From contig CBDCJO010000002.1 in the NCBI GenBank assembly GCA_965217865.1, forward strand, positions 2,624,001 to 2,688,000: DNA of 64,000 nt, given 5' to 3'. The stretch is from Candidatus Latescibacterota bacterium (lineage in GTDB: Bacteria > Latescibacterota > UBA2968 > SICM01). Shown in pieces: positions 1-64,000 of this stretch. The translations under genes and the position numbers were made by a program. The notes beneath the pieces are model-generated. The model did not search any database, had not been told where the DNA came from, and saw nothing but the letters and a program-made list of their open reading frames with translations. Position 1 is the stretch's first letter; every line of letters starts with the position of its first letter.

Positions 1-863
1 CCTCCGTAAGAACCAATATAAACGTCGCCTGTACCGGTGGTTGACAACGAACCGGCTACCGCCCAGCTTCCTGCCCGCACCCCGTCAAAGTAAATCCGGA
101 TGTGAGAGCCATCGAAAGTCGTCGCAGCCAGATGCCAATTCCTGTCCGCGAGAATCGATGAATCCACGGCTGCGCTCTTTTCATAATACGTACCGTTAAT
201 GACGAATCCGCAATGCAGACCCTGTAATGGCTGTTTTTCGCCGACGGCCAGCAGCCATCGCCCCTCACTACCGTCACTTTTACGGATGATACACTGCCAC
301 TCCGGAGTATAATTCCCCTGCTTGATCCAGGCGCTGATAGTCATGGCCTCGGTCGGCTTGAACTGGTCATGATGGGGAATGTGGATAGAGGAATTTATGC
401 CGCTGAGATCCAAAGCGTAAGTTTTCCGCTTGCTGTTTGTCAGGAACTCTCTTTCGACATATTTCACGCTGGAACCTGCACCAATCCATGTAGCCTGCCA
501 ATCGCTTTTCTGCAGCAGTCCCATTTCGAAGGTTGCCGGTTCACTCCACGCAGATGACTTGCCGTCTTTATCCCACACACGAACCTTCCAGTAACATCTT
601 TCCCCGCTCGTTAATGTTCGCCCCGCGCAGCAAATGTTCACGGATTTATCAGAAAATACTTTTCCGCTGTCCCATTTGTCGCCAATGTTAGACTGGAGTT
701 TTTGCTCGTTGCTGGCCGCCAGAACCTGGTAGGCCGACTGCATTTCGCCTCGCCGAGAAGATTCCAACCGCCAGCTAAATCGTGGCGCAGGAGTGTCTAT
801 ACCCAAGGGATTCTGAGCATATTCACAACTCAATTCCTTGATGGTAATTGCCAGTGCTTTCAT
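1..863 (-). CDS. Alpha-L-rhamnosidase (GH78)-like protein, N-terminal part with LamG-like insert; runs off left edge
   Basis: Not in the ORF track because no stop lies in the window. Manual translation from ATG 863: MKALAITIKELSCEYAQNPLGIDTPAPRFSW...YQVLAAS...WDSGKV...CYWKVRVWDKDGKSSAWSEPATFEMGLLQKSDWQATWIG (typical GH78 N-terminal FN3 domain), then LamG-like MTISAWIK...WHLAATTFDGSHIRIYFDG. Confidence 0.8.
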   Translation of the reverse strand, partial: MKALAITIKELSCEYAQNPLGIDTPAPRFSWRLESSRRGEMQSAYQVLAASNEQKLQSNIGDKWDSGKVFSDKSVNICCAGRTLTSGERCYWKVRVWDKDGKSSAWSEPATFEMGLLQKSDWQATWIGAGSSVKYVEREFLTNSKRKTYALDLSGINSSIHIPHHDQFKPTEAMTISAWIKQGNYTPEWQCIIRKSDGSEGRWLLAVGEKQPLQGLHCGFVINGTYYEKSAAVDSSILADRNWHLAATTFDGSHIRIYFDGVRAGSWAVAGSLSTTGTGDVYIGSYG

Positions 864-1017
864 CAATGCGACCAATATCGGCGCGGCGTATGATGCCGCA
901 TTTATGTTCGAGATGCTGGAGAATGGGATTGGTCAGGCGATCTTTCTGAAGGTCTGCGACCCGTACACCAAACAGGAGGACGGCAAACGGGTGGCACAAT
1001 GGGGCTGGCCGGCAACC

Positions 1018-1413
1018 TCATCGCGGCAACTGTGCCCTCAGCCAGTAGGGTAAGATTTCATCCTCATACGTGATCTCAAGCTCGACCTTGCGCACTTCAC
1101 ACGGCTCGGGCTTCAGATAGGCTGGAGGTTGAATTTCGGATTGTAAGATGCGGAAGGTCAGCGTGTTGCGTCCCTTCTTCAGCAACCCGGGATCAATGAC
1201 AGCTTGCCGGTGGCAATGGAGATTGTCGGATGGGTGATCCAGGACGACCAGAGGAAGCGTGAGTCCTGCTTCCCAATCCACGGTGACCTCGTGCCCGTTG
1301 ACCTTCAGGACGAGGTCTCTGCGTGTCCAATCGGTCTCAGTGACGTTCAGCAACAGTCGTACGCCTACCGGCATACCCTGAGCCAGCACGGGCAACCCAG
1401 CCTTCGTATTCAA
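1018..1413 (-). pseudogene. C-terminal beta-sandwich fragment of a probable glycoside hydrolase-type protein
   Basis: LKVNG...LLKKGRNTLTF...VRKVELEITY resembles C-terminal domains of carbohydrate enzymes; no convincing start. Confidence 0.4.
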
Positions 1414-1810
1414 CGGTTGGGAATGACCATCCGCTGTCTGTCTTTAGCAACCAAACCAGGGGTTCTGTGATGTGGGGAACAAGGAGGTGATAAGTAGATG
1501 GTTTATCCAATTGTTAGCTCAAACATTTATGCGGATGATTCATTTAGATATTTTGCGGCATTTGCAAAGGGAGTTAAAAGATATGGAATAATTGGGAGGG
1601 GAAAAAGAAAAACCCACGGCAATTTTGCGGTGGGTGGTAGGGGGGGAACTGCAACCCGTGGTTACACGACTATGGTCTTGCATTTACATACGAAATAGGG
1701 AAACCAATTCTTCAATGTCATCGGCCTGTATTGTGTTTCAGCAATTGCTATCTTACCGACGGCATGACCTGTGCGGCCGAACCGTAAAATGGCAAGTGAC
1801 CCTGCCCATC

Positions 1811-2290
1811 TCAAACGCGCCGCTCAGCGTCGTCTCTGGCACGGGACACCGTGGCGTCGGAGAAGGTTGACTGAAGCTCCGTTGGTTTCACCAATTTGGG
1901 GAGAATCGTTGCGGAAGCTGTATCGAAGAACGTTTCCGCAGTCGTGAGCAAGAAAAGTACCGCATAAAGTAGCGGTATCGTCGCCGTGCCTGTAATTACT
2001 GCCAACCCAACGGACCCGAAGAGGACGGCGCGGAATATCCCAACCGCAGCCAAAGCACGTTGACGATCTACCCGGTCAGCCAGCGCGCCACTGAGCAGCG
2101 CAAATAATAGCCATGGAATCTGCTGCGTGAAAGAAAGCCCTGCCACGAGCGTGGGGTTGCGAGTGATGGTTGTGGCTAAGAGGGGCGCGCCGACGAGAGC
2201 GACGCCATCTCCCAGATTGGAAAGGGCGGCCGCGCCACACAGCTTACGAAACTCCGGTCCGAGGTTGGTTTGCGGTCGAGCCGATTTCAT
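1811..2290 (-). pseudogene. MFS transporter, N-terminal fragment
   Basis: FRKL...LSNLGDG...PWLLFALLSGALADRVDRQR (MFS motif A); only about 4 TM helices before homology breaks near 1870. Confidence 0.75.
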
Positions 2291-2366
2291 CGTTTGTCCC
2301 AGCCCCTTTGCAGGCTACTCATCCGTTCGTTGTAGATGGGTGGTTTTTTGTTTAAGCGCCGCTTTC

Positions 2367-2458
2367 GCTTAACGTTGCGCGGGTTTACCACCTGGCGAAG
2401 TCAGGTTACCCGGAGGCCAAGGGAGTTCGTCGCCCTCAGCGTAAACGAGATGTTATGT
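2367..2458. other. attC-like (integron cassette) recombination site, solitary
   Basis: GCTTAAC-gttgcgcgg-GTTTAC...GTAAAC-gagat-GTTATGT: outer AAC/GTT boxes plus inner inverted GTTTAC/GTAAAC boxes, 92 bp. Confidence 0.4.
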
Positions 2459-2546
2459 TATGGGGAAACTACATGCAATTCACGTTATTCGTCTCTGACG
2501 CCACAAAGGTCTGTACCAAAAACGTAATGTCTACCTATATCCTCCC

Positions 2547-3251
2547 TTAACGGGCAAGTAAGACAACCACCCCGAGGCCACTCTCCTTGCGGCTTTCCCA
2601 CAAGAGCTCCGTCGTCCGGAAGCCAGCTTCCCGCAGCAAAGCCTTGTGTTCGTCGAGGCTCAGGGTGATATCGTAGTTCCATCCCGAACGGGCCCCATCT
2701 GGCAGGCGAGCTATGTAATTGTGGTATATGTCATCGTCCTCAAAACGGTCCCCCGGCGGGGCTGACTGATCTCCTTCAACGAAGCAACCGTCTGGTTTTA
2801 ATGATTGCAGAATCTTGTCATAAACCACCTTCCGATTCGGTGGGGGAAGGTGATGAAGGGCGAGGGTCGAGATGGCGTAGTCGAAGACCCCTTCCCCGAA
2901 TTCCACGTCGAGGCAGTTACCGCGGATGAGGGTGATCTGGTCCATGCGGTTCCTGAACTTGCCTTCTAGGCGTTCGAGCATCCCGTCAGCAAGGTCGATA
3001 CCAGTGATCTGCGCCTGGGGAGCCTTCTGGAAGACGTACTTCAGTTCCAGCCCGGTACCGCATCCTACATCCAGGAGGGTTACCTTCTCGGTCGTTGCAC
3101 GGATAGGCTTGACGACGGCTGCGTAAAAGGGGTCCACCTCGCCACCGTCACCGAACTTCTCATCCCATACTTCCGCCGTAGCGCTGAAGAAGGCCTCTAG
3201 ATGTTCGATGCCATCCAGGAGCCAGGCCGGCAGATTCTCATCCCGCGGCAT
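2547..3251 (-). CDS. Class I SAM-dependent methyltransferase
   Basis: LLDVGCGTG motif I, GIDLADGML, ALHHL. Likely start is MPRDEN at 3251 rather than the ORF-track start 3566, which overlaps the next gene. Confidence 0.85.
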   Translation of the reverse strand: MPRDENLPAWLLDGIEHLEAFFSATAEVWDEKFGDGGEVDPFYAAVVKPIRATTEKVTLLDVGCGTGLELKYVFQKAPQAQITGIDLADGMLERLEGKFRNRMDQITLIRGNCLDVEFGEGVFDYAISTLALHHLPPPNRKVVYDKILQSLKPDGCFVEGDQSAPPGDRFEDDDIYHNYIARLPDGARSGWNYDITLSLDEHKALLREAGFRTTELLWESRKESGLGVVVLLAR

Positions 3252-3469
3252 AGACGCCCTTGGAACCTTACTGGCGATCTCATTGAACCTTTGATCAACC
3301 GAATTTTGGTTTGTCCTGTTGCCGCCCATGAGTCTGCTCCCTATCGTAACGAGCTCGACTTGCGAAATAGAGGAACTGTAAATAAAATAACGTAGGGAGG
3401 AGGGGATGTTCTTAAGCGCTTGGTAAAGCTCGGGTGGGGTCGGTTCTGCCAGGACGGCAGTACCATTGT

Positions 3470-4210
3470 CTAATTGAGATCGTCGAGTAACGGCAAAGCA
3501 CGCTGCTCCAATTTTTCTGCCTTTATTGGATATTCCCTTCCTGCTTCGTATTCGTGGATGACCCACTCGACGATGGCACGCGCATCGGGATTGTCTTCAG
3601 TCACGTTGGGGATTCCAAATTTATCCAGGTAAGTGTTAATCCAGAACAAGACTCCAAGTCTACCCGAGTTATGTGTCACTTCCACGTTGACGATTTCCTT
3701 CCGTCTCGCTTTTCGCAACTGCAATCTAAATCTTCTGTTCCATTCCCGCTCGTCCACCTCCTCTGATGTTTTAATGATTTCTGGACCGAAGGGTTGACAG
3801 AAGGCGTATACATGGAGAGACGGCTTCCAAAATAATTGATGGATCGATAGATCGACCTCGCAGCCTACGACAAATGGAACCTGGCCCCGATTCCAGGAAC
3901 GACCTATCGCGTGCTTGCGCGCCCCATGTTCGTTGGTGGTGAGCCAGACCTCGCGTCCACCCCTTGAAACCGTGTCCAGACCATTCTTCAAAATTGAATC
4001 AATCCGATCACCACTTGTCCCGTGCCATAGCCGCGCCACCCTGTTTTCCCCCCGCCTTGGTCCCAAATGTACCCGGTATTGTCCCTCTCGGAATTTCGCG
4101 TCAAGGCCCCCTACCCTTAGAAGATGACGGACTTCCCCCCTCCGGATACCGAACTGCTGCGCCGTCTCCTCGAGACTAAGGTTGTAGTATTCACAATCGT
4201 CCATGGTCAT
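3470..4210 (-). CDS. Hypothetical protein with N-terminal HTH and ADP-ribosyltransferase (Tpt1/KptA-like) domain
   Basis: LSLEETAQQFGI...VRHLLRVGGL (excisionase-like HTH); LWHGTS...SILKNGL...R...VWLT resembles the HGT...GL...R...VxL core of Tpt1/PARP-like folds. Confidence 0.55.
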   Translation of the reverse strand: MTMDDCEYYNLSLEETAQQFGIRRGEVRHLLRVGGLDAKFREGQYRVHLGPRRGENRVARLWHGTSGDRIDSILKNGLDTVSRGGREVWLTTNEHGARKHAIGRSWNRGQVPFVVGCEVDLSIHQLFWKPSLHVYAFCQPFGPEIIKTSEEVDEREWNRRFRLQLRKARRKEIVNVEVTHNSGRLGVLFWINTYLDKFGIPNVTEDNPDARAIVEWVIHEYEAGREYPIKAEKLEQRALPLLDDLN

Positions 4211-4265
4211 CCATCACGGCACGATCGATCAAAACATGCGTCGCCCGATCCGCTTGCTCCAATGG

Positions 4266-4787
4266 TTAGGCCCCTATGAGTAGCTCTGGTGCAGCTCTCA
4301 ATGGGAGCAAGAAGAATGCTGTGTTTTCGCCGGGTCTTTCATTGCGGCCAGGATCGATGCCGAAACCGAGTTCGGCCTTCAATGCGTAGTTCGCCTTAGA
4401 GTCGTAGCAACTTCGAGATCGAACCTGGTAACACTTGAGTTCACGAGCCCACTCCACTGCCGAGGTTTGGAGGAGTCGTCCGAGACCACGGCGACGCCAC
4501 CCTTCTCGAACTCCAAGCGCCACCACCTTGGCTTCGATGGCAGGCTTGTCATCGACGAAGAATGGTGGTTTGTCTTCGTCCATGCCGATCTGTTGTGTCC
4601 AGAACCGGAGGAATCCCACGGCTTCCGTAGGAGTCGAGGCACACAAGGTATATAAACCGAGATGAAAGTCACAAAGTTTGTCGTCTAAACCCCCCTGGCC
4701 CAGGTCGTCGCAAGCCGCAAGCAGCTCAGGCCAACGAGCATGGTCGGATGTCCAACGGTCGATCCGTATGTTGTCTGTATCAGGCAA
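4266..4787 (-). CDS. GNAT family N-acetyltransferase
   Basis: LGVREGWRRRGLGRLL acetyl-CoA-binding motif; ANYALKAELGF. Confidence 0.8.
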   Translation of the reverse strand: MPDTDNIRIDRWTSDHARWPELLAACDDLGQGGLDDKLCDFHLGLYTLCASTPTEAVGFLRFWTQQIGMDEDKPPFFVDDKPAIEAKVVALGVREGWRRRGLGRLLQTSAVEWARELKCYQVRSRSCYDSKANYALKAELGFGIDPGRNERPGENTAFFLLPLRAAPELLIGA

Positions 4788-4907
4788 AGCTAACCTCCAG
4801 GTATATGGCTAATGCATAAGAGTTGTCAAACGATGTTTGAAAACTGCTACGTCCGTTGTCGGAATAATTCGTTTCATTTCGACCTCCTTGTTGGTGGTGA
4901 GGTAGTT

Positions 4908-5627
4908 TCAGATTCGGCAGGCATCGATGAGCTGCTGACACGTAGAGGTATATCCGAGATGGTCCTCGATCAGCCGGGTGAGTACAAGACGGACCCAACC
5001 CTTCTCGGGCAAGGAGTCGTCGAGCGTATCTCGGAATTCGTTCATCCCCGCCGGGTGTGTGCCATCCCGAAGCAGCACAGCACGATAGTTACGTTCAAAT
5101 GCTCCTACCATGGTATAGAAGACACAAGACTTGAAGCTGAATCCGGTTACCAGGACAGTAGTCACCCCCCATCCTCTGAGGTAGTCGTCGAGCATGGAGT
5201 TCTGAAAACTATTCTGAGCGCACTTCGCGATCATAGCATCCTCTGCGTGAGGTTCAATGCTCGCAGGCCAGGGTGGCTCGATTGTACGACGCCATCTGTG
5301 TGCTTTCCATGGATCCTGCCTTCTTGTGCGGTGAAGCTCTTGATAGACACTGTACGGCCCATCTGATCCGCCACTGGGGTAACTGTAGATATACACAACA
5401 CGCATCCCGGCATCTCGTGCTGCATGGGCAGAAGGGGAGATCTTCTCATCGATCACTCTGAGTAGGGGATCATCCTCCCGAACCCCTACGCAATCAACTA
5501 TCAGAAAGGCTGTCTTCTCTGGAGGGAGTTCCAAAAGACTATCGACGGAGATATCCTCTGGGTCCCCGGTGAAACGGACTGGAAGATTAATAGGAATCTT
5601 GTCCTCCTTCGCTGTGTAGCAATGCAC
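4908..5627 (-). CDS. Cysteine hydrolase (isochorismatase family)
   Basis: TAFLIVDC, IAK..QNSF, LRGWGVTTVLVTGFSFKSCV, AFERNYR. Confidence 0.85.
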   Translation of the reverse strand: MHCYTAKEDKIPINLPVRFTGDPEDISVDSLLELPPEKTAFLIVDCVGVREDDPLLRVIDEKISPSAHAARDAGMRVVYIYSYPSGGSDGPYSVYQELHRTRRQDPWKAHRWRRTIEPPWPASIEPHAEDAMIAKCAQNSFQNSMLDDYLRGWGVTTVLVTGFSFKSCVFYTMVGAFERNYRAVLLRDGTHPAGMNEFRDTLDDSLPEKGWVRLVLTRLIEDHLGYTSTCQQLIDACRI

Positions 5628-5853
5628 AATACATATACACTACACGATTGCGGATGCACTTAAGCGTCACGAGAGGGATCAAGCGATTTTTCTGGTTCCC
5701 AATATTTACAATATGATATAAACTATCAAGGCCTACTGCGGCCTTTGCTTCTCAGCAACCTGGCAAACGACGGTTTGAGATGGGTGATGGTTGTAGTGGT
5801 GCTTTGTTGGACGGCGAGGGAATTTTCGATGTAGAAATCGGGAAGGGTTTAAC

Positions 5854-6030
5854 TTACTCGATGATTACGCTCTCGGGTGAGACTCGGATTGAGGACATCA
5901 TCAAGTAAACAAATGCCACAAACATTAGTCCAGCCGCCGAAAGAAGTGTCACCTGCCAGCCCAGGGTTTCACCGAGATAACCTCCGAACAAGGCAGCCAT
6001 TGGAATCACACCAAATACGACGAGCCGTCT
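5854..6030 (-). pseudogene. MFS transporter C-terminal fragment cut by IS1380
   Basis: Manual translation RRLVVFGVIPMAALFGGYLGETLGWQVTLLSAAGLMFVAFVYLMMSSIR...* begins exactly at the IS end (CTAG 6029). Confidence 0.6.
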
Positions 6031-7869
6031 AGTCCTAAAATAAGCGAATAGGCTTGTTGAGCGGTGTGTTATACAAGATTTCGGAGCATTTCAGACTTGT
6101 GACTTGGTGGAGATGATGTCTGGGCTGTTTTTGTGATTGTTTCGGCATGCGATTGTCTAATTAACTGAGTTTGCGGACGTGTTTTAGCCGGGGTGGACGG
6201 ACTTGTCCCTGTGATGTTACGACGACAGGTGCTGACATGGCAGTCAGGCCGGTTTGAGCCATCTGATTCTGTTCCAGGCCGGGAAGAAGTCAGTCATCCA
6301 CCGGTTGTAGCCCAAGACACGATAGATGATCTGTCTTCCCCGGGTCACGATCTGGCAAGGGATCCAGATCAGATTCTGGAGGAAGGCGCGAAACTCCATT
6401 CTCAGAAGTTGATCGCGACGCTCACGCTTTCGGATCATCAACGCGAACCAGGCTTTGAGGTTCCACGCCAGGGCGGTCATGACCATGTAAGCCCAGTTGC
6501 TCATCAGGTTGTCGACGGGCATCCGCATGGCGTTGACCCCGTTCTTGAGTTGTTCAATCACGTTTTCCTGATCGCACCGTCCATTGGCCAGCCTCACGAT
6601 TTCCGCGGCCGTAAGATCTTTTCGGGTGGTAATGTAGAAGAAACAGCGCTTGTCATCGAACAGGGCGTTTTCGCCGCGTTCGACGCTCAGGTTCTTTTCG
6701 AGGATCACGAGTCGACAGGTCTTCTTGCATCGAGCAGGACGATACGAAACCCCGGCAACACGTTCACTGGCAAGTCGGATGTTTTTGAAGCCGCGCTCCC
6801 GGATGATCCGGGCTTTCACGTTCTCGCGTTTCTGTCTCTGGGAGGTCTTGACCTGGTATTTGGGTTGTCGTTCAAAGGGCTCCCAATCGCTCTGTGACAG
6901 GGATTTGGCGATCTTGACCAATCCCCGGTAAGCATCCATGCCGAAGACGAAGTCGACCTTTTCCGACCAACGATCGAAGTGCCGGGTGAGTGAGAAGCCG
7001 GTGTCTCCGCGCAGGCAGATGCGTTTGGCGAAAGGGGCGACCAGCGCGATGGCGCGATCGATCCACTTTACGGCACCGTCGTGGCTGGGCACATTGCCGG
7101 GTCGATTCACAAGAAACAACACCTCCCTGGTGTTCGCCAGAGAGACCACGAGAGGATGGTATCCCCAGATACCGTTGTATGACAGGGCCATGCCCTGCTT
7201 GCGTTCTCCGAGGGTGGTGGCCAGGGTGCCGTCGATGTCGATGAGGGCTTCTTTGAGTTCGCCCCTGGCGCGCTTTTTCCAGATCCGGGTGCGCACCCGG
7301 TTGATGCAATCCATCAACGTCTCGATATCCGATGGCCGGAAACGACGTGTAAAGTCGCCTGCTGTGGCCGGATCCGGGAGACGCTGAGCGCCCAAAGCGT
7401 TCAGGAACGTGGCATCCTGCCGGCGCAGCTCAATGTCTTCAAGGCGTTGACCACCAACCAGCGCATTGTAGGCGATGTTCAGAACGTGGTCTGATTCGTG
7501 ACAGGGCAAATGCACTTTCAAAAGATGAAGATGACGGTCAATCTCTTTCACCAGCCCAACCCTGCGGACCATGTGGTGAAACGCGCCGATCCCCCCACAC
7601 GTGATCGCCTCGGCCTTCCCACTTATCTCGTAGTGGATGTTTCCCCCAGACATCATAGGCTTGACCTGACTGCACCACTGCTTCCGACGCAAACGACGGA
7701 CAATTCGTGCTTCCCTGTTCCGAAGAATCTTCCTGTATTCTCTCATCTGAAATGCCCCTTTTGATGGCCTCTTTTTGTCTTTCACACTACAACTATAGGC
7801 CTGAAAACTGGGGCATTTCAACTTTTTTCTACTAAAACCAAGAAAAATTCACGCTTGTATAGGGGCTAG
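6029..7869 (-). mobile_element. IS1380-family insertion sequence, full length
   Basis: Imperfect terminal inverted repeats CTAGTCCTAAAATAAGCG / CGCTTGTATAGGGGCTAG with CTAG at both ends; near-identical partial copy at 15935-17071. Confidence 0.85.
6244..7746 (-). CDS. IS1380 family DDE transposase
   Basis: LIDIDGT, GYHPL, RGDTGF, RCDQENVIEQLKNG, NWAYM motifs; likely start MREYRK at 7746. Confidence 0.9.
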   Translation of the reverse strand: MREYRKILRNREARIVRRLRRKQWCSQVKPMMSGGNIHYEISGKAEAITCGGIGAFHHMVRRVGLVKEIDRHLHLLKVHLPCHESDHVLNIAYNALVGGQRLEDIELRRQDATFLNALGAQRLPDPATAGDFTRRFRPSDIETLMDCINRVRTRIWKKRARGELKEALIDIDGTLATTLGERKQGMALSYNGIWGYHPLVVSLANTREVLFLVNRPGNVPSHDGAVKWIDRAIALVAPFAKRICLRGDTGFSLTRHFDRWSEKVDFVFGMDAYRGLVKIAKSLSQSDWEPFERQPKYQVKTSQRQKRENVKARIIRERGFKNIRLASERVAGVSYRPARCKKTCRLVILEKNLSVERGENALFDDKRCFFYITTRKDLTAAEIVRLANGRCDQENVIEQLKNGVNAMRMPVDNLMSNWAYMVMTALAWNLKAWFALMIRKRERRDQLLRMEFRAFLQNLIWIPCQIVTRGRQIIYRVLGYNRWMTDFFPAWNRIRWLKPA

Positions 7870-8247
7870 TGAAATGAACGATCCGATCCATGGCCGCACT
7901 TCCGATATAGCCGTTTCTTCTTTGGTCGCAAGGTACAGGTAGGGGATACCCTTCGGATTGGCGCGACCTTCGGATGCCCGGTCCCGAAGTGGCTTCATGC
8001 GGTGTGGTGAATGGGGGTACTCTGGTGGTTCAAACACCTCGTCGCCCTGACCTTCTTTTCGCAGGCGGCAACCGAGTTGCGCGCGCCAGAAGATCAACTG
8101 TTCCTTTAATATCACCTTGCGCGCAACGGCTGTCGCCAAGACAGTGTCCAGGAACTTCTCGCTTTCGACGGACCGGACATACCGGAAGTCCCGTCGCACG
8201 GCTCGTTCGAAACTCCAATAACTACACCATGACTGGAAGCCTGCCAT
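7866..8247 (-). pseudogene. RES domain protein (NAD+ phosphorylase family), 3'-truncated by IS1380
   Basis: FWRAQLG...EGRANPKGIPYLYLA...TAISEVRP; reading frame enters the IS at CTAG 7866-7869. Confidence 0.8.
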
Positions 8248-8446
8248 CAGTTTATGCTCCGCTATATTACTGGATGAAGATACCCCCTGGCGCAACGCCC
8301 CGGATGCAGCGCGGCATCTCGTGCAACCGCCTACGGCGGGAAACCGGCAAACGGAACGGAGAGGGCCGGAACAACCTCATCTGGGCATGATATGGAAACC
8401 CTATATGCGATGACGTGCCGGATGTTCCAAGCCCTCCACCTTGAAC

Positions 8447-8695
8447 CTATGTCGTCAAATATTTTAGCACTGAATCCCTCCTTCTATTTCTTTCCGCAAC
8501 CTCCGATATCGTTAGATCGCGGAAATGTTCAGCATCTCGTCCTCGAGGGATCGGTGGAGAAGGTTCGATGAGCTTTTCTATCAAAGGAACGTTACGAACA
8601 CGGAAATCTTGCCAATTTGAGTTACCCCTATCAGTTCGATAGAGGGCCAAAATGCAAGCAACACCACAATACGGAACACTCGGCCATGGGCTCAA
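8447..8695 (-). CDS. Hypothetical protein or gene fragment
   Basis: 82-aa ORF, no family recognised. Confidence 0.25.
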   Translation of the reverse strand: MSPWPSVPYCGVACILALYRTDRGNSNWQDFRVRNVPLIEKLIEPSPPIPRGRDAEHFRDLTISEVAERNRRRDSVLKYLTT

Positions 8696-9030
8696 TGACT
8701 ACTTGATCTTGCCACGTTTTACGAGTGTGGCCATATAAACAACTATTTATTCGGTGATTATATACTTGATAAAGTCATGATAGTGATGAAGGCTCTGTCT
8801 ACTCAAACAATCTGTTGGCAGTCCCCATGCCGACAAATATAGAAACAGGACATCAAAAATCAGGTAAAGAAATCGCTCGAATCGGACGATCTCCGGCCAA
8901 AGGACGGGGCATTCTGCGAAACTTTCGCAAAAAACTCAACATTTTGGGATAAAGCAAATAGCCTTTGTCAAGTATATAATTCCCATTTATTCGGGTAATG
9001 AAAAAGAAGGGAGGGAAGAAGTTGGCTTTA

Positions 9031-9519
9031 TCAGGAAAGGTCAATTTGCATTTTTACTTTTCCATCTCTATATACTTTCGCAATGAATGGCGGTTTATTC
9101 CTCTGTAAAAAACCAACAATTCTCGGCATCGCTCGAATAAATGCTTCAGCGTTCTGACGAGCAGTCAGATTTATATTTGTTCTCAAGTTAAACAAGGCAG
9201 CTTTATGTGTTCTCACACTCTCTATGGCTGTTCTCCGATAGCTAATTCTTTTGTCTTTTGTGAATGCAATCCAATTTTTGTCTCCGACGACTTTTATCCA
9301 TTCTTCGTCTTCTATATTGTGTCGGAAATACTCATTATGTGGGAACACTGTGAGTTTACCAGATAAATTGTCTATCCGGATTTCCCTTTCTCGCAAGCAA
9401 TTGATGAATACTGAACTATCAAGGTCCCGATCAACAAAAACGAATGGAAGATCAAGCTGCTGCTCTTGTTGCTGATTCGTATCGTATGACTTCTTCGATT
9501 TCTTTGGGTTTTTGACCAT
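9031..9519 (-). CDS. VapC45-like PIN-domain toxin
   Basis: VFVDRDL...DEEWI..VG...WIAFTKDKRI; downstream of and overlapping a DUF433 antitoxin gene. Confidence 0.8.
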   Translation of the reverse strand: MVKNPKKSKKSYDTNQQQEQQLDLPFVFVDRDLDSSVFINCLREREIRIDNLSGKLTVFPHNEYFRHNIEDEEWIKVVGDKNWIAFTKDKRISYRRTAIESVRTHKAALFNLRTNINLTARQNAEAFIRAMPRIVGFLQRNKPPFIAKVYRDGKVKMQIDLS

Positions 9520-10144
9520 AATCTTTAGCCAAGTCTACGATGAGTTCACCAGCATTAAATCGTTCATAGATCATCTCTGTAGAAACACCTCTACCTGTAA
9601 GAACTGGTCGGCCAAAGGAAATATAAGGACTCATCATTACTGTCTTAGGCTTGTCCTCCCTGATGAAAGGATCACTAATGAAAGGATATAAAACGCGAGG
9701 CCCTTTCTCGTCGTATTCAATCCTGTGGAGATATATGTCGATTACATCCCTAATCTCATACTGACCATATTTCGACAAATTTATAACATTCCCCAGATTT
9801 TCCATAAGGAGAGACTTCCCATCCGTCATAAAATATTTGAATGCCAACGGGTGATCTGCGTGGTCAGGGAAGGCTTCCTTGAGATAGTCCAATCCTTTCT
9901 TAATCTGCTGGAGAGGAACGCCGTATATTTTTCGAAGACATCCCAAAATATGGACCTCTACAAGGTTTACAAAAGATAACTGTTGCAAATCCTTAAACCT
10001 CGGAGGAGTTATAATAATCGGCCCCCCCCGGTTTGGTGGAGCAGACGTCCAATATCGAAGTGTTTGAGATGGAATACGAAGGCAATGAGCCGCTTCACTT
10101 AAACCATATGCGGCCGCGTATCGGAGATCATTTTTCTTTATCAT
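9452..10144 (-). CDS. VapB45-like antitoxin (HTH + DUF433)
   Basis: YGLSEAAHCLRIPSQTLRYW HTH, LSFVNLVEVH, PYISFGRPVL...GV...I..RF.AGE...DLA.DY DUF433. Confidence 0.85.
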   Translation of the reverse strand: MIKKNDLRYAAAYGLSEAAHCLRIPSQTLRYWTSAPPNRGGPIIITPPRFKDLQQLSFVNLVEVHILGCLRKIYGVPLQQIKKGLDYLKEAFPDHADHPLAFKYFMTDGKSLLMENLGNVINLSKYGQYEIRDVIDIYLHRIEYDEKGPRVLYPFISDPFIREDKPKTVMMSPYISFGRPVLTGRGVSTEMIYERFNAGELIVDLAKDYGQKPKEIEEVIRYESATRAAA

Positions 10145-10189
10145 GACAACTACCTCCTGCACTAATGAGCAGTATATTCCCCTGTATTA

Positions 10190-10218
10190 AATATATCGGC
10201 AGAAGGGAATAATGTCAA
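10190..10218 (-). promoter_or_regulatory. Sigma70-type promoter of the vapBC45-like operon
   Basis: Minus strand TTGACA-N17-TATATT about 45 nt upstream of the antitoxin start. Confidence 0.55.
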
Positions 10219-10271
10219 CATTAGCTTGATAAACAATTCAGGGCCAAGAAGTTGAGAGGATACCAGGGGCG

Positions 10272-10428
10272 CAGCACAACGTCCTCGACTACTTCACGAT
10301 GGCCTGTCACGCCGCTTTGGAGAACCAACCGGCACCCTCGTTGCTGCCCCGAACCAATTCCGCCATTCGGTAACTTCTCCTGTGACCATTGCTCCCCGGC
10401 CCCACCAGCCAGGGAAGTGAACGGTTAC
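10272..10428 (+). mobile_element. IS66-family right-end remnant
   Basis: QHNVLDYFTMACHAALENQPAPSLLP matches the IS66 transposase C-terminus; followed by the terminal repeat GTGAACGGTTAC (10417-10428). Confidence 0.7.
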
Positions 10429-10454
10429 GTCAAATGTTTCACTCATGCCCTGTT

Positions 10455-10742
10455 CTACACCAAAGACAGCCGCTCGACCTTGATCCGGTCCGCTTGTTTC
10501 ATCGCTTGGGCCAGGTCGTAGGACGCCTGCAACCGGTACCACGTGTTCGCATCCCCTCCGAACGCCTTGTCCAGGCGGATTGCCATCTCCGGCGAGATCC
10601 CCGAATGGCCATTCACGACATCGGACAACTGCTTGCGGCTGACCCCAAGCTTCTGTGCGGCTTCCGTCACGCTGAGCCCCAGCGGCTCCAGGCAGTCGTG
10701 ACGGACGGACAGGCCCGGATGGGGCGGGTTCTTCATCGGCAT
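10455..10742 (-). CDS. higA: HigA family antitoxin
   Basis: MKNPPHPG...[20 protein letters not shown]...[13 protein letters not shown]...W.RLQ..YDL. Confidence 0.9.
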
Positions 10743-10756
10743 ATCACGACCCTCCT

Positions 10757-11035
10757 TCAGTGGTAGTCGACCAGGTCCACGTTGCTGGCATGCGCGCCCT
10801 CGAAGCAGAAAACGATGCGCCAGTTGTCGGACACGCTGACCGACCAGTACCCGGCAAGATCGCCTTTTAACGGATGTAGCCGGAAGCCCGGCACATCCAT
10901 GTTCGTGGGCATCACCGCCTCGTCGAGACGAGCTAGAATACGCTCGATTTTAGCAGCGTATGCTGGCGGCACCCGCCGCCGCTCCCCCTTCTCGTAGAGA
11001 AGCTGGAGACCCTTGTGCCGGAAGCGGACGATCAT
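10757..11035 (-). CDS. higB: HigB (RelE/ParE family) toxin
   Basis: FRHKGL...[28 protein letters not shown]...VDLVDYH; toxin-first gene order. Confidence 0.9.
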
Positions 11036-11199
11036 TCACAGAATGTAACCTGTTACCTTCCAGATGACAATCCTTTTCTACATCCCCTCTTCTCAACACC
11101 CGGTTTTTGACGTGTGACTTCGCTACCTGCGCATCGCGGGCTGGAGCTATCGGCGAGAATCCGCCAACTTCGGCGGTCGTCGGGTGTCAGCCTTGTCTT

Positions 11200-11697
11200 G
11201 CGTCCCACCGTTCCATTCGTCCTCCTTGCCTTCCCCTCCTCGTCCTTATCGCCGAAGTTGATCTTGATGATCGCCAGCGCAGCAGCGGATCCCTTCATTT
11301 CGCCCCCGGGCTCGACCACGCGACGCCCGAACTCGCCGGGGAACTTCCGCTCGAGCAGCCAAGCGGACGCCTGCCACGCCGAAGGCCCGGTTTCCCTGGT
11401 GGTCTTCTTGACGACACTGCCGTCCGGATTCTGCCGGGCGCGCTCCCTGGTCGTGATCCGCCTCGGCCTCTTTTAGCAACTGGCAAAACTTCCCGGACTT
11501 CGCCGTCGCGCCGCACCTGAGCCAGCGGTATAAAGGTCATGCTTGCGCGCGTTGGCGTTACCGACCGGTGCGCCGGGTGATGCTCCCCCGTGCATCCGGC
11601 AACGGCCGTTCGTCATCGCGGGTGACCGGTACGGCATCCCGCTTCTCGTCCGGGCGCCGCATCGCGGGCTCCGGTGCATGGGCAATCTGCTTTGCAC
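11200..11697 (-). pseudogene. Degraded phage terminase-small-subunit-like and HGGxSTG-domain gene remnants
   Basis: RCGARTRSG...NGRCRMHGGASPGAPVGNANARKH (HGGxSTG family), followed across frames by YRWL...EAEA and WQASAWLLERKFPGEFGR. Confidence 0.6.
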
Positions 11698-11863
11698 GGG
11701 GTTGTTCCTCCGATTTTGATTGAATCCCCCCCTCCCCTCCCGAGTGCAGTAATATAGTAGTTTGGCCGGAAGCCGTCAACCAGGGAGGCTTCAGATCCGA
11801 GCGATCAGAAGCGGCGCCAGCATCTGCATGGCGTCTCATTCCTGTTGACACACGTTCCGGTCG

Positions 11864-12238
11864 AGGACCATCCCAGACAACCAGGAGCGTCTCATTCTGG
11901 CGACCGGGCGCTTCCTAGGTGAGGGCTTTGACGACGCCCGCCTCGACACGCTATTTCTGACGATGCCGGTGTCGTGGAAGGGAACACTTGTGCAGTATGC
12001 CGGTCGTCTCCACAGGAGCCATACTGGTAAGGCTGAGGTCCGTATATACGACTACGTCGACCGGCGGGTACAGATGCTTGCACGGATGTTCCAGAAGCGG
12101 TTACGGGGATATCGGTCGATGGGATACACGCCCGAAGAGGGGGATCTGAGCGACGCCCCCAAGGATTACGTCGTGGAGTACGACGAAGAAGCAATGGAAA
12201 GGCTTCACGGGAACGGGCTGATTGGAGGAGTGGAATGA
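11864..12238 (+). pseudogene. C-terminal fragment of SF2 helicase (type seen in primase-helicase conflict proteins)
   Basis: ERLILATGRFLGEGFDDARLDTLFLTMPVSWKGTLVQYAGRLHR...IYDYVD (helicase motifs V/VI); N-terminus absent. Confidence 0.75.
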
Positions 12239-12269
12239 CGGGACGAAAAGGGAAGGTGCCGTAAGGCTC

Positions 12270-12530
12270 CTGAATAATCGTTCACGGCCGCGTCAAGTTC
12301 GCTACACGGTAAACCCGGTCGGATCATGCAGAACGCGATGCGGCGGGCCTCCATCATGGCCGCAAAGGTCTTGCGAGCCTCGGTTGATGGCGCTGCGGTG
12401 AAATATGTTCGTTCGCACTCCGCAGCGTACCCGTTTACCCGGGTAAGCACCACCGCAACATGCGGCCCTTCACCGAGTCGGTCATTCAGGTCCGGAACCA
12501 ATAGAAGCTGGTCGGACAGTGCCAGCTTAT
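12270..12530 (-). pseudogene. Internal fragment of M24 (Xaa-Pro) peptidase
   Basis: VNGYAAECERTYF...MMEARRIAFCMIRPGLPCSELDAAVND; both ends missing. Confidence 0.65.
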
Positions 12531-13643
12531 CTATTAATACCAAAGGGGGACGAACACAAACCACCCTTTCCAGCAATGATATGTTTCCACCAATGTAATG
12601 TCGACTGTCTCATAGCCAAAGAAGCCGTCGTTGGGAAAGCCCTATACAGACCGGATCAGGCATACGGATATGAACTGGTAATCCAGGGGTTTGTCGTTTT
12701 AGCCCCTGAATCAATTAACTGTGGAGAAAGAAACGTCCCATCTATTAGAAAAGAAGGCGAATCCAAGTTGTGTCACGCCGAATTAGGGAGACTATTTTCC
12801 CCTTTCCCTTATAAGGACATCTACGACGGTATGCGGGCAGTGGACTTGCTTCAATCCCTTGATTTTGTGGATGAGAATCGGATTGGTGTCATCGGGCACT
12901 CTATGGGAGTTTGGTCATCTGTATCTACTATGGCCTATGACCAAAGAGTTAAGGCTGGGATTATAAGTTGTGAAATCGGTCCCGCCAATTTGCTGCCTTT
13001 GATTTCACCTCGGTTGTTAGTTTCAATGTTTGGGGAACTCGATAAGGGCATATCACCTCAACAAAGGCAGAGAATAAAGGATGCTTTTGATAATGCAAGA
13101 AGATTTTATGAGGATGATGGCGTTCCTGATAATTTGATACTTCGGTTCCACAACTGCGCCCATTACTTTTCAGAAGAGTTCAAGTTGGAAGCCTATGAAA
13201 AGCTGAAGACGTGTTTTGGAAAACGAGTTCAACAAGAGTGTGTTCCCCTTGGACCTATCCTAAAACAGGCAAGGCAGAATGTTCCTTGGGCTTTTGAGGT
13301 TGATGGAGTGCAGGCTCCAGAAGAGCAGATTCCTGATTTGATCAATGTGATGGCCAATGAAAAGGAACTTATCGATGTTTTCGTGTTTGTGTTCAACGAA
13401 TTAAACGTCAAGCGTCCCGCTAATTCTCCCTTAAGGATGGAGGTACATCAATTACAGAATGAGATAGATATAGTATGCGCTTTCTCATGTTCTCGTCCTG
13501 AGGCCCACTTTCAGGCTAAGGGGGGGTATAGCTCCTGGCTCACGGAGCAGGCGATTTATGAACATTCTGCATGTTTGAAGCGAGAAACTACTGCTGACGA
13601 GGTAAGGTATATAGTCACCTTACAAAAGGCCAATCCAAGCTAG
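12519..13643 (+). CDS. Alpha/beta hydrolase (dienelactone hydrolase-like) with extra C-terminal domain; possibly 5'-truncated
   Basis: PAYLLIP...PAMICFH...GFVVLAP...RAVDLLQSLDFVDENRIGVIGHSMG. Confidence 0.8.
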   Translation: MPAYLLIPKGDEHKPPFPAMICFHQCNVDCLIAKEAVVGKALYRPDQAYGYELVIQGFVVLAPESINCGERNVPSIRKEGESKLCHAELGRLFSPFPYKDIYDGMRAVDLLQSLDFVDENRIGVIGHSMGVWSSVSTMAYDQRVKAGIISCEIGPANLLPLISPRLLVSMFGELDKGISPQQRQRIKDAFDNARRFYEDDGVPDNLILRFHNCAHYFSEEFKLEAYEKLKTCFGKRVQQECVPLGPILKQARQNVPWAFEVDGVQAPEEQIPDLINVMANEKELIDVFVFVFNELNVKRPANSPLRMEVHQLQNEIDIVCAFSCSRPEAHFQAKGGYSSWLTEQAIYEHSACLKRETTADEVRYIVTLQKANPS

Positions 13644-13700
13644 GAAGTATTAATCCTTTGGTTAACTAACATCCCCCACTTAACAGAAGGGGTTTATGGG

Positions 13701-14885
13701 ATGATATTTGAAAGAAATAAGCCACATGTCAATGTTGGGACCATTGGACACGTAGGCCACGGAAAGACAATGCTAACGGCTGCGATTACCAAGGTTCTGG
13801 CTTTGGCTGGGCTTGCTGAGTTTATCCCTCCTGATGCTCTAGACAAGGCCCCCGAGGAGAGGGAACGCAGGCTCACAATCAAGGCCAGACATGTAGAGTA
13901 CGAAACAGAGATACACCACTATGCTCACGTGGACTGCCCGGGCCATGTTGACTACGTCAAAAACATGATTAATGGTACTGCACAGATGGATGGCGCTATC
14001 CTGGTAGTTAGTGCAGTGGATGGTCCGATGCCTCAGACACAAGAATATATTCTGCTCGCCAGGCAAGTCAATGTGCCTTCCATTATCGTCTATATCAACA
14101 AAACTGATATGGTGGAGGATCCTGACCAGATAGATCTAATAGAACTTGAGACAAGGGATCTTTTAAGCCAATACGGCTTTCCTGGAGATGAAGTTCCGGT
14201 TGTTCGGGGGTCATCATTAAAGGCACTTGAGTACCATGGCCCTGGAGCTGACGAAGCTAAGTGCATCTGGGAGCTGCTCAATGCCATGGATGAATACATT
14301 CCGGTGCCTAAGCGGGATTTCGACGAGGACTTCTTGATGCCGGTTGAGGATGTGTTCACAATTACGGGACGCGGGACAGTTGGCACAGGCCGAATCGAGC
14401 GAGGCGTGGTAAAAATAGGTGATGAGGTGGAGATCATTGGTTTCAGAGAGTCGCGTAAGGCAGTTGTTAAGGGAGTCGAAATGTTCAATAAGATCCTAGA
14501 TAAGGGGATGGCGGGTGACAATGCAGGTCTTTACTTGGGGGGTATAAAGAAGGAGAATTTGACGCGCGGAATGGTAATTGCAAAACCAGGTTCCATTGAG
14601 GCGCACAGTAAGTTTTGCTGTGAAGTCTATGTGTTAACTGAAAAAGAGGGAGGACGAAGCACACCCTTCTCTTCCACATATCGTCCCCAGTTCTATTTTC
14701 GAACGACAGATGTTACCGGGAGTTTTCAACTACCAAACGGGATCGAAAAAGCGATGCCGGGTGAAAAGATGACCATGACAGTCAAGTTGGCATCCCGAAT
14801 CGCTTTGGAGCCGGAACTTAGATTCGCTGTTCGAGAGGGGGGCCTGACTATCGGTGCGGGTGTGGTTACACAAATCCTGGAGTAA
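13701..14885 (+). CDS. tuf: Elongation factor Tu, divergent orphan paralog
   Basis: Full-length 394 aa: [56 protein letters not shown]. Confidence 0.95.
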
Positions 14886-14927
14886 AGTTATAGATTTTTC
14901 GACATTAATACTGTTAAACAAAACAGA

Positions 14928-15938
14928 CTAGCGCATAACAGCAGGCTCAGATGCGCAGAGCTCAGATCATTGCCTTCAGTGGTCAAGGACTGCGTGTTCA
15001 GGAGATTGCTGCCAATCTCGAGATGAACGAGGAGTATCTCCGGGAACTGATTCGTAACTTCAATGACGAGGGCTTTGATGCACTTCGCCAGAAATCTCAA
15101 TCCGGTCGGCCACGCAGTTTGACAGAAGAAGAGGAGTCCCTGATCGCAGAAATCGCGACAGCGCCTCCCCAGGCCTTTAGCCGTCCTTTCAACCAGTGGT
15201 CCCTGAGGAAGCTGAGGGATTTTCTGGTTGAAAAGAGACTGATTCAGCCGGTCAGTCACAACGTCATCCGTCGCGTCCTGAAGAATCGAAAGATTACTTA
15301 TCAGCGAACCCGGACCTGGAAGCGATCCAACGATCCGGCATACGACGCTAAAAAAAACGCATCTAAGCGCTCTACAAGAAGGCCCCGCAAAGGTGCTCGG
15401 TAATCTGCTTCGACGAATTCGGACCCATCCAGGTCAAACCACAACACGGTAACGCTTGGGCGCCACAGAAAAGCCCTGTCAGACTCCGTGCCGCCTACCG
15501 CCGGTTTCAAGGCGTGAGCCACTTTTTAGCGGCGTATGATGTTCATCAAGACCGCCTGTGGATGCATCAGAAAAAGCGCAAACGATGGCAGGAGGTCCTC
15601 CGTTTTCTCAAATCGATTCGACGGCGATACCCGAAGGACAGACGCCTGTACATTGTCCTGGACAATATGAGAACGCACAGCAAGGCCGAAGTTGTGGACT
15701 GGTGGCAAAAGAACAATCTCAAACTGGTATTCACGGCAACAAATGCATCCTGGATGAACCGCATCGAATGCCACTTCGCACCTGCCAAACAATTCGTCCT
15801 CAATAACAGTGATCATCCCGACCATAGATCCATTGGTCAGGCCATGCAAGACTACATAAGGTGGCGAAACAAAAACGCCAAGAATAAAAAAATCTTGAAA
15901 CCTCAAAACACAGTACGGGTTTTGTAACAGCCCACTAG
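14928..15938 (+). mobile_element. IS630-family element; frameshift-type transposase inactivated by a nonsense codon
   Basis: orfA 14951-15403 (HTH, GRPRSLT, WSLRKL). A8 slippery run at 15350-15357. The -1 frame reads KKRI*ALY...CFDEFGP...VLDN...SWMNRIE to 15927 with TAA at 15364. Left end probably truncated. Confidence 0.8.
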
Positions 15939-17071
15939 TCCTAAAATAAGCGAATAGGCTTGTTGAGCGGTGTGTTATACAAGATTTCGGAGCATTTCAG
16001 ACTTGTGACTTGGTGGAGATGATGTCTGGGCTGTTTTTGTGATTGTTTCGGCATGCGATTGTCTAATTAACTGAGTTTGCGGACGTGTTTTAGCCGGGGT
16101 GGACGGACTTGTCCCTGTGATGTTACGACGACAGGTGCTGACATGGCAGTCAGGCCGGTTTGAGCCATCTGATTCTGTTCCAGGCCGGGAAGAAGTCAGT
16201 CATCCACCGGTTGTAGCCCAAGACACGATAGATGATCTGTCTTCCCCGGGTCACGATCTGGCAAGGGATCCAGATCAGATTCTGGAGGAAGGCGCGAAAC
16301 TTCATTCTCAGAAGTTGATCGCGACGCTCACGCTTTCGGATCATCAACGCGAACCAGGCTTTGAGGTTCCACGCCAGGGCGGTCATGACCATGTAAGCCC
16401 AGTTGCTCATCAGGTTGTCGACGGGCATCCGCATGGCGTTGACCCCGTTCTTGAGTTGTTCAATCACGTTTTCCTGATCGCACCGTCGATTGGCCAGCCT
16501 CACGATTTCCGCGGCCGTAAGATCTTTTCGGGTGGTAATGTAGAAGAAACAGCGCTTGTCATCGAACAGGGCGTTTTCGCCGCGTTCGACGCTCAGGTTC
16601 TTTTCGAGGATCACGAGTCGACAGGTCTTCTTGCATCGAGCAGGACGATACGAAACCCCGGCAACACGTTCACTGGCAAGTCGGATGTTTTTGAAGCCGC
16701 GCTCCCGGATGATCCGGGCTTTCACGTTCTCGCGTTTCTGTCTCTGGGAGGTCTTGACCTGGTATTTGGGTTGTCGTTCAAAGGGCTCCCAATCGCTCTG
16801 TGACAGGGATTTGGCGATCTTGACCAATCCCCGGTAAGCATCCATGCCGAAGACGAAGTCGACCTTTTCCGACCAACGATCGAAGTGCCGGGTGAGTGAG
16901 AAGCCGGTGTCTCCGCGCAGGCAGATGCGTTTGGCGAAAGGGGCGACCAGCGCGATGGCGCGATCGATCCACTTTACGGCACCGTCGTGGCTGGGCACAT
17001 TGCCGGGTCGATTCACAAGAAACAACACCTCCCTGGTGTTCGCCAGAGAGACCACGAGAGGATGGTATCCC
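15935..17071 (-). mobile_element. Partial second copy of the IS1380 element (3' part of transposase)
   Basis: Near-identical to 6029-7165 (offset 9906) with only a few substitutions; identity stops at ...GGTATCCC 17071. Confidence 0.9.
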
Positions 17072-17570
17072 TGCTGTGAGCGGCATGGTGAGTGAAGAGT
17101 TTGGTTGTCCGCAGGCGATGATCGATATCGCATCGATCCCGAACATCGGCGCCTTCAAGGACGCTTCGGGAAACTACGGATGGCACCGGGATATCGTACG
17201 CGGGCTCGACGGCCCGGATGGGCTTGCCGCTGTCATGGGCAGCGACGGTATGGGATATCACTACTGGGGCCATCATTACGGATCCCGTTGTTATCTTACC
17301 GGTCTCGGTAACGTCTGGCCGAAGATCGAAGTCGAATTCTACGACAAACTCGCTTCCGGGGATCAAACGGGCGCGCTGGATATCGTGAACACCTACGAGC
17401 TTGACTATCTTAAAACCACGAAGGCAACCGGCAAATACTGGTCCTGTCTCAAGTTCTTCCTCGACGAACTGGGGCTTCCCGGTGGCCCCATGCGTCCACC
17501 GTTGCTGGACTGTACACAGGAGGACAAGAAGCTCCTGCTGGCCATGGCGAAAAGCACGGGACTGATGTAG
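17072..17570 (+). pseudogene. Dihydrodipicolinate synthase family (class I aldolase) C-terminal fragment
   Basis: IASIPNIGAFKDASG (Schiff-base Lys), LGLPGGPMRPPL; 5' half replaced by IS sequence. Confidence 0.75.
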
Positions 17571-17690
17571 GTATGGAATCGATGCGCTTTGCGAAGCGCG
17601 GGAGACCAGGTCCGCCCGACGAGAAATATCAGCCCACGTTTGTCTCCCCCGTTTCGTCTGGGAATCGCGCCATGATGAGGAGACCAAACG

Positions 17691-18916
17691 ATGAGTAAGA
17701 GGGGCCACGGCATCGGAGCATTGGCCAGGGAGCTGCTCAATATCTCGGAGGACCAGTGGTCAAAATTGGAACGGGGCAGGAAGGAAGGAATCATCGAGCT
17801 GGAGCCTGTGGTCCTCCCCGAACATCCCAGGGGAGACAACAATCATATGGGATGGCCGGTGGGCACCATGACCCGCGATACCCTTGTCCTTATCCACCGG
17901 AGGATGCCGGGCCACGCAGATGGGGATTCAACGTTCTCCATGGCGATTCGTTCTGTCGATCAAGGGCGGACGTGGAGCCAATCCTACGATCTCCGCGATG
18001 CGATGAACCCGGAGAATCGCGACCGTTGTCGCATCGCAATGCTTGGGGACCGCTGAACCACAGCAAACAAGGCTACAAGCTCCATCTCAACGCCATCGGC
18101 ACAGCGCGGGATGGGGCCGTGATCGTGCTGTGCAACTACGGTGTGTTTCGCTCGGACGATCAGGTTCAAAGCTGGGAGCATTTCGCCGAGCCGTTTCGGG
18201 AGGACTTAACGGAAGGGGACATGGTCTACCTGGGACCCCGAGTCATAGACCATCCAGAGGCGGGCTTGCTCGCTTTTGGAAACACGGTACGCTACGGCCC
18301 CAGAGAGGGAACCCCAAACCCTGTCGACGGGCCGGTCGACTACCATCACAACCTCGTCATATTGAACTCCAACGACGGGGGTAGATCGTGGCGGAAGACC
18401 CCACACGAGCTTCCGCAGTGGGCGGTTCAGTTCGAGCCCGCCGCGCTGTTACACGACAACGAACTTTTCGCAATCGGAAGGGATGAAGGTACGAATTGCG
18501 AGCATCTGCAGATGCGGCTGCGAAAGCCCGGTGGCCCTGTTGAGGTAAAGTGCACGAACTTGAAGGACCCGAGAAAGATCGATACCGTGGATATCGACTA
18601 CAATCCCGTGACGCAAAGGCTTGAAGTGGCACGCGCGCCGAGGGAGAAACTGAGAGTAGACGTGTGGAGCATCGATCCGGCGCAATGGGACTCGGCCGAA
18701 TGGCGATTCGAGTGCACGTTGTTCTCCCGTCTCGGCGTCTACTGGCGAGTCGGGGGGGACGTGGACGGCTTCCACCCTGGCGGAGCGATAATCGATGGAA
18801 GAAGAGGGGTACAGCACATATTCGTTTACGTCGGTCATCCCAACGGTCCGGCGGGGACCTTTCGCATAACCCGCACCCTCGACACCCAGAAGCTGCGGGC
18901 GTTTTTGGAAGCGTAG
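17691..18916 (+). pseudogene. Sialidase-like Asp-box (BNR) protein, frame-disrupted near 18020
   Basis: Asp boxes RSVDQGRTW (first ORF) and RSDDQVQSW, SNDGGRSW (second ORF); two frames join near 18020. Confidence 0.7.
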
Positions 18917-18960
18917 GGGACTTGGGGTTACGTCAACCCCCCCTCTAAGGAGAAGCCGCT

Positions 18961-20151
18961 GTGAAGATACGCGAGCTAAAGGTCTTCCATATTAACCCGG
19001 GCAAGAAAGTGCCTTACGGCACAGGCTGGGGCAAGAACTACACCCTGGTCAAGATCTATACGGACGAAGGCATAGAGGGAATCGGCGAAGCCTTCGGCAC
19101 AGGCAAGGCGAAGACCACCGAAGCGGCAATCTACGAGTTCGAACGCTGGCTGCAAGGCAAGGACCCTACCGAGATCGTCCGCAACTGGTATGCCTACTAT
19201 CGCGGCAGCCGCTACCCGCTGGGTACAGCGACCATGGCCGCGTTGAGCGCGGTGGAGCAGGCACTGTGGGACATTGCGGGCAAGGCCTGCGGCCTGCCGG
19301 TCTACAAAATGCTGGGGGGACCCACGCGCGACCGGATAAAACTCTACGCCAGCGGCTACCTTGCCCAGCCCCGGCACTTCGATCTCCCCGGCGATGACCT
19401 CGTGGGAGCCTGCAAAAGGGTCGTGGACGCAGGCTTCAAGGGCGTGAAGTTCACGCCCCAGCCGGACGATTATGCAAGCAAGAGCCCGCAGCAGGTGCTG
19501 AGCGACGCCATCGAACGGGTGCGCTCCGTCCGCGAGGCCGTGGGCGACCAAATCGATATCTGCCTGGACTACCACGGTCGCAGCTTCAGCCCCGTCGAAG
19601 CCATCAGGCTCGCCAAAGCCATCGAGCCCTTCCGGCCGCTCTTCCTTGAAGAACCGGCACTGACCGAGGCACCGGACTCGTTGGTCGAGGCCAAGATGAA
19701 GACCACCATCCCGATCGCCGGCGGCGAGCGTTGCATCAGCCGGGACCGCCTGCGTGAAATCCTCGAAAAGCGCGCCCTGCACATCCTGCAGCCGGAACCC
19801 ACTGCGTGCGGGGGAATCCTGGAGACGGTGAAGTGGGCGGCCACGTGCGAGCTCTACCACGTCGACCTGGCGCCGCATCAGGCCTGCGGCCCGGTATCTC
19901 TGCTCGCGTGCGCCCACATCGACGCGAGTATCTCCAACTTCCTGATCCAGGAGTGCAACTTGGATCTCGAAGAATCCTTCTTGCGGGAACTGTATTCGCC
20001 GCTGCCCGAAGTGGAGGACGGGTTTCTCAAGCTTCCCGAGGGGCCTGGACTGGGAATAGAGCTCGATGAGGACAGCGCCGCAAAATATCCCTACAAACCC
20101 TACGACCGCCCGGTGATCCGCAAAGCGGACGGATCGATCGGGCTGGAATAG
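18961..20151 (+). CDS. Mandelate racemase/muconate lactonizing family dehydratase (galactonate dehydratase-like)
   Basis: TDEGIEGIGE, ALSAVEQALWDIAGK...PVYKMLGG, LDYHGR, LEEP, GER, PEGPGLG. Confidence 0.9.
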   Translation: MKIRELKVFHINPGKKVPYGTGWGKNYTLVKIYTDEGIEGIGEAFGTGKAKTTEAAIYEFERWLQGKDPTEIVRNWYAYYRGSRYPLGTATMAALSAVEQALWDIAGKACGLPVYKMLGGPTRDRIKLYASGYLAQPRHFDLPGDDLVGACKRVVDAGFKGVKFTPQPDDYASKSPQQVLSDAIERVRSVREAVGDQIDICLDYHGRSFSPVEAIRLAKAIEPFRPLFLEEPALTEAPDSLVEAKMKTTIPIAGGERCISRDRLREILEKRALHILQPEPTACGGILETVKWAATCELYHVDLAPHQACGPVSLLACAHIDASISNFLIQECNLDLEESFLRELYSPLPEVEDGFLKLPEGPGLGIELDEDSAAKYPYKPYDRPVIRKADGSIGLE

Positions 20152-20160
20152 GAACAACTG

Positions 20161-21126
20161 TTGATCTACCGCACACTGGGTCGAACCGGGCTGGAGGTGT
20201 CGCGCCTTGGAATGGGCACCGGCGGACTCGATCCGCTAGGCCTTAAGAGCGGTCGCACGGAATCGGAGATGGTGGGGCTCCTGCACCGCGCCTTTGATTT
20301 GGGGATCAACCTGTTCGACACTTCGCCCGGCTATGGGAAGGGCCGCAGCGAAAGGATTCTCGGTCGCGCCCTCGTGGAATTGCCCCGGGATGAAGTCGTC
20401 GTCTCCACGCAGATCCCCCTGGCCACTTCAATGCCGGGGGAGCCGGCAAAAGTCTTGAACGCAGCCGAAGTCAGTGGAGCCGTGGACGAAAGCCTCGAGC
20501 GACTGCACACGGACCGCGTCGATGTCATTCTCATGGCAGTTTCCGGCCCTGAGTATTTCGACTGTGTTATGCAAGACCACGTGCCGGTACTGGAGAAGCT
20601 GAAACAAGAGGGCAAGACCCGCTTCATCGGTTCCAGCGAGATGACCCGTTCCGACGGTTCGCACGAATGGCTCAAACAAATCCTTCCCACCGGCGTGGTC
20701 GACGTGGCGATGATCGGCCACAACATGATCAACCAGTCGGCGCAGGATGTGGTCTTCCCCTGCTGTGCAGAACACAACATCGGTGTAATCAACGTCTTCA
20801 CGGTACGCAATCTCTTCGGGAATCCCCCACGCCTCAGAGAGGTCATTCAAGATCTCAAAAGACGGGGAAAGATAGCACCCGAGGCCCTTCCGGACGAAAC
20901 TCCCTTGGATTGGCTCCTGGAAGATCCCGAAGTCGGCTCACTGGTGGCAGCGGCCTACCGATACGCGTTGCACACCGAGCCGGTAACCGCGGTGATGAGC
21001 GGCACCATCGAACGATCGGAGCTGGAAGAAAACGTCGCCACATCCGGACAACCGCCCTTGCCCGAAAACCTGCGAGACAGGCTCAAGGAGATATTCGGCG
21101 GCATTGCCGAACCCATCGGGAACTGA
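20161..21126 (+). CDS. Aldo/keto reductase family protein
   Basis: YRTLGRTGLEVSRLGMG, GINLFDTSPGYG..SE.ILG, SLERLHTD. Confidence 0.85.
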   Translation: MIYRTLGRTGLEVSRLGMGTGGLDPLGLKSGRTESEMVGLLHRAFDLGINLFDTSPGYGKGRSERILGRALVELPRDEVVVSTQIPLATSMPGEPAKVLNAAEVSGAVDESLERLHTDRVDVILMAVSGPEYFDCVMQDHVPVLEKLKQEGKTRFIGSSEMTRSDGSHEWLKQILPTGVVDVAMIGHNMINQSAQDVVFPCCAEHNIGVINVFTVRNLFGNPPRLREVIQDLKRRGKIAPEALPDETPLDWLLEDPEVGSLVAAAYRYALHTEPVTAVMSGTIERSELEENVATSGQPPLPENLRDRLKEIFGGIAEPIGN

Positions 21127-21147
21127 AGTCTGAAGGAGCGGAATGAA

Positions 21148-21340
21148 ACTCCGACCTCTGCCTTTTGCTTTCCTGCTACTGCCACTTGTTACTGCTACTG
21201 CTTCCCTCGACCTCCGACCTCTGACATCTGACACCCGTCCCGGTTTCCGTCTCACGTTTCACGGTTTTTCTTTCCCTGCTCTTCGATCTTCAATCTTCAA
21301 TTTCCTCTGCCCCCCGACCTCTGACCTCTTACCTCTTAAC
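21148..21340. repeat. Patchwork of degenerate 6-7-mer tandem repeats
   Basis: CCGACCT/CTGACCT, CTGCTA/CTGCCA, TTTCACG/TCTCACG and TCTTCAA units; same family recurs in many intergenic gaps. Confidence 0.7.
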
Positions 21341-24300
21341 AGGCATCCCCACAAATAGCCTGCTGAAGTCATCAACGAGTGGATCCTCCTCTTCCCCATC
21401 GGCAGCTCGCGCAAAGACGATCCCCGGGCGCTTCGCACGTCGCGCCCTTGCTAGCACGCCGTAACCCTTTGGCGCGCTTATTTCTCGCACTTCCTCAGCT
21501 TTCTTGCGTATCTCGAGTTGGACCCGCGCAAGCCCATTTCTCGCCCCGAAAACACGGGCAAAAACCTCTTCAGGCGTCAGGCCATCCCGCCAACCGTTGG
21601 GGATCGGAACAAGCTTTCCTTCCACGTCCGGTACGACCCCGCTGCCGCCCACGTATTGGCGAAGCTGGTGGACGCTACCGCGCGCCCCGCTTTTCGACAT
21701 CAGGATCACCTGTCCTATATTGTTGTCATCATACGCGCGAAAGCTCATCAACCGAGCCTCAACCTCCCCGGCAAAAGCCAGCCACTGATCAGGGTCGTTC
21801 TCCTCCGGTTGGGGTGGGAGATCCAAATCCTCCCCAATGAACGGGCTCACAGATGCACCCATCCCCTTTGCGACCTCGAAACCGAGCCGCATCAGCCGTT
21901 CGGAGGTTTCGAGGGCCTTTTGGCCCCCCTCGTGTTCAACGATGCGTTGCAGGGCGTTAATAAGGGTCCACCTCGTGATGATTCCGTCTTTTCTCCCCAC
22001 CTCGGCGCCCACGAGCTTCCCGATTTCCCCCCATCCTCTGGTGGAAAGACTCAACCAGGCAAGCCCGTACACCGCATCCATTCGGGGTGGAAGCAGATGG
22101 ATCAAATCGGGATCACGTTCAAGATGTGCGGCAACGGAAAGACGATCCCTCGCTTCCTCCTGCCCGGCCTGGGTGATCGGCAGGAAGACAGCGGCCTGAT
22201 CCCCGTCAAAGTCGGCGTTCATCATCTCGCATGCCAGAGGATGGAGGCGAATCACCCGGTCCGGATGCCGAACGGGACGAAATGCGATGAAGGACGTGGG
22301 CGAAAAGGTCGGTGCACGATATACGACCACCCACGAACGTTCCATAATCTTGTCGAGTGCTTTGCTCGCACGTTGACTGCGTTCACGCACCTCCTTCTCT
22401 CCTCCGAGCTCACGGATGACCAAAGGCCCGAATAAAGTCCAGGCGATCTCCTCAGCAAGCCCCACCTGATCGATACGCAGGTCTGGTCCTGGAACGATCA
22501 CCGTGCGTCCGCTGAAAGAAAACCGGCTGGCAAATTGCACGTGAGCGGGTGTGCGGAGGAAGCTCAAAGTGTCGCCAACGCCAAATTGCAAGTGGGAGGG
22601 AGTGAGAAGCACCTCGAAAAGGTCATTTACCCGGGCTTCGAGCTGGCCAACCGCATTCTCAGCCAGTGGATCCGGGGCCTGACTGTCGAGCATTCGTTCC
22701 AACCGCGCGTTGGCCTCCACCAGCGTCTTGAACTCAGGCAAATCCTTTAGCTCCCCCACCTCGGCCAGCGTGTGCTGACGAAGCCAGGGGTGCGGCAGCG
22801 GGCGCACCAGTTTGAGCGTCGCATCCTGAGGCCGTTCAAATCGGAACCTCAGCTTCCCATCCTGGAATTCAGCCAGGATGCCTGCGGCCGTCAGGCGCCG
22901 CACCAGGTCGGCGAATTTCGGAGCCGGGGGTCCAGCCTGCTCCACCACTCCGGTTGCAAGGCGCGTCGCGAGCCTCTCCGCATCGTCCCGGTCAGTCGCA
23001 AGCGTGTTGAAAACCTCCCGGACGGTCTCAAAGGCCTTCGCCTCACGCAGGGCCTGGTACTCGATTTCACCCACTCCTTGACACCTGCTTTTGTCCACCG
23101 AGGCGTGGATCTTGTTCCTGACGATGTGAAGGGTGCGCCCCCAGTAGACCCACCCCACCGTGCTCGGACGCTGAAGCTTCCGACCCTTGAGGGTGAGTGT
23201 CTCCATCCCGTCCTTTGTGAAACCCGCTTTCGTGAGGCGCGCGCGAATTTCGGCTTCATCCGGCGCCTTATACGGGGACACTACAGCCGGTTTCCCCTCG
23301 GCCTTCGCAATGCGGCCCATCACCGCCTCTCGAACCTGGCCAAAGTTCATCCGTGATGGGAGGCCGCAAACACTATAGATAAGTTCCACAGGCCTGCCGT
23401 CCGTCAGATGCGGCATCTCATCATCGGGAAGGATGCAGGACACCACCCCCTTGGCCCCGTGTCGGTTGCTTAGCTTGTCGCCCGGCTCAACGGGGTGGGG
23501 GAAGTTAAGTCTTTGGGCGCACGACTCGCTGATCACGACGGCATCTTCAAAAGTATTTGCATCCCAGGAGATGAAAGCGGTCAGAAGGCTGCGTCCACAC
23601 CAGAAGTCGGGTGCATCGGGTTCCGCACCGGTTTGAACATCAGCGGGTTCCGGATCCGGAGGGATCATCCACTGCCGCATCATGTTAGCCCCCATCAGTA
23701 GCCGGTTCGCATCGCTGTGTTCGATAAAGGGGATCATGGAGGCCGAGAGACCGAGGGCCGCCTCAGGACGATCATCGACAACGACCAGCCTCCCGTCGCG
23801 GATCTCGGCGCCATTTGCGATGGTAAGGATGCGGCCAATGTTAGGCCCCTCCGGCGTCTCAAAGGGGCACGTGCGGCCAAAGTGTCCGGGTGCCAGCACG
23901 TTTTCCCTGTCAGGTATGGACAGTCGTCGGAGAAACGTACGCCTGGCCAACCAGTTTGAACGATAGACAGGACCTTTCCCTTCAAGCTCATAGGCATTTA
24001 GATCAAAGAACTCCCGCACCCACGCGTCCAGAAGAAGCCACGTTCGGGCAAGCGGAGCGTCCCAGTGAAGGTTTTCTGGGGCTTCCCCCAGATGCGCCGC
24101 GATGAAGTCGTAGGCCTGTTCCCCGACGGAACGGATCTCAGCAGTCTCGAGCCTATCGTGAGAAGCGACAGGGGGCACCACCTGGCTTTCCCCATCGATC
24201 TCGAAGACCCCATCCGGATCCGGCTGCGGGATATCTTTGTAATCAATCTCTACCTCACTTTCTTTTCCTTGAAGAACGACCTTCACGTCACAGGTATAAG

Positions 24301-24424
24301 TGCCCGTCGACTTAACACGGTATCCAGCCAGAGGCAGCCGCTCACCCAGAAGTTGCGGCAGCCGTTTTTGAACAAACAGGTCCCACGACGCTTTATGCCA
24401 CGGGGCAGCATCGTTAGCGCTCAT
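21329..24424 (-). CDS. Miniaturised single-chain RNA polymerase beta/beta-prime fusion protein (1031 aa)
   Basis: RpoB motifs in order: IRSVGE, GRTCPFETPEGPNIG, IPFIEHSDANRLLMGANMMRQ, FEDAVVIS, PGDKLSNRHGAKGVVS, PSRMNFGQ, HIVRNKIHA, GEIEYQAL. Then RpoC motifs: clamp helices, FSGRTVIVPGP, RAPT, HPLACEMMNADFDGDQ, SGARGS..LRQ, GARNGL. One uninterrupted frame. Confidence 0.9.
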   Translation of the reverse strand: MSANDAAPWHKASWDLFVQKRLPQLLGERLPLAGYRVKSTGTYTCDVKVVLQGKESEVEIDYKDIPQPDPDGVFEIDGESQVVPPVASHDRLETAEIRSVGEQAYDFIAAHLGEAPENLHWDAPLARTWLLLDAWVREFFDLNAYELEGKGPVYRSNWLARRTFLRRLSIPDRENVLAPGHFGRTCPFETPEGPNIGRILTIANGAEIRDGRLVVVDDRPEAALGLSASMIPFIEHSDANRLLMGANMMRQWMIPPDPEPADVQTGAEPDAPDFWCGRSLLTAFISWDANTFEDAVVISESCAQRLNFPHPVEPGDKLSNRHGAKGVVSCILPDDEMPHLTDGRPVELIYSVCGLPSRMNFGQVREAVMGRIAKAEGKPAVVSPYKAPDEAEIRARLTKAGFTKDGMETLTLKGRKLQRPSTVGWVYWGRTLHIVRNKIHASVDKSRCQGVGEIEYQALREAKAFETVREVFNTLATDRDDAERLATRLATGVVEQAGPPAPKFADLVRRLTAAGILAEFQDGKLRFRFERPQDATLKLVRPLPHPWLRQHTLAEVGELKDLPEFKTLVEANARLERMLDSQAPDPLAENAVGQLEARVNDLFEVLLTPSHLQFGVGDTLSFLRTPAHVQFASRFSFSGRTVIVPGPDLRIDQVGLAEEIAWTLFGPLVIRELGGEKEVRERSQRASKALDKIMERSWVVVYRAPTFSPTSFIAFRPVRHPDRVIRLHPLACEMMNADFDGDQAAVFLPITQAGQEEARDRLSVAAHLERDPDLIHLLPPRMDAVYGLAWLSLSTRGWGEIGKLVGAEVGRKDGIITRWTLINALQRIVEHEGGQKALETSERLMRLGFEVAKGMGASVSPFIGEDLDLPPQPEENDPDQWLAFAGEVEARLMSFRAYDDNNIGQVILMSKSGARGSVHQLRQYVGGSGVVPDVEGKLVPIPNGWRDGLTPEEVFARVFGARNGLARVQLEIRKKAEEVREISAPKGYGVLARARRAKRPGIVFARAADGEEEDPLVDDFSRLFVGMPVKR

Positions 24425-25023
24425 TCCATCTCCTCCGATCCGGTTTCAAGGTCCTGCCATTCCTGCGCGATTCGCCTTCGTCCGTGATACAGGCGAGACT
24501 TGACGGTGCCCTCCGGAATGCCGAGCCTCTCAGCGACCTCTCGGACATCCATCTCCGCGTCGTAAATCATACGGAAGATATCACGCTTATCTTCTGGTAA
24601 TTCATCGATAAATTGCCGGAGCAGCTTGCCTTGCTCGGTCAGTTCCAGGAGGGCGTCCGGACCGAGGGTTGCGGCGTCTATCATCCAGCCGGGAGCTGAG
24701 CTTTCCTCATCATCGCTGGAATTCGGCAGGATTTCAAGGGGTTGCTCCCGTCGCCGCTGAACAGAGCGAAGGTGGTTGAAGGCCAGGTTGCTCGCGATGC
24801 GGAACAACCAGGCCCGAAAAGGGCCCTGATCGTTCCACTGCTCCGCACGGTTCCATACCCGCAGGAAAACCTCCTGCACCAGGTCCTCTGCCGCAGCCTT
24901 GTCCCGAACAAGCCGGGACAGATGTGAGAAGATCGCCTCGCTGTAGCGGTTGTACAGTTCCCTGAACGCGAACGCATCGCGCTTCAGAATCCGCTCTACG
25001 AGATCTCTATCGGCCTGCTCCAT
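24421..25023 (-). CDS. ECF-type sigma-70 factor
   Basis: Region 2 AEDLVQEVFLRVW...FRAWLFRIASN; region 4 EVAERLGIPEGTVKSRLYHGR; stop overlaps the next start (ATGA). Confidence 0.92.
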   Translation of the reverse strand: MEQADRDLVERILKRDAFAFRELYNRYSEAIFSHLSRLVRDKAAAEDLVQEVFLRVWNRAEQWNDQGPFRAWLFRIASNLAFNHLRSVQRRREQPLEILPNSSDDEESSAPGWMIDAATLGPDALLELTEQGKLLRQFIDELPEDKRDIFRMIYDAEMDVREVAERLGIPEGTVKSRLYHGRRRIAQEWQDLETGSEEME

Positions 25024-25042
25024 GAGGGCCCTCTATGGAAAA

Positions 25043-25069
25043 GGACACCGACGCAGTTCCTGAGGTTCA
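25043..25069 (-). promoter_or_regulatory. Putative ECF-type promoter upstream of the sigma gene
   Basis: Minus strand TGAACC-N16-TGTCC about 20 nt before the ATG; fits the generic ECF -35 AAC / -10 GTC pattern. Confidence 0.4.
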
Positions 25070-25245
25070 TTTCTGAAGGAATTTTTTGGCTTTGAGGGTA
25101 TGGTCTGAAAGTAAAGGAAGGACAGGGAATGGGACTCGTGAGGTAATGAATGGAGCAGAAGAAGGGTGACAGGCCGATTTTCCATCCTCCATATCACCCG
25201 ACGCTTACCTGTTCAGGACAAAAGCAGAGCCAGGCATGGGCAAGG

Positions 25246-25698
25246 CTATTCAGCAAAAAGTTCTGGAATATGTTCTTTTGTTAGGAATGTCCGGAGCTCA
25301 GGATCAACTTTGTCTATGCCCTTGTAAGTTATCCATGAAAAAGAAAAAAGTGCTCCAGTTTCAGCGCCCACGGTTCCAATCCACTCCCAGGTGTCAGGCA
25401 ACTCCGTTTCGGGAGTGAAAAGGTAGTCTGTTCGGTCTACATCCGCCTGGATGAACGGCTTGAAGTATCTTGTCGTGCCGATCTTTCGGATAAGCTGTAG
25501 ATTCTTGATCCCGGACTCCTCATAGGTTTCCCGGTGCGCGGCTTGAAGAGGCGTCTCATTGTCTTCAACGTTTCCTCCGGGAAGACGGTAAAACGCGTAG
25601 CCCACCGATTTAAGTTCTAGAACCAGCAACTGACATCTCCTATCATCACCATATCTGACGATTAACGCAAAGGCCTTCTGAACAAGGGGATGATTCAC
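25246..25698 (-). CDS. NUDIX hydrolase
   Basis: LPGGNVEDNETPLQAAHRETYEESGI Nudix box. Confidence 0.9.
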   Translation of the reverse strand: MNHPLVQKAFALIVRYGDDRRCQLLVLELKSVGYAFYRLPGGNVEDNETPLQAAHRETYEESGIKNLQLIRKIGTTRYFKPFIQADVDRTDYLFTPETELPDTWEWIGTVGAETGALFSFSWITYKGIDKVDPELRTFLTKEHIPELFAE

Positions 25699-25780
25699 AG
25701 GAGATGGAGGTAATCGTTTTGGGTTATCGGTGTGGGTGCGGACTGAATCAATAAAATAAGCGGTAATTTTGACACAGAAA

Positions 25781-25818
25781 GAAAAATCACCCCACCAACG
25801 TTGGGGGGGGTGATTCTC
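25781..25818. terminator. Hairpin, possible terminator downstream of ankyrin gene
   Basis: AATCACCCC-accaacgttgg..-GGGGTGATT inverted repeat with A-run on the left (U-tail on minus strand). Confidence 0.45.
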
Positions 25819-25892
25819 CGGGATCGATCGGCAACACGATTTTACACGCAGTTTGTGTGGGCTACTCCGCCATCAGTATTGGCTTGTTTTTC

Positions 25893-27579
25893 TCAAGATT
25901 TTGCGCCCGCCTGCCGAAGCATCTTCTCAAGTTCGTTGTGTCCACGTTTCTTGGCCCAGGCCAGAGGCGTTGCCCATGGCCGGTCGTCCGGAAGGTTGGT
26001 TTTTGCCCCACGTCCTAAAAGATGCTCAACCATGTCCTTTATGCCGCATCGGGCTGCCCACCCCAAAGGCGTTGAGCAGTATTCCTCGTCCCTGGCATTG
26101 ATATCTGCCCCGAATTCAAGAAAAAGGTCCGCTAGACCGATTCGTGTCTCATCAACGTTGCCATGTCTGGCGCAAAGGTCATGAAGGGGGGTCACCTGCT
26201 GCCAGTCCGGAAGATTCGGGTCCATTCCATGTTCCAATAACACACGTGTCATGTCAGGATTTGACCAGAGGTAGGTCCGACATCCAGTCACCACATCGGG
26301 GACACGAACGCCCCGCTTCAGAAGCATGTGCAGCATGTCCCAGTCACCTTTCTTAACAACCGCCGCAAATGCTCCACCACATCCCGACTTGCCGGCCCTC
26401 TCCGGATCTGAATCAGCCATGACAGCCATCGCGTCGAAATTACCCTCCCATACGTATCCGAAGGCATCCTGTCTTCCCCCATATCGATACATCAAATTTC
26501 TCATTTCCGTGGTTTTTGCCTGAGAGATACAGGTCCCACAAGAGTCTATATAGCTGTTGGGGGTCTGCCCCCTTTTCAAGCAGCATTTCTGCTATCTCCA
26601 GGTTGTTACAGTCTGATGCAGCGAGCAGAGCGGCGCCCTTCGGTGCGTATCGCCCTTCATGGAGTGAAGGGTCTGCACCGTGCTCCAGGAGCAATTTGGC
26701 AATTTCTGTATGGCCGTGCTCAACCGCGGACGACAGAGGCCGCTTCCCACAAGGCTGAGCATCGTTAGCCAGGGCGGGATTCTCCTTCAGGAGTACTCTT
26801 ACTCTTTCCAGATCACCGCAAACCGCCGCGACCGTGATTGAGTAACTGGCCCCTTTTGCCAGCAGATAGCCCACCATTTTCGGGTTATACCGCTTCATAA
26901 AGAAGGAACTCCCCCAAATCGCGAGATCGATCGGCTGGAATTTTTCTGCAACATACGTGTTCCCTGATGCCTGAACGGCGTCCAGTTCGGCCCCGTGATC
27001 AATCAGTAGACCGACAATGTCTATTCGTCCTGTCTTCACTGCAAGATGCAGCGGAGTACTCCCTTCTGCGTCGCGCAAGCCGACGACTGAGGGATCCTCC
27101 TGGATCAAGTCCTGTACCTGCTCCAGGTCGCAGGAAGACACCGCCTCGTGTATCCGGTGGGTTTTCTTAAGAGGCCCCCGCATTGATTCGATATATTTGG
27201 CCACTTCTTCGTGGCCACGATCGCGGGCTACGACCGTCAAGTCCTCTCCCCCGTGTCTTATAAATGTCGGGTCGGCTCCAGCCGCTATCAGAGTTTTGAC
27301 TGCTTCGAGATGCCCTTCTCGGACGGCGAAATGAATCGGTCGCGTGTACCAATATTCCGCACGCACGAGATTGGGATCGCGCTTCAAGAGTCGACGGATC
27401 TGCTCGACATCGCCGGCAATCGCCGCGCAAAGCATCTCCCAGATATCCGATCCGCGACAAGACCAGGATTGGATTAACCCTTCAGACTCTAACTCCCACG
27501 GTTTGATGATACGCATCACTCTGTCCGTAAATTCTGTTTTCCGAGAAGGTCGGTTACCGCTCAGATTGTCTCGTACCAT
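25893..27579 (-). CDS. Ankyrin-repeat protein, split by a single-base frameshift at 26559-26563
   Basis: Many ankyrin repeats (TRPIHFAVREGH, TPLHLAV, TPLGWAA, TPLAWA); removing one C from the C5 run restores GADPNSY. Confidence 0.8.
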
Positions 27580-27654
27580 TTCAACGGATTGTCTAGGGCG
27601 CTCCCTGAGCTGTCTTTCCGATCTCCGACCTCTATCTTTGCTCTCCTGCAACTG

Positions 27655-28632
27655 CTACCTGCTACTGCTACTGCTACTGTTTTTCCCGACCTCTGACCTC
27701 CGAACCCTGGCCACTGCCTTTTCCCCGTCTCCTCCAACCACCTTGGAAACCGCACTCACGTGATCCGGTGTCAATCCACAACATCCGCCGATTGCAGCAA
27801 CCCCGGATTCTACCCAGCCCTTGGCAAACCGGGCAAGCGTGTCCAATTCGATGTTCTCGAATTGCCAGTTGGGCATCTTGAAATAGCCGCTGTCCGGGTA
27901 CGCGTACACGGGCCCGCTGAATCGGGATGAAACAACCTCCAGGGCATCGGCAATCAGGTCACTCGGGGTGTGCATCAAACCCGCAGCCACAATCCCGGGT
28001 CGGTCGGCCAGTCCAACGATCTCCTCAAGCGAAAGATCTTCGTCAGACGCATATGACAAAACGCGACCATCCTCACCCCTTCGCGCCGAGAATCCCATCC
28101 AGACCGGAAGCCCGGTTTCCACAGCAGCGGCTGCAGCGATTTCGATCCGTTCCGGCAGGTACATCATCTCGAGTAAAATCAGGTCTACACCACACGCCTT
28201 CATCGTCGCCGTCATTTCGCCGAAGGTGTCTCGCAGTTGTTGGGCGGAAGGCTTCGGCATCCCCGGATACCCTTCCGTCCAATGGGAAAGGGACCCGGCC
28301 ACCGCGATCCCCTCGACACCGGCAAGCTCTCGAGCCCTATGTGCGATCTCGATAGCCGCTCGATTCACCTCATCAAATCGATCCCCGTACCCCGCCGCCT
28401 CCAGCATCGGCCTCGACGACGAGAACGTATTCGCCGTCACGACTCGAGCCCCCGCTCGCACGTAGTCGACGTGAATCTGCTCGAGCACATCGGACTGTTC
28501 GACGCTGGCCACCGCGCTCCAGGCAGCGTGATCCATCGACACGCCCCGCCGTTCCAATTCCGTCCCGATACCGCCGTCCAGAACAATCAGTTCTTTGGCG
28601 TCCAGCTTCTTCTGAATCGATTCATACGACAT
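27655..28632 (-). CDS. Homocysteine S-methyltransferase family protein
   Basis: LDGGIGTELERRG, HVDYVRAGA, IGGCCG zinc motif; C-terminus reads into an intergenic repeat. Confidence 0.88.
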   Translation of the reverse strand: MSYESIQKKLDAKELIVLDGGIGTELERRGVSMDHAAWSAVASVEQSDVLEQIHVDYVRAGARVVTANTFSSSRPMLEAAGYGDRFDEVNRAAIEIAHRARELAGVEGIAVAGSLSHWTEGYPGMPKPSAQQLRDTFGEMTATMKACGVDLILLEMMYLPERIEIAAAAAVETGLPVWMGFSARRGEDGRVLSYASDEDLSLEEIVGLADRPGIVAAGLMHTPSDLIADALEVVSSRFSGPVYAYPDSGYFKMPNWQFENIELDTLARFAKGWVESGVAAIGGCCGLTPDHVSAVSKVVGGDGEKAVARVRRSEVGKNSSSSSSR

Positions 28633-28705
28633 GCCAAAATCTTCCGCATAAATAGGGTAAGAATATATTAGGACGTCTGGTCCCTTAAGAAGCATTCCCT
28701 CAGCA

Positions 28706-29563
28706 TCACGCTTCTTCAGGGACGAATGGAGCGATCATCTTTCCCGGTCGCCTCGTTTGCTCCTCGAGAGGCGTACTGGCCCTCTCGAAGTCCAGGTCGG
28801 TCACCGGGAGATGCGAGTGGACAAGGGGCTCGTAAAGCTGGAACGCCTCCACGTACGGCAGCCTCGCGTGTACCCCCCACTGGAAACCCCGGACCTCCGT
28901 CACCTTTCTCCCGAGAGCGCCATCGTAGAACTGACTCTTTAACCTATCCATTGCCTTCACCTTCCGCACAACCACATCTTCGATGTCGATCAGGACGTGC
29001 GGGAACCGGGGACGAGCATAGTCGAGGATACTGGTCGTTCCCCCGGTGGCCTCGAAATAGACCCTGAGGGCCCGGAAGGGAGGCCTCTTCTCTCCTGGCA
29101 TCACCTCTTTGGCCCTCCGCAAGGCCAAGAGCGTCATCTGTCCGCAGAGTGCGTGCTGGTCGGCGACCCTGCTCTGCTCGATCGGACAATGCGTGATCAC
29201 GATATGGGGCCGCACCTCCCTGACCAGATCAGCCAGTTTCAGGACGATCCGCTCACTCACCTGCAGAAATGCGTCGTCGTATTTCAGAAAGCGGGCATCC
29301 TCTATACCCAGAATCGCAAGGCCTTCTTTTATCTCATTCTCTTTTACCTCTATGCCGGCCTTCACCTCGTCCTCTGTGATCGGCGCCTCCCGCTCTCGTT
29401 CCCGAGCCATGAGCGCCCAGTTGTGCGACTTCACGCCGTGTGTGAGAATCGCCACAGTAACACGGTCCCCCCGATCGGCGTGCTTTGCCATTGTACCGCC
29501 CACGGCGTCAAACGCATCCGCGGGGTGACAGGCCACCGCCAGGACATTCAGATTCTCTTCCAT
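28706..29563 (-). CDS. PIG-L family deacetylase/hydratase
   Basis: AVACHPADAFD..GGT, VRPHIVITH, DQH, KVKAM...SQ, EAF. Confidence 0.85.
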   Translation of the reverse strand: MEENLNVLAVACHPADAFDAVGGTMAKHADRGDRVTVAILTHGVKSHNWALMAREREREAPITEDEVKAGIEVKENEIKEGLAILGIEDARFLKYDDAFLQVSERIVLKLADLVREVRPHIVITHCPIEQSRVADQHALCGQMTLLALRRAKEVMPGEKRPPFRALRVYFEATGGTTSILDYARPRFPHVLIDIEDVVVRKVKAMDRLKSQFYDGALGRKVTEVRGFQWGVHARLPYVEAFQLYEPLVHSHLPVTDLDFERASTPLEEQTRRPGKMIAPFVPEEA

Positions 29564-29668
29564 TTACGCCTCCAATATGCAAATAGGTTTCCTTCGCAAT
29601 TCCATTACCAATATCTTCAATTTGCAGCCGGCAGGACTCTGATATTGGCATTGACCGTTTTCCAGGGA

Positions 29669-31633
29669 TTATCCTTCCGGCCGGACGGTTACGGAAAGGA
29701 CATCCTCCGCCGGTAGATCGACGCGGACGGTCAGAACCGTGTATTTCCCGTCATCACTTTCCACGGCAGACTCCAGGTGTCCCTCGTTTGAGATATACTT
29801 TCCACTCGGGAGGACGAAAGTCAGCTTTGCTTTCGGAAGGGACTCCTTCAGGGTGTTGGTGATTGTCGCGGTGACATTGGATTGTGATCCGTCGTTGGCA
29901 GGTGTGTAGGTCACCCCCAGGGGGAAATCCCCCCGGTTGAACGGGAATCCCCACTGTGATCCCTGATAGGTGCATGACACGACTCTACTGTCCTGGAAAC
30001 GGACGAGCCTGAAGCTCGACTTCCCCACCCGTTGAGTCGGTGTTTTTCCGATCAGCATCACCTTGTTCCCGGGTCCGTGTCCGTCCTGGATCATCCGGAT
30101 CTGGTGTTTATCCAGAAAAGATTCGACAGGGGCGTTATGTTCAAAGGCATTGATAATCTTGCACCGGACGCCTGCCCGGGATGACAGCAAAGCATCGGCC
30201 TTGGAGAGATCCACGTGCCAGGGGTGACCGAAGTTCAGGATGCAGAGATCCGGACCGAAGTCGATCAAGTCCACCGGATCCCCGTACCACCTTTCGTGGC
30301 CATAGAATTGATGATTGCCGAAAGTGATCACATAAGGCACCTGGAGATTCGAAAGCGCCCCGGACACATACGCCGGGTTCACCTCGTTGGCCACGAGGAG
30401 CATATCCGGGTCAAGGAGGTTTGCGATTTCGGCCAATCCCTCGATGTGCCCGGCCTGTTCCTGGCCCCAGGTATCGAGATGCCCGAAGGTCATGAATACA
30501 GGGTCTTTTGGGTAGGATTTCACAACGTGGACGCTGCTGGGGGAAGATAGCGTGGAGGAGGTCGACCGAATCAGATTCAACAACCACCCGAAGTAGGATT
30601 CGTTCCTTGCCGAGATCTCGAGAGACAGCTCATAGAGCCCTTCCGGGACATCCTCGGGAATTACGGCTATTATTTCCCGGTCATAATTGAACGCCGCCGT
30701 CGTGTCCTCTTCAATTTCCAGGATTCGAGACATGACGGCCGGACCGACCCGCCGTGACAGCGTTGCCTTTTCAACTTTGTTTCTGTAAACAACAACCCGG
30801 GTCCGAAAAGACTCCCCCGGCTTGCGTATGACAGGATGTCCAAGGGTTGGAAAACGAAATCCGCGAGCTCCCGCCGACCCACTGCGAAAGAGATAGACAG
30901 GCGGCAGGATCGTCTCTGCCCCGGGTGACACGGAAATACCCTCGATCCTTGAGGTCTCCCAGCCTGAGGCGCTCAGGCTCAAAGAATACCCATCTCCGGC
31001 AGGAGTCCCGGTGAGCCTGCACCCCCCGGTCAGCCAGTTCCGTACCAGGGTGTTTCGAATCTGGCGGTCTCCGCGTGTGAGCACGGCTTGAACATCGACC
31101 AGAAAAGCGTTCTCTTCGCCATTGATGCTGAACCCAAGATCGCCTGAGGATTCCTCCAGAATCAGGAATCCGGTGATTCTACAGACCCCGAAGTCCTGAT
31201 CCAGTTGGTGCTCGAGCCGCACGTTGTGTTTCCCGGGTTCAAGACCCCGGGCAAGGACGACTTCGTTTGGCACGCCACGTGGATACACGATCAGAGAGTC
31301 ACCATCATCTATGACGATGGCAAGTCTTCCCAGGTCAGGGCCTCCATAGGCGGGGACCGCATTGCCCCCAAGACGGACGGCCAGACCCGTCCCTTCAAAC
31401 GCGAAGGTGAGTGCAGCCTTGTCATCATAGGACTTGAGGAATTTGGTTTTGGATCCGCGGAAATGGCTTTCCCTCCAGTTTCCGGTGCGTTGAACGCGTT
31501 TGGAATCCAGCGCTGAGATCCAGTTCTCACCGGTCAGGAAAGGATCACCCCCCTGGGCCCAGCCAGGGGGTGCACAATAAACAGCCAGGAATATCAACAC
31601 GAGCACTGATTTTTTGGCCATATCACAATTCAT
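29669..31633 (-). CDS. Secreted hypothetical protein with degenerate metallophosphoesterase-like domain
   Basis: Signal peptide (MAKKSVLVLIFLAVYC), beta-rich N-terminal domains, then FGHLD, PDMLLVANE, FGNHQ, DGHG. Confidence 0.55.
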   Translation of the reverse strand: MNCDMAKKSVLVLIFLAVYCAPPGWAQGGDPFLTGENWISALDSKRVQRTGNWRESHFRGSKTKFLKSYDDKAALTFAFEGTGLAVRLGGNAVPAYGGPDLGRLAIVIDDGDSLIVYPRGVPNEVVLARGLEPGKHNVRLEHQLDQDFGVCRITGFLILEESSGDLGFSINGEENAFLVDVQAVLTRGDRQIRNTLVRNWLTGGCRLTGTPAGDGYSLSLSASGWETSRIEGISVSPGAETILPPVYLFRSGSAGARGFRFPTLGHPVIRKPGESFRTRVVVYRNKVEKATLSRRVGPAVMSRILEIEEDTTAAFNYDREIIAVIPEDVPEGLYELSLEISARNESYFGWLLNLIRSTSSTLSSPSSVHVVKSYPKDPVFMTFGHLDTWGQEQAGHIEGLAEIANLLDPDMLLVANEVNPAYVSGALSNLQVPYVITFGNHQFYGHERWYGDPVDLIDFGPDLCILNFGHPWHVDLSKADALLSSRAGVRCKIINAFEHNAPVESFLDKHQIRMIQDGHGPGNKVMLIGKTPTQRVGKSSFRLVRFQDSRVVSCTYQGSQWGFPFNRGDFPLGVTYTPANDGSQSNVTATITNTLKESLPKAKLTFVLPSGKYISNEGHLESAVESDDGKYTVLTVRVDLPAEDVLSVTVRPEG

Positions 31634-31766
31634 CTGCCAATCTCCTTCTCCGGGTGTTGCACAAAAGCTTTTCCCGACCCCCGACCCCTGCCTTTGCTTT
31701 CCTGCTACTGCCACCTGCTACTGCTCTTCCCTGCCCCTGACCTTTGACCTCCGGCCTCTGCATTTT

Positions 31767-34586
31767 TCATTTTCCATTTCCCTTCATCCCCTCGACTACC
31801 GCCTGAATAAACGGCAGACGGTATTTATGAAAATTGCGCCCAGCGCTATTACGGGTCATGCTTATGACCAGATCGTTCTTCACATCGATGCGCATCGTCG
31901 CCCAAGAGGCGGCTCCGTGAGTCACCGTTCGATCGCTCGTCGCGCCGTCATAGGCCCAGTAGCAGCCCATCCCCCAGACCACCTCCGTCTCCGGACCGAT
32001 GGCCTTCGTGAGTCTTCTTGGAAGCATCTTCTCGAAGGTCTCCTCGCTGAAAAACCGCTTGTCGCCGTAAGCACCCCCGTTCAACAACATCTGTCCAATC
32101 GTGGCCATATCTCGGGCCGTGGAATGGGCGTCGTAGGATGAGTTGGTCACGTCCGTATCCTGACAGCCCAGCGGGTCCAGCAGATGTTTCTTGTAGAAGA
32201 TCGGTAAGGCCTCACCGCTGAGCTGCTCGACGATCTTCGAACCAAGCGCCTGGCTCATCCCGTTGTAGCCACGGTTCTTCCCGATTTTCAGGTAGGGGTA
32301 GCACTCAGCGACCTTGTGCTCGAAATCGTTCGTATGATCACCCCAGTGACCCCACATGCCTGCCGTGTGCGTGTAGAGGCGTTGAATCGTGGCCGGGGTT
32401 TCCACCTCGATTCCCGACAGGGACGGAAGGAACTTGTCGACCGTGTCGTCCAGGTCCACCAATCCCTGATCCACGAGCATCATCATGATCGTCCCGGAAA
32501 ACAGTTTCGTCAGGGAGGCCATGTAGCTCTTCGTGTGGGTTGTCATCGGTTCTCCGTCTCGCGTGCCGTAGGCCTTGTGCAGGACGATGACCCCGTGGCG
32601 CGCAACACACACGTCAAAGGCCTCGTCCGTGTCCCCAGCCCACTCGGTCAAATGCGCATCGATTCGTTCGGCGGCCGACGCCTTCATACCGGCTTCATCG
32701 AGCGTCCCTTCCCGCAGGACAGGGGCAGGAGGCCCCTCGATCGGACGCGGGCACACGAATGCGCCGTACCGGTTATCGTTCCCATTGAGCTTGCGCTTCA
32801 AACCCAGCCACCACTGGCGGTCTCTGGCCGAAGGATCTTCGAACACGGACGCTTCACCCTGACCTGGGGCCATCTCATAAAGCCCGGCCAGAAGCTTTGC
32901 CGGCCCGTCCGAACGCCGGGTCTGGTTTGAGAATGCCCTTTTCATCTGTTCAATCACGTGTTTGACTTGTTCGATCGCGACCTCGGGATCGATCCCCAAT
33001 TCTTCGGGGAGTTTGATTGATCCTTCCAGCTTGTGCCGCCACCATCTCAACCGCTCCGGTTTCCGGAAAAGTGTGCTGAACCGCGTGAACGTCCGCCCCG
33101 CTTCGGTCTTGATCCGGGCAACCGCCCCATACCGGCCTGGTTCGAGGGCCTCGGTCACGACATTGTAATCCTTGTCATAGTAGGTCACGTCGATCGTGTA
33201 GGGCCCGATCATCCGTTCGACATACAGAGGTCGCTCGAATTCACAGGATGGAAATTCGTTCCAGGCAAACACGTGGGGTCGGAATACCAGATTTCTCCCG
33301 GACGAAGCTTCGGGCGCGGGTAAAGGACAGGTCCGGAAGCGTGATTTTGACCTCGTACTTGTCGTCAACGACAACTGCCGTCTCCCCTAATGGCTCACCC
33401 GGCAACGGAAGGGGTGGGCGTAGGGTGAGTGATGCGCGCCCGTTCTCCATCGAGAGGTCTCCGCGGGCAAGGATCGTCCCGCTGTCGTTCCGGAGGAGGA
33501 CGGATTTGCCCGTCAGAGTGGGAACAGCCCGCACATCGACCCGCACCCTTGCAAGGTGTTCATACGCTCCCTTTGCCGCTACGGCGTCGATATCCTTGAG
33601 GAGGGGAACCAGAGTCGCCTGCACGCCGTCGATCAGCACCACAAGGTTTCGATAGGAATCCCCCGGCTGCGGCAGCGACCCCGTGAGCGAAGCGACCACC
33701 CGACCCTCCTGTCGGTCCAGCAGTCCCCGGGCGATCGTCGTCTTGCCCTGGTTAACCGTTACTTCCTTCCCCACCATTCCCCCGATCGCCGTCACTTCTA
33801 TTTTTACCTCCGGCGGTGAATCGTCGAACAGATCCCAATCCCCGACAGTCGCGATTGTGGTCACAAAAGGACCCGGCTCAGCTGCAAGCCGGAGCCGATG
33901 CATCCGGGTCCGATTCCGGATCCTGCCTTTTGCCGGGTACCAGACACTGTGGCTGACCTCACCCATATCATCCAAGTCGGCAACGTGAAGCTGAAAACCG
34001 ATGTCGTGTCCGATCTTCGGCTCAACGCCCACATTCGACCACGGGACCATCGCTTCGACCACGTAGCCCTCCGGATTGGACTCGAGGACAGCCGTCAATT
34101 GATCATATTTTTTCCTGAGCTCCCCTTCGGCGCGGCCGTCGTTGAACCCTGTGCGCAGGCCGCCTCATCACCGTTGCGGGGTCTCCCAACGGACCAGTGC
34201 ACAATTTGTCGCCCACTGGGCTCATCCGCGACCGAGAACTCAACGCCGTCGCCCTCCAGCAGCAAATGATCGTATAATGAACCGATTCCCACGTCGTCGT
34301 GGACGAAAATCAGCAAATGCAGCCCGCGTTCGTCCCAGCCTAACCGAAAGCGAACATCCAGATCTTCCTCTTCCTCATCCCCGGCTTTATCACTTGAGAC
34401 CGGAATCACCAGCTCCACGTGCAGACCCTGATCCTGCCAATCGTCGTGTTTGCCATCCACGACAATGTCGTCCAGCATAGGGATGTCGAACGCCGGTGGC
34501 ACGCCGACGATCGCAGCCGCACACACCGAAGCCCTCGCAATTCGGAGAAGCTTCTGAAACCAGTTGTAGAGATGAGTCAACCTCAT
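31767..34586 (-). CDS. Large secreted protein: CBM9-like sugar-binding domain + serine hydrolase (beta-lactamase family), split by two frameshifts
   Basis: IVVDGKHDDW..RLGWDERGL (34095-34586), YVVEAMVPW..GFQLHVAD (33241-34098), MASLTK (SxxK), HTAG, HGAA (31767-33374); frames join near 34165 and 33290. Confidence 0.7.
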
Positions 34587-34864
34587 CGTGTTTACCTCCT
34601 TCGCACGCGTTATCGCTCCCTTGTATTTTTCCCTTCATACAAAAACCAACAAGGCCCTTAACTTTCAGGGTTTGTAGAAAGTGGCCATGGCAGCCCAAAA
34701 GATAAAGGTTTGAAGGAAATGGGAAAAGAAAAACCCGCCGCCATTTTCGGGAGGGCTGTGGTGGGATTCTCCAACGTGGTGATAAGAATATAAAAGCACC
34801 TGCTGCTGGTGCTGGTCAACCTCCACTCGTCCTCGCTCCAGGCGGTGCAGGTGTGCGCGCATTA

Positions 34865-35176
34865 TCAGGTGATTGTCGTATGAGGATTCATATAACTTCT
34901 TATTGTCGATGTAATAGACAGAATCAAAAAGATAACACTGAATAGACTTGAAACTAAAAAAGTATACCTATCCCAATCGATAGGTTTTTTCCTATTATGA
35001 TATTCTTCCGCGGCAGAGAATAAAGGATGCTCAGGATTTTCAATTGCAAACTCCTCGGTCATTTGATCTATTGCTGGAAATCGATTTACCATATAGGATT
35101 TATTTCCATGTAAGGCCGCTACGATCTTATAGAGTTTATCATGTCCTATCTTTTTTACCAGATCTGTGCGCCCCAC
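34865..35176 (-). CDS. Hypothetical AT-rich membrane protein (possibly fragment)
   Basis: 103-aa ORF with C-terminal hydrophobic helix; visibly AT-richer than flanks. Confidence 0.4.
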   Translation of the reverse strand: MGRTDLVKKIGHDKLYKIVAALHGNKSYMVNRFPAIDQMTEEFAIENPEHPLFSAAEEYHNRKKPIDWDRYTFLVSSLFSVIFLILSITSTIRSYMNPHTTIT

Positions 35177-35240
35177 CAGGGAGGTGGTAGTTGCGATTGT
35201 CTTAATATCCGTTTGAGGAAACGGTGGATTTGCCTGATAA

Positions 35241-35579
35241 CTACCTGGACAGCCGCCGCAATATCTCAGGGTCCCGACCCAGATACATCGGCGTACACTC
35301 CACGAGCGTTCGGCATCCCAGGGCCCGGACCTGTTTCAGGAAGGGCAGCGCCTTAGCGAATACCTCCTCCGGGTCATACCGATCCGCGCTTACCTGGTCC
35401 GCCCCGATAAAATCGACCATCACGTGCTCGTGGGTCAGGACGATGCCCAGATCCTTCGGCGACACGGGTCCGGTTACAGTCTGCACACTTCGGTCCAGGG
35501 ACATATTCTGTAACCGCCTTTCAATCCCACATCCAAAAGCGGTAAGCCCAATCGCCTTAAGGGCAACGCGACGAATCAT
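35241..35579 (-). pseudogene. Phosphotriesterase-family protein, N-terminal fragment
   Basis: VQTVTGPV...LGIVLTHEH...TLVECTP.YLGRD; truncated after about 110 aa. Confidence 0.75.
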
Positions 35580-35629
35580 CTCTCCTCCATCAAGCCCGGT
35601 TTCCAGGGGGTCAATCTATTCTTTCCTCA

Positions 35630-35990
35630 AACACCCCTCCGGCCCCCTCCCCGAAACGGGGAGGGGAGGTCATGTGGCTAACTTGTCTAAATTAAAGACA
35701 TTAGCCCCCTTCCCGTCTCGGGAAGGGGGTTTGGGGGTTTGACCCTAAACCGAACTCAATTATCCGTCACGAACATTCTGTAGGGGCACGATGCATCGTT
35801 CCCCTACACCAATTTTCTAGGGCCACCCCGATTTCCGAGGAACGAGGTCGTGCCTTGCACGGTGATTCCCCCGATCCCGGACCTAACCGACATCCGACCC
35901 CTGACCCCCGATTCCCGTCGGGTTTCCAATCTTCAATCGTCGATCTTCAATCTCCCCTGACCTCCGACCTCTGGCCCCTGATCCACTAAT
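35630..35990. repeat. Cluster of REP-like palindromes and heptamer repeats
   Basis: CCCCTCCCCGAAACGGGGAGGGG, CCCCTTCCCGTCTCGGGAAGGGG and GTAGGGGCACGATGCATCGTTCCCCTAC (GTAG-type REP), then CTGACCC/TCTTCAA heptamers. Confidence 0.7.
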
Positions 35991-36498
35991 CCTTCTTCTC
36001 CCCAGAAATAACAATATCCCCCTTTGTGCTCTCCACGATGGCGATGAGCTCATTTTGCTCCTTTTCAGGAACCTTGAACTTATCCAGGGTTATCTTAAAG
36101 TCAGCCGACATCGCCTGCCACTCCCCCTCTGTGATGTTCATATTTGCGTGGGTTTCCTTCATCGTGCGCCCCGTGTATTTCTGAGGCCCTCCTGTTACCT
36201 GGCAAACCAGGGCAGTAACGCGGTACTTGAGCCCTGCCTTGGGAACCCGTTTCCTGGCTTCGTCAATCACTGGATTGGCGTTCAGCACGTCGTTAACCAG
36301 GAGTCGCTCGATGAAGTCATCCACAACAGTCGCAATGGCGTATACACCTCCAAGACGTTCATAGAGCGCCTTTTCTGGTTTCTCCTCCTGGCCGATAGCT
36401 GTTGTTCCATTCCCCAGCGTTACCAGGACAAGAACAAAAAGAGAAACGAAACTCCTCAGGAACAATCGTTGTGCTTGCATTTTTTCGCTCCTTTTCAC
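35986..36498 (-). CDS. Group 1 truncated hemoglobin with N-terminal signal/anchor
   Basis: LYERLGG...VVDDF...GGPQKYTGRTMKETHANMNIT. Confidence 0.9.
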   Translation of the reverse strand: MKRSEKMQAQRLFLRSFVSLFVLVLVTLGNGTTAIGQEEKPEKALYERLGGVYAIATVVDDFIERLLVNDVLNANPVIDEARKRVPKAGLKYRVTALVCQVTGGPQKYTGRTMKETHANMNITEGEWQAMSADFKITLDKFKVPEKEQNELIAIVESTKGDIVISGEKKD

Positions 36499-36545
36499 AC
36501 GGTGAGCTACAACCCTTCTGCTTTTCGTAGTCCGGTGGATTCGTA

Positions 36546-36809
36546 TTATTTTTTGTTTTCTCCAACAAATACTTCTGGAGGACCGGCGACTCCAGCGGCT
36601 TCCATCGCACTTTTCAATTCTTCAGAATTCAAAAATTCTTGAACTCTCTCGCCTTCGCCAACTACCGTGACATGATTAGCGTCCTCCACTGATTGGAGAA
36701 CATAGTGGTCCTTGATTCCAAATTTCTCGCGAGTTGATTCGTGTGCATCGTAGGTTTCTTTCCAAGCCCCAAAATCGTTGACTTTGTGACTAATAACAAA
36801 GACAGCCAT
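36546..36809 (-). CDS. Small ferredoxin-like-fold (cyclase-like) protein
   Basis: HKVNDFGAWK..YD...R...G....SEELKSAMEAAGVAGPP. Confidence 0.65.
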   Translation of the reverse strand: MAVFVISHKVNDFGAWKETYDAHESTREKFGIKDHYVLQSVEDANHVTVVGEGERVQEFLNSEELKSAMEAAGVAGPPEVFVGENKK

Positions 36810-37235
36810 TTTATTTCTCCTTAAGGTTTTCATGTGTAGCCTGGGTCAAATTCGCAGGAGCGGCAACTTGACCGAAGGCAAAGGGAATACTCCGCGCCTT
36901 GTCGCGGGGAAATTTAGTATTTTAGACTTCCAATCAGTTTGATTCCAATTTTTTCAATCACCATCCTCTCGGAGTTTTAGAGGGCGCTCCCGGTGGGTCT
37001 ATGCTTCCGGGAGAATCCCACCGCCAAGCGTAGGAGCGCCCTACCATTGCCGCAATGTACTGCTAAAATTCCTCATAACAAACCGGATAGTCATTGACAA
37101 CGTTGAAACCCTTTCCAACCACCCCTCCCCCGGCCCCTCCTATTCCCCCGATCCCTGACCCCTGACTACCGGTTTTGACTTCCCTGACCCCTGACCTCCG
37201 ACCCCAGCCTTTTCCATTTCCTCTTACACGTCACA

Positions 37236-37331
37236 ACTGAAGTTACTAAAGTCGAACTGTACTATCAGTATATAAATCATATTATCGGTTTTGGGCGCGA
37301 CGCTGTCCCTCCTTATTAACCTTCCACCCAA
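37236..37331. repeat. About 95-bp dispersed repeat, copy 1 (copy 2 at 49298-49393)
   Basis: TAAAGTCGAACTGTACTATCAGTATATAAATCATATTATCGGTTTTGGGCGCGACGCTGTCCCTCC vs TAAAGTCAAACTGTACTTTCAGTACATGAATCATATTATTGGTTTTGCGCGCGACTCTGTCCCTCC. Confidence 0.8.
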
Positions 37332-37685
37332 GCACGGTTTTCCCACGTTTCACGTTTGACGTTTCACGGCCTATCCTTTTGTTGTTGCAAACATGATACG
37401 CTTGTGTTATCATTTCACATGACGAGGTCCGAATCGACTTCAAAAGGGCTTTAACCGGGCCGTATTGACCGCAAACGCCCCTTTTATTCGACAGACCGGT
37501 TTTTAGGGCCCTTTATCGAAGTCCTTTCCTGTACGGCACGGGACTTGCAGGTACCAACTTCTGAATTGAATCGATTGTTACAAAGGTCTGACTGTATTAT
37601 CGGTACCTGACCCATTGCTTTTAGGGGGAGTTTTGCAATTTCCATTTTGCATTTTCCATTTCCCCCAGCCTCGGAGCCCTCCGCC

Positions 37686-39029
37686 ATGAAACGATTTGCG
37701 AAACAACTCCTGATTTGTCTGACCGCCCTCCTCTTCTGCCCCGGCTGGGTGGCAGCCCGGGAACGATCCCCCTTCGTGGTTGAAGGCATAGAGATCCTGG
37801 GCAACGCCAGAACCAAGGACAACGTGATCATCCGCTCGATGGTCCTCAAGCAGGGTGATCTGCTGACCTCGAAACGCATTATCGCCACCCAGCGAGATCT
37901 CTACCGTACCCGCCTTTTTCGAACGGTCCACGTCTCCTCGAAGCCCGGAACCTCCGACGGGAAGGCCATCGTGGTCGTCTATGTTGAGGAGAAAAGGTTC
38001 GGAGACGTCAACCTCGGGGGTGAATACAGCGAACTCGACGGATTCACTTTTGTGTCGGAGGTTCGATATGTCAACCTTCAGGGAGATGGGAAAAGCATTG
38101 GGGTCTCATACGACCTCGGAGAGCGGCGAAAAGGTTGGAAGGGCGCCTATTCCGACCCCTACCTGTTCAACTCCCGATATTCCTTCCTGTTAGGCCTTCA
38201 CGGTTCGACTTTCGAGCGGGATCTCTATCCCGATACAGAGGTGGCGTTTCGGAAGGCGCAGCGCCTCGGAACCTCCATCGATCCTTCACTGGGCAATCCG
38301 GACCGCAATGGAATCTACAAACTGGATCGCCTGGGTGCCACACTCGGTTTTAGCAGGGATTTTGGAAAGGGATATCGCACGATCTTCAAATATGGAGCCG
38401 AAGAGGTGGACGTGGGTTGGTTCCGCACCCCGAAGGCAACTGGTCCGTTCGCGAAGGAGATCGGGAACAACCTGGGTCGGGATGCCCTGGTGACCCTGGG
38501 TCTGGAATTCCGGAAAGGCCTTGTGGGTCCTGTGCGAAGGCTTCCTCAAACCGAATTTACCCTCTCCGCCGAATACTCCCCCGTCCTGCTGGGTTCGGCC
38601 GCCCGCTTCGCCCGGCTCAGAGCGGACGCCGCTGCTCACATTCCCCTCGTCCCGGGGCATATCCTGTCTTTCGAGTTTAAGTCGGGCGCTGTCCTTTGGG
38701 ACCCCCCCTTCTATGAACGCCTTTTCTTGGATGGGAACTACCAGCTTAAAGGGTTTGAGCGTAGAGCGATCGGTCCCGAGGGAGGGACCAAAATGCTGTT
38801 TGTGGAAGCTGTCTATTCCCTTCCCGTCGGGCGCTTGGGCCGATTCTATCTTTTCGGCGAGGCCGCGAATGTCTGGGTGAAAGGGCAGGAAATAAAGTTG
38901 CGCGAACTCGATGGCACCTTCGGGGTCGGTTTATCTCTCCTGAATCGGATCGAATTCAGTTTTGGTTTTGGCCCCCGCACCTTTATCCTCCGGACCCACC
39001 GGATCGGAGGTATCCGCGCCGGCCTTTAG
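37686..39029 (+). CDS. BamA/TamA (Omp85) family protein with one POTRA domain
   Basis: Signal peptide, IEILGNARTKDNVIIR...LYRTRLF..V...VYVEEK POTRA, LKGF loop-6-like motif. Confidence 0.8.
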   Translation: MKRFAKQLLICLTALLFCPGWVAARERSPFVVEGIEILGNARTKDNVIIRSMVLKQGDLLTSKRIIATQRDLYRTRLFRTVHVSSKPGTSDGKAIVVVYVEEKRFGDVNLGGEYSELDGFTFVSEVRYVNLQGDGKSIGVSYDLGERRKGWKGAYSDPYLFNSRYSFLLGLHGSTFERDLYPDTEVAFRKAQRLGTSIDPSLGNPDRNGIYKLDRLGATLGFSRDFGKGYRTIFKYGAEEVDVGWFRTPKATGPFAKEIGNNLGRDALVTLGLEFRKGLVGPVRRLPQTEFTLSAEYSPVLLGSAARFARLRADAAAHIPLVPGHILSFEFKSGAVLWDPPFYERLFLDGNYQLKGFERRAIGPEGGTKMLFVEAVYSLPVGRLGRFYLFGEAANVWVKGQEIKLRELDGTFGVGLSLLNRIEFSFGFGPRTFILRTHRIGGIRAGL

Positions 39030-39086
39030 ACCCCCACCCAGAGGTCCATTAACCGCGCCATCCTCCTCAGGGGGTATAAAAATTCG

Positions 39087-39779
39087 ATGCCGAAAGCAAC
39101 CCGATGGCACAAACTCCCGGTAATGTCGATCCTTCTTCCCCTGGTCATCTACGGGGTAATGGGGGAAGCTGTGTTCGCGGGTGAGATTTCGGTCACAGAT
39201 CGTCGGATCGATGTCAATGAGGAAGTCCTCCTTCTCGATCTTCGACTGAAGGGCCTCTTCTCTGAACGCACCCTCAACGCGATTCAGGCCGGCATGACAA
39301 CCAGGCTTGCCATCAAGATCCGCCTCAGTCCTCGCGGGCGTCCGGCCTTCGAGAAGGACCTCGTCTTTCAAATCCATCACGACATTTGGGAAGGGCAGTT
39401 CCTCGTCCTCAAACGAGCGTCTCCACCGGACACCCTTCGAACCACCGCGCTGGACACCGTTCAACAATTCTGCACCGAAATCGACAGGGTGGAGCTTATT
39501 CCCATTGAGCACATCCTTCCAGACGAGCCATTCGGCCTGAAGCTCCGAATCGGGATCGATACGTCCACCCCTGAACAGGCCAGACGAACCCGGAAATGGC
39601 TCGCGCCCCCTCAAGAGGATGACGAGGTCGATTCTCCCGGGGGGGTCCGGATCGATCTGGGCAATGTGATCGATTTCTTCTTCAACATCTACAAACCGCA
39701 GGAGCAGTCTCCCTGGATTGACCTGGGAACCTACGTCGGAAGGGTAACGGACCGGATGACGCTGGAGGAGCTTCCGTGA
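39087..39779 (+). CDS. DUF4390-like protein
   Basis: Exported protein immediately upstream of an NtrY-like kinase, the usual DUF4390 context; AIQAGMT...HDIW. Confidence 0.55.
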   Translation: MPKATRWHKLPVMSILLPLVIYGVMGEAVFAGEISVTDRRIDVNEEVLLLDLRLKGLFSERTLNAIQAGMTTRLAIKIRLSPRGRPAFEKDLVFQIHHDIWEGQFLVLKRASPPDTLRTTALDTVQQFCTEIDRVELIPIEHILPDEPFGLKLRIGIDTSTPEQARRTRKWLAPPQEDDEVDSPGGVRIDLGNVIDFFFNIYKPQEQSPWIDLGTYVGRVTDRMTLEELP

Positions 39780-41416
39780 TCCTTCGTACGCTTTCTCTCC
39801 GAACCCGAATCGTGATCGCCATGATTCTCCTGGCCCTCGCGACCGCCCTCGCACTCTCCTACCTGACCGAAAGCCTCCTGGACAGAAGTTTGAGGCTGAG
39901 CATCCACCCCAACGTCCGGTCTGTCCTCTCCGAGGCCCTCTCCGTGGCCAAAACCAGCTATAGCGACCGACGCGTATCCCTCGGACGCCTGGGGGAGCGC
40001 CTCGCCCGGTCCGAATCAGCGGCCGAGGCATTCCGGTCGGGAAACGTGTCTCAACTTCAAAACCTTGTCGGATCTAACGAAGGTGGGGATCGAATCTCTG
40101 AAGTGAAGGTGATTCGTTTCTCCCAAGAGGACCCCTCCCCTGAATCGGGCCTCGAGGGAATCCCTTTGGCACATAGCGATCTCCTCGAAGCCTTGAAGAG
40201 CGGGCCCTACCTGTTTCGTGACAGGGACCAGGGAAATCTTCTCAAGATGCTCGTCCCTTTCTTCGACAATGAAACGATAGCCGGCGTACTCATCCTGGTG
40301 GAACAGATCGATCCGACTTTCTTCAGGATCGAGGGGGCCGCTCAGACCTATGAGGATATCGATACGAGCGAAAGAGCCATCCGGCGGGCCCATCTTCTCA
40401 CCGTCCTGGCCGTAGCCTTCGCCGTGCTTCTCCTTGCAACCCTGGTCGGGGTCTGGATCGCCTTCGGAATCACGCATCCCTTGCGGGATCTCATCAAGGG
40501 CACCCGGGAACTCGCGCGAGATAATTTGAGCCACCGCATTCCGCAGCACCGAAAGGACGAAATCGGTCTCCTGATCGACTCCTTTAACCGGATGGCTTCC
40601 GATCTTCAGGAAAACCGCCGTCAGCGGGTCGAGGCCGAGAAAGTGGCCGCATGGCGTGAAATCGCCAGAAGGCTTGCGCACGAGATCAAGAACCCCCTGA
40701 CGCCCATACAGCTAACGGTCCAGGAGATGCGGGACAAGTACGGCGGAGCCGATCCGATTTACAAAAAATTGCTAGACGATTGCGCTGAAATCATCACGGA
40801 AGAGGTGGAGAGTCTCAAGAACCTGGTTAAAGTCTTCGCGGATTTCGCACGCCTTCCGGACCTGAAAGTGACCCCCACCGGCCTGAACAACCTGATCGAG
40901 GATGTGGCAAGACTCTATCCCGATGCCCCGATCACCCTCGATCTGAGGGACGGCATCCCTCAGATTCCTGTCGACCGGGGACAAATCCGGCGCGTCCTCA
41001 TCAACCTGATTGAGAACGCGGCCGTGGGACTCGATGGGAACGGAAAAATTCTCATCAAAGCGGAAACGGGAGAACCCCTTGAAGGAAGATACAGCGGACA
41101 GGCACCACCCGGGGTTTTACAAGACCCCCACGCACAGGGCTGGATAGACGTGGTCGTGAGCGACACGGGTCCCGGCATCCCCCCCGAAAATCTGGAGCAT
41201 ATCTTCGAACCCTACTTCTCCACGAAACGGACCGGCATGGGCCTCGGCCTGGCCATCGTCAAAAACATCGTCGAACAGCACCACGGACAAATCAACGTCG
41301 AAAGCCACCTCGGAACCGGAACCTCGTTTACGATTCGGCTCCCTGTTGACGGACAACCCTCGGGCGAAAACGTTGCTGGATTGTTGCAAAAGTCAAACGG
41401 TATTCTAAGTACTTGA
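39776..41416 (+). CDS. NtrY-like sensor histidine kinase (HAMP, HisKA, HATPase)
   Basis: AWREIARRLAHEIKNPLTPIQL, NLIENA, DTGPGI, GMGLGLAIV. Confidence 0.92.
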   Translation: MILRTLSLRTRIVIAMILLALATALALSYLTESLLDRSLRLSIHPNVRSVLSEALSVAKTSYSDRRVSLGRLGERLARSESAAEAFRSGNVSQLQNLVGSNEGGDRISEVKVIRFSQEDPSPESGLEGIPLAHSDLLEALKSGPYLFRDRDQGNLLKMLVPFFDNETIAGVLILVEQIDPTFFRIEGAAQTYEDIDTSERAIRRAHLLTVLAVAFAVLLLATLVGVWIAFGITHPLRDLIKGTRELARDNLSHRIPQHRKDEIGLLIDSFNRMASDLQENRRQRVEAEKVAAWREIARRLAHEIKNPLTPIQLTVQEMRDKYGGADPIYKKLLDDCAEIITEEVESLKNLVKVFADFARLPDLKVTPTGLNNLIEDVARLYPDAPITLDLRDGIPQIPVDRGQIRRVLINLIENAAVGLDGNGKILIKAETGEPLEGRYSGQAPPGVLQDPHAQGWIDVVVSDTGPGIPPENLEHIFEPYFSTKRTGMGLGLAIVKNIVEQHHGQINVESHLGTGTSFTIRLPVDGQPSGENVAGLLQKSNGILST

Positions 41417-41464
41417 ATCATTCCTTTTTGAAAGCGAGACGGTTTCATTTTGCAAATCCTTTTT

Positions 41465-41635
41465 GACACCCCTCCCCCCCCCTCCCCTTGTAAAGGAGAG
41501 AAGAGATCATGTGTTTTAAATTTCGCTAAAATAAAGGCGATATCCCCCTTCCCTTTAGGGAAGGGGCGCAGGGGGTAAGGTCTGACACCCGATCGATTTT
41601 GTTGTTCGTCAAAACTACCCTGAATTGAACCAAAA
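41465..41635. repeat. REP-like palindromic composite related to 35630-35760
   Basis: CCCCTCCCCTTGTAAAGGAGAG and CCCCTTCCCTTTAGGGAAGGGG; tail TGTTCGTCAAAACTACCCTGAATTGAA also at about 46383. Confidence 0.6.
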
Positions 41636-41708
41636 ATAGATGCACGCATCCCGGTCCATCGTCTCCTGTCTGCCGAAAAATTCCATTTTCCATTTTTCAT
41701 TTTGAATT

Positions 41709-43034
41709 ATGAAACCAAAAATCCTGATCGTCGACGACGAACGAAACATCCGCCGCTCCCTCGACATGATCCTCACAGGTGAAGGATACGAAGTCATCTG
41801 TGCGGAACGGGGCGAAGACGCCACAACCCTCTCCGTCCAGAAACGACCGGATGCTGTGCTTCTGGACATTGTTCTGCCCGACATCGACGGCATCGAAGTC
41901 CTGAAGCGGATCAAAGCCCGTTCACCCGACCTTCCGATCATCATGATCTCGGGCCACGGGACCGTGCAGGATGCCGTCCAGGCCACCCGTCTGGGGGCTT
42001 ACGACTTTTTCGAAAAGCCCCTTTCAAAAGAGAAAATCCTTCTCACCCTCGGCCACGCCCTGGAAACCAGGACCCTGAGACGGGGGTTCGAGATGATTGG
42101 AGAGGGGCCGTCCATGCTGGCCATCCATGAGCAGGTGAGCCGGGTGGCGCCCACCAACGGCCGGGTGCTGCTCATGGGCGAGAGCGGAACCGGCAAGGAA
42201 CTCGTAGCCCGGTCCATTCACTACAACAGCCCCCGAAAAAATATGCCTTTTATCAAGGTCAACTGCGCTGCGATCCCGGAGGAACTGATCGAAAGCGAAC
42301 TGTTTGGCAGCGATCGGGGTGCCTTCACCGGGGCTGTCAAAACGCGGGACGGAAAGTTTCTCCAGGCCGACGGGGGAACCCTCTTCCTGGATGAGATCGG
42401 CGACATGAGCTTTAACGTCCAGTCCAAGGTCCTTCGCGCCCTCGAGCAGGGGGAGTTTGAACGGGTCGGCGGCACCCAAACCATCCAGGTGGACGTACGC
42501 GTCCTCGCGGCCACCAACCGTGACCTTCCAAAACTCGTCGAGACAGGGAAATTCCGCGAAGACCTCTATTTCCGCCTGAACGTGGTGCCTCTCGTCGTCA
42601 CTCCCCTCCGGGAACGTCCGGAAGACATTCCGCTGCTCGTCGGCAGCTTCCTGGAACACGTCGCTGCCGAGAACGGGGTCCGTGGCAAAACGGTATCCGA
42701 AGAGGCGATGAAGATCCTGTGCGCCTACACCTGGCCGGGAAACATCCGGGAACTTCGCAACGTCGTCGAACGTCTGTCGATCATGGTGACCGGGGATGTC
42801 ATCCGTCCGACCGACCTTCCAACCGAACTCCGTGCGGGAAGGAACATCATCCGAAAAGGCTCGGAGGCTTCCGGGAAAACCCTGAAGGAGATTCGGGAGC
42901 AAGTCGAGAAAGACTACATTCGCGCAGTCCTCGCAGAACACGATTGGAATGTCACCCAGGCCGCAAAAGATCTCGGCATCGAACGCACCAATCTGCACAA
43001 GAAGATCAAATTCTACGGGATCGGAAAGGAATAA
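41709..43034 (+). CDS. NtrX/NtrC-like sigma-54-dependent response regulator
   Basis: Receiver (IVDDE, LLDI), GESGTGKE, GAFTGA, LFLDEIG, WPGNIREL, Fis-type HTH. Confidence 0.93.
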   Translation: MKPKILIVDDERNIRRSLDMILTGEGYEVICAERGEDATTLSVQKRPDAVLLDIVLPDIDGIEVLKRIKARSPDLPIIMISGHGTVQDAVQATRLGAYDFFEKPLSKEKILLTLGHALETRTLRRGFEMIGEGPSMLAIHEQVSRVAPTNGRVLLMGESGTGKELVARSIHYNSPRKNMPFIKVNCAAIPEELIESELFGSDRGAFTGAVKTRDGKFLQADGGTLFLDEIGDMSFNVQSKVLRALEQGEFERVGGTQTIQVDVRVLAATNRDLPKLVETGKFREDLYFRLNVVPLVVTPLRERPEDIPLLVGSFLEHVAAENGVRGKTVSEEAMKILCAYTWPGNIRELRNVVERLSIMVTGDVIRPTDLPTELRAGRNIIRKGSEASGKTLKEIREQVEKDYIRAVLAEHDWNVTQAAKDLGIERTNLHKKIKFYGIGKE

Positions 43035-43073
43035 CCGTAAACAAAATGACTCTCCAATTACGTAAGCCACGTC

Positions 43074-43113
43074 CTGAGCGGAGCAGCGCACCAGCGCTGC
43101 GTAGTCGAAGGAG
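43074..43113. repeat. REP-like palindrome, copy 1 (copy 2 at 49429-49468)
   Basis: CTGAGCGGAGCAGCGCACCAGCGCTGCGTAGTCGAAGGAG; related unit at about 46137-46175. Confidence 0.75.
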
Positions 43114-43342
43114 ATCCTTCTTTTTCAGCCCTTTTTCTTGATGAGCAAGAAAAAGGGCGACCTTGGGGGAAGGGTGGTAATCAGACAAACAACGGTGGGG
43201 TGGTAGCAAGAAAGGGTGAACTTGGGAGGGTTGGAAGCAAGCATCAGCTTTGAGAAAGTTTAATCCAAGGGTGTCTGTTACACACAACTAATAACCAGGA
43301 AGATCTACCTTTTTAACAATCCAACAATCAGAAAGCCATCTC

Positions 43343-44473
43343 ATGGTCCTTCCTCGGAACCTCTTCCGAACGTGTGTCGTCTTTCTGCTCCTTGTTCCAT
43401 CCGTCGCATCCCCTCGCATCGGATCCTTCCCTGAAAGAGGCTTTGCCATCAACATGAGCCCAACCCGATACAACAGGGTGGAAGGCCTCTTCTTCGGGGG
43501 AAACCTGGTGATCGCCCCGGAGGATTGGAGGGGGATCAGCCTGTTCGGCGCCGGGGGTTATGGCCGGGAAAACAAGGCCTGGCGACACGAGGTGGGTCTC
43601 AAAATGGCAAGCGACAAAACCAGTCTCTCCTTTTCCCAGTTCAACCGGACCGCCAGCCTGGATGACTCCCTGATCACAACGGGTGCGAACTCCTTCATGG
43701 CCCTCCTCTTTAATAGGGATTATAAGGACTACTTTCAGGCCAGAGGAGGTGTGGAATGGCTTGCGACACACCGTCATAACAAATCCCTCGCCTTCAACGC
43801 CCGGTTGTCACTCTCCACCCTGAGAAACATGCGGAAGTCCACAGACTGGAGCCTGTTCCGCCGGGATGAAGACTTTCGCGACAACCCCGGGATCGTGCAG
43901 GGAAAGGAGGGACTCATCTCCGGTTCGATCGTCGTGGACCTTCGCCGTTCGAACCCCATCCGCAGGGGCGGCACCTATCTCTCCGTAGAATATCGCCATC
44001 GTTTTCGGGACTTTGAAGACAACGGGCTGACGCTGAAGCTCCAGCGATATCAGGTCATGCCGTTTGGGGACCAGACTCTTTTATTGCGCGCGATGTTGGC
44101 CAGCAGGACCAAACTTGCCCCGCAGGACAGTCTCCACCAACTCTACCTGGGCGGTATCGGAACCTTGCGGGGGTTGGCATTTCGGGAACTTTCAGGCAAT
44201 CGGTTGTTGATGTTCAATGCGGACTATATCTTCCAGGACGCCCTCAAACTCCTGGACCTTGTCCTTTTTTTCGACACCGGTTGGATCGGCCGACGCCCTC
44301 AATCCGCATCCGTCCTCACCGGCTTCGGCGACGTCCAGTGGAGCGATTTCAAGTCCAACATCGGCATGGCGCTCTCGCTGAGCGGCCAGCGGCTGCGTCT
44401 CAACATTGCCCGCAGGTTTGACCGCCGGGACGCAAAGTGGGTGGTTACGATTCGGGGACGGAGGAGCCTGTGA
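43343..44473 (+). CDS. Outer-membrane beta-barrel protein (Omp85-like)
   Basis: RYNRVEGLF, LYLGGIGTLRG, GNRLLMFN, FFDTG motifs. Confidence 0.7.
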   Translation: MVLPRNLFRTCVVFLLLVPSVASPRIGSFPERGFAINMSPTRYNRVEGLFFGGNLVIAPEDWRGISLFGAGGYGRENKAWRHEVGLKMASDKTSLSFSQFNRTASLDDSLITTGANSFMALLFNRDYKDYFQARGGVEWLATHRHNKSLAFNARLSLSTLRNMRKSTDWSLFRRDEDFRDNPGIVQGKEGLISGSIVVDLRRSNPIRRGGTYLSVEYRHRFRDFEDNGLTLKLQRYQVMPFGDQTLLLRAMLASRTKLAPQDSLHQLYLGGIGTLRGLAFRELSGNRLLMFNADYIFQDALKLLDLVLFFDTGWIGRRPQSASVLTGFGDVQWSDFKSNIGMALSLSGQRLRLNIARRFDRRDAKWVVTIRGRRSL

Positions 44474-46053
44474 AGAGCTCCAGGGGGGTTGGGGCTTCTG
44501 TTTCTTCCATCCTCGTCGCGATCTTTGCCATCCCCCAGTCCCTTCTCTGGGCAGGAGAACCCTTCCGGGTCTTCGACCTCGAAATGCCCGGGCACGTTGG
44601 GTATTTCCTCGCGGAAGACCTGGACGAAGACGGCCTTAAAGAATTAATCGTCCTCCACAAAAAACCACCTCCATCAAGAGTGGCGGTGACATCTCTGTGG
44701 ATGTCGATCTTTTTTCAGAGTGACGCCGGATTCGGGGCGAGTCCGGATCGTACCATCCCCATCGACCCCCGGGCAGCCGTCTTCGATGTGGGGGATTTGC
44801 TGCCAACTCCAGGTAAGGAGATTTCTTTCCTGGGTCCCGATGGACTCCACGCCTACCCATCCCTGGATAGTTCGTCCCATCCCCGTCCACAGAAAGTCCT
44901 CGATATCCCCTCTATTTTCACGTTTCACGATCCCTCCGCACTTGCCCACTTCGACTTTATCTCCGATCTGGATCGAGACGGCATAGAAGATATCATGGTG
45001 CCGCAGCGGGATGGATTGGCGATCTACACAAAGGATCCAGACGGCCTGCTAATCCCCTCGGGGGTAATCCAAATGGGATGGGTTTCAACGATTCATAGCC
45101 TTTCCTCGCAACGGAGGGCCCTGGGCTTTGGAGTCCGCATGAGTGTGGCCACCCCTCGGTTTTTGACGCAGGACTTCAACGGCGATCGGAGGAGCGACCT
45201 GATCGCTATCTATTCCGATAGCCTCTGCGCCTTCTTTCAAAAGCCGGGAGGGGGTTTCGACGGCCCCCCCGATCAGGTGATCGATCTACGGTTCGATCGC
45301 ATCGCGACAGGGACACAGACCATACGGGAGGCTCCCGAGGACCGGGACGAACACACCAGCATCACAAAGATCACGGACTTGAATGGGGATGGACGGATAG
45401 ACTTGCTGGCCCTTCGGATCTCGACCCGGAAGAGCGCCCTCCGCCCCGAGACCGAGGTACAGGTCTATTATGGCCGGGAGACCGAAGGCCGAAACCTGTT
45501 TCCCGCTGATCCCGACCAGATCCTGAAGGCGAAAGGCACCCAGATCCTCGCCGATGCCGTCGACCTCGACGGAGACGGAAGGATGGACCTCATCGTCCCC
45601 ACGATTAAACTCGGCCTTGCGCAGATCATCCGGGTCTTGATCTCGAAGACCCTCGAGGTAGATGTCCATATCTTTCTGATGGGAAAGGACGGCCGCTACC
45701 CCAAAAAGGCCTCGGACAAAAGAGACTTTCCCGTACAGTTCGACTTCAAGGGTCAACACAGTCAACCGGTCTACGAAGTCGTGGATCTTAACAATGACGG
45801 AAGGATTGATATTCTCACCAGCGCAGATTTTGAGGAGCTCGAGGGCTATTATGGCGTCCCCAAAAAGATCTTGCGAAACAAACCCGATTTTCGATTTCGC
45901 GTAAAGTTGCCCCGAAACGGAGAACGCGTCATCGCGATCCAACTGAACCCGGACAGCCGGGCGGACCTTGTGATCACCTACGAAATACAGGATATGGAAG
46001 AAGGGGAAGACCTGCGGAATTTGGTTCGGGTTCTGCTCTCCGACGGTCCTTGA
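44470..46053 (+). CDS. FG-GAP/VCBS repeat protein
   Basis: Repeated DLDEDG, DLDRDG, DFNGD, DLNGDGRIDL, DLDGDGRMDL. Confidence 0.85.
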   Translation: MKSSRGVGASVSSILVAIFAIPQSLLWAGEPFRVFDLEMPGHVGYFLAEDLDEDGLKELIVLHKKPPPSRVAVTSLWMSIFFQSDAGFGASPDRTIPIDPRAAVFDVGDLLPTPGKEISFLGPDGLHAYPSLDSSSHPRPQKVLDIPSIFTFHDPSALAHFDFISDLDRDGIEDIMVPQRDGLAIYTKDPDGLLIPSGVIQMGWVSTIHSLSSQRRALGFGVRMSVATPRFLTQDFNGDRRSDLIAIYSDSLCAFFQKPGGGFDGPPDQVIDLRFDRIATGTQTIREAPEDRDEHTSITKITDLNGDGRIDLLALRISTRKSALRPETEVQVYYGRETEGRNLFPADPDQILKAKGTQILADAVDLDGDGRMDLIVPTIKLGLAQIIRVLISKTLEVDVHIFLMGKDGRYPKKASDKRDFPVQFDFKGQHSQPVYEVVDLNNDGRIDILTSADFEELEGYYGVPKKILRNKPDFRFRVKLPRNGERVIAIQLNPDSRADLVITYEIQDMEEGEDLRNLVRVLLSDGP

Positions 46054-46083
46054 GGGAAGGATACGCCGAACAAGTCAAAAAAA

Positions 46084-46290
46084 TGTCATTCTGAGCCCCT
46101 TCACTTCGTTCAGGATAAACTCCGGCGAAGCTTGTCCTGAGCGGAGTGGCCGGTCTTTGGCACGGAGTCGAAGGGAATCTCGTTTTTCGTAAAACGAATA
46201 TCCAAGAGATAAAACGCTTTCTCTTCGACTATTAGGCATTTCAAACTAAATATGTCATTCTGAGCCGAAGGCGAAGAATCTCTGTTTTCG
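46084..46290. repeat. REP-like cluster (TGTCATTCTGAGC...GAATCT family)
   Basis: Two TGTCATTCTGAGC starts (46084, 46252) with nested palindromes. Confidence 0.65.
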
Positions 46291-46603
46291 GATTCTCTCT
46301 GAAGGTGACCTTCAAGTCACGTGATATTGGATCGATTCCAAAGCAACTTTTGCTAAAACAAAAACATTACGATCGTTTTTTATGTTCGTCAAGACTAACC
46401 CTGATTTGAAGAGGCCTTTCAATCTTCAATCGTCAATATTCAATCCTAAATTTCCCCTGACCTCTGACCCCTGGCTTTTCCTGCCCCTCCACTGCCTTTT
46501 CCCGTCTCACCTCTAACGTCCCGCAAACTGAGTTGAATTTAGGTTTTTTCTTCTGTATTCTGTATTCACGGTGGGGATGGGCGGAAGGGTCTTACTCCTA
46601 CCC

Positions 46604-47254
46604 CTACATTTTCCCATTCGACGGACATGCTTTTTTTATCGCGCATGCCGGACATTCAGGCGATCGTGCGGTGCAGGTCCTCCGTCCGTGATGGATTAAA
46701 AGATGGGGAAAGACAACCCAGTGCCTTTTCGGAACAAGCTTGATCAAATCCTGCTCGATCTTCTTCGGGTCCTGATTTTGGGTCAGACCCAGCCTGTTTG
46801 TGATCCGCCGGACGTGCGTATCTACGACGACCCCGGACGCGATCCCGAATGCATTCCCCATCACAACGTTGGCTGTCTTACGACCGACACCCGGTAGGCG
46901 GGTCAGAGCTGCAAGATCTTTGGGAACCTCTCCCTCGTGCTCCAACACCAGATTTTGGCAGCAGGACTTGATATTCTTTGCTTTATTCCGAAAAAACCCC
47001 GTCGAACGTATGGCCTCCTCGATCCCCCCCAACTCCGCGGCGGCGTAGTCCTCCGCCGTCCTGTATTTAGCGAACAGGTGAGGCGTCACAGCGTTTACCC
47101 GCTCGTCCGTACATTGTGCAGAAAGAATTGTTGAAATCAACAACTCAAGCGGGTTGCCGTAGTCGAGGGAGCACTTCGCATCGGGGATCGCCCGCTTCAA
47201 TCCTCGGATGATCCTTAGAACACGTCCTCGTCTCTCCTCGCGACTCTCTCTCAC
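46604..47254 (-). CDS. nth: Endonuclease III
   Basis: LSAQCTD, LPGVGRKTANV, VDTH, C-terminal CxxxxxxCxxCxxxxxC Fe-S motif. Confidence 0.95.
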   Translation of the reverse strand: MRESREERRGRVLRIIRGLKRAIPDAKCSLDYGNPLELLISTILSAQCTDERVNAVTPHLFAKYRTAEDYAAAELGGIEEAIRSTGFFRNKAKNIKSCCQNLVLEHEGEVPKDLAALTRLPGVGRKTANVVMGNAFGIASGVVVDTHVRRITNRLGLTQNQDPKKIEQDLIKLVPKRHWVVFPHLLIHHGRRTCTARSPECPACAIKKACPSNGKM

Positions 47255-47535
47255 GATCGCCCCCCTTGCCTCTGACCCCTGACTTTTCTTGCCACTGCTA
47301 CTGCCTTTTCCGTCCCACCACTAATGTCCCGCCGACTGGATGAATTTAGGTCTTCTTCTGACTCCTGTCTTCTGTATTCTCTATTCCGGTGGTGATGGGG
47401 CGAAGAGTCTTGCCTTTGCCTTTCCTGCTACTGCCTTTGCTTTCCCTCTGACCTCCGACCTCTGACCCCCGATTTTCGTCTTACGTCTCACGTTTGACGT
47501 TTGACATTTTTTTCCCATCGTCCATCGTCCATCGT

Positions 47536-48415
47536 CTATGGTCTATGGTCCAATATCTTAATATATTTCTTCAGCTCGATCACCTTCCCTCCTTCCCCCT
47601 TGGATAGGTATACAAGCATCAGGTTGTTCATCATCCGAATGAGGATATGGCGATTGGGAGCGGACTCCAGACAGGAATTATCAAATGTGTTGCCAAGCCG
47701 AGTCACGATCTCCTGGCACTCTTTCCGGGTGATCACCTCACCACGATTAAACGGATCGACGAAAAACTCTAGATCGGCATCACGATATTTTACGATGAAA
47801 TGTCCGGGCATCCCGATTCCGGATACCGGGAGACCGAGACGACGGCTCAAAAAAAGGTAAACGGCCGATAGGGTGATCGGAATGCCCACCCTCCGGTCCA
47901 GGACTCGGTTGATGAAGCTGTTTTCCGGATCCCGCACGGCCCCCCCCTTAAAACCCTTTTCATCGAACAGATAGGCATTCAGTTCGCGGATGGTATGGAT
48001 GGGATGGTCATTTTTCGAGACGTGCGGAGAAAGGTCGGCAGCCATTTCATCCAAGAGGTCCACATAGGGATCCGACAATACCTCGGGGTAGCCGAACTTC
48101 GCGATCAGGAAGGTCCCGACCTCAAGGTCGATTTCGGAGGAGAGGGATAGGTCCTCGAATTGTTTGTCCAGGGGGGGGGTCATCCATGCGGACCAAAAGT
48201 TTGGCGATCTCTTGTTGGGCCCGGACGTGAGATCCCGCGGCCGCATGAATCCCCACGACCGTCTCCTGGCTCATATCCGCCAGTTTTTTCCTTACCGCCC
48301 GCACGACCTCCTGGTCTTCATCTGAAAGGAGTGTGAGGATGGCTTGAATCTCTCGCTCAGTCAACCCGCCCGCCTTTGCATTTCCTGCTACTGCTACTGC
48401 ATTTTCCCGTCTCAC
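47536..48415 (-). CDS. SirB1/transglutaminase-like family protein, frameshifted in a G9 run
   Basis: PENSFINRVLDRRVGIPITLS, GMPGHF, VDPF; removing one G at 48171-48179 joins the two ORFs (RMDDPPLDKQF). Confidence 0.8.
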
Positions 48416-48496
48416 GTCTCACTTCTGACGTCTCACGTTTTCCCGACCACTGGCCCCTGCCTTTGCTTTTCCTGCCACTGCCACCAGCTACTGCCA

Positions 48497-49057
48497 CTAA
48501 CCTAAAACCAGATATCCGATAAGGGCAGATGCAAGAATGACGAGCGCCGGGTGAAGGCCCAGGAATATGACGGCTCCAATTGCTCCACCTGTTATCAAAT
48601 AGGTCCCCCAGGCCGAAGGGGTGTTCAACCGGAAGGGGAAGGACTTCTGAGCCACCTCATAAGTGACTAAAATAAGGAGAGCCACAACGGCCGGACGGAC
48701 CCCGAAGAGAACCGACTGAACCTTGGGATGGTTCCGATATTCGAAAAAGAAAGTCGCCAGAAGAAGGATCATGAAAAGAGACGGAACAATCGTACCTGCA
48801 AGACCCGCCAGGGCACCCCACACCCCTGCGATCTTAAAGCCCACATAACCGGACATCTTTGTTGCAATCGGGCCGGGGAGGGCGTAACCCATAGCCAATG
48901 CATCGGTAAACTCTTCGAGAGTCAGCCATTTGTGTGCCATGACCACCTCTTCCTGCATCAGAGGGATCATGGATGGCCCTCCCCCGTACGCGAAAATTCC
49001 AACCTTGCCAAAAGCCACGAAAATGTCCCATATTAAGGTGAATTTTTGAAAAAACAT
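48497..49057 (-). CDS. Chromate transporter (short-chain CHR)
   Basis: FGKVGIFAYGGG, ALPGPIA, GVRPAVVAL. Confidence 0.88.
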   Translation of the reverse strand: MFFQKFTLIWDIFVAFGKVGIFAYGGGPSMIPLMQEEVVMAHKWLTLEEFTDALAMGYALPGPIATKMSGYVGFKIAGVWGALAGLAGTIVPSLFMILLLATFFFEYRNHPKVQSVLFGVRPAVVALLILVTYEVAQKSFPFRLNTPSAWGTYLITGGAIGAVIFLGLHPALVILASALIGYLVLG

Positions 49058-49297
49058 GCGACCTCCTCAAGGGCGATGGACGATGTTCCTGCGAGAATTT
49101 TCAATATACAATCTGCCTGCTGGGGAGACAAGGCCATTTCGGCCCCATAATTTTTTTGGTTCGACCCCCTTTTTGAGATTTCTAATTTTGCCGGATTATA
49201 TTAGATTATACCTGGATTGCAGGCAGGCATCCCAGATCCTGATTCATTCCTGATCGGTGATGGACACAGCCCCGGGATAAGGGACGCGAGTGGAACT

Positions 49298-49468
49298 ACT
49301 GGATGTTATTAAAGTCAAACTGTACTTTCAGTACATGAATCATATTATTGGTTTTGCGCGCGACTCTGTCCCTCCTTTGAACGCTCCACCCAAATCCGGT
49401 AAAGGCACAAGCCCTCTCGAAGTTACATCTGAGCGGAGCAGCGCGTCAGCGCTGCGTAGTCGAAGGAG
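49298..49468. repeat. Second copies of the 95-bp dispersed repeat and REP-like palindrome
   Basis: Matches 37236-37331 and 43074-43113. Confidence 0.75.
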
Positions 49469-49621
49469 GGCACTAAATTTTGATTGTCATCTACAGTCCG
49501 GGCTTAGGCGCGCCCAACTCCGCGGCGTTTGAGCAGAGCCGGACATCCTTCGCATTCCATAGAAGTTAAATGCAAGCTCAATTCTGTTACACGCCACGAG
49601 AAAGAAAAGGAGAACTTGCCC

Positions 49622-49933
49622 ATGTCGAACGAGTCATCATCGGATAAAAGACAGCATCCGCGGATTCAGATTGAGCTCCCGGTCCAGGTCCACGGTGAGA
49701 CGGAGCGGCCATTGGTTCTTCAGATGTCCGACATCAGCGCACAGGGAATGCAGATTAAGATGACTCGTTCCGACTTCGAGGCACTCCAGAAACCCGGCGA
49801 AAAAGAGGGGATGAGCAGCTTCTTTGAAGTCCAGATCACTGCCCGGCTCTCGTGGGTGCGGCCGGATGTGGACGAGGGCCTTACCACAGGTTGGGAGTTC
49901 GACTTCATGGAGGACGAGGAACGCATCGGATAA
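49622..49933 (+). CDS. PilZ domain protein
   Basis: KRQHPR (RxxxR) and DISAQG (DxSxxG) c-di-GMP motifs; AGGAG upstream of ATG 49622. Confidence 0.8.
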   Translation: MSNESSSDKRQHPRIQIELPVQVHGETERPLVLQMSDISAQGMQIKMTRSDFEALQKPGEKEGMSSFFEVQITARLSWVRPDVDEGLTTGWEFDFMEDEERIG

Positions 49934-49936
49934 GCG

Positions 49937-49965
49937 TTGACAAAGAATCCCGATTGGGCTATTTT
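49937..49965 (+). promoter_or_regulatory. Sigma70-type promoter
   Basis: TTGACA-N17-TATTTT upstream of the TPR-efp-acc operon. Confidence 0.5.
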
Positions 49966-50002
49966 TGCCCCTTGCAAATTTTCTTCAAAAGTCGAAATCA
50001 CG

Positions 50003-50868
50003 GTGCCCGAGAAGCTGAATGATTTAGAACGCATCATCTCCAAAAACCCGACCTCCTCTCTGTTTGCCAGGCTTGCTGACGCTTACCTCCAGTCAGGGGA
50101 TGTCGATCGCGCGATAGAGGTATGTGAGCAGGGTCTTCGGTATCGCCCATCTTATGTCAGCGGTCACGTGGTTCTGGGCAAGAGCCGTTTCTCCGCCGGG
50201 AGTTTGTGGAAGCTCGTCGGGCCTTCAACAAGGTGCTCCACCTCGACCCTCAACACGCGGTCGCCATCTGGTATCTCGGCAGGATCGATCGGGAGATGGG
50301 TTGGGACGATCTTGCCCTCCGAAACTTTCAGAAAGCTCAGGACCTGGATCCCCTCAGCAAAAGCCTGCAGATGAGTATCGACGAAATTCTCACTTCGATC
50401 TCAAACCGGATGGGGGAAAGGATCAGAGACGGGGTGGAGGAAGGAGAATTTGACGATGTCCCCGCCGTCGATCGATTGGAGTCTCAGTGCGCTACTGAGA
50501 TTCAAACCGCGGGAACGGAGGAAGGCGGAGTCAGGGGGACAGGGGACCCCCACCTGTTACCTGACCGTGGAATTGAGGACACTCCGGAGCCTGATAGGGG
50601 GAGGCCGGAGAGCGGAGCGAGCGATGGTGAAACCGCAAACCCAAAACGGGATTCAAAACTGGAGGGTCCGGCCAAAGACTCCGCGTCGGAATATTCCCCC
50701 ATCCATACGGCAACGTTGGCAGAGATCTTCGCTTCGCAGGGCCATACCGCCCGGGCCATCGCCATACTCGAGCGGGTCGTGGAAACGGAACCCGGAAACG
50801 CGAGAGTGCGTGATAGGATCAACACGCTAAAACAGGGAAAATCGGGCCTTCGACACATCGAGAAGTAG
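50003..50868 (+). CDS. TPR protein, frameshifted near 50200
   Basis: LFARLADAYL..G...AI..C..GL; adding one G at 50198-50200 gives FSAGEFVEARRAF; C-terminal TATLAEIFASQGH. Confidence 0.75.
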
Positions 50869-50898
50869 GAACTTCGATCCAGTTGCTGGAGAGTCGAG

Positions 50899-51456
50899 AT
50901 GATTTCGACCGGAGAATTCCGAAACGGAATGGTCTTGAATTATGAAGATCATCTCTATTCCATCGTAGAATTTCAACACGTAAAACCTGGCAAGGGCGGT
51001 GCATTCGTCAGGACTCGTCTTAAGAACATACGGACCGGTGCGACCATCACGCCCACCTTCCGGTCGGGTGACAAAGTGGAGGAGGTTCGTCTGGAGCGTC
51101 GGTCAATGCAGTATCTCTACGCTTCTGACGATGTCTACTATTTCATGGACCTCCAGAGTTATGACCAGATCCAGCTGAACAAAGAGTCCATCAGCAATTC
51201 CTTATCCTATCTGAAAGAAAACGATGTCGTCGATGTCCTTTTGGCGGACGATAAACCGATCGGCATACAGATGCCGAACTTCACAAACCTGAAGGTCGAA
51301 CAGGCCGAGCCAGGGGTCAAAGGGGATACGGCCGCTGGGGGGACAAAGGCCGCCCTCCTGGAGACCGGTCTGACCGTTCAGGTTCCCATGTTCGTCGAAA
51401 CGGGAGACACCCTTCGTATCGACACACGGACCGGAAACTACGTTGAAAGGGTGTGA
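50899..51456 (+). CDS. efp: Elongation factor P
   Basis: QHVKPGKGGAFVR, PGVKGDT, DTRTG.YVER. Confidence 0.97.
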   Translation: MISTGEFRNGMVLNYEDHLYSIVEFQHVKPGKGGAFVRTRLKNIRTGATITPTFRSGDKVEEVRLERRSMQYLYASDDVYYFMDLQSYDQIQLNKESISNSLSYLKENDVVDVLLADDKPIGIQMPNFTNLKVEQAEPGVKGDTAAGGTKAALLETGLTVQVPMFVETGDTLRIDTRTGNYVERV

Positions 51457-51480
51457 AACCCAACCTGTAATGAGAAGCCG

Positions 51481-51945
51481 GTGAGGATAACCAAGATCAA
51501 AACCCTTGTCCGGGAAATGGTGGGTCTGATTCAAGCTCACGGCCTCGATGAAATAGAGGTGGATTTTTCCATATTTGGCAGGAAGCGGATTCGGTTGGCC
51601 AAAAGGAGTGAGCGGCCTCAAAACTCGCCGCCGCCACAGGAAACCAACGAGAAGTCCGATTCCCCTCCGGAGGCGTCCCCCGCCGATTCTGAGGCAGATG
51701 GTTTCCATACGATCCACTCCCCCATGGTGGGCATGTTTTACCGCTCCCCATCCCCGGATGAGGCCCCATACGTGCGGGAAGGAGATCCGGTCTCTTCAGG
51801 TCAGGTCGTCTGCGTCATCGAAGCGATGAAAATCATGAATGAAATAGAATCCGATGCGAAGGGGAAGATCGTCCGCATCTTGGCGGAAAATGCCCAACCT
51901 GTCGAATACCATCAGCCCCTTTTCCTTGTAGAACCGACTTCATAG
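51481..51945 (+). CDS. accB: Biotin carboxyl carrier protein
   Basis: [17 protein letters not shown]. Confidence 0.95.
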
Positions 51946-51949
51946 GGGG

Positions 51950-53347
51950 ATGGTCCCTCCAAAATTGCCCCGAATTCCTGAGATCCCTTTGGACTCCAGT
52001 AAGGCCATAAAAAAAGTCCTTGTCGCCAACCGGGGCGAGATCGCCCTGCGTATCATAAGGACATGTAAAGAGCTGGGGCTCCAGACCGTAGCCGTCCACT
52101 CCGAAGCTGATGTCAATTCGCTCCACGTCCGATTCGCCGATGAAGATGTTTGCATCGGCCCTTCAAGTCCCGCTCAGAGTTATCTGAACATCTCCCGGAT
52201 CATCAGCGCAGCCGAGGTCACAAACGCGGACGCGATTCACCCCGGCTACGGCTTCCTCGCCGAGAATCCCGATTTCGCAGAGATATGTGAATCGTGTGGG
52301 ATCCGGTTTATCGGTCCCAGTGCCCAGACGATCCGGCAGATGGGCGACAAGGCATACGCACGGAAGGTGATGGAAGAGGCCGGTGTCCCCGTCATTTCCG
52401 GCACTGGAATTTTAGAGGACGGAGGTGCTGCACGTGAGGCTGCGGATCGCATCGGATATCCTGTCATTTTAAAGGCTGTTTTCGGCGGAGGAGGCCGGGG
52501 ACTCCGGATTATCAGAGAAGGGCAGGATAGTGAACGGGTCTGGCAGATTGCGGTTTCGGAAGCGGAATCTGCTTTCGGATCGGGCGCCGTCTACATGGAA
52601 CGCTACATCGAACAACCCAGACATATCGAGGTTCAGGTGCTGGGCGACCATTTCGGCAACCTGGTCCACATCGGTGAACGAGATTGTTCCGTCCAGAGAA
52701 GGCACCAGAAACTCATCGAAGTTTCGCCTTCTTCGGCCGTGAGCGAAAGTCTAAGGAACCGGATGGGAGAGGCGGCTTTACTGGGAATGCGGAAGGTGGG
52801 TTATCGAAACGCCGGCACCGTCGAGTTCCTGCTGGACGAGAGCGAACGGTTCTATTTCATGGAAACGAACACCCGGATCCAGGTAGAGCACCCGGTCACG
52901 GAGATGGTCACCGGCTTAGATCTGATCAAACTACAGATTCGAATCGCCGCAGGAGAACCGATCGGCCTGCGCCAGGAGGACCTGTCGCATTCCGGGTGCG
53001 CGATCGAGTGTAGAATCAACGCCGAGGATCCCAACCGTAATTTCCTCCCAGCGCCCGGTACCATCACCAGTGTTCACGTACCTGGAGGCCCTGAAGTGCG
53101 GGTGGATACCCACATCTACGCCGGTTATCGGGTCCCCTCTCAATACGACTCCCTCCTGGCCAAGTTGATCGTTCACGGAAGAGATCGCCAGGAGGCCATA
53201 AGCCGGATGGATCGATCCCTGGGGGAGTTCGTCATCGAAGGGATTCCGACCACGATCCCCTTTCATCAGGCTGTCATGAGACATCCTGATTTTATCCGGG
53301 GGGTGGTCCATTTGGGCTTCGTGGAGCGTCTGGGTTTCTCAGGTTAA
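51950..53347 (+). CDS. accC: Biotin carboxylase
   Basis: [37 protein letters not shown]. Confidence 0.96.
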
Positions 53348-53397
53348 TGGCCCGGAGGAATCGCCCCCGTCGTGCATTCGCGCCGAAAGGATCACGA

Positions 53398-53784
53398 ATG
53401 GCAAAAGTTCCGAAGGAATTGCTGTACACCGAACAACACGAATGGCTCTTGATGGAAGACGACCTGGGATCCGTGGGGATTACCGATTACGCTCAAACCG
53501 AATTGGGTGACATCGTATTTGTTGAACTTCCCCAGATCGGAGATCGCTTCGAAAAGGAGCAGCCCTTCGGAGCCGTGGAAGCGGTTAAGACCGTCGCGGA
53601 TCTGTTCGCCCCGGTTTCCGGAGAGATCGTTGAGGTTAATGAATCTTTGGAAGCGGATGCCGCTCAGGTGAATCAGGACCCCTACATCTCTGGATGGATG
53701 ATCAGGATGAGACTGGACAACCCTGAAGAGGTCAATGAGATGATGACTCCGGGGGAATATGAAGAGATGATCAAGGGCTTGTGA
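53398..53784 (+). CDS. gcvH: Glycine cleavage system H protein
   Basis: HEW, GITDYAQ.ELGDIVFVELP, EAVKT lipoyl Lys. Confidence 0.95.
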   Translation: MAKVPKELLYTEQHEWLLMEDDLGSVGITDYAQTELGDIVFVELPQIGDRFEKEQPFGAVEAVKTVADLFAPVSGEIVEVNESLEADAAQVNQDPYISGWMIRMRLDNPEEVNEMMTPGEYEEMIKGL

Positions 53785-53811
53785 AGGGCCACCCTGCGGG
53801 GCAAAAAGACC

Positions 53812-53840
53812 TTGACATAGGCCGTGGTTCCTCGTAATAT
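53812..53840 (+). promoter_or_regulatory. Sigma70-type promoter
   Basis: TTGACA-N17-TAATAT upstream of the HNH-scpA operon. Confidence 0.6.
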
Positions 53841-53929
53841 TCAAGAATTATAACACATAAATACAATCGTTTAACCCTAATTCCAGATTTCGAGCGCCGG
53901 ACAGGCAGTCAGAACTGTTTGGATGGAGG

Positions 53930-54442
53930 TTGGACACATTGCTTTCAAAGCAGGTTTTAGTCCTCAACCAGAGCTACGAACCGATTAATATCTGCAGTGT
54001 CCGCAGAGCGATTATTCTGGTCTTTCGAGGAAAGGCACAGATCGTGGAGAAGTCCGCCCAGGAACTCCACTCCGTAAGGAACCGATATCCGGTCCCCAGT
54101 GTCGTCAGGCTGTTCCTCTACATTCGCATCCCACATAAACAGATGGTACTTTCCAAGCGGAACATCGTGAAGCGAGATGGGCACCAGTGCCAATACTGCG
54201 GTTCTAGACACGGAACGATGACCGTGGATCACATCGTGCCCAGGACCCTGGGCGGAGGGGAAACCTGGGAAAATCTCGTATGTGCCTGTGCAAGATGCAA
54301 CAACGTAAAAGGAAACCGTTCCTTTGAACAGGCCGAGATGAATCTTATCAGAAGGCCACATCGGCCGAATCACGTGACCTTCATCAGAATTATGGTAGGC
54401 GTCCCGGATCAGCGCTGGAAACCATATCTTTTCATGGATTGA
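53930..54442 (+). CDS. HNH endonuclease (McrA-like)
   Basis: VLVLNQSYEP, RDGHQCQYCG, TVDHIVP...GG..WENLV.AC..CN..KG. Confidence 0.9.
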   Translation: MDTLLSKQVLVLNQSYEPINICSVRRAIILVFRGKAQIVEKSAQELHSVRNRYPVPSVVRLFLYIRIPHKQMVLSKRNIVKRDGHQCQYCGSRHGTMTVDHIVPRTLGGGETWENLVCACARCNNVKGNRSFEQAEMNLIRRPHRPNHVTFIRIMVGVPDQRWKPYLFMD

Positions 54443-54499
54443 AGGGCAAATATAGCACGATCCTGACTTCCTTTTCACGTTTCACGTCTCACGGTTTTT

Positions 54500-55318
54500 A
54501 TGATCGGACCGATCTCATTCCAGATAAATCCGGATACGGAGCCCTACGGTGTCCGCCTCTCGGTTTTCGAAGGTCCTTTGGATCTGCTCCTGTATCTGAT
54601 CCGAAGAAATGAGGTGGATATCTACGACATCCCGGTATCGGAGGTCACAAAACAGTATATCGAATACGTCGAGGTAATCCGGGATCTGAACCTCGAACAG
54701 GCCGGAGATTTCCTCCTGATGGCCGCAACGCTCATGAAGATCAAGTCCCAGATGTTGCTCCCCCGCCAGGAAGGCGAGGAAGAAGGGGAAGACCCCCGGG
54801 AAGAGCTCGTCCGTCGATTATTGGAGTACCGCCAGTGCAAGGAGGGGGCCGCGTGGCTTTACCGCCAGGAGGAATCTCACCGGGACGTCTATTACCGCGG
54901 CAAATTTGAAGACCCCATCTGGTCCGAACGCGGAACCCAGGACTCGAACGGCCTCTATAAGGTGACCCTGTTCGATCTATTGTCCGCCTTCAAAAACGCG
55001 CTGGATCACGTTCCAGCCGAACAATACCATCGCGTCGAGGAAATAGAGGTCTCCGTCGAGGAGCGCATCGTCTTTGTGGTAGAGGTCCTGGAGCGCAGAA
55101 AGCAGGTTCTGTTTCGGGATCTCGTCGCCGGAATACCCCGGACGGTGATGGTGGTGACCTTCCTGGCTTTGCTTGAGCTTCTCAAACGTCAGCGTATCAG
55201 TGCCCGTCAACAAGATCCTTATTCTGAGATATGGATCTACTGGAAGGAAGAACAGGCGGACGAAGCCTCGACAACCATCGATGAGGGGATGGATGATACG
55301 GATTCAACATCATCTTAA
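54500..55318 (+). CDS. scpA: Segregation and condensation protein A
   Basis: FEGPLDLLLYLI, FLLMAATL..IKS..LLP, TFLALLEL. Confidence 0.95.
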   Translation: MIGPISFQINPDTEPYGVRLSVFEGPLDLLLYLIRRNEVDIYDIPVSEVTKQYIEYVEVIRDLNLEQAGDFLLMAATLMKIKSQMLLPRQEGEEEGEDPREELVRRLLEYRQCKEGAAWLYRQEESHRDVYYRGKFEDPIWSERGTQDSNGLYKVTLFDLLSAFKNALDHVPAEQYHRVEEIEVSVEERIVFVVEVLERRKQVLFRDLVAGIPRTVMVVTFLALLELLKRQRISARQQDPYSEIWIYWKEEQADEASTTIDEGMDDTDSTSS

Positions 55319-55345
55319 TGTCCTTCGATACTGTGGATCGACCGA

Positions 55346-56188
55346 ATGACACCCGAACCCGGTGCTGCGAATGAGCGAGAGGAAACCGGTCCCGATGACC
55401 CACGACCAAAATCTCCGGAGGATGTCGACGGCCTGATAGGGGGAACACAACAGGTGGAATCCACGACCGGCCCGGACCATGCGGTGACGTTCGCCGATCG
55501 GGATCACCTTCACAATCGGTCAATCCTGGAAGCCCTCTTGATGGCTTCCGACGCTCCTTTGCAAATCGGCCGCATCCTCCCCGTTCTTGAAGATGCCGGA
55601 CCACGAGACGTTCGCGTATACGTCGATGAGCTTAACGCGGAATATGAAAATTCGGACAGGTCCTTCAGGATTACTGAGGTGGCCGGCGGGTTTCAGTTTG
55701 CGGTGGAAACGCGCTTCGCGCCGTTTGTCAGAAGGTTGTATGGGAACCGGTTGCCCGTCCGATTGTCTCAAGCAGCCATGGAGACGCTGTCGATTATCGG
55801 CTTCAAACAGCCGATCACCAGGACTGAGATCGAAGCCATCCGGGGTGTGAGCGTCGACTGGGTCATAAAAAGGTTGTGGGAGAACAACCTGATTCGGATC
55901 TCCGGGAGGGCTGAAGGGGTCGGCCGACCCCTCCTCTACGGGACGACACGAGAGTTTCTTCAGCATTTCGGTCTGCGCACCTTAGCCGACCTGCCGAAAA
56001 TGGGAGAATTGGAGGAACTGCTCAAGGATCGAGAAGGAGAATCGAACCTCGCGGAAAGAACGGCTGAACCGATTCCTGGCCCGAGCGGGGGTGGCCTCGA
56101 GACGGAAGAGCGATCGACTGATCCTGGAGGGGAGGGTAACGGTGAATGGGGCGGAGATGACGGCCCTGGGGAAGGAGATCGATCCTGA
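55346..56188 (+). CDS. scpB: Segregation and condensation protein B
   Basis: LSQAAMETL.II..KQPITR.EIEAIRGV, GRPLLYGTT..FL..FGL..L.DLP. Confidence 0.93.
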   Translation: MTPEPGAANEREETGPDDPRPKSPEDVDGLIGGTQQVESTTGPDHAVTFADRDHLHNRSILEALLMASDAPLQIGRILPVLEDAGPRDVRVYVDELNAEYENSDRSFRITEVAGGFQFAVETRFAPFVRRLYGNRLPVRLSQAAMETLSIIGFKQPITRTEIEAIRGVSVDWVIKRLWENNLIRISGRAEGVGRPLLYGTTREFLQHFGLRTLADLPKMGELEELLKDREGESNLAERTAEPIPGPSGGGLETEERSTDPGGEGNGEWGGDDGPGEGDRS

Positions 56189-56783
56189 TTCCGACCGTGT
56201 CCTCCTCGACGGAAAACCCGTCCATCCTAGATCCGGCTTTGTCTACATCCTGCTGAACAAACCGCCCGGCTATCTGGTATCCTTGGACGATCCACATCAT
56301 ACTTCGACGGTGTTCGACCTGCTGGGCGGGGTGGATCGGCGGGTATTCCCCGTGGGCCGACTCGATTTGGATACATCGGGTGTCCTGCTCTTCACCGATG
56401 ACGGTGAGCTCACCTTTCGGCTTTGTCACCCGAGTTTCGGGGTGGAGAAGACATACCTCGCCCGCGTAGAGGGAATTCCTGATTCGGAAACCATCCGGGC
56501 GCTCTCGGAGGGAATCGAACTCGGTGGTCGCACCACCGCCACCGCCCGTGTACATATCGGGGACGTCGACTCAGAGGGAGCCCTCCTCAGCCTCACTCTT
56601 CACGAAGGCCGAAAGCGACAGATTAAGCGGATGTGTAAAAGCGTGGGGCATCCGGTGAGATCTTTGGAGCGGACCGATTTTGGAAGTCTGACCGCAAAGG
56701 GGCTCGAACCGGGGGAGTGGCGCTACCTTTCCCTTCGAGAAATTAAAAGCCTTAAACAATTGGTCGAACTTATAGAACCCTGA
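56091..56783 (+). CDS. rluB: Pseudouridine synthase (RsuA/RluB family)
   Basis: S4 domain ASRRK, LNKPPG, PVGRLD, EGRKRQIKRM; homology extends upstream to about 56058 without a start codon. Confidence 0.88.
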   Translation: MASRRKSDRLILEGRVTVNGAEMTALGKEIDPDSDRVLLDGKPVHPRSGFVYILLNKPPGYLVSLDDPHHTSTVFDLLGGVDRRVFPVGRLDLDTSGVLLFTDDGELTFRLCHPSFGVEKTYLARVEGIPDSETIRALSEGIELGGRTTATARVHIGDVDSEGALLSLTLHEGRKRQIKRMCKSVGHPVRSLERTDFGSLTAKGLEPGEWRYLSLREIKSLKQLVELIEP

Positions 56784-56802
56784 CCATCACGCGGAAATTA
56801 AA

Positions 56803-57498
56803 ATGATCACCATCGCGATCGACGGCCCCGTGGCATCCGGGAAGAGCACCACGGCAAGGCTGTTGGCCCGAAAATTGGGATACCTTTACATCGACAGCGG
56901 AGCGATGTACCGCGCCGTTGCCCTCCAAGCCTTGCGTTCTGGTGTCGACCTGGATGACGGCGATGCGGTGAGTGAAATCAGTGCTGAAATCAAAATTGAT
57001 TTTTACGAAAAGTATAGCGAACAACGGATCCTTTTGAATGCAAACGACGTGACAGAGGCCATTCGGTCCCCCGAGGTCACACAGGCCTCCTCCCGCATCG
57101 CAGCCTTGAAAGGGGTTCGGGGTGTTCTGATCTCCCGGCAGAGGGACTTGGGCTCAAATGGCGGGGTGGTGATGGACGGCCGGGATATCGGAACGGTCGT
57201 TTTTCCCCAGGCCGAATTGAAGATCTATCTGGTTGCGAGACCGGAGATGCGGGCTCGGCGGCGGTATCAGGAGTTGCGAACGAAGGGACTGGATGTAGAT
57301 CTTCAACAGACAGAAAGGCAAATTCGCGAACGGGATACCTTCGATTCGGAAACCCAGGTCAGCCAGAACGGCGCCGTCCGGGCTCCGAACGCGATCGTAA
57401 TCGATACCACAAACCTCTCGATTCAGGAACAGGTCAATACAGTCCTTTCCCTCGCCCTGGATCGAGGCGCTTACGTGCCGGACTTTGCACAGGTGTAA
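56803..57498 (+). CDS. cmk: Cytidylate kinase
   Basis: IAIDGPVASGKST, DSGAMYR, MDGRDIGTVVFP. Confidence 0.96.
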   Translation: MITIAIDGPVASGKSTTARLLARKLGYLYIDSGAMYRAVALQALRSGVDLDDGDAVSEISAEIKIDFYEKYSEQRILLNANDVTEAIRSPEVTQASSRIAALKGVRGVLISRQRDLGSNGGVVMDGRDIGTVVFPQAELKIYLVARPEMRARRRYQELRTKGLDVDLQQTERQIRERDTFDSETQVSQNGAVRAPNAIVIDTTNLSIQEQVNTVLSLALDRGAYVPDFAQV

Positions 57499-57503
57499 TC
57501 GGC

Positions 57504-58121
57504 TTGATGTTCTACAGGGCCTGTTGGTGGATAGCCCTTTTACTCTGTAAGATTCTTTTTGGGCTCAAGGTCACGGGTGCCGGAAGAATTCCCGAGACTG
57601 GCGGAGTGATCTTGGCGAGCAACCATTGCAGTTATGCCGATCCCGTGTTCATCGGAGTCTCCACCCGGCGGGTTCTCCATTTTCTTGCCAAACAAGAAGC
57701 CTTCGGGTGGTTCTTCATCGGTCTTCTGATTCGAAGTTTAAACGCTTTCCCCATCAAGCGCGGCCTGGTGGACCTCAAAGCATTATCGGACGTGGAAGAG
57801 GTTTTGAGGGAAGAAGAAGCGGTCCTTTTGTTTCCGGAAGGAACCCGGAGCAAGGATGGGCGGTTGGGAAAGGCCAGACCCGGTGTCGGACTGTTGGGGT
57901 CCCGCACCGGCGTACCGGTCATTCCACTTTACATATCCGGTACAGCCCGTATTTTTCGTTCCCTGTTCGGACGGGTCGGGGTCCATTTTGGGAATCCCGT
58001 TTATCCCCGGGAATTTATCATACCGGACAACCGTAAAGAGACCTATCATAAAATAACGCAGGAAGTCATGAGGAGAATCGAAGAGATCAAAAAATCCGAG
58101 TGTCCCGACGGTTCGGGTTAG
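57504..58121 (+). CDS. plsC: 1-acyl-sn-glycerol-3-phosphate acyltransferase
   Basis: NHCSYAD (HxxxxD), FPEGTRS. Confidence 0.9.
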   Translation: MMFYRACWWIALLLCKILFGLKVTGAGRIPETGGVILASNHCSYADPVFIGVSTRRVLHFLAKQEAFGWFFIGLLIRSLNAFPIKRGLVDLKALSDVEEVLREEEAVLLFPEGTRSKDGRLGKARPGVGLLGSRTGVPVIPLYISGTARIFRSLFGRVGVHFGNPVYPREFIIPDNRKETYHKITQEVMRRIEEIKKSECPDGSG

Positions 58122-58219
58122 CGATTTCCCACATCGGCCGGCAGGTCGAACTGAAAGTGATTTTGCCGGCGTTTCCGACCTTGTACTGGTCGCACGAGCA
58201 GTCGCTTAAAGGAGAGGTC

Positions 58220-60538
58220 ATGCAGGAAGAACAGGACATAACGCAACCCGCCGAGACACCCCTTCAACCGGAGACCCCGGTCGGAGTTGAAGGCCCGGCG
58301 GTATCGAGTGCTGAAGCCCAGACGGAATCTTCCGAGAGTCAGCCACCGGTCGATCCGTTTGAGGAGTATGAGAAAAAGGAATATTCGGATGAAGAGTTCG
58401 CCTCGATGATGAGTCTCTACGATGGGACTCTCCGGAACATCGAGGAGGGAGAAATCGTAACGGGTCGGGTGCTTTCCATCGCCGACAACATTGTCGTCGT
58501 GGACATCGGATTCAAGTCTGAAGGTTCCATCTCCCTATCGGAATTTGGAAATCCTCCGGAGGTCGCCGTTGGCGATGAAGTGGAAGTCTACCTGGAGAAT
58601 GTTGAGGACCAAGAAGGCCAGATCGTCCTCTCCAAACAAAAGGCGGACTTCATGCGGGTTTGGGACCGGATAAAGGAGTCCTACGACAAACAAGAGATCG
58701 TCGAGGGACAGCTGATTCGACGGATCAAGGGAGGCATCGTTGTCGATCTCTTCGGAGTGGACGCCTTCTTGCCTGGTTCTCAAATCGATATCAAACAGGT
58801 GAAAAACTTCGACCAGTTCATCGGGCAGGCCTTCTCCTTCAAAATCATCAAACTGAACAAGAGCCGACGGAACATCGTGGTTTCCCGCCGAATCGTCCTC
58901 GAAGAGGAACGGGAGCGGATGCGTAAGGATATCGTGAAGCTTCTGGAGGTGGGTCAGGTTCGGGAGGGAAGCGTCAAGAACATCACCGATTTTGGGGCTT
59001 TTATCGATCTTGGGGGGGTGGATGGTCTTCTTCACATAACCGACATGTCCTGGGGCAGGGTGGGACATCCCTCTCAGGTCCTGAATATCGGAGACACCGT
59101 AAACGTCAAGATCCTCAACTACGATCGCGAGAAGGAGCGCATCTCCCTGGGCCTCAAACAACTCTCGCCTCATCCCTGGGAGAACATCGAAGAGAATTTC
59201 CCCGTCAACTCCCGTGTGCAGGGGAAGGTCGTCAGCATCACCGACTATGGAGCCTTCGTCGAACTGGAATCCGGAGTCGAGGGATTGGTCCACATATCGG
59301 AGATGTCATGGACGCAGCACGTCCGACACCCGTCAAAAATAGTCAGCGTTGGCGATACCATCGAAGTGATGGTTCTGAAAGTCGATAAGGAAGGCCAGAA
59401 GATCTCCTTGGGCCTAAAACAGGTTGCCCCAGATCCATGGCTCACCCTTGACGATCAGTATCCGCCCGGGACAAGGCTTCAGGGGAAGGTCCGCAATCTG
59501 ACGAACTTCGGTGCCTTCGTTGAGATCGAGGAAGGAATCGACGGTCTGATTCATATTTCGGATATGTCCTGGACCAAACGTATTCGGCATCCCTCCGAAG
59601 TCTCCAAAAAGGGTCAGTCTGTCGACGTGGTTGTCTTGAGCGTGGATAAGAAACGCCGCCGCATCTCGCTCGGCCTCAAACAGACGATGGAAAATCCCTG
59701 GCCCATTCTTTCCCAGCGTTACGCCCCTGGAACCGAGACAAGGGGGAGGATCTCCCGTATCCTCGAAAGAGGCGTGGTGGTCGATCTTGAGGGCGACGTT
59801 GAAGGTTTTGTGCCCGCATCCCAGCTCAACATCCCCAACCTGAAAAAACCCGCAGAACATTTCAGTGAAGAGGAGACCATCCCTGTCAAGGTGGTGTCCT
59901 TCGACGAGATCAATAAAAAGATCGTCCTGAGTGTCCGGGAGTACATGAGGGGGAAGGAAGAAGAAGATCTGGAGGCCTATCTCTTGAGCCACGAACCACG
60001 ACCGGTTACACTCGGCGACGTGGTTGGGGATCAGGTCCAGGAGGTTTCATCTGAATCGCAAACAGAAGAATCGGACAAACCCCCTGAGCCGCCATCAACG
60101 GACGCACCGGTTGGGGAACCCGTCCAGGAAAGCGGGGAGGCCCCAGAGGCCTCCGAATCGCAAACAGAAGAATCGGACAAACCCCCTGAGCCGCCATCAA
60201 CGGACACACCGGTTGGGGAACCCGTCCAGGAAAGCGGGGAGGCCCCAGAGGCTTCTGAATCGCAAACAGAAGAATCGGACGAACCCCCTGAGTCGCCATC
60301 AACGGACACACCGGTTGGGGAACCCGTCCAGGAAAGCGGGGAGGCCCCAGAGGCCTCCGAATCGCAAACAGAAGAATCGGACAAACCCCCTGAGCCGCCA
60401 TCAACGGACACACCGGTTGGGGAACCCGTCCAGGAAAGCGGGGAGGCCCCAGAGGCCTCCGAATCGCAAACAGAAGAATCGGACAAACCCCCTGAGCCGC
60501 CATCCACACGGGAGCCACAGGGCGACCCTGAGCCGTAG
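58220..60538 (+). CDS. rpsA: 30S ribosomal protein S1 with acidic repeat tail
   Basis: Six S1 domains (AFLPGSQ, FGAFIDLGGVDGLLHITDMSW, GLVHISEMSW); AAGGAG RBS before ATG 58220. Confidence 0.96.
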   Translation: MQEEQDITQPAETPLQPETPVGVEGPAVSSAEAQTESSESQPPVDPFEEYEKKEYSDEEFASMMSLYDGTLRNIEEGEIVTGRVLSIADNIVVVDIGFKSEGSISLSEFGNPPEVAVGDEVEVYLENVEDQEGQIVLSKQKADFMRVWDRIKESYDKQEIVEGQLIRRIKGGIVVDLFGVDAFLPGSQIDIKQVKNFDQFIGQAFSFKIIKLNKSRRNIVVSRRIVLEEERERMRKDIVKLLEVGQVREGSVKNITDFGAFIDLGGVDGLLHITDMSWGRVGHPSQVLNIGDTVNVKILNYDREKERISLGLKQLSPHPWENIEENFPVNSRVQGKVVSITDYGAFVELESGVEGLVHISEMSWTQHVRHPSKIVSVGDTIEVMVLKVDKEGQKISLGLKQVAPDPWLTLDDQYPPGTRLQGKVRNLTNFGAFVEIEEGIDGLIHISDMSWTKRIRHPSEVSKKGQSVDVVVLSVDKKRRRISLGLKQTMENPWPILSQRYAPGTETRGRISRILERGVVVDLEGDVEGFVPASQLNIPNLKKPAEHFSEEETIPVKVVSFDEINKKIVLSVREYMRGKEEEDLEAYLLSHEPRPVTLGDVVGDQVQEVSSESQTEESDKPPEPPSTDAPVGEPVQESGEAPEASESQTEESDKPPEPPSTDTPVGEPVQESGEAPEASESQTEESDEPPESPSTDTPVGEPVQESGEAPEASESQTEESDKPPEPPSTDTPVGEPVQESGEAPEASESQTEESDKPPEPPSTREPQGDPEP
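60050..60508 (+). repeat. 102-bp coding tandem repeat, about 4.5 copies
   Basis: Unit SESQTEESDKPPEPPSTDTPVGEPVQESGEAPEA starting at 60050, 60152, 60254, 60356, 60458. Confidence 0.95.
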
Positions 60539-60661
60539 AATTCGCCCGTCAGGTATACCGAAAGATGCTCCATGCAAAGAGTTGAGGAGTCCCGATTTCT
60601 CAACTCTTTGTCATTTTTTCACCTTTGTTCCTCTCTTTTTTTCTTCTGGAAGAGGTCTCCT

Positions 60662-62014
60662 TTGTCTGAGGATCGATTTGTCTCCTTCTACACGCTCGGC
60701 TGCAAGCTGAACACCTACGATGCGGAATGGTACCGCGAACAGTTTCTGGGGTCGGGTTACCGGGACGTGCCGTTCGGGGAACCGGCGGACGTTATCGTCG
60801 TGAACACCTGTACCGTGACCGGGCAGGCCGATGCGCAGTCCCGGAAAGCCCTTCGCAAAGCCCGGCGGGTTTCGCCGGGAGGGACGGTCGTGGCCGTCGG
60901 CTGTTATGCACAGACCGATCCGGAGACCCTTGCGGCTATGCATGAGGTGGACCTGGTGGTGGGGATGGACGCCCGGGTGAACCTGCTGGACCTGATTAAC
61001 AACACCTGCTCGATCGGAAAAAGCCACGTCGAACGGCGGCGGGCGAAAGATTTTCATGAGATGGACATCCTGGGATTTGGTTCCCGTACAAGGGCCTTCG
61101 TAAAGGTACAGGAAGGTTGCGACCAGTTCTGTTCCTTCTGCATCATCCCCTTCGCTCGGGGTCGAAGCCGGAGCCGATCCGTCGTCAACACGATTGAACA
61201 GGTCATCAGGCTTGTCGAGGCGGGATATCCGGAGGTGGTGCTCACAGGCGTCCACATCGGGGACTATCGTTCGGATCAGACCGAACTCCTGGATCTGCTC
61301 AAGGCCGTCGATGGGGTCGAAGGGCTCATCCGGTTCCGCGTCAGCTCCATCGAAGCCACCTTCATCTCAGACGAGATGATCGATTTCCTCTCCCGATCGC
61401 AAAAGTTCTGCAGGCACCTTCACGTACCCCTCCAGAGCGGGGATGACCGCGTGTTAAAGGCGATGCGGCGGCCCTATACCGCTTCGCAATACCGCGACCT
61501 GATCCTGAAACTGAATGATTCGATCCCCGGCATCGGTCTGGGGGCGGATGTCATGGTGGGATTCCCCGGGGAAGATGACGAGGCATTTCTAAATACCTTC
61601 AGATTGATCGAAGAGATCCCCCTGGTCCATCTCCATGTCTTCCCATACTCATCCCGAAGCGGGACCCCTGCCAAAAAGATGCCACATCAACTGGAACCGA
61701 AGGTCAAGGCGGTCCGGGCCGCCCGACTTCGTGCCCTGGGTGATCGGAAGTCGGATGAATATCGCCGTAGAGCCGTTGGGAAGAGGTTCGATGTCCTTTT
61801 TGAGGGGAAGCGGGACCCGAAGACGGGCTGGTTGAACGGCCTGACGGACAATTATATCCGCGTCTATGCACCGGGTCCCGATTCCGTCATGAACCGGATG
61901 GTTGAGACAACCATCCGGCGTGTCGAGGGGAGCCGGGCCATCGGAACCCTGTTGAAAATTCCGGAACCGGAATCACCCGGGCGGTTGATGGAGTTGCCGA
62001 TTTTATCTGAATAG
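60662..62014 (+). CDS. mtaB: tRNA t6A37 methylthiotransferase
   Basis: TLGCKLN, VNTCTVT, KVQEGCDQFCSFCIIP radical SAM motif, HVFPYS.R.GT, GLTDNY; likely TTG start at 60662. Confidence 0.92.
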   Translation: MSEDRFVSFYTLGCKLNTYDAEWYREQFLGSGYRDVPFGEPADVIVVNTCTVTGQADAQSRKALRKARRVSPGGTVVAVGCYAQTDPETLAAMHEVDLVVGMDARVNLLDLINNTCSIGKSHVERRRAKDFHEMDILGFGSRTRAFVKVQEGCDQFCSFCIIPFARGRSRSRSVVNTIEQVIRLVEAGYPEVVLTGVHIGDYRSDQTELLDLLKAVDGVEGLIRFRVSSIEATFISDEMIDFLSRSQKFCRHLHVPLQSGDDRVLKAMRRPYTASQYRDLILKLNDSIPGIGLGADVMVGFPGEDDEAFLNTFRLIEEIPLVHLHVFPYSSRSGTPAKKMPHQLEPKVKAVRAARLRALGDRKSDEYRRRAVGKRFDVLFEGKRDPKTGWLNGLTDNYIRVYAPGPDSVMNRMVETTIRRVEGSRAIGTLLKIPEPESPGRLMELPILSE

Positions 62015-62017
62015 ACG

Positions 62018-62773
62018 ATGATCATCTTTTTTACGCTCGCCTTATTCTTCAGTGCCTTTGCCGATATCCCACAACCGGAATCCGCGCTGAGGGAAGGCCT
62101 GTCCCTGTTCCGGGATGGCGAATACGATAAGGCGAAGCGGATGTTTGGGATTCATCTCTCTGTGCGTCCGGATGACCCCATAGCCCTCTACCACCTTGGC
62201 TTGACCGAAACGGACGGCCTGAAATCAAAATCCTACTTCGAGCGACTCCTACTGATAAGTCCGAAAGACTCCCTTGCCGACGAGGCCCTGTTTGAAATCG
62301 GAAAATTTTACTATGCCGGCTCCCTCAACCTTTATACAACCGCCCGACAGGAGTTCCTGCGGCTCCTTAAGGACTACCCCGATAGTCCGTTTATTCCCAA
62401 GGCCCTTTATCGCATTGGGTTGATCGACATGATCCGGGGGGATTACGAAGCCGCACGCAACCGGCTCCGAAAGGCGATTCGGGCGGATTTGAAATCCGAA
62501 ATCGCAGCACTCGCCTGGTCCGCCATCGCGGAATCCTACACGATGGAGGGGGATTTTGAAAAGACCGTTGAAGTCGCGGAGGCCCTTCGTGACCAGCTGG
62601 GCATGGACGCTGTGGCCAGCCGCCTGCTGCGGATCGCAGCGGTGGGCAACGCAAGGATGGGAAATCGTGCCCGGGCGGACAGTCTTGCAGAGCACCTGAT
62701 AACCCTATTCCCCCATAGCGACGATGCGTATCGTGTTACACGAGGAGACCGGGCCAAGGCAAAATCCGAGTGA
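62018..62773 (+). CDS. Exported TPR protein (YbgF/BamD-like)
   Basis: Signal peptide; ADEALFEIG, LLKDYPDS...ALYRIG. Confidence 0.75.
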   Translation: MIIFFTLALFFSAFADIPQPESALREGLSLFRDGEYDKAKRMFGIHLSVRPDDPIALYHLGLTETDGLKSKSYFERLLLISPKDSLADEALFEIGKFYYAGSLNLYTTARQEFLRLLKDYPDSPFIPKALYRIGLIDMIRGDYEAARNRLRKAIRADLKSEIAALAWSAIAESYTMEGDFEKTVEVAEALRDQLGMDAVASRLLRIAAVGNARMGNRARADSLAEHLITLFPHSDDAYRVTRGDRAKAKSE

Positions 62774-62903
62774 AGTCCTTTAAGACAAAACCGTGCCCCC
62801 TTAAACGTTCCAGCCGCATTCTGATGCTCCGTTCTCCCGTCCCTGAACCATTCCTGAGAATCTCCCCCTACGAATTCCTGAAATTTTTTTCCTGAGGTCT
62901 GAC

Positions 62904-64000
62904 ATGGGCCAGGACCTGACCCCCCTGATGGAGCAATACTGGAAATTCAAGAGGAAACACCAGAACGCCATCTTATTATTCCGAATGGGGGACTTTTACG
63001 AGACTTTTTATGAAGACGCGAAGCAAGCCTCTCGCATTCTGGGTCTGACCCTCACATCTCGCAACCACGGGCGGTCCGACAGCGTCCCCCTGGCCGGAGT
63101 GCCGCACCACGCCCTGGAGACCTATCTTTCCCGCCTGATCAGGGCGGGAAAGAAAGTGGCGATTTGCGAACAGGTCGAAAACCCAAAACTTGCAAAAGGA
63201 ATCGTCAAACGGGACGTGGTTCAGGTGGTGTCCCCCGGAACCGCTCTGTCGGAGAACCTTCTCGAAGGAGGGCGCAACAACTACCTGATCGGAATCGTTG
63301 AATCGGACGGAGTCTCGGGAATCGCCGCGGCTGATCTATCGACGGGCGAGTTTTCGATTCAAGAGGTCCCTTCGATTCAGTTTTTTGAGGCATTCGAAGC
63401 CTTCGGGTCTCCGGAGCTCGTCGCCCCTGAGTCCTGGGTGGAGCGAAACGGGAGCGATTTCTCCGACCGTTTCCCAGACGTCCTTTTAAGCCCGGTCGAG
63501 GATTGGACGGCGGGGCACGCTTATGCGTACGACATGCTCACGTCTCATTTCGGGGTCGCCAACCTGCGAGGTTTCGATTGCGAGGACGCTTCCACCGGAA
63601 TTTGCGCTGCGGGAGCCGTGCTCGCTTACCTGAAGGCCAACCAGGGTGGGACGATCCCCCACGTCACCCGGATCACACGCCGCAGGCCGATGGACGGCAT
63701 GGTTCTGGACACCGTCACGCAGCGCAACCTTGAAATTCTGGGTACTCTCCAGGAAGGGCATCGGGAGGGCAGCCTGATTTCAATCCTCGATCGAACCGTG
63801 ACAGCCATGGGGGGACGGATGCTTCGAGCCTGGTTATCTCACCCCCTCACCGACGGGGCTCGAATCCAAGGCCGCCTCGAGGCGGTACAGGCATTTCTGA
63901 AAGTCCGGTCCACGCGTGAGGAGGTACGAAAAACCCTCGGCGGAATTTCAGACCTGGAACGACTCATGGGAAAAATCTGTTGTCGGCGGGCAAACGGTCG
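62904..64000 (+). CDS. mutS: DNA mismatch repair protein MutS (partial, runs off right edge)
   Basis: Manual translation MGQDLTPLMEQYWKFK...LLFRMGDFYETFYEDA...PLAGVPHH...VAICEQ...T.RNLE...TAMGGRML...DLERL. Confidence 0.95.
   Translation, partial: MGQDLTPLMEQYWKFKRKHQNAILLFRMGDFYETFYEDAKQASRILGLTLTSRNHGRSDSVPLAGVPHHALETYLSRLIRAGKKVAICEQVENPKLAKGIVKRDVVQVVSPGTALSENLLEGGRNNYLIGIVESDGVSGIAAADLSTGEFSIQEVPSIQFFEAFEAFGSPELVAPESWVERNGSDFSDRFPDVLLSPVEDWTAGHAYAYDMLTSHFGVANLRGFDCEDASTGICAAGAVLAYLKANQGGTIPHVTRITRRRPMDGMVLDTVTQRNLEILGTLQEGHREGSLISILDRTVTAMGGRMLRAWLSHPLTDGARIQGRLEAVQAFLKVRSTREEVRKTLGGISDLERLMGKICCRRANG

Follow-up and report, generated by a model that had tools for sequence, protein, structure and literature searches.

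A fused and pruned RNA polymerase lacking the trigger loop, encoded behind an ECF sigma factor in a Latescibacterota genome

To our knowledge, every cellular RNA polymerase is regarded as depending centrally on its trigger loop for speed and fidelity. A gene of Candidatus Latescibacterota raises the question of whether bacteria also keep a polymerase without one, and of what such a protein would do. The gene lies in the 64,000-nucleotide stretch of DNA analysed here, referred to as the window (contig CBDCJO010000002.1, positions 2,624,001 to 2,688,000; all coordinates below are those of the window). An original prediction, made from the letters of the window, had proposed for 21329..21547 that a “mini RNA polymerase” is missing the trigger loop and has a remodelled bridge helix, and that it may be slow or non-processive or, alternatively, act as an anti-sigma factor or decoy.

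A fused, extra copy of the polymerase core

The segment 21329..21547 holds the last 72 codons and the stop of a 1031-aa open reading frame, and position 21547 is the first base of residue 960, where the six-residue bridge-helix motif (960-965) begins.

21329..24424, minus strand: gene for the mini RNA polymerase (1031 aa), in which a beta-like part (about residues 1-527) is joined to a beta-prime-like part (528-1031)
22535..22573, minus strand: private insertion of about 17 residues around 615-631, seen as gap columns in the family alignment, with pLDDT under 50 at 618-630

Pfam finds Rpb2_3, Rpb2_6, Rpb1_2 and a weak Rpb1_4 in the open reading frame, in the order beta, then beta-prime, with Rpb2_6 and Rpb1_2 above the Pfam cut-off. 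Intact rpoB and rpoC genes (1300 and 1360 aa) are found elsewhere in the same genome, and the mini RNA polymerase is thus an extra, pruned and fused copy. An AlphaFold2 model, built on an alignment of 93 sequences, has a confident, intact fold (mean pLDDT 93, pTM 0.91). Its beta half superposes on RpoB over 518 residues (Z 29.9, rmsd 2.7 Å), the structure search with the whole model having returned beta chains only; the beta-prime half matches RpoC chains with TM 0.52-0.61 and rmsd 7-12 Å (Foldseek; the tail of this half-model is of low confidence).

Homologues are numerous: 1108 proteins pass 1e-30, and the best 119 of these are 1002-1106 aa long and 50-62% identical at 99-100% coverage. The gene is present in 65 of 168 genomes of the phylum, and named relatives come from records of Ca. 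Latescibacterota, Poribacteria, Hydrogenedentes, Chloroflexota, Phycisphaerae, Brocadiia, Chthonomonadaceae and Gemmatimonas. A thinly sampled tree places 40 members of the family in a single clade, separate from 16 canonical sequences (support 0.79, stem 0.8). Among phage and plasmid records none reaches 80% coverage of the protein, and the ESM Atlas gave only Rpb1_4-type leads, under 0.9. Purifying selection is evident from 12 non-independent pairs, with dN/dS of 0.22 for the whole gene and 0.14 for the beta core. A literature search in which few subscription journals were covered found no paper on the family; within that literature it is undescribed, and it would be a new form within the two-barrel polymerase superfamily.

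We give practically no weight to a truncated or decaying copy or to an assembly error. In favour of decay, this genome carries a second, 5'-truncated copy of the gene and the copies at two other loci (L009 and L011) are split across frames. Against this stand the uniform length of the nearest homologues, the gene's frequency in the phylum and the tail of the protein, which is the most constrained part of the gene (dN/dS 0.089) and so speaks against a truncated end. Independent contigs (run X1, records 2 and 4) match over 21190-21547 with no differences and no gaps, so that the stop at 21329 is not an assembly error. Truncation was rejected on the low dN/dS of the tail together with the same length and the same spacing from bridge helix to tail across the family: the bridge-helix motif is followed by 62-81 residues in 119 of 120 aligned sequences (109 in the remaining one), and the stretch from 961 to 1007, which runs from the bridge helix to the C-terminal block, measures 41-53 residues in 201 pooled proteins and exactly 47 in 169 of them. 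The arrangement extends to more distant relatives, since 105 of the 111 with a match, among 146 distant representatives, have bridge helix and tail in a single stretch that deviates from the profile by between -13 and +14 residues.

Loss of the trigger loop

The original prediction had counted 66 residues after the bridge-helix motif, and this is exact; the same motif in the host RpoC is followed by 597.

21458..21478, minus strand: seven-residue loop (residues 983-989) that replaces about 500 deleted beta-prime residues (cleft, trigger helices and loop, jaw)

Three patterns for the trigger-loop motif found it in none of 120 family proteins; a fourth, loose pattern has matches in four of the 120. 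The host trigger segment scores no better against family proteins than against shuffled versions of them (means of 26.9 and 27.3), and PF04998 is found on none of 114 hits. Among the 146 distant representatives, all new to this comparison, a trigger-loop profile hits only six long fusions (1613-2522 aa) and none of the remaining 140, which are family-sized or partial and include many fragments. By sequence, the proposed absence of the trigger loop is upheld family-wide. Longer homologues, which the original prediction had named as a possible refutation, were sought: only 17 proteins of canonical type were found, at 23-30% identity, and these do not refute the loss. The AlphaFold2 model places after the bridge helix the seven-residue loop and then short helices, leaving no space for a helical hairpin, and a structural equivalent of the trigger helices in the protein is, on this model, unlikely.

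The bridge helix and the tail

21479..21574, minus strand: bridge helix, residues 951-982, a helix in the model; aligned by profile to host RpoC 739-779
21341..21457, minus strand: tail (residues 990-1028), which probably corresponds to the C-terminal block of beta-prime, from switch 1 to switch 5, judging from hhalign, the model and dN/dS

The bridge helix is modelled as continuous over 951-982. At 32 residues it is near full length, the E. coli helix having about 37 residues (PMC4227799), and the proposal that it is remodelled does not extend to its length. As regards sequence, remodelling holds for the second half: the first half is canonical and aligns to host RpoC, whereas the second is divergent and variable, scoring 19 against the canonical sequence where shuffles score 20. 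The dN/dS values are 0.16 for residues 941-965 and 0.33 for 966-986.

The tail had been likened to the beta-prime C-terminal region, and the resemblance is present, if weak (hhalign P=0.0033, probability 9.7%). The mean local score is 34 against 22 for shuffles, and in five or six canonical proteins the match lies where it should, 15-45 residues short of the C-terminus. The modelled tail runs helix-turn-helix-strand-helix, with helices at 990-996, 1000-1009 and 1019-1025, and on our reading of the sequences the helix spacing would fit the C-terminal block without gaps. Weak covariation pairs (1024-456/472/635 and 980-457) agree with a canonical placement, in a signal that is mostly lineage noise (Neff about 150). 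Within the tail, R993 and A994 are found in 201 of 201 family proteins.

The tail bears also on whether a trigger is hidden, either as a remnant of the trigger tip at 995-1001, following on the helix 990-996, or in a separate small protein, as Orf7 apparently is for Orf6 of the yeast plasmid pGKL2 in the accessible parts of the reports (PMC2919709, PMC6211774). Gre factors, moreover, can replace the loop (PMC4756841). Comparison of residues 995-1001 with the trigger-loop tip gives a faint echo (hhalign P=0.089, probability 0.6%), and R996 is present in 189 of 201 proteins; the key positions 995 (M in 103, R in 85) and 999 (H in only 62 of 201) are, however, not conserved, and the same residues, on our reading of the sequences, fit the switch-1 helix before the C-terminal block without gaps. 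As for a partner protein, host-derived queries and PF04998 gave no sign that the trigger loop, jaw, lobe or flap is encoded separately in this genome (96% complete), in a search that a strongly diverged partner would escape. Rpb1_5 occurs in rpoC alone within the genome, there is one GreA-family gene, and no third gene recurs in the family loci. We consider a hidden trigger quite improbable.

Active site and deleted elements

22199..22219, minus strand: catalytic metal-binding motif, residues 736-742 (D738, D740, D742); triad intact in 112 of 120 members
23447..23482, minus strand: beta-side catalytic lysine motif, residues 315-326 (K317, K325), conserved in 93 sequences and aligned to RpoB
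22607..22738, minus strand: clamp helices, residues 563-606, from profile alignment and the model; the canonical docking site of sigma domain 2
23489..23527, minus strand: junction (about residues 300-312) left by the deletion of the entire beta flap; 299 and 301 of the profile correspond to residues 829 and 1071 of 7xya_C

What remains of the enzyme is concentrated around the catalytic centre: the metal triad, the beta lysines, the second-metal aspartate, the RNA-contact residues, the clamp helices and the F-loop are all present. In 93 sequences, D294, K317, K325, R358, H433, E192, N195, R250 and Q251, as well as R640, R703 and P705, are invariant or at least 90% conserved; positions were mapped by profile alignment, and we take the roles of these residues, in binding the second metal, the nucleotide and RNA, to be those of E. 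coli. Conservation of the metal site is not complete: the triad is altered in eight of 120 close members, N736 is changed in 26 of 120, and among 67 distant near-full-length representatives the metal-motif pattern is present in 60 and absent in 7.

According to the profile alignments with RpoB and RpoC, the protein has lost the lobe, fork loop 2, the entire flap, switch 3, the zinc finger, the clamp head, the lid, the rudder and most of switch 2, together with the region that comprises cleft, trigger and jaw; the elements are named as in E. coli. In canonical enzymes sigma domain 2 is described as docking on the clamp helices (PMC6648896). The clamp helices are kept here, and several of their positions that presumably contact sigma, judging from the canonical roles of these residues, are changed in the family profile.

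The ECF sigma factor and its promoter

24421..25023, minus strand: gene for a 200-aa ECF sigma factor, the stop codon of which overlaps the start of the polymerase gene by 4 bases
25044..25069, minus strand: site resembling an ECF-type promoter (TGAAC and GTGTC, 16 bases apart), 20 bases ahead of the start of the sigma gene

The upstream gene encodes an ECF sigma factor made of sigma2 and sigma4 only, with the -35/-10 site upstream of it. Its linker between sigma2 and sigma4 contains a motif (110-124) as conserved as the two domains (0.78 against 0.71 and 0.72, in 15 sequences), while ECF linkers generally are not conserved, as far as the accessible part of the source goes (PMC6648896). The sigma gene lies directly upstream in 10 of the first 12 loci, upstream DNA being missing for the other two. 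Of 30 additional loci, taken with short flanks, 21 have it; this set includes the window's own locus and repeats of seven of the first loci. Seven of the nine misses were re-fetched, and in these the sigma gene lies some 2 kb upstream, separated from the polymerase gene by an ABC exporter gene; sigma is upstream in all 15 re-fetched regions, in eight of which a passenger gene intervenes, and an ABC exporter gene belongs to the operon in two genera. The identity matrices of sigma and polymerase correlate across 20 loci (rho 0.71, 0 of 2000 permutations), which shared descent alone can give. ECF58 was considered as a published precedent and rejected, as bioRxiv 2019.12.11.873521 and PMC8999054 name no polymerase in their accessible parts.

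The promoter halves are invariant in 11 of 11 aligned upstream regions, nine of which have the 16-base spacer. In the window's own genome the strict pattern occurs at two sites where 3.6 are expected, one of them ahead of this sigma gene, and the loose pattern at 20 sites where 21.8 are expected, that is, at chance level. Across 30 genomes, 14 of 30 fetched matches precede this sigma gene, and no two of the remaining fetched matches share a downstream family; a control with a spacer one base longer gave 10 hits, compared with 38 for the true spacing, and about 16 of these 38 belong to the module itself. The sigma factor would thus have no visible regulon beyond its own operon, with the qualification that the strict pattern misses the module's upstream region in four loci (L051-L054) and that a looser regulon could escape it.

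These observations bear on the proposal that the protein is a sensor or decoy, holding sigma on its clamp helices while the pocket only binds a ligand (RNA-DNA hybrid, nucleotide or RNA-polymerase antibiotic), and releasing sigma or soaking up the inhibitor under transcription stress. The gene sits in the position of an anti-sigma gene, with the stop/start overlap, and no anti-sigma gene besides it recurs in the loci; the clamp helices are retained where nearly all DNA-gripping parts are gone, and the conserved sigma linker motif, the exporter in the operon and the triad changes in some members would all suit this proposal. On the other hand, a sigma and anti-sigma pair must have targets to control, and outside the operon no shared target is seen; canonical sigma-contact positions are changed, and an enzyme of 1000 residues with both barrels under purifying selection far exceeds the need of a sigma trap. 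Pfam and NCBIfam, moreover, give RNA polymerase families only and no known anti-sigma domain. We regard a sensor or decoy as rather unlikely. The pure anti-sigma reading of the original prediction, which rests on gene position, is weakened by the lack of a visible regulon beyond the operon, the conserved catalytic residues and the changed sigma contacts. Since this operon is all that the promoter is seen to serve, the output of the switch is likely the mini-enzyme itself.

Comparison with known systems

By fold and motifs the protein is a member of the two-barrel superfamily, and it is not a canonical RpoB/RpoC, a known anti-sigma family or a YonO-like enzyme. Among the known systems closest to it is the bacterial core of RpoB and RpoC working with an ECF sigma factor, with which it shares both double-psi barrels, the metal triad, the beta lysines, the RNA-binding pocket, the clamp helices, the F-loop, the first half of the bridge helix and, likely, the C-terminal block, and it is 26-32% identical to the host subunits over two long matched stretches. 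In contrast to these two subunits it is a single chain, scores far under the NCBIfam cut-offs (169 bits against 801 for rpoB, 137 against 964 for rpoC) and belongs to its own long-stemmed clade. Full-length beta-beta-prime fusions of the PRK09603 and PRK14844 type have the same fusion order and are its best NCBIfam hits; they measure about 1900-2900 aa, at 23-30% identity to the mini-enzyme, and the six long fusions among our distant representatives all keep the trigger loop, unlike the mini-enzyme.

The closest architectural parallel is Orf6 of yeast pGKL2, a fused and pruned protein of 982 aa with two barrels which, in the accessible text of the reports, is without trigger, lid and rudder, and also without switch 1 and 5, the small subunit Orf7 carrying later beta-prime regions (PMC2919709, PMC6211774); the C-terminal block of the mini-enzyme is apparently in cis, and no partner gene is seen in its loci. 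YonO, from the B. subtilis prophage SPbeta, is likewise a single chain of about 100 kDa with two barrels and, as far as its report could be consulted, no trigger-loop homology, and it is described as polymerising as efficiently as the cellular enzyme and with greater processivity (PMC5467207). It belongs to a very distant phage lineage, whereas the mini-enzyme is clearly a pruned RpoB/RpoC, chromosomal and tied to an ECF sigma factor. Gp64 and gp96 of P23-45, QDE-1 and gp66 of phi14:2 are also reduced single-chain enzymes with two barrels; according to the accessible part of the source they retain part of the trigger loop, unlike the mini-enzyme (bioRxiv 2022.12.01.518664). Archaeal PolD DP2 is similar in being a two-barrel polymerase that works without the usual bridge-helix apparatus, and differs in being a DNA polymerase in which, as its report describes, a KH-like domain replaces the bridge helix (PMC6355029); the mini-enzyme has no such domain.

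How the mini-enzyme might work

Deletion of the trigger slows nucleotide addition thousands-fold. Rapid nucleotide addition is described as requiring the trigger helices (PMC4227799), and RNA cleavage falls 13- to 3300-fold when they are deleted (PMC4756841). From the loss of the trigger loop, slow or non-processive synthesis may fairly be inferred. The interpretation that we favour, tentatively and with rather less than even confidence, is a putative slow, error-prone and non-processive polymerase, switched on by stress, which would extend the RNA of an RNA-DNA hybrid by a few nucleotides.

The host core enzyme, carrying this sigma factor, would read the promoter. The sigma4 domain of an ECF factor is reported to dock on the flap tip (PMC6648896); since a spaced -35/-10 promoter requires the flap for its fixed spacing, the flapless mini-enzyme is unlikely to read it. 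Sigma would turn on its own operon, with the mini-enzyme as the output. An open cleft stripped of lobe, jaw, lid, rudder, fork loop 2 and switch 3 is presumably unable to keep an elongation complex stable. With the trigger helices gone, every addition would be slow, so that short RNAs or 3' extensions would be the expected products. The clamp helices likely bind the partner sigma, which may provide feedback or local DNA opening.

Several observations fit a slow enzyme less well. YonO being fast without trigger-loop homology, in the accessible part of its report, loss need not mean slow synthesis (PMC5467207). The altered triad, missing pattern or changed N736 of some members are changes that would be poorly tolerated in a strict polymerase; the conserved pocket is equally suited to binding a hybrid or an inhibitor without catalysis, and the linker motif and passenger exporters suit a sensor as well.

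If the active site were re-tuned as in YonO, the mini-core and its own sigma could instead form a private transcription machine for their own promoter or for other genes. YonO provides a precedent (PMC5467207), as does PolD in working without a bridge helix (PMC6355029); the co-inheritance of sigma, promoter and enzyme agrees with it, with the reservation about shared descent made above, as do the new invariant arginines of the tail. What speaks against a private machine is the missing flap, which leaves nothing to place sigma4 as the flap is described to do (PMC6648896), the absence of lobe, jaw, lid, rudder and switch 3, the lack of a visible regulon, and a family net charge more negative than that of the host subunits (median -32); descent is from cellular RpoB/RpoC, the chemistry of which depends on trigger helices. 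We judge it unlikely.

Returning to the slow polymerase, the broader proposal is of a chromosomal single-chain class, pruned from RpoB/RpoC and spread over many phyla, which would polymerise without a trigger element and, as the sole output of its own sigma switch, make short RNA primers or signals. We put this at nearly, but not quite, an even chance.

Implications

The trigger loop has been cleanly removed from a recognisable descendant of RpoB/RpoC, and selection maintains the resulting protein in more than one third of the genomes in one phylum, as well as in several other phyla. Its single chain of 1031 residues lets the abilities of a bare two-barrel core, and what is required for it to use sigma, be assayed directly, and also makes testable whether bacteria run a second RNA-making enzyme for products other than messengers. 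Should the protein instead be a sensor or an inhibitor sink, it would represent a new way of monitoring transcription stress; if the short-RNA reading is true, it would be a natural minimal transcription enzyme present in many bacterial phyla.

Variation in the sigma/mini-polymerase module

The following loci outside the window's own genome carry the ECF sigma/mini-polymerase module or genes associated with it:

L043:348-2141, L044:2333-4093 and L045-L049, same strand as sigma and mini-polymerase: ABC exporter gene (ABC_membrane and ABC_tran domains)
L056:367-1512 (operon of genome G079) and L078:358-1449 (genome G060): homologous pair encoding a 381-aa protein and its relative
L009:5911-9059 and L011:5446-9307 (Chthonomonadaceae): split mini-polymerase

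In two genera, sigma and mini-polymerase are separated by the exporter gene (~590 aa). The G079 operon contains the 381-aa protein, which has no Pfam match and was not found in a search of the window's own genome. Its homologue in G060, 53% identical, sits downstream of the same promoter motif; no match to the mini-polymerase was found in that genome.

Genome G070 has two separate modules (L025 and L055), each with its own sigma and mini-polymerase; identity to the protein of the window is 51% for one and 39% for the other. The module sigma of G071 (L045/L081) appears to have lost ~50 residues of sigma2 in frame, and the mini-polymerase reading frame there is open; at both Chthonomonadaceae loci the mini-polymerase is divided between reading frames, through either frameshifts or sequencing errors.

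The window's own genome also carries, outside the window (G000:C2:2438875-2439606), a second, 5'-truncated copy corresponding to the last 233 aa of the mini-polymerase (88% identical). Nearby are an IS and a partial duplicate of the aldo-keto reductase that neighbours the mini-polymerase; the copy reflects either a duplication or a mixture of strains, the assembly's contamination being 9.3%.

Other features of the window

13701-14885: stand-alone gene, which from its motifs we take to be a divergent EF-Tu-like one
21150-21330, between convergent genes: pyrimidine-rich low-complexity repeat

The EF-Tu-like gene stands apart from the main ribosomal cluster, and transposase fragments come after it. 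Many contigs originating elsewhere map onto the repeat, which is therefore likely to be a dispersed intergenic repeat; similar sequence occurs near 27700 and 32050.

An insertion in the mini-polymerase, and beta-beta-prime-like fusions

A private insertion of ~17 residues (22535-22573) sits where the rudder is deleted and looks like a local duplication; contigs from two runs span the region without differences. Among the distant representatives, the trigger-loop profile showed the trigger loop to be retained in two short beta-beta-prime-like fusions, P0362 (1613 aa) and P0352 (1948 aa), which are possibly intermediates or viral enzymes.
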